In this document: positions 1-1,428 of the stretch, piece after piece
Layout: every line of letters begins with the position of its first letter
Position numbering within the stretch: the first letter of the stretch is position 1
From: a virus
Taxonomy: Duplodnaviria > Heunggongvirae > Uroviricota > Caudoviricetes
Strand: one strand, 5' to 3'
Length of the DNA stretch: 1,428 nucleotides
Virus record (IMG/VR): IMGVR_UViG_2585427757_000021
Notes under the pieces: generated by a model
Told to the model about the DNA's origin: nothing
What the model saw: the letters and a program-made list of their open reading frames with translations, nothing else
The model's database searches: none
Translations under genes and position numbers: made by a program

Positions 1-147
1 ATAACCTTCGCGGATATAGGTCACGCGAAAATCATCGACGGTTTTAATCGTTATCGTGCTGCCGTATTTATCCCGGAAAATATCGCCGGGGCGGATTTCA
101 GGCCGAGCGGGGCCGCTGGCAGTAAAGCCAGAATTTTTCTTTTTCAT
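1..147 (-). CDS. Small hypothetical protein, N-terminal 49 codons only (gene continues past window position 1): MKKKNSGFTASGPARPEIRPGDIFRDKYGSTITIKTVDDFRVTYIREGY...
   Basis: Hand translation of the reverse complement: ATG at 147-145 opens a frame that stays open to position 1. A GGAG sits 9 nt upstream of the ATG (complement of 157-160), inside the last codons of the upstream gene, which stops at 154-156. Not on the supplied ORF track, presumably because no stop lies in the window. The PGD-x-F/Y-RDKYG ... V-x-Y-x-R-E/D-GY pattern is reminiscent, from memory only, of small prophage proteins of the DUF4222 type; this is unverified. Confidence 0.5.
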   Translation of the reverse strand, partial: MKKKNSGFTASGPARPEIRPGDIFRDKYGSTITIKTVDDFRVTYIREGY

Positions 148-153
148 ATTTTT

Positions 154-372
154 TTACTCCAGAGGCAGCTTTTTAGCGGCGAGCTCAATATCAGATGTCA
201 GAGAAACCTGTGTATTTGCCAGGTCTAACAGCAAAGAAATAAGAATTTCTTCTCTGCTATCGGATTTATCGGTGCTAAGGCTGTTCATCCACATATTGAC
301 GACTTCCCTGATTTTTTTCGCAGAGTGCAGGGCTTCAAATGCCAGGTCTTCAATATCATGTTTATTTCGCAT
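154..372 (-). CDS. Small hypothetical protein, 72 aa from ATG at 372 (MRNKHDIEDLAFEALHSAKKIREVVNMWMNSLSTDKSDSREEILISLLLDLANTQVSLTSDIELAAKKLPLE); mildly acidic, predicted helical
   Basis: ORF track lists 154..402, but codon 402-400 is TTG, not ATG. In-frame ATGs lie at 387-385 and 372-370; the one at 372 is preceded by GGGGG plus 5 nt (complement of CCCCC at 378-382), the same architecture as the two upstream genes. Stop TAA at 156-154. Overlaps the upstream gene's stop (364-362) by 11 nt. About 13 acidic versus 9 basic residues. Confidence 0.6.
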   Translation of the reverse strand: MRNKHDIEDLAFEALHSAKKIREVVNMWMNSLSTDKSDSREEILISLLLDLANTQVSLTSDIELAAKKLPLE

Positions 373-607
373 AATCGCCCCCGCCATTTTCACAATCAGC
401 AATCAGGATGGCTTTTGCCTCATTCAGCGCCATATCAGCGGTAAGCTGTGCGTAAGCCAGCGAATGCGGGATTATCGCCCCTGTATATTCCGGCTCTCTG
501 GTAATGTGTTTTTCTGCGATTGCTACCGTGCATGAAATATCAATCAGCGCGTGCATCAGCGTTTTGATGGCTTCGGCGGCTGCGTCCGGACGGGTGTTAT
601 TGCACAT
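362..607 (-). CDS. Small hypothetical protein, 81 aa, Ala-rich and mildly acidic (MCNNTRPDAAAEAIKTLMHALIDISCTVAIAEKHITREPEYTGAIIPHSLAYAQLTADMALNEAKAILIADCENGGGDYAK)
   Basis: ATG at 607-605 preceded by AGGGGGTGAGAC (GGGGG plus 6 nt; complement of CCCCC at 614-618). Stop TAA at 364-362. The start overlaps the upstream gene's stop (599-597) by 11 nt. Same strand and phase logic as its neighbours. Confidence 0.65.
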   Translation of the reverse strand: MCNNTRPDAAAEAIKTLMHALIDISCTVAIAEKHITREPEYTGAIIPHSLAYAQLTADMALNEAKAILIADCENGGGDYAK

Positions 608-809
608 GTCTCACCCCCTGAATATTCGCGTTAATCATTCCGGCACGTTCTGCGAGTTCCTGTAATGATTCCCTTGTTGCGACAATGGCTTCATCTGGCA
701 GGTGGTAATTACACACCACGCGACCTTTATCCACATTGACCAGTAGCTGCCCGGTAAATTTCTCACGAAACTGAACGCGGTTAAGGTCGGTAAGTGACAG
801 GTTAATCAT
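597..809 (-). CDS. Small hypothetical protein, 70 aa (MINLSLTDLNRVQFREKFTGQLLVNVDKGRVVCNYHLPDEAIVATRESLQELAERAGMINANIQGVRHVQ)
   Basis: ATG at 809-807 preceded by AGGGGGAACACC (GGGGG plus 6 nt; complement of CCCCC at 816-820). The start overlaps the upstream gene's TAA (804-802) by 8 nt (minus strand reads CATGATTAA). Stop TAA at 599-597. Confidence 0.65.
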   Translation of the reverse strand: MINLSLTDLNRVQFREKFTGQLLVNVDKGRVVCNYHLPDEAIVATRESLQELAERAGMINANIQGVRHVQ

Positions 810-1005
810 GGTGTTCCCCCTGGCGAATACGGGCAGCGAATACCATCACGCAGCCATCAGGAGATTGCTGACGCGCTTCCTGTTCGCTGGTGGCCTCAAT
901 GGTAATCACGCGCGGTTGTGCCGTGCTCAGGGCGATAAAACGCCAGATGTATTTATTCAGGTTGTACGAGTCCCGCCCTTGCGGGTGTCTGGTATAATTT
1001 CTCAT
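802..1005 (-). CDS. Small hypothetical protein, 67 aa, first gene of the leftward operon (MRNYTRHPQGRDSYNLNKYIWRFIALSTAQPRVITIEATSEQEARQQSPDGCVMVFAARIRQGEHHD)
   Basis: ATG at 1005-1003 preceded by GAGG plus 5 nt (minus strand ...AGTATCGAGGCAGCT-ATG). Codon choice read by eye is enterobacterial-like (CTG, GCC, CGC, CAG, ACC). Lies about 100 nt downstream of the predicted leftward promoter. Stop TAA at 804-802. Confidence 0.65.
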   Translation of the reverse strand: MRNYTRHPQGRDSYNLNKYIWRFIALSTAQPRVITIEATSEQEARQQSPDGCVMVFAARIRQGEHHD

Positions 1006-1051
1006 AGCTGCCTCGATACTTCTGCTATCGTTGGTGGTTAGACGCCCTGCA

Positions 1052-1064
1052 TGTGTGCGAGCAC
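1052..1064. promoter_or_regulatory. Degenerate operator-like site TGTGTGCGAGCAC (GTGC-GA-GCAC, the core palindrome split by 2 bp)
   Basis: Fourth motif copy, in the ~100-nt leader of the leftward operon. Centre is about 48 bp from the 1102-1113 site, giving a roughly symmetric 48 / 23 / 47 bp spacing across the four sites. Confidence 0.3.
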
Positions 1065-1081
1065 TGCGGGGCGTTGCTTAA

Positions 1082-1101
1082 TTTGAGTGACAAAACTCAA
1101 A
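1082..1101. repeat. Inverted repeat TTTGAGT-GACAAA-ACTCAAA (7-bp arms, 6-nt loop)
   Basis: Perfect 7-bp inverted repeat directly abutting the 1102-1113 palindrome, inside the transcribed leader of the leftward operon. AT-rich and not followed by a U-tract on either strand. Confidence 0.4.
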
Positions 1102-1113
1102 CTGTGCGCACAG
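1102..1113. promoter_or_regulatory. Operator-like perfect 12-bp palindrome CTGTGCGCACAG
   Basis: Exact reverse-complement symmetry. Located immediately downstream of the leftward -10 box, at the predicted transcription start. Shares its TGTGCGCACA core with the site at 1126-1135. Confidence 0.55.
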
Positions 1114-1141
1114 ATTAAAATCATGTGTGCGCACATGTCAA
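1114..1141 (-). promoter_or_regulatory. Predicted sigma70 promoter for the leftward small-gene operon: -35 TTGACA (complement of 1136-1141), 16-bp spacer, -10 TTTAAT (complement of 1114-1119)
   Basis: Minus strand reads TTGACA-TGTGCGCACACATGAT-TTTAAT-CTGTGCGCACAG. The -35 is a perfect consensus and the -10 matches 5 of 6. One palindromic operator copy fills the spacer and a second starts immediately after the -10, over the expected transcription start. Confidence 0.55.
1126..1135. promoter_or_regulatory. Operator-like perfect 10-bp palindrome TGTGCGCACA
   Basis: Exact palindrome lying inside the 16-bp spacer of the leftward promoter. Its centre is 23 bp from the centre of the 1102-1113 palindrome, about two helical turns. 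Confidence 0.55.
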
Positions 1142-1144
1142 TAC

Positions 1145-1173
1145 TTAACATCTCATTTTTTTTGCTGTATTGT
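1145..1173 (+). promoter_or_regulatory. Candidate sigma70 promoter for the rightward RHH gene: -35 TTAACA (1145-1150), 17-bp spacer, -10 TATTGT (1168-1173, preceded by TG at 1166-1167)
   Basis: The -35 matches 5 of 6 and the -10 matches 4 of 6. It sits back-to-back with the leftward promoter, with the two -35 boxes 3 bp apart. The operator-like site at 1173-1182 overlaps the -10 and start region. Weaker match than the leftward promoter. Confidence 0.3.
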
Positions 1174-1182
1174 GTGCGCCCA
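1173..1182. promoter_or_regulatory. Operator-like site TGTGCGCCCA, 9 of 10 match to TGTGCGCACA
   Basis: Third copy of the motif, overlapping the candidate -10 and start of the rightward promoter, about 28 nt upstream of the RHH gene ATG. Centre is about 47 bp from the 1126-1135 site. Confidence 0.4.
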
Positions 1183-1209
1183 TAAAGTCCATTTAAGTGA
1201 GGTGCATCA

Positions 1210-1428
1210 ATGTCTAGCGGTAACACAAACAACAAATCAGCAAAGAAAAATATTCGATTCCCACATGAGCTTATAGATGGGATTGATGCCAGCGTTGAAC
1301 AAGAAAAATTAACTAATCCTAGTGCTAATTTTTCCGCATGGGTCTTACTGCCGGTAAACGCAAATCAAAAGACGACAGCGCCGCAAGGCCAAAGAGCAGG
1401 AGTAACCACCACCAGCGCCGTGGTGTAA
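1210..1428 (+). CDS. Putative ribbon-helix-helix (Arc/MetJ/CopG-like) DNA-binding protein, 72 aa, with a low-complexity C-terminal tail (MSSGNTNNKSAKKNIRFPHELIDGIDASVEQEKLTNPSANFSAWVLLPVNANQKTTAPQGQRAGVTTTSAVV)
   Basis: ATG at 1210 preceded by GAGGTG (1199-1204) with a 5-nt spacer; stop TAA at 1426-1428. The segment KNIRFPHELIDGIDASVEQEKL-TNPSANFSAWV fits the RHH beta-strand / helix A / turn / helix B pattern (compare Arc FNLRWPREVLDLVRKVAEENGRSVNSEIYQRV, recalled from memory). The C-terminal ~25 residues are Thr/Ala/Gln/Gly-rich and probably disordered. Fold assignment is by pattern recognition only. Confidence 0.7.
   Translation: MSSGNTNNKSAKKNIRFPHELIDGIDASVEQEKLTNPSANFSAWVLLPVNANQKTTAPQGQRAGVTTTSAVV

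Follow-up and report, generated by a model that had tools for sequence, protein, structure and literature searches.

The 1,428-nt stretch of DNA analysed here (the window) probably holds the promoter-proximal genes of an early, replication-side operon from an enterobacterial phage-inducible chromosomal island (PICI), for which we propose a coupling and antisense mechanism below. Such satellites are widespread and mobilise genes for virulence and defence. At the entry of this operon, opposite the first gene, comparative folding showed a conserved, strand-specific and covarying predicted RNA structure, which may represent a so far undescribed antisense RNA covering the start codon of an Icd-like gene.

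Five minus-strand ORFs lie at positions 802–1005, 597–809, 362–607, 154–372 and 1–147 (ORF1 to ORF5), with overlaps of 8, 11 and 11 nt between the first four and a 6-nt gap between ORF4 and ORF5. The sequence thereby confirmed the packed array of five same-strand frames described in the original prediction, a motif scan recovered the GGGGG that it had placed 5–6 nt ahead of three consecutive ATGs, and its picture of a tightly packed leftward unit, in which the end of each gene supplies the G-run of the next, read here as a Shine-Dalgarno (SD) site, was supported. For ORF4, a mechanical ORF list puts the start at TTG 402; ATG 372, the start used in RefSeq, was adopted since its SD is the best. 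The five frames are real genes under purifying selection: pairwise dN/dS values against homologues are mostly 0.1–0.6 across all five, below 1. Other expectations were corrected. The proteins had been described as mildly acidic or neutral, but ORF1 (pI 9.1) and ORF5 (pI 10.0) are basic. The operon had been drawn with five genes, but in the relative E. coli E700025 an ATGA overlap links ORF5 to the gene for a 707-aa DUF927 primase, and SSB, ProQ/FinO and capsid genes come next in the same orientation. The array makes up the promoter-proximal part of a longer early operon and is not an orphan five-gene unit.

None of the proteins had originally been assigned to a known family; it is now apparent that ORF1 is Icd-like, that ORF5 carries DUF4222 and that all five match PHROG families. 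ORF1 (802–1005, minus strand; 67 aa), the first gene of the operon, scored 70.4 bits against NCBIfam NF033153 (E 9.6e-20, cut-off 25), a model against which P1 Icd itself scores 52.6 bits. It aligned with P1 Icd at 37% identity over 43 aa (BLASTP, E 3e-7) and matched the phrog_6196 profile (E 6e-42); its dN/dS is 0.1–0.6. The pattern WRF…EAR…P…F.AR was invariant across Icd-like homologues, P1 Icd included, and WRF, EAR and F.AR are common to ORF1 and P1 Icd. Judged by these matches, ORF1 is an Icd-like protein and a homologue of phage P1 Icd. By analogy with the annotation of P1 Icd and with the growth arrest reported for ECOR61, it may block host cell division or growth. An AlphaFold2 model built from a shallow alignment reached a pLDDT of 61.2, and Foldseek returned nothing better than E 0.38 against the PDB. 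A scan of genome contigs with the Icd alignment profile (narrow peptide patterns) found three loci, in Escherichia ruysiae, E. albertii and Shigella.

The ORF1 start at ATG 1005 is preceded, at a distance of 5 nt, by a GAGG SD (1011–1014, minus strand; anti-SD duplex −5.9 kcal/mol), kept as TCGAGG among relatives. Longer versions of the Icd-like protein (PGAP, 116–157 aa) were rejected as the real protein: the window has in-frame stops across the extension, which needs a 1-nt indel to open, shows no conservation from one island to another and runs over the promoters. Long N-terminal extensions on Icd-like proteins are likely to be a systematic mis-annotation. The "long N-terminal extension" of the ECOR61 Icd-like protein was judged to be an artefact of the same kind, in which non-conserved promoter and leader DNA is opened or closed by single-base indels.

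The genes that follow belong to narrower families. ORF2 (597–809, minus strand; 70 aa) is a variable cassette of phrog_340 (E 6e-23), with dN/dS of 0.07–0.31; a search of 5.8 billion proteins returned only 34 clusters, essentially all Escherichia, and its AlphaFold2 model, again from a shallow alignment, was poor (pLDDT 52.8). ORF3 (362–607, minus strand; 81 aa) is likewise a variable cassette, predicted to be helical, which matches phrog_5146 (E 4e-26) and the N-terminal half of phrog_2512; it has no Pfam domain, a dN/dS of 0.3–0.8, and 177 clusters, the majority from E. coli and some from Citrobacter and Salmonella. By these distributions ORF2 and ORF3 are narrow, Escherichia-centred families. 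ORF4 (154–372, minus strand; 72 aa) is a divergent member of phrog_2196 (E 1.4e-4), the usual gene before DUF4222 in such islands: it matched the syntenic AST240 protein (BLASTP E 5e-7), which itself matches phrog_2196 at E 1.6e-22. An exhaustive phmmer search gave only nine representative clusters for it, and its position holds phrog_2196 at 46 loci and the ORF4 type at 12. ORF5 (1–147, minus strand) is a DUF4222 gene of which the window edge leaves the first 49 codons (the full protein has 104 aa in the closest genome); even truncated, it reached 44 bits against PF13973 (E 1.6e-11; gathering cut-off 27), and it matches phrog_285. DUF4222 was the sole Pfam domain among the window proteins, the rest being sub-threshold noise, and PDB sequence searches with all five proteins gave nothing at E ≤ 1. 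Homology lends no support to roles for ORF2–ORF4, and no fold-based inference was drawn; any biochemical roles of ORF2–ORF5 are putative.

Among relatives, the small genes formed 48 collinear cassette combinations in 87 related loci, with stereotyped junctions (single-linkage clustering of small proteins at 75% coverage; looser coverage merged everything through fused genes). The window's own set, Icd > phrog_340 > phrog_5146 > ORF4 type > DUF4222 > DUF927 primase, was found in 1 of the 87. At least 80% of the window length was present in 10 of 5426 complete E. coli genomes, and pieces of it in 1531, so that a conserved five-gene unit, an idea raised with the original prediction, was not borne out. 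The Icd and leader block is 92–96% identical in many islands, and the replicase types over 85 loci comprise P4-primase, RepA and DUF927. Megablast breakpoints at 816 and 368/378 fall on the G-runs. Homology breakpoints coincide with gene junctions, and the junctions are the seams of a combinatorial cassette array.

The content and turnover of this array also suit a different function, in which the operon serves mainly for abortive infection or superinfection exclusion upon a phage trigger, with the Icd-like protein as growth-arrest effector and the small proteins and primase sensing or relaying a phage signal; the small genes would then be more than accessories of satellite replication. Superinfection exclusion and host takeover had been raised in the original prediction, and this part agrees with work on ECOR61, where an Icd-like gene with five linked genes, primase included, caused growth arrest upon expression of a phage accessory protein; the trigger was the accessory gene orf24, and removal of the Icd-like gene abolished the effect (10.1101/2023.04.06.535777). 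The turnover of 48 architectures over 87 loci likewise resembles arms-race diversification of defence loci. By contrast, PADLOC models matched none of the six window proteins at E ≤ 0.1, and the operon holds the element's own replicase, which is needed for the island life cycle (PMC6092414), so that growth arrest could be a side effect of satellite induction. We place a mainly defensive role appreciably below an even chance.

Upstream of ORF1 lies a putative leftward promoter at 1107–1141 (minus strand; −35 TTGACA at 1136–1141, 16-nt spacer, −10 TTTAAT at 1114–1119). As read from the sequence, transcription from it would start near 1107 and give a leader of ~100 nt, and TTGAC is kept at the −35 place in relatives. 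The strength originally attributed to this promoter was not established: its −10 is without the key A at position 2, and it was missed by a consensus promoter and terminator scan, as were the antisense −10 and hairpin 2 described below, all three of which come from manual reading and conservation. Facing it is a divergent YlcI/YnfO-family gene (DUF3950; 1210–1428, plus strand; NF041551, E 1.2e-10; phrog_949), whose C-terminus is apparently frameshifted in the window, with single-base gaps relative to E700025 after 1347 and 1374; the consensus scan placed a plus-strand promoter-like site at 1145–1173. Within 1103–1182, TGTGCGCACA palindromes, perfect at 1103–1112 and 1126–1135 and with one mismatch at 1173–1182, lie beside or across both divergent promoters. 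Where relatives have a different YlcI allele, different repeats stand in this position, such as GTGGGCCACACCT twice in CFT073. The palindromes are probable operators, and the YlcI/YnfO-family product is a candidate repressor.

Within codons 3–5 of ORF1, on the strand opposite the operon, lies an extended −10 sequence, TGgTATAAT (990–998, plus strand), which we infer to be a promoter. TGnTATRAT recurs in 86 of 87 related loci, with no −35 evident; these loci are close relatives, and the conservation may partly reflect constraint on the N-terminal codons of Icd. Downstream of it, a candidate cis-antisense RNA of ~80 nt (1004–1085, plus strand) would be fully complementary to the ORF1 leader as far as the start codon. 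It would fold into hairpin 1 (1005–1040), which holds the complement of the ORF1 SD, and hairpin 2 (1041–1075), followed by a terminator-like T-rich tail. With ~47% T and an interrupted run, this tail is at best part of a moderate intrinsic terminator; a simple terminator scan did not call the hairpin and tail, the loop being >8 nt and the T-run broken. The minimum free energy of the region was −38.3 kcal/mol on the plus strand (z −4.9) and −23.2 kcal/mol on the minus strand (z −2.6). The consensus structure over related loci contains 8 covarying pairs, with 98.2% of alignment cells paired on the plus strand, a value equalled in 0 of 500 shuffles. A covariance model built on it matched 90 of 91 Icd-like loci, each time antisense to and abutting the Icd start; it did not match P1. 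A permissive Rfam scan of the whole window returned neither C4 nor any other family, apart from a lone chance match to mir-27 (19 bits, E 0.29). A literature search found no report of the candidate RNA, and the two Gram-negative PICI papers searched (PMC6092414; 10.1101/2022.09.08.507074) yielded no mention of it or of the operators.

The same hairpins could instead work in the leader of the sense mRNA, stabilising its 5′ end, marking it for processing or binding a protein such as ProQ/FinO, with no antisense RNA made. The minus-strand leader does fold better than shuffled sequence (the z of −2.6 given above), and the island encodes a ProQ/FinO-family RNA-binding protein. Yet 81 G·U cells of the alignment turn into C·A mismatches on the sense strand, where pairing falls to 85.1%, and the mean minimum free energy over related loci is −22.5 kcal/mol there versus −35.4 kcal/mol on the plus strand. 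The T-rich tail past hairpin 2 exists on the plus strand only, and TGnTATRAT stands at the right upstream distance on that strand. These data argue for a fold belonging to an antisense RNA, whose expression and action are predicted from them, and make a purely sense-strand role unlikely.

Downstream, the junctions between the small genes share a common construction. The ORF2 SD is a GGGGG (AGGGGGA; 816–820, minus strand) inside the ORF1 coding sequence, whose last codons (…RIRQGEHHD) supply it, and the two genes overlap by 8 nt (ATGATTAA). The GGGGG of ORF3 (614–618, minus strand; AGGGGGUGA) offers nine contiguous anti-SD pairs, one of them G·U, and the ORF2/ORF3 overlap is 11 nt (ATGTGCAATAA). 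That of ORF4 (378–382, minus strand) is again followed by an 11-nt overlap, between ORF3 and ORF4 (ATGCGAAATAA). GGGGG-N6-ATG, at 807–820 and 605–618, was seen twice where 0.03 were expected (0 of 200 shuffles reached two), and GGGGG-N5-ATG, at 370–382, once where 0.02 were expected. The three ATGs have the top three anti-SD duplexes among 29 minus-strand ATGs, at −9.4 (ORF2), −14.8 (ORF3, the strongest in the window) and −8.6 kcal/mol (ORF4) versus a background mean of −3.2. Junction distances in 90 related loci are almost only −11, −8, −4, +1 and +5/+6, with DUF4222 to replicase at −4 (ATGA overlap) nearly throughout, and the full DUF4222 and DUF927 primase genes are present in E700025. Among 146 distinct junctions, 52 carry GGGGG or longer, 26 GGGG, 22 GGAGG and 33 a four-base SD, with a median duplex energy of −8.75 kcal/mol over the junctions of related loci; the Icd 3′ end reads CAGGGGG 77 times and CAGGAGG 11 times in relatives. 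Taken together, these comparisons indicate that the G-runs are ordinary ribosome-binding sites, SD alleles alternating with GGAGG, and that GGGGG is no special signal. The geometry of a translationally coupled operon, with start/stop overlaps and SDs inside the upstream coding sequence, is present; coupling itself is a prediction from that geometry, for which the annotation of P1 icd and ant offers a precedent.

That the G-runs are slippery tracts, at which programmed frameshifting or phase variation would join or split neighbouring small genes, appears very improbable. Relatives do carry a G7–G10 run after the ORF3-type gene, in which G7+TT, G10+TT and G8+T fuse the neighbouring genes in frame to ~154 aa (7 loci) and G8+TT and G9+TT give two separate genes (14 loci), and phrog_2512 has the fused length. 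However, such length differences can also be assembly errors, the window's runs have just five G, the third being interrupted (GGCGGGGGC), and the runs stand at a fixed 5–7 nt from the ATG and alternate with GGAGG, which is non-slippery and a better SD.

The island context was read from the nearest relatives, which are 98.5–98.7% identical to the window; E. coli E700025 matches it at 98.7% over its full length. There, an island of ~14.4 kb lies between two halves of yifB and carries an integrase, an AlpA-family regulator, YlcI, the Icd-like gene, three small genes, DUF4222, the DUF927 primase, SSB and ProQ/FinO, and also an HK97-type capsid, protease, portal, connector, HNH, TerS and TerL; its annotation includes no tail or lysis genes. 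Outside the window, the integrase is of the tyrosine type, and a 62-aa protein matches PF05930 (Phage_AlpA) at E 2.7e-18. The integrase and AlpA at one end, the element's own primase, its size within the ~10–15 kb usual for such islands and its own attachment site are those of a PICI, and the island's own capsid-to-TerL set with no tail genes is that of a cf-PICI. The mobile element anticipated at the outset is thereby identified as a phage satellite, a PICI early module with integrase and AlpA in yifB. The island appears to be of the capsid-forming type, as judged for this 1.4-kb window from its nearest genomes. The window's cassettes are found in classical PICIs too, next to other modules, and the window alone cannot tell PICI type.

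Among 50,697 phage records, blastn found a single 46-nt match; with tblastn, ORF1 had one match, in a 16.5-kb, satellite-sized "induced prophage" record, and ORF2 had none. Since these searches were nearly empty, the window genes are not typical of deposited phage genomes. Origin from a complete temperate prophage or a P4-type satellite is accordingly the least credible reading: PHROG families match all five proteins, 401 IMG/VR relatives of the Icd-like gene lie in "viral" contigs and the layout recalls the P4 left operon with small genes before the alpha primase, but the sole phage-record match is itself satellite-sized, those IMG/VR contigs are mostly 8–15 kb, the E700025 island of ~14 kb has no annotated tail or lysis genes, and the P4-like satellite genes sid, psu and delta are annotated in none of the islands examined.

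In the PICI early operon that we favour, transcription would begin at the leftward promoter near 1107–1141, flanked by the TGTGCGCACA palindromes and facing the YlcI/YnfO-like gene, and ribosomes would load at the GAGG of the Icd-like gene. Each of the next small genes starts 4–11 nt before, or a few nt past, the preceding stop codon, with its predicted SD (AGGGGG, an allele of AGGAGG) in the last codons of the preceding gene, so that a terminating ribosome could re-initiate downstream. Icd, ORF2, ORF3, ORF4, DUF4222 and the primase would then form one coupled translation unit, shielded from polarity, while the genes between Icd and the phrog_2196/DUF4222/replicase block would be exchangeable cassettes recombining at near-identical junctions. 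In the quiescent island, the opposite-strand RNA, complementary to the Icd leader, SD and start codon, probably holds the first gene untranslated, and a block at Icd would silence the whole chain through coupling. A broader proposal is that this ~80-nt RNA, made from a promoter in the first Icd-like codons, keeps Gram-negative PICIs silent by shutting off the whole coupled early operon via the chained G-run junctions, with the variable hairpin-1 loop and hairpin-2 alleles setting specificity groups, as part of the "missing repressor" alongside the YlcI-type protein and the palindromic operators; we consider it tentative, somewhat short of an even chance. The analysis places the window genes in a PICI early operon whose head genes stay uncharacterised on published maps, reads the G-run junctions as predicted coupling sites and as seams of a cassette array, and adds a conserved candidate antisense RNA and operator set at the operon entry that bear on island quiescence.

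Among known systems, the P1 immI operon (c4 RNA, icd, ant1/ant2) also begins with the homologous small Icd protein. The P1 record annotates Icd as a small protein that inhibits division or growth of the host cell, and icd as "apparently required for expression of ant"; the icd to ant1 junction there (CAGGGGGGTTTATGA) has a G-run SD at the icd 3′ end (CAGGGGGG) and an ATGA overlap with the next gene, like the window junctions. Control in P1 is by RNA pairing with the icd ribosome-binding region, as proposed for the window. The two differ in that C4 comes from upstream DNA of the same strand, with a2/b2 as its target sites, whereas the window candidate would be cis-antisense with its own promoter, and the ant genes after icd are unrelated to the window's downstream genes.

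Another parallel to the candidate RNA is the sar RNA of P22 immI, a small antisense RNA made from a promoter facing Pant and complementary to the ant ribosome-binding site. The predicted arrangement in the window would likewise have face-to-face promoters ~100 bp apart and a short antisense RNA that covers, in an early or immunity operon, the SD and start codon belonging to the first gene under control; P22 differs in having no sequence relation to the window and an antirepressor as target. In the P4 left operon, kil, eta, cII, epsilon and orf151 precede the alpha primase, and immunity is RNA-based, the CI RNA being processed from the sense transcript. It resembles the window as a satellite early operon with several small genes before a primase-helicase and, as predicted for the window, control at the RNA level, and differs in the sid, psu and delta genes, which are not annotated in the E700025 island. 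According to the PICI authors, distant P4 homologues exist for AlpA, Pri-Rep and Int only (PMC6092414). The ECOR61 "prophage" programmed-cell-death or superinfection-exclusion locus of Silas et al. resembles the window arrays in gene count and content, and the two are likened on these features alone.

The nearest known systems are the Gram-negative PICIs themselves. EcCICFT073 is an experimentally studied PICI with the same architecture (PMC6092414), and helper-phage induction and transfer have been demonstrated for it and for EcCIEDL933 (Fillol-Salom et al. 2018, PMC6092414; Alqurainy et al., 10.1101/2022.09.08.507074). The classical EcCICFT073 and the capsid-forming EcCIEDL933 type share with the window's island the order int, alpA, divergent YlcI/YnfO, Icd-like, tiny genes, DUF4222, replicase and SSB. 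Hypothetical small genes are left white on the 2018 maps (PMC6092414), the small operon genes are given no function in either paper (PMC6092414; 10.1101/2022.09.08.507074), and the founding paper on Gram-negative PICIs leaves open whether they have a global repressor (PMC6092414). Compared with these published islands, the window stands apart in the rarity of its cassette set (10 of 5426 genomes, 1 of 87 loci); its operon is otherwise of a familiar and ordinary kind, and the candidate antisense RNA is the new lead.

The five tiny minus-strand genes at 1–1005 of the window, namely ORF1 (802–1005, 67 aa), ORF2 (597–809, 70 aa), ORF3 (362–607, 81 aa), ORF4 (154–372, 72 aa from the ATG at 372; a mechanical ORF list had placed its start at the TTG at 402) and ORF5 (which starts at 147 and runs off the window edge), overlap in succession by 8, 11 and 11 nt, followed by a 6-nt gap before ORF5. 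These positions and overlaps, together with motif counts, confirm the packed array with a recurring GGGGG-N5/6-ATG junction described in the original prediction: GGGGG-N6-ATG lies at 807–820 and 605–618 and GGGGG-N5-ATG at 370–382 (all minus strand), against 0.03 and 0.02 occurrences, respectively, in shuffled windows. With homologues taken from a further seven E. coli islands as the reference, dN/dS was mostly 0.1–0.6 in all five frames, and none of the single-base deletions that distinguish the window from close relatives falls within them. All five frames are true protein-coding genes. A 159-aa GTG-started ORF on the plus strand (56–535), antisense to ORF3–ORF5, was judged to be a shadow ORF because its translation is of low complexity and it is the minus-strand frames that are under selection.

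ORF1 scored 70.4 bits on NF033153 (cut-off 25), which is also matched by Icd of phage P1, a small inhibitor of host cell division and growth encoded ahead of ant1. Direct alignment of the two proteins gave 37% identity over 43 aa (E = 3e-7), and both contain the motif WRF…EAR…P…F.AR. By homology, ORF1 is assigned as an Icd-like protein and ORF5 as DUF4222, which overturns, for these two genes, the earlier view that none belonged to a known family. ORF4 is classed as a divergent member of phrog_2196, and the slot directly before DUF4222 is occupied by phrog_2196 or the ORF4 variant in 58 of 85 related loci. ORF2 falls in phrog_340 and ORF3 in phrog_5146, both narrow families centred essentially on Escherichia, whose members all carry the label hypothetical and lack any Pfam domain. 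PADLOC matched none of the proteins, a sequence search of solved structures with all five gave no match, the AlphaFold models of ORF1 and ORF2 were of low confidence, and Foldseek with the ORF1 model returned nothing credible. The description of the set as mildly acidic or neutral holds for ORF2 (neutral) and for ORF3 and ORF4 (acidic), and fails for ORF1 and ORF5, which are basic. The ORF2 family also includes 121-aa variants with a Cys-rich insert segment, and a paralogous family of 66–70 aa exists (MHNHEAH…DDFTGRVLVYLDKGKV…); some arrays (loci such as L009, L012 and L036) carry two or three ORF2-type paralogues consecutively. All ORF2-family variants have the C-terminus IQG….

Among the 29 minus-strand ATGs of the window, the three at the junctions have the strongest predicted pairings with the 16S rRNA 3′ end (anti-SD), at −14.8, −9.4 and −8.6 kcal/mol versus a mean of −3.2 for the background. 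At these junctions, related islands carry CAGGAGG or CAGGGGG; at the 3′ end of Icd in relatives, CAGGGGG (n = 77) alternates with CAGGAGG (n = 11), and the protein tail consequently alternates between Q-G and Q-E. The simplest reading is that AGGGGG would be an allele of the Shine-Dalgarno (SD) sequence AGGAGG, with anti-SD pairing retained via one G·U. Gene chaining downstream of Icd was followed across 90 loci, which came from seven E. coli genomes, three species representatives and IMG/VR contigs and included the window; neighbour distances were almost exclusively −11, −8, −4, +1 and +5/+6. The 146 distinct junction contexts had a median anti-SD energy of −8.75 kcal/mol and contained GGGGG or longer (52), GGAGG (22), GGGG (26), a four-base SD (33) or none (13). 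The stop codon of the upstream gene usually falls within codons 2–4 of the next (ATGnnnAATAA, ATGATTAA), and the junction is thus a ~25-nt module of SD, start and stop. The icd–ant1 junction of phage P1 has the same design (CAGGGGGGTTTATGA), and in the curated P1 record icd is apparently required for ant expression. The junctions are most simply read as sites of ordinary termination–reinitiation coupling.

Once the small proteins had been clustered, the 87 loci in which three or more genes are chained displayed 48 architectures, built from about a dozen families whose relative order is constant: Icd > (phrog_1478) > (ORF2 type) > ORF3 type > (121-aa type) > (phrog_24341) > (ORF2 paralogue) > phrog_2196 or ORF4 type > DUF4222 > replicase. 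Between zero and five genes separate Icd from DUF4222, and the replicase is one of three types. The cassette combination of the window is rare, being found in one other locus among the 87. Megablast homology to the window stops at 816 and 368/378, exactly on the G-runs, and unrelated genes have near-identical 3′ ends (…ATTCAGGGGGTGnnnCATG); because of these breakpoints and common ends, the junctions also look like recombination seams. The junction after the ORF3 type in relatives is a G7–G10 homopolymer, GAAAATG(7-10)TTATG (L003 11765–12229; L006 2837–3301; L002 11552–11773), whose length sets whether there are two separate genes (n = 14) or an in-frame fusion of ~154 aa (n = 7). These length differences are due to either slipped-strand variation or errors in assembling the homopolymer. 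In the window, the counterpart run is interrupted (GGCGGGGGC).

Upstream of ORF1, a putative leftward promoter (TTGACA-16-TTTAAT) was read from the sequence at 1114–1141 on the minus strand; since its −10 hexamer has no A at position 2, the strong promoter proposed originally is not established. Two perfect TGTGCGCACA palindromes (1103–1112 and 1126–1135) overlap and flank this site, another with one mismatch lies at 1173–1182, and a divergent promoter-like site at 1145–1173 is assigned to a YlcI/YnfO gene; the palindromes overlap the face-to-face promoters of this gene and the Icd operon. Other islands have different repeats in the same place, for example GTGGGCCACACCT twice in CFT073 (L002 about 12290–12330). 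The palindromes look like candidate operators of allele-specific repressors and, together with the YlcI/YnfO gene, would fit a predicted repressor/operator pair.

The conserved block linked to Icd reaches ~75 nt past the Icd start (matches end at 1047–1078). On the plus strand, an extended −10 (TGgTATAAT, 990–998) lies within Icd codons 3–5, with TGnTATRAT present in 86 of the 87 loci, and downstream of it are hairpin 1 (1005–1040) and hairpin 2 (1041–1075), the latter followed by a tail that is only moderately T-rich. The plus strand folds at −38.3 kcal/mol (z = −4.9), compared with −23.2 kcal/mol (z = −2.6) for the minus strand. RNAalifold recovered both hairpins from an alignment of 25 distinct variants; hairpin 2 has compensatory changes in eight pairs, and one allele has a wholly different stem sequence. 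Of the cells in the alignment, 98.2% were paired, the observed covariation was reached by 0 of 500 shuffles, and pairing fell to 33–54% in slid controls. Of the paired cells, 81 are G·U and turn into C·A on the operon strand; pairing there was only 85.1%. Searched with a covariance model, 90 of 91 Icd-like loci gave exactly one strong match each, which without exception lay antisense to Icd and ended at the Icd start codon, and P1 gave none; Rfam has no matching family, and the paper collection searched yielded no report of small or antisense RNAs in the phage-inducible chromosomal islands (PICIs, a class of phage satellite) of E. coli. These data predict a candidate ~80-nt strand-specific structured RNA antisense to the leader, SD and start codon of Icd; together with the extended −10 it spans 990–1085 (+). 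Such an RNA would be fully complementary to that leader, SD included, and through the predicted coupling chain could silence the entire early operon. A small inverted repeat inside Icd codons 8–12 (CCCGCCCTTGCGGG, 972–985, both strands), perfectly conserved and located just upstream of the antisense −10, may belong to the antisense promoter region, form a structure, or reflect no more than a coding constraint (HPQGRD). The candidate RNA and the operator arrangement, lying partly inside and just beyond 1–1005, are the part that deserves follow-up.

Compared with close relatives, the window lacks a single base at three places, one near 1056, in the loop of hairpin 2, and two near 1347 and 1374, within the YlcI/YnfO gene. 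The latter two put its conserved C-terminus (…QRRKAKEQE*) out of frame, and the ORF reads on to 1428, giving 72 aa instead of 65. The deletions could represent real decay or sequencing errors. RefSeq also lists Icd-like proteins of 116–157 aa, whose N-terminal 'extension' comes from translating promoter and leader DNA (L001 20802–21152; L002 11990–12463; window 1006–1152). This region differs between islands, overlaps YlcI and the operators, and is opened by a 1-nt indel; in the window the frame is closed by stops. The same annotation artefact may account for the 'long N-terminal extension' of the Icd-like protein of ECOR61.

In Gram-negative PICIs, helper-phage-induced AlpA activates island genes, and the presence of a global repressor has been stated to be unclear (PMC6092414). 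In ECOR61, an Icd-like gene with five linked genes, including a primase, leads to growth arrest upon expression of orf24, a phage accessory protein, with the Icd-like gene as the likely effector (10.1101/2023.04.06.535777). Our best estimate, and one with indirect experimental support, is that on induction of the island the Icd-like protein arrests the division or growth of the host. By the same kind of estimate, phrog_2196 and DUF4222 as a pair would serve the replicase, because all three are syntenically fixed, while ORF2 and ORF3 are best regarded as putative fast-turnover accessory proteins directed against helper or competing phages or the host.

The whole window is matched by nine complete E. 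coli genomes at 98.5–98.7% identity; some part of it occurs in 1531 of 5426 genomes, and at least 80% of it in only 10 of 5426. Just one 'phage' record, LR881103.1 (Escherichia phage vB_KppS-Ant, 16,548 bp), has an Icd-like match (at 9397–9546); since it is the size of a satellite and is labelled an induced prophage, it is probably a packaged capsid-forming PICI (cf-PICI) rather than a phage. In E. coli E700025, the segment (98.7% identity) lies inside a ~14 kb island that splits yifB. Read leftward with the operon, the gene order of this island is tyrosine integrase, AlpA-family regulator (62 aa), divergent YlcI/YnfO gene, Icd-like gene, three hypothetical genes, DUF4222, DUF927 primase (707 aa), SSB and ProQ/FinO, after which come HK97-type capsid, protease, portal, connector, HNH, TerS and TerL; it has no tail or lysis genes. 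The mobile-element interpretation originally proposed was right. The element, whose integrase and AlpA-family regulator fit a PICI, has the layout published for cf-PICIs (10.1101/2022.09.08.507074). In nearly all relatives, DUF4222 overlaps the start of the replicase gene by ATGA. EcCICFT073, the PICI of CFT073 and the Gram-negative prototype (PMC6092414), shares this head-of-operon arrangement, as does an O157:H7 island; the five genes are therefore only the first stretch of a long early operon. The array is a correctly seen but ordinary trait of a known element class, a new combination of known cassettes in a PICI early operon joined by what would be standard translational-coupling junctions.

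Follow-up and report, generated by a model that had tools for sequence, protein, structure and literature searches.

The stretch of DNA analyzed here (1,428 nucleotides, called the window throughout) is a regulatory region from a capsid-forming PICI-type satellite (cf-PICI) inserted in E. coli yifB/comM. It carries an icd-like gene on the - strand, a ribbon-helix-helix (RHH) gene of the YlcI/YnfO family (DUF3950) on the + strand, and between them two divergent promoters, P_L and P_R, with three operator-like boxes (Table 1). A near-identical element in NZ_CM128597 is ~14.6 kb long and lies within yifB, with the annotated gene order int, alpA, ylcI (+) diverging from icd-like (-), primase, ssb, proQ, capsid, protease, portal, HNH, terS and terL. 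This gene content is that of a cf-PICI, defined as an island of ~10-15 kb that carries int, alpA and primase together with its own capsid, protease, portal, connector, HNH, terS and terL genes, and is devoid of tail and lysis genes (10.1101/2022.09.08.507074). On the window's own contig, the int-alpA side matches that of the NZ_CM128597 element. A blastn search of 50,697 phage genomes returned a single 46-nt match, and the element is thus no catalogued phage. Induction and transfer by helper phages have been shown in the literature for EcCIEDL933, a different element.

The icd-like product scores 70.4 bits against NF033153 (phage_ICD_like; cut-off 25), and the gene is followed in the leftward operon by replication genes (DUF4222, DUF927 primase and ssb); the operon probably extends into the packaging genes. 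A short form of 67-68 aa is likewise annotated in two related loci (L100 and L101). We regard the 116-aa Icd-like ORF of NZ_CM128597, which would run across the promoters and owes its length to one extra T, as an over-extension, given the 67-68-aa form annotated elsewhere. Between about a fifth and a quarter of complete E. coli genomes carry related modules. The ylcI/box cassette is found joined to differing primases and backbones.

Table 1. Features assigned in the window
Feature	Position	Strand	Basis or remark
icd-like gene, 67 aa	802..1005	-	First gene of leftward operon; SD GAGG at 1011-1014 (-)
Antisense RNA promoter, extended -10 TGgTATAAT	990..998	+	Inside first icd-like codons; predicted
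Predicted antisense RNA, ~80 nt	1004..1087	+	SL1 1005-1040; SL2 1041-1075, then T-rich tail
Operator O1, 14-bp box ACTGTGCGCACAGA	1101..1114		Core palindrome 1102-1113; predicted site
P_L -10 hexamer TAATCT	1112..1117	-	18-nt spacer; 39-locus comparison
Operator O2, 14-bp box TGTGTGCGCACATG	1124..1137		Core 1126-1135; predicted site
P_L -35 hexamer TTGACA	1136..1141	-	Perfect -35; TTGAC in 39 distinct loci save one (TTTAC)
P_R -35 hexamer TTAACA	1145..1150	+	Promoter scan
P_R -10 hexamer TATTGT	1168..1173	+	Promoter scan; TAnnnT at equivalent place beside O3 in relatives
Operator O3, TGTGTGCGCCCATA	1171..1184		Core 1173-1182, 9/10; predicted site
YlcI/YnfO-family (DUF3950) RHH gene, predicted repressor	1210..1428	+	Profile matches, structure model

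Divergent promoters and palindromic boxes

The rightward promoter (TTAACA-17-TATTGT, 1145-1173) is the sole sigma-70-type match in a promoter scan of the window. The same scan missed the -10 element of P_L, which we place at TAATCT because its T1, A2 and T6 are almost invariant (35/39, 39/39 and 39/39 loci, respectively). On these grounds TAATCT with its 18-nt spacer is preferred to TTTAAT (1114-1119, 16-nt spacer), which was probably the earlier choice. The leftward promoter geometry that had been described, with one box in the spacer and another over the start site, holds, with the -10 shifted by 2 nt. We infer the start sites of both P_L and P_R.

Both perfect palindromes previously noted are present as exact copies of TGTGCGCACA, at 1103-1112 (extended to a 12-bp palindrome) and 1126-1135, and the 9/10 copy that overlaps the rightward promoter reads TGTGCGCCCA. 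Allowing one mismatch or fewer, TGTGCGCACA has three matches in the window against 0.09 expected by chance, a number reached in none of 200 dinucleotide shuffles. Over the near-identical complete element and its flanks, 31 kb in all, the motif has one further match, in host DNA near ilvY; within the element it is confined to these three sites. The spacings given for four copies, 48/23/47, come to 49/23/47 start to start, such that the 23 and the 47 stand and the 48 does not. Direct repeat D2 (TCGATACTT/TCAATACTT) and inverted repeat I1 are regarded as chance.

The boxes coincide with core promoter elements. O1 takes in the end of the leftward -10 together with the predicted start of leftward transcription, O2 sits in the spacer of P_L adjoining the -35, and O3 overlaps the rightward -10 and start site, where it is predicted to serve autoregulation. 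In Rahnella and Klebsiella relatives the O3 copy is perfect.

This layout is kept in about 50 related loci from a dozen genera, in which three 14-bp boxes stand 23 and 47 bp apart, two on the P_L of an icd-like/replication operon and one on the P_R of a 65-aa YlcI/YnfO gene. The O1-O2 spacing is 23 bp in 41 of 53 tabulated loci; that between O2 and O3 is 47 bp in 29 of the 53 and in most classes. Each box follows a pattern of GTG at positions 2-4 and CAC at positions 11-13. The layout is identical in the prototype EcCICFT073, and the arrangement is common to classical PICIs and cf-PICIs. Box sequence varies from locus to locus and differs even between elements of one host species. The classes include TGTGCGCACA, GTGCGGCCACAC and GTGTTTAAACAC, and some are non-palindromic direct repeats such as GGTGTGCACCCACC.

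The palindromes could be read as RNA or DNA hairpins, for example an attenuator or terminator formed by O1 and O2, rather than as sites for a protein. The two boxes are mutually complementary (inverted repeat I2), and a terminator-like hairpin is among the scan results, at 1137-1122 on the - strand. However, boxes of other classes, such as the direct repeats just mentioned, are unable to pair with each other, and O2 lies upstream of the predicted P_L start and would therefore go untranscribed from P_L. We consider it extremely improbable that the palindromes act in this way.

The YlcI/YnfO protein and its co-variation with the boxes

The intact allele of the RHH gene encodes 65 aa (WP_000094457.1). 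The window allele, with a 72-aa product, is frameshifted after about residue 46, and consequently loses helix B; the frameshift was overlooked in the earlier note. The window allele reaches 41.3 bits against NF041551 (cut-off 30), matching model positions 1-32 of 42 only; the intact allele matches the full length with 59 bits. For Pfam DUF3950 (PF13132; cut-off 25), the corresponding scores are 14.8, below the cut-off, and 28.3, above it.

A profile search of PDB sequences with the family gave no match at E<=10, and fold comparison was thus required. The YlcI-like protein models as an RHH protein, with a beta-alpha-alpha fold of about 45 residues; the model, a monomer, is no more than moderately confident (pLDDT 74) and leaves the N-terminal strand unformed. 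Just before helix A runs an N-terminal strand segment with alternating polar, putatively base-reading residues. We take K12-K13-N14-I15-R16-F17-P18 to align with Q9-F10-N11-L12-R13-W14-P15 of Arc, so that residues 12, 14 and 16 presumably correspond to the base-contacting Arc residues Q9, N11 and R13.

The gene does not have the surroundings of a type II toxin-antitoxin pair. In the near-identical element it is followed by a convergent gene, and no toxin family was detected. The next called gene on the window's own contig is alpA, ~570 bp away on the opposite strand. Literature searches on YlcI, YnfO, DUF3950, RHH proteins with PICIs, and Icd-like proteins with satellites returned no functional study; a 2026 survey lists YlcI/YnfO among accessory genes merely as a 'prophage-associated protein' (PMC13612085).

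Among the related loci, which are non-independent, box sequence co-varies with protein residues 10-14 (Mantel r=0.57; 0 of 5000 permutations as high), a correlation that co-inheritance will inflate, as it does any between a tightly linked operator and gene. Residues 15-34 yield r=0.09, and the value for residues 10-14 given residues 15-34 is a partial r of 0.565. Pairs of loci that share the residue 10-14 motif have a mean box identity of 0.91, as against 0.63 for other pairs. Variation falls on residues 5, 6, 11, 12 and 14, with 12 and 14 hypervariable, whereas I15-R16-F17-P18 are invariant. Motifs at residues 11-14 among the classes include AKKN, ATKK and xYKG. The association also appears in the reverse direction, in that the paired palindrome has 20 matches in the 2.9 million viral contigs of IMG/VR, each on a contig that carries a YlcI-like gene as well.

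AlpA, a host transcription factor, or the satellite primase or initiator, for which the boxes would be replication-origin iterons, might occupy these sites in place of the YlcI-like protein. Experiments have established AlpA alone as a regulator of these islands (PMC6092414), iterons could likewise take the form of repeated boxes at a fixed spacing, and box similarity is positively but weakly correlated with AlpA identity (r=0.15, a value equalled or exceeded in 53 of 5000 permutations). Nonetheless, a single box class is found alongside three or more unrelated AlpA types and differing primase families, and a single AlpA type alongside four or more box classes; AlpA was rejected as the box binder because co-variation is lacking. 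The difference in box sequence between elements of the same host species argues against a host factor, and both the exact placement of the boxes on promoter elements and the tracking of RHH residues 10-14 by box sequence favor the encoded protein. Binding by any such other factor thus appears very unlikely. The contrast of residues 10-14 with residues 15-34 and with AlpA also argues against pure linkage as the origin of the correlation.

That the product of 1210..1428 binds the palindromes, represses P_L and autoregulates P_R, as the earlier note had proposed, is well supported computationally by the conserved three-box layout, the residue 10-14 co-variation and the reverse motif search.

A predicted antisense RNA over the icd-like start

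Downstream of P_L, the leader of the icd-like operon contains a conserved hairpin at 1041-1075 (SL2), whose top includes 1052-1064, the stretch previously taken for a degenerate fourth box. We do not retain it as an operator: it forms a hairpin loop, its GTG and CAC stand anywhere from N6 to N8 apart, and the loop sequence shows no correspondence to operator class. Its likeness to the boxes is raised in the window by a 1-bp deletion relative to the related loci.

Covariation in the hairpin comprises 13 pairs, 8 of them with compensatory changes, and 96.4% of cells are paired. There are 51 G.U cells against a single A.C cell on the + strand; since G.U on one strand is A.C on the other, ~11% of cells would be mismatched on the - strand. 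Folding energies likewise favor the + strand (-39 kcal/mol, z -5.1, versus -23, z -2.3, for the - strand), which is the more stable of the two in 49 of 50 loci. T-rich tails follow on the + side in most relatives, and SL2 is predicted to be the terminator of a short + strand RNA. The RNA, which the earlier note had missed, would begin with a first stem-loop (SL1) complementary to the AUG and Shine-Dalgarno sequence of icd-like. A TAnnnT hexamer, often preceded by TG, is seen by inspection ~4 or ~10 nt before CAT in nearly all of 46 distinct upstream sequences. The coding sequences around it differ among these 46, and because this -10 overlaps coding sequence its conservation may partly reflect the protein. 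Rfam returned nothing over 1004-1087 and no C4 or isrK (E<=10 for the window, gathering threshold for 14 related loci); its matches elsewhere were an int-alpA RNA, one tRNA and the ilv leader.

The hairpin might instead act in the leftward mRNA leader, or as a fourth operator after all, with no antisense RNA made. Its location in the P_L leader and the GTG...CAC at its top, as in the boxes, agree with such a role, as does the weak T-tract that follows it in the window (GCTTAATTTG); the hairpin was not called by a terminator scan of the window. Conversely, the strand bias in G.U pairs and stability, the T-rich tails of most relatives, the variable GTG-to-CAC spacing with a loop unrelated to operator class, and the -10-like hexamer at the right distance upstream all point to a + strand transcript. 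A leader element or operator without an antisense RNA is accordingly quite unlikely, and the sequence comparisons suggest a cis-antisense RNA acting on icd-like.

Proposed switch and comparison with known systems

The window probably holds a switch that keeps the cf-PICI satellite silent by means of an RHH repressor on three boxes and an additional antisense RNA layer. P_R would express the small YlcI/YnfO protein, which would bind the three 14-bp boxes. O2, in the spacer next to the -35, and O1, at the end of the -10 and the start site, would jointly exclude RNA polymerase from the strong P_L, thereby silencing icd-like, the replication genes and probably the packaging genes. O3, one mismatch weaker and placed over the P_R -10 and start, would provide negative autoregulation. 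As a second layer, a constitutive antisense RNA of ~80 nt, running from the icd-like start codon to the hairpin, would pair with the whole 5' leader, Shine-Dalgarno sequence and AUG of any leaked P_L transcript and block icd-like translation. De-repression by a helper phage would likely proceed through AlpA-driven transcription, convergent through the repressor gene into the operon, or through an anti-repressor protein. We infer binding, repression and its lifting by the helper phage. The term 'bistable', used in the earlier note, is unsupported, as the analysis found no second regulator that would oppose the first at these promoters.

The RHH protein might bind the boxes and yet not be the master repressor. 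It could serve locally as an autoregulator, hold the division inhibitor Icd-like in check as a toxin, or keep out incoming satellites of the same type, while AlpA-driven transcription reading through from upstream would set the life cycle. Overexpressing AlpA is by itself enough to induce EcCICFT073 and EcCIEDL933 (PMC6092414; 10.1101/2022.09.08.507074), which implies that the RHH protein is not the sole control and perhaps not the dominant one. The window allele is apparently inactivated beside an intact P_L, which means that the protein is dispensable here, that it is supplied in trans, or that the draft assembly contains errors. In one related locus (L029) the P_L -10 has been lost and an E20G substitution is present, and the many specificity classes are as expected of immunity types. 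Against this reading, O1 and O2 cover the core of a perfect -35 promoter that heads the whole replication operon, and the arrangement is shared by classical PICIs and cf-PICIs. On balance a merely local role seems unlikely, if less so than the alternatives considered above.

Extending the repressor model beyond the window, we propose only tentatively that YlcI/YnfO RHH proteins might be the master repressors of Gram-negative PICIs and cf-PICIs, falling into more than 15 co-evolving repressor/operator specificity (immunity) classes and accompanied by a FinP-like antisense RNA over icd-like, with helper-induced AlpA overriding the lock, for example by convergent transcription across the repressor gene.

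The mechanism, as predicted, is itself of a known kind, with precedents in P22 immI and pMV158 CopG/RNAII. In P22 immI, the RHH repressors Mnt and Arc act at the divergent promoters Pant and Pmnt, together with the sar antisense RNA. The satellite system would share with it a small RHH repressor divergent from the promoter that it represses, operators over core promoter elements, autoregulation, and a short cis-antisense RNA over the ribosome-binding site of the downstream gene. The satellite system differs in having one RHH protein with three boxes instead of two RHH proteins, and in targeting icd-like and a satellite replication operon of a PICI rather than the antirepressor of a phage. A profile search of PDB sequences with the family detected no sequence relationship to Mnt or Arc (E<=10), and the operon begins with icd-like and replication genes.

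Dual control by an RHH protein at the promoter and an antisense RNA of ~50-80 nt over the leader and ribosome-binding site, as predicted here, also recalls pMV158 CopG with RNAII (repB) and FinP/FinO (traJ). CopG, however, is the first gene of the operon that it controls, whereas the RHH gene here is divergent. The predicted RNA resembles FinP in its two stem-loops, and the element also encodes a ProQ/FinO-family protein, a gene absent from classical PICIs such as EcCICFT073. Stl of SaPIs and Rpr of Gram-positive PICIs are larger repressors of helix-turn-helix type, not RHH. They too lie beside int, divergent from a replication/packaging operon, with specificity that varies between islands (PMC6092414). 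De-repression by a helper protein is established for Stl.

In the immI regions of P1 and P7 (c4 - icd - ant), as with the CI RNA of P4, a small RNA acting on the leader and ribosome-binding site gates the operon (established knowledge; PMC10111431). An Icd homologue is the first ORF here as well, and a small RNA is predicted. The latter would be an opposite-strand cis-antisense RNA rather than a processed same-strand RNA, and the Rfam searches for C4 and isrK found no C4/CI-type RNA in the window or the 14 related loci. No ant gene comes after the Icd homologue here, and control by a protein repressor would be superimposed.

Published work on Gram-negative PICIs names the activator AlpA alone and calls the existence of a repressor 'unclear'. 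The YlcI/YnfO protein may supply this repressor. The predicted antisense RNA is absent from Rfam 15 and would constitute a new cis-antisense RNA family of Enterobacterales satellites. If the RHH/operator pairs are functional, DUF3950 gains a function, the silence of these widespread islands is explained, and the AlpA induction pathway becomes directly testable; the pairs would also form a natural set of orthogonal small repressors and operators with readable specificity residues.

Predicted operator boxes in the divergent control region

The window carries five small leftward ORFs, the fifth truncated by the left end of the window, and one rightward ORF, which encodes a ribbon-helix-helix (RHH) protein. 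A 204-bp gap (1006-1209) sets the two groups apart. Four palindromes spaced 48, 23 and 47 bp had been described here in the earlier note. Three of these sites are real (O1 to O3; see table), and the three matches to TGTGCGCACA compare with 0.09 expected in the window, with none of 200 shuffled sequences yielding three. A repeat finder recovers four 13-mers in register at spacings of 49, 23 and 47, and hence the first distance requires correction while the other two stand. A scan of the island and its flanks detected no copy of the motif within the element beyond these sites.

Positions of features in the window and in related loci (L-numbers)
Feature	Position	Strand	Remark
O1, TGTGCGCACA	1103-1112		exact match
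O2, TGTGCGCACA	1126-1135		exact match
O3, TGTGCGCACA	1173-1182		one mismatch (9/10)
P_R, promoter of RHH gene, TTAACA-17-TATTGT	1145-1173	+	only sigma-70-type site called by scan
P_L, leftward promoter, -35, perfect TTGACA	1141->1136	-	back to back with P_R
P_L -10, TAATCT	1117->1112	-	39-locus alignment
TGgTATAAT	990-998		TG-preceded TAnnnT hexamer
Hairpin	1041-1075	+	
Predicted antisense RNA	about 1004-1087	+	about 80 nt
Overlap, icd-like/next ORF	802-809	-	8 nt
Overlap, next pair	597-607	-	11 nt
Overlap, last pair	362-402	-	41 nt from the ORF listing; 11 nt if the later start given for relatives is used
Inverted repeat, arm 1	1156-1173		18 nt, 83% complementary; A/T-rich P_R region
Inverted repeat, arm 2	1232-1249		early RHH coding sequence
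Duplicated 23-bp unit	L025 2871-2926		three left boxes; contig shared with L099
ProQ/FinO-family protein	L001 11510-12040	-	
RF02996 int-alpA RNA	L003 7021-7088; L007 6827-6892; L052 6042-6108; L064 5137-5202	-	

Relatives of the RHH protein came from two sources, a set with a single genome for each species (12 loci in 8 genera) and IMG/VR (64 loci), and boxes were compared across 53 distinct regulatory regions. The same layout recurs: 14-bp boxes in which positions 2-4 read GTG and positions 11-13 read CAC. One box terminates at the G of a nearly invariant GTCAA, which supplies the -35 TTGAC of P_L. In 41 of the 53 regions another box sits 23 bp to its left, and in 29 there is a box 47 bp to its right that touches a TAnnnT hexamer preceding the RHH gene. 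Between loci the inner six bases differ, and more than 15 classes can be told apart, for example TGTGCGCACA, GTGCGGCCACAC, GTGTTTAAACAC, GTGTGCACCCAC, GTGTTAGGGCAC and GTGCACAAACAC. The mismatch of O3 is a feature of the E. coli copies; Rahnella and Klebsiella have the perfect sequence at this site.

When 39 distinct loci are aligned on the -35 element, TTGAC is nearly invariant, and the hexamer 18 nt downstream has T in 35, A in all 39 and a sixth-position T in all 39. O2 occupies the P_L spacer, O1 starts within the P_L -10 and spans the expected start near 1105, and O3 overlaps the final three bases of the P_R -10 together with the expected start near 1180. This geometry suggests repression by occlusion, with negative autoregulation of the RHH gene.

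Several loci depart from the common layout. In addition to the duplicated unit of L025, L029 has lost one 23-bp unit ahead of its RHH gene, which fuses O1 with O2 and removes the leftward -10; a nearly invariant residue of its RHH protein is also changed (E20G). The xYKG/GTGTTTAAACAC-box class (L007, L033, L037, L050, L052, L053, L059 and L067) has an extra box 24 bp to the right of O2 and another near the gene, with 73-80 nt between the detected right-hand box and the start codon. A perfect DnaA-box sequence, TTATCCACA, occupies the first 9 nt after O1 in the leftward leader of several operator classes (L003, L007, L033, L036, L043 and L055, whose aligned promoter rows end in ttatccacaggt), and is absent from the operator class of the window. 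A leftward transcript reading through from alpA would contain both arms of the inverted repeat, whose complementarity is probably due to chance.

Box identity and the RHH protein

Every box class is paired with a particular sequence at RHH residues 10-14: SAKKN with TGTGCGCACA, SATKK with GTGCGGCCACAC, xYKG with the TTTAAA type, SAKKH with GTGTGCACCCAC, SATKG with GTGTTAGGGCAC and STTKG with GTGCACAAACAC. Boxes are 91% identical for locus pairs that share all five residues, compared with 63% for other pairs. The matrix correlation with box similarity is 0.57 for residues 10-14 versus 0.09 for residues 15-34, and none of 5000 permutations gives a value as high for residues 10-14, with or without partialling out residues 15-34. 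Box similarity correlates weakly with AlpA (r=0.15); loci of the TGTGCGCACA class carry at least three unrelated types of AlpA, and one AlpA type is shared by four box classes. Identical repressor/operator cassettes are joined to different primases and neighbors (BRO-N, AntA/AntB). In a reverse search of 2.9 million viral contigs, the pattern TGTGCGCACA-N13-TGTGCGCACA occurs in 20, and all 20 are contigs previously found via the RHH protein. The repressor/operator interpretation of the earlier note thus gains strong comparative evidence, by which the boxes are predicted operators of the neighboring RHH protein.

The YlcI/YnfO-family (DUF3950) protein is a ribbon-helix-helix protein, in which we take K12-K13-N14-I15-R16-F17-P18 to be the counterpart of Arc Q9-F10-N11-L12-R13-W14-P15. 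Positions 15-18 are invariant, whereas positions 12 and 14 are hypervariable (about 2 bits each) and, by this correspondence, sit where Arc reads bases.

A predicted antisense RNA in the icd-like leader

The hairpin at 1041-1075 is conserved in structure and not in sequence. RNAalifold analysis of 36 distinct sequences gives 13 pairs, 8 with compensatory double changes. Pairing is retained in 96.4% of cells, compared with 84% after shuffling and 40-51% when the structure is slid, and the covariation score is 0.42 versus 0.18, with none of 500 shuffles as high. The + strand has 51 G.U or U.G cells, all of which would be mismatches on the - strand, against a single A.C cell. Selection therefore acts on the hairpin in a transcript that runs rightward, antisense to the icd-like leader. 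The fourth palindrome of the earlier note (1052-1064) is rejected as an operator copy because of this conserved + strand hairpin, and is reinterpreted as part of the terminator of the predicted RNA. The T-rich run that follows is good in many relatives and weak in the window, where the promoter/terminator scan did not call it.

Between the icd-like start codon and the hairpin is a second stem-loop, formed on the + strand only (mean -9.0 kcal/mol versus -3.4 on the - strand). In its commoner variant, the 7-nt loop carries CCUC, which is complementary to the Shine-Dalgarno sequence of icd-like. Taken over the whole region, the + strand has the greater stability in 49 of 50 loci; the 85-nt + strand RNA of the window folds at -39 kcal/mol (z = -5.1), versus -23 (z = -2.3) for its complement. 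By inspection, nearly all 46 distinct upstream sequences carry a TAnnnT hexamer, often preceded by TG, ∼4 or ∼10 nt before the start-codon complement, despite differing overlapping Icd-like N-termini. Its position would start the RNA 0-3 nt from the base of the first stem. Strand-specific structure and the upstream hexamer together lead us to predict a cis-antisense RNA that masks the icd-like ribosome-binding site. This RNA matches no Rfam family, C4 and isrK included. The int-alpA RNA motif (RF02996) scores above the gathering threshold elsewhere in several related islands, and was not found in L079, the window's own contig.

Each of the four small leftward genes overlaps its neighbor, which suggests translational coupling; a block of icd-like translation could then silence the genes behind it. 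The predicted RNA has a FinP-like design, with ∼80 nt and two stem-loops over the 5′ leader and ribosome-binding site. The island also encodes a ProQ/FinO-family RNA-binding protein, and a dedicated chaperone/antisense pair is therefore conceivable. The ProQ/FinO gene is absent from EcCICFT073, the prototype Gram-negative PICI.

The source island and its predicted repressor

The window is 98.7% identical to an E. coli chromosome stretch inside an island of ∼14.6 kb in yifB/comM, beside the ilv operon, and no catalogued phage matches it. The island begins with integrase and AlpA, followed by the YlcI/YnfO-family gene on the opposite strand; continues with icd-like, three small ORFs, DUF4222, a DUF927 primase, ssb and the ProQ/FinO protein; and ends with major capsid, prohead protease, portal, connector, HNH, terS and terL. 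This gene set is that of a capsid-forming PICI as defined previously (10.1101/2022.09.08.507074). EcCICFT073 has the same divergent YlcI-like/icd-like gene pair, with boxes of its own (GGTGTGGCCCAC, twice).

The exact 72-aa product of 1210-1428 occurs in a single record, a 13.6-kb contig of draft assembly GCA_000714295.1 with the same int-alpA-ilv side. Relative to intact relatives, the window lacks one hairpin-loop base (GTGTTGCGAGCAC -> GTGTGCGAGCAC; a T at 1055-1057, by comparison with all close relatives) and has nine substitutions and two one-base deletions within 1348-1385. Owing to the latter changes, its RHH ORF exits the family frame after about residue 46, losing the invariant D47, A48, C49, K52 and L53 of helix B; the NF041551 match ends at model position 32 of 42, and the Pfam score is under threshold. 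Two of the three single-base losses lie in short homopolymers. The copy is either a pseudogene or the product of draft-assembly errors, and unless the assembly is wrong, this island probably lacks a working repressor of its own. In NZ_CM128597, a chromosome with a near-identical complete element, the additional T creates a 116-aa reading frame, annotated by PGAP as “Icd-like”, that runs across both promoters, and in CFT073 the annotated ORF has 157 aa and overlaps the RHH gene. Both look over-extended, because a 67-68-aa form is annotated in the related loci L100 and L101.

The mechanism belongs to a well-known kind and is not a new one. P22 immI likewise combines an RHH repressor (Mnt), divergent promoters and an antisense RNA (sar) over the ribosome-binding site of the next gene; pMV158 CopG and RNAII resemble the logic of this region; and the icd-like arrangement recalls icd behind the RNA gate of P1 immI. 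None of the three is a homologue by the tests run. The RHH gene occupies the same island position as the SaPI/PICI master repressor Stl/Rpr. As a working guess, AlpA and the helper phage would override the repressor through AlpA-dependent transcription running convergently through its gene.

For Gram-negative PICIs, only the activator AlpA has been named and the global repressor is called “unclear” (PMC6092414). In later papers, a variable gene of unknown function beside alpA is mentioned (10.1101/2025.02.11.637232), Bro-zone proteins and C4/isrK-type immunity RNAs are described for some islands (PMC10111431), and YlcI/YnfO is listed merely as an accessory “prophage-associated protein” (PMC13612085). 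Our literature searches turned up no paper on the function of YlcI, YnfO or DUF3950. The interest of the predicted system thus lies in a function for DUF3950 and in a concrete candidate for the missing repressor of Gram-negative PICIs.

Follow-up and report, generated by a model that had tools for sequence, protein, structure and literature searches.

The gene at positions 1210-1428 (+ strand) of the 1,428-nucleotide stretch of viral DNA analysed here, hereafter the window, is a damaged member of the YlcI/YnfO (DUF3950) family. The explanation that we favor for the locus as a whole, at a probability of roughly 0.7, is that it holds a frameshifted copy of a YlcI/YnfO ribbon-helix-helix (RHH) regulator from a satellite, the intact form of which would repress the divergent Icd-like operon and also its own gene. 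RefSeq already gives such proteins the name "YlcI/YnfO family protein", and the regulator role proposed here goes beyond that name: in the literature searched we found neither a published function for the YlcI/YnfO (DUF3950) family nor a link between DUF3950/YlcI proteins and satellite regulation.

The 72-aa product occurs in one public contig only, JOQW01000059.1 of the E. coli draft assembly GCA_000714295.1 at NCBI (locus L002), of which the window covers positions 3-1430, a window coordinate being the L002 coordinate minus 2. The nearest complete genome, that of E. coli E700025 (locus L001, 98.7% identity), carries the island within yifB, beside the ilv operon, in the order integrase, AlpA-type HTH protein, a gap of ~570 bp and the YlcI/YnfO gene, which is the sole annotated intact gene on the + strand of this island. 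Its minus strand then carries the Icd-like gene, three hypothetical genes, DUF4222, a DUF927 primase, and genes for SSB, ProQ/FinO, HK97 capsid, protease, portal, head-tail connector, HNH, TerS and TerL. These genes are those of a capsid-forming PICI (compare 10.1101/2022.09.08.507074) and, judged by that gene content, the window is the regulatory module of a capsid-forming PICI-type E. coli satellite, taking in the control region together with the divergent small gene and the beginning of the early operon. The Icd-like gene at 802-1005 (- strand; NF033153, 70.4 bits) heads the divergent early operon, and repression is presumed to act on it; alpA lies upstream of the early operon, on the same strand as it and convergent with the RHH gene. 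In sister islands, antirepressor and BRO-N genes were seen as neighbours. An Rfam scan of L002 1-4200 for C4, IsrK and other immunity RNAs returned two chance-level matches only, and a long minus-strand ORF (L002 1347-1946), annotated as a pseudogene in L001, was rejected as non-coding on its odd composition and its lack of protein-level conservation.

The ORF that the earlier note had called at the edge of the window is real and ends on the last base of the window; it opens with ATG, encodes 72 aa and is preceded by the Shine-Dalgarno sequence GAGG at 1199-1202 (+ strand). Its match to NCBIfam NF041551 (YlcI_YnfO_N) reaches 41.3 bits (cutoff 30, E 1.2e-10), so that the RHH-like pattern noticed in its N-terminal half turned out to be a genuine family signature, and the tail that had been made part of the same layout did not. 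Against Pfam DUF3950 (PF13132) the window ORF scores 14.8 bits, below the cutoff of 25, its domain being cut by the frameshift; with 28.3 bits the intact orthologue passes that cutoff, and 64 of 64 relatives match. Intact orthologues measure 59-68 aa, and that of L001 measures 65 aa, ending in NFSAWVLDACGRKLKYEQRRKAKESE. The family-invariant columns in the beta-strand region are R16, F17 and P18. Among the other family-conserved residues, N40, F41, S42, W44 and V45 (the NFS motif included) are kept in the window ORF, and D47, A48, C49 and K52 of helix B are gone from it through the frameshift.

Compared with three intact E. coli alleles, the window has lost one nucleotide after 1347 and another after 1374 and carries six substitutions, the eight changes being crowded into a private mutated patch of 29 nt at 1348-1376 (+ strand), and residues 47-72 of its product are out of frame; the six substitutions also remove the invariant Cys49. 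When the two bases are restored, the frame reads ...AWVL.AGKRKSKD.QRRKAKEQE*, matching the conserved family C-terminus, with a C-terminus identical to that in CFT073 and KFu019, and the ancestral C-terminal codons QRRKAKEQE, followed by the stop TAA (1403-1405), can still be seen at 1376-1405 (+ strand), now in frame +1 relative to the ORF. A collection of 5.8 billion proteins contains the 72-aa form only as a singleton (1 cluster member, 1 contig), and the alignment with the other 69 homologues (53-124 aa, mostly 60-68) is confined to residues 1-46. The mutated patch occurred in none of 5,426 complete E. coli genomes, and an exact search for it gave no match in metagenome contigs or viral contigs. 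It is for these reasons (the singleton, the homologues aligning to residues 1-46 only, the two deletions and the restored C-terminus) that the low-complexity tail of the earlier note holds for the literal translation, where AlphaFold renders it as coil with pLDDT 44-51, and does not hold as a feature of the protein family. As judged from the alignments, the "disordered tail" is out-of-frame read-through and no real domain, and we infer that the window copy, being without two-thirds of helix B and without the basic C-terminus, is probably inactive. A template switch was considered as the origin of the patch and rejected, as a 14-nt identity with ilvD (L002 8363-8376) covers three of the substitutions only and neither deletion.

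It may be argued that the two deletions are nothing but local sequencing or assembly errors in GCA_000714295.1, in which case the true gene of the strain would encode 65 aa, a reading that touches the tail only. The patch is indeed confined to one draft contig, and eight differences inside 29 nt are odd for natural mutation. Nevertheless, 7 of the 7 indels relative to L001 fall in the regulatory module (L002 1057-1618), and the other ~10 kb aligned, integrase and ilv genes included, is without indels, with the ilv genes all at full length, which argues against a generally error-prone assembly. Furthermore, neither deletion lies within a long homopolymer, and the loss of Cys49 comes with six accompanying substitutions, so that we hold an assembly error to be rather unlikely, if still deserving of serious weight.

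With regard to the fold, the AlphaFold monomer of the intact 65-aa orthologue shows an extended N-terminus followed by helices at residues 19-33 and 41-63. In the monomer of the window product, helix A (residues 19-33, codons 1264-1308, + strand) is kept, helix B is cut to residues 41-46 (FSAWVL, 1330-1347, + strand), the same helix reaching residue 63 in intact relatives, and an unstructured tail of low confidence follows. The predicted DNA-reading beta-strand, K12-P18 (KKNIRFP, codons 1243-1263, + strand), is placed by the invariant columns, the Arc register and the co-variation described below, the structure predictions being monomer models in which a beta-strand of this kind cannot form. 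Among 64 family members, weak HMM matches were obtained to HicB_lk_antitox (16/64), Arc, NikA-like, CopG_antitoxin and RHH_1, and hhalign aligned NIRFPHELI with NLRWPREVL of Arc at E 0.006 over 18 columns. A sequence profile search of the PDB yielded just a 10-residue chance match to SHQ1, Foldseek against the PDB gave no match, and ten longer distant representatives of the family, searched against Pfam, met DUF3950 only (one of them with an additional C-terminal HTH) and offered no bridge to a named RHH family. In the profile searches that had been proposed as a check, the intact orthologue matched Pfam DUF3950, and no named RHH family was reached in PDB or Pfam. The assignment to RHH-type DNA-binding proteins is supported by the weak RHH HMM matches, by the hhalign alignment to Arc and by the co-variation with the operators, and the intact protein would bind in the dimeric RHH mode. 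Not so the proposed layout of a DNA-binding N-terminus with a flexible C-terminus, since helix B occupies residues 41-63 in intact relatives.

The palindromes of the control region are real and non-random, as had been supposed: TGTGCGCACA, allowing at most one mismatch, occurs three times (starts at 1103, 1126 and 1173; two exact, one with one mismatch) against 0.09 expected, and none of 200 shuffles reached three. In the 25-kb region of L001, the three TGTGCGCACA boxes are the only sites of the island. Box 1 (CTGTGCGCACAG, 1102-1113) overlaps the -10 and +1 of the leftward promoter, that of the Icd-like operon; box 2 (GTGTGCGCACAT, 1125-1136) fills the spacer of this promoter and abuts its -35; and box 3 (GTGTGCGCCCAT, with one mismatch, 1172-1183) overlaps the -10 and +1 of the promoter of the RHH gene itself, all three boxes being unstranded. 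The leftward -35 was read as TTGACA at 1136-1141 (- strand), its GTCAA being invariant across genera, and the leftward -10 as TAATCT at 1112-1117 (- strand), with an 18-nt spacer and in touch with box 1; equivalent TAnnnT hexamers are present in other specificity classes. For the RHH gene, a promoter scan gave the promoter-like site TTAACA-17 nt-TATTGT at 1145-1173 (+ strand; L002 1147-1175), and box 3 starts on the last base of this candidate -10. The promoter hexamers are consensus guesses that draw their support from conservation across genera. A fourth, degenerate box at 1052-1064 was rejected as an operator, for other genera do not preserve it as a box and it sits in the loop of a conserved leader hairpin.

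A genome scan with the family alignment provided 43 loci, of which 41 belong to 16 further genera (Enterobacterales and Orbaceae), and with the 11 E. coli islands added, the window's own contig counted, the set came to ~50 loci from 17 genera. Upstream of the RHH gene nearly all of these loci share one layout, in which box 1 is followed 23-25 nt on by box 2, which abuts the invariant GTCAA, and then by a T-rich stretch, a -10 of the TGTAT(A/T) type and box 3. The boxes share the frame GTG-N6-CAC, and their central bases vary by locus along with the residues immediately before the invariant Arg16, the positions that vary with the boxes being K12 and N14 (-4 and -2 from Arg16); about 16 specificity classes are found over the 17 genera. 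Thus ..KKN-IR goes with TGTGCGCACA in E. coli, Klebsiella, Rahnella, Erwinia and Xenorhabdus; (Y/F)KG-IR with GTGTTTAAACAC in Pectobacterium, Xenorhabdus, Pantoea, Morganella and Serratia; TTKG-IR with GTGCA(C/T)A(T/A)ACAC in Serratia, Brenneria, Pectobacterium, Symbiopectobacterium and Xenorhabdus; KKH-IR with GTGTGnACCCAC in Pantoea and Xenorhabdus; and RKD-IR with TGTCCG(C/T)ACA in Gilliamella and Orbus. Within E. coli alone, ALKA-RV goes with GTGTGGCCCAC in CFT073, KLEA-RV with GTGTCAGCCAC in KFu019 and SCU-171, TVAA-RV with GTGTT(G/A)AACAC in EC5, WP7-S18-ESBL-09 and DLL557, and QLNA-RF with GTG(A/C)ATCGCAC in O157:H7 2571.

When control regions of the KKN class from E. coli, Klebsiella, Rahnella, Erwinia, Pectobacterium and Xenorhabdus are aligned, the boxes and the -35 are conserved and the flanks have diverged. 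Between loci of one class from different genera, 0.88 of 12 box positions differ, as against 14.2 of 30 in the adjoining spacer, and inter-genus pairs of different classes differ at 4.24 of 12 box positions, to be read with the fact that same-class loci are somewhat closer overall (14.2 spacer mismatches vs 18.7 in different-class pairs). On permuting the class labels over 29 genus-class groups, the observed contrast was reached in 0 of 5000 permutations. The code has exceptions, in that EKKN of Proteus is found with GTGTACACCCAC-type boxes and KKG of Pectobacterium retains a KKN-type box, and residues beyond 12 and 14 must therefore contribute to specificity. The sequence-specific site recognition that is a signature of the RHH family is thus seen at the comparative level (~16 classes, 17 genera, 0/5000), and this strong comparative evidence indicates that the intact RHH protein reads the three palindromes.

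The genes around it have in effect been exchanged by nature. AlpA is 60/62 identical between the window island and CFT073, yet the boxes differ; across several classes with differing boxes, the small downstream ORF keeps 97% identity; and relative to KFu019 the Icd-like gene is ~90% and the primase ~99% identical, yet here, too, the boxes differ. In EH41, the RHH protein and the boxes are unchanged, but the Icd-like protein is 54% and AlpA 59% identical. Read from these comparisons, natural module swaps rule out the neighbour genes as the partner of box specificity, and the earlier nomination of the RHH protein as the factor that reads the palindromes is borne out, the boxes tracking its N-terminus and no other neighbour. 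One may still suppose that the palindromes are read by some other factor, be it AlpA, the Icd-like protein or a protein of the host or helper phage, and that the role of the RHH protein is unrelated, given that Icd-like proteins carry the label "transcriptional repressor" in PHROG families 6196 and 1743 and that AlpA is a DNA-binding regulator. Since the boxes change where AlpA, the Icd-like protein and the small ORF are near-constant, and vice versa, and since the RHH N-terminus alone follows the boxes, we consider this supposition very improbable. The exchangeable unit spans about window 1048-1363, that is, the operators and the first ~51 codons, and its right edge is set by a constant segment consisting of the basic C-terminal codons and CCACCAGCGCCGTGGTG. 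The conserved segment past the ancestral stop (1406-1426, + strand), which contains the inverted repeat CACCA-GCGCCG-TGGTG, makes up the right constant flank of the cassette and is found at 82-94% identity in >1,000 E. coli genomes, whatever their RHH type.

We propose the following mechanism. The intact protein (59-68 aa) would dimerise, and the beta-ribbon of residues ~12-18 would enter the major groove of 10-12-bp boxes of the GTG-N6-CAC type, the target of the ..KKN-IRFPH class being TGTGCGCACA. By analogy with Arc and MetJ, each 10-12-bp box would probably take one dimer, and Arg16 would read the constant outer GTG/CAC and residues 12 and 14 the centre. Boxes 1 and 2 cover the leftward spacer, -10 and +1, so that a protein bound to them would switch off the operon of Icd-like, replication and packaging genes, and the imperfect box 3, over the -10 and +1 of the RHH gene itself, would provide negative autoregulation, its imperfection being suited to autoregulation at higher protein concentration only. 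The direction of regulation, namely repression, would follow from this geometry, in which the early operon has boxes 1 and 2 in its core promoter and the RHH gene has box 3 on its own -10. A divergent gene with operators in the core promoter of the operon, as expected of a PICI master repressor, is found in L001, L002, CFT073 and other genera.

A different role on the same boxes has to be weighed, in which the protein would be a Cro/Str-like or activating switch factor and not a maintenance repressor, quiescence resulting from the lack of AlpA; it might, for example, activate its own promoter from box 2 and merely modulate the early operon. AlpA alone induces EcCICFT073 (PMC6092414), counted from the putative rightward start, box 2 is at about -50 and box 1 at about -73, which is compatible with activation, and the frameshifted copy persists in the window strain. 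However, every class has boxes 1 and 2 within the core of the leftward promoter, an arrangement that is classic for repression, and the RHH gene (plus the small ORF in E. coli) alone opposes the rest of the island, as maintenance repressors usually do, and we accordingly think a switch factor unlikely, with a modest share of the probability. What does speak against the protein as the sole brake is that a frameshifted copy should be harmful if this protein alone held the operon. Against the repressor that we prefer there also stands published work in which AlpA, an activator, is necessary and sufficient for the induction of E. coli PICIs, for which no repressor was known (PMC6092414), and none was reported for Gram-negative PICIs in the literature that we searched. 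Going one step further, we put forward tentatively, at somewhat less than even odds, that the DUF3950/YlcI RHH protein is the missing maintenance repressor of Gram-negative PICIs/cfPICIs, carried as an exchangeable immunity cassette and overridden by AlpA read-through. It is plausible that AlpA-dependent transcription from PalpA would run antisense over the RHH gene and through the operators, thereby overriding the repressor.

The earlier note had also left room for an antitoxin with its partner just downstream, and inspection of the downstream DNA did uncover a closely following ORF on the same strand, encoding a very basic protein of 62 aa (L002 1450-1638, phrog_21027) and lying 20 nt past the stop. 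In intact alleles, the gap between the RHH stop and this small ORF is 43-58 nt. According to this reading, the RHH protein would be a type II antitoxin neutralising a toxin encoded by the 62-aa basic ORF, the pair autoregulating its own promoter, and the position and strand of the ORF, its annotation in CFT073 and KFu019 and its protein-level conservation (phrog_21027) fit such a pair, as do the terminator-like hairpin after it (L002 1705-1725), box 3 on the RHH gene's own promoter and the weak HMM matches to HicB and CopG antitoxin families. The small ORF is present in 10 of 11 E. coli loci (in three of them without annotation), and SCU-171 (L051) has a different annotated small ORF at the downstream position; in the other 16 genera no homologue of it follows the RHH gene, and often there is no ORF in that place. 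Neither does it match any Pfam family, nor do it and the RHH protein give a match in PADLOC, two of the three boxes lie on the promoter of the divergent operon and not on that of the RHH gene, and the supposed toxin-binding tail is the frameshift artefact, the true C-terminus extending helix B. Of the features that define type II toxin-antitoxin systems, then, a conserved co-transcribed adjacent toxin gene was not found, and in place of a disordered C-terminal toxin-binding region the intact protein has a C-terminus that is helical to residue 63. With the small ORF restricted to E. coli, no toxin or defence family matched and the tail an artefact, the antitoxin reading does not hold up and is very unlikely, and the small ORF may serve the E. 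coli lineage as an accessory factor.

Among known systems, Arc/Mnt of P22 immI resemble the YlcI/YnfO-type regulator in their small size (~53-83 aa), in an N-terminal N-x-R-aromatic-P strand motif (NLRWP in Arc, NIRFP here) followed by two helices, and in palindromic operators within back-to-back divergent promoters, in autoregulation, which is probable here, and in the immunity context of a mobile element. They differ in that there is no significant sequence relationship (hhalign E 0.006, 18 columns), in that there are here three separate 10-12-bp boxes, each probably the site of one dimer, instead of one 21-bp tetramer operator, and in the long helix B with basic tail and the satellite, not phage, origin of the present protein. 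Stl/Rpr of the Gram-positive PICIs (SaPIs) share with it a regulator divergent from the main operon, intergenic sites and many specificity types, whereas Stl belong to the HTH proteins, are far larger and are inactivated by proteins of the helper phage, in contrast to the predicted RHH fold here, and int and alpA are here not co-oriented with the RHH gene. The RHH type II antitoxins (CcdA, ParD, RelB, CopG-type) have in common with it the RHH fold, predicted for our protein, and a probable autoregulation via a box on their own promoter, unlike which the present family has no conserved toxin partner, no disordered C-terminus in intact members and its main operators on the promoter of another operon. 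The ylcI and ynfO genes of E. coli K-12 presumably sit near lambdoid packaging genes, outside any divergent regulatory module, and their products, YlcI and YnfO of the prophages DLP12 and Qin, form one sequence family with our protein by the curated NF041551 / PF13132. The YlcI/YnfO-type regulator thus resembles Arc/Mnt in mechanism and Stl/Rpr in position and is a sequence relative of neither.

As for the window itself, its copy of the gene is broken and the "tail" is not to be interpreted as a domain. More promisingly, the comparative data name a concrete candidate for the repressor of Gram-negative PICIs, with its operators given to the base. If the proposal of an immunity cassette is true, this cassette would be window ~1048-1363, with the three operators and the first ~51 codons, and it would come in over a dozen orthogonal specificities with a readable code from beta-strand to operator. 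The code makes a prediction on the swapping of specificity, with residues 12 and 14 set against the central 6 bp, such that changing K12/N14 to T/G would shift binding to GTGCACATACAC, and the specificity variants could serve as a small orthogonal set of repressors. Finally, up to 6 matching places were found per genome, and orthogonal pairs of operator and regulator would explain the coexistence of related islands in one genome.

The 5' leader of the Icd-like operon, which is transcribed from the minus strand, carries a conserved hairpin at window positions 1042-1075 (GACGCCCTGCATGTGTGCGAGCACTGCGGGGCGT), whose stem shows paired substitutions when the genera are aligned, reading GAAGCCCG/CGGGCTTC in Klebsiella and GAGGCCCG/CGGGCCTC in Erwinia. 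The RNA of 1006-1100 folds at -27.2 kcal/mol with a z-score of -2.27, and since no U-run follows the hairpin, it is not a canonical terminator. The degenerate fourth box, at 1052-1064, sits within its loop. In the relatives E. coli E700025 (L001), EH41 and XM, one additional T is found at window 1056 (L001 13057), as a result of which NCBI annotates in L001 a 116-aa "Icd-like" protein that extends into the control region. Read as 67 aa (802-1005, minus strand), the gene fits the family model at residues 19-62. Its product matches PHROG families 6196 and 1743, labelled "transcriptional repressor", whereas NCBI calls it "host cell division inhibitor"; as the factor specific for the boxes it was ruled out by the swap analysis.

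In E. coli SYNB1934, a Nissle derivative, a 101-aa variant of the RHH protein (L055 425-730) bears an insertion of about 40 residues ahead of the conserved basic C-terminus. Its boxes are found in either orientation (GTGTAAG.. and ..CTTACAC), which means that the predicted operators need not be palindromic. Erwinia tracheiphila (L035) holds a second RHH copy that was damaged independently, with a frameshift in a run of 17 A (codons 12-17) about 40 nt inside the gene, and all three of its TGTGCGCACA boxes are perfect. As for the lesion in the window, the mutated patch (1348-1376) has in common with ilvD, 7 kb away on the same contig (JOQW01000059.1, 8363-8376), an identity of 14 nt (TGCCGGTAAACGCA), and 3 of the 6 patch substitutions turn the intact allele into the ilvD sequence. 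This identity may be a coincidence or the trace of a short templated mutation; it leaves the deletions and the remaining patch changes unaccounted for.

Beyond the window end, 20 nt downstream, lies a conserved and very basic ORF of 57-62 aa (contig 1450-1638, plus strand, phrog_21027; RKRRRRK...ERFAPCAFALEQFLKEYR) in the same orientation as the RHH gene. Of the 11 E. coli islands examined, 10 carried it, regardless of their RHH specificity, and it was missing from all other genera examined; several genomes leave it unannotated, and NCBI calls a minus-strand pseudogene there. In E. coli KFu019, this small ORF terminates, like the RHH gene, in ...AKEQE and is followed by a sequence similar to the one after the RHH gene. 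Antisense to it and to the RHH 3' end runs a 199-aa ORF (contig 1347-1946, minus strand), which the L001 annotation lists as a partial pseudogene and those of other genomes give as "Icd-like" or "BRO-N" fragments; its conservation at the protein level is poor, and it is probably not a gene. The region of about 570 bp from the RHH gene to alpA gave no Rfam match.

Across more than 1,000 E. coli genomes, the RHH 3' end itself, together with the inverted repeat CACCA-GCGCCG-TGGTG (window ~1364-1426), is conserved with 82-94% identity, and there it adjoins unrelated RHH N-termini. Judged from these comparisons, this constant segment is a recombination boundary at which cassettes of operator and regulator are exchanged.
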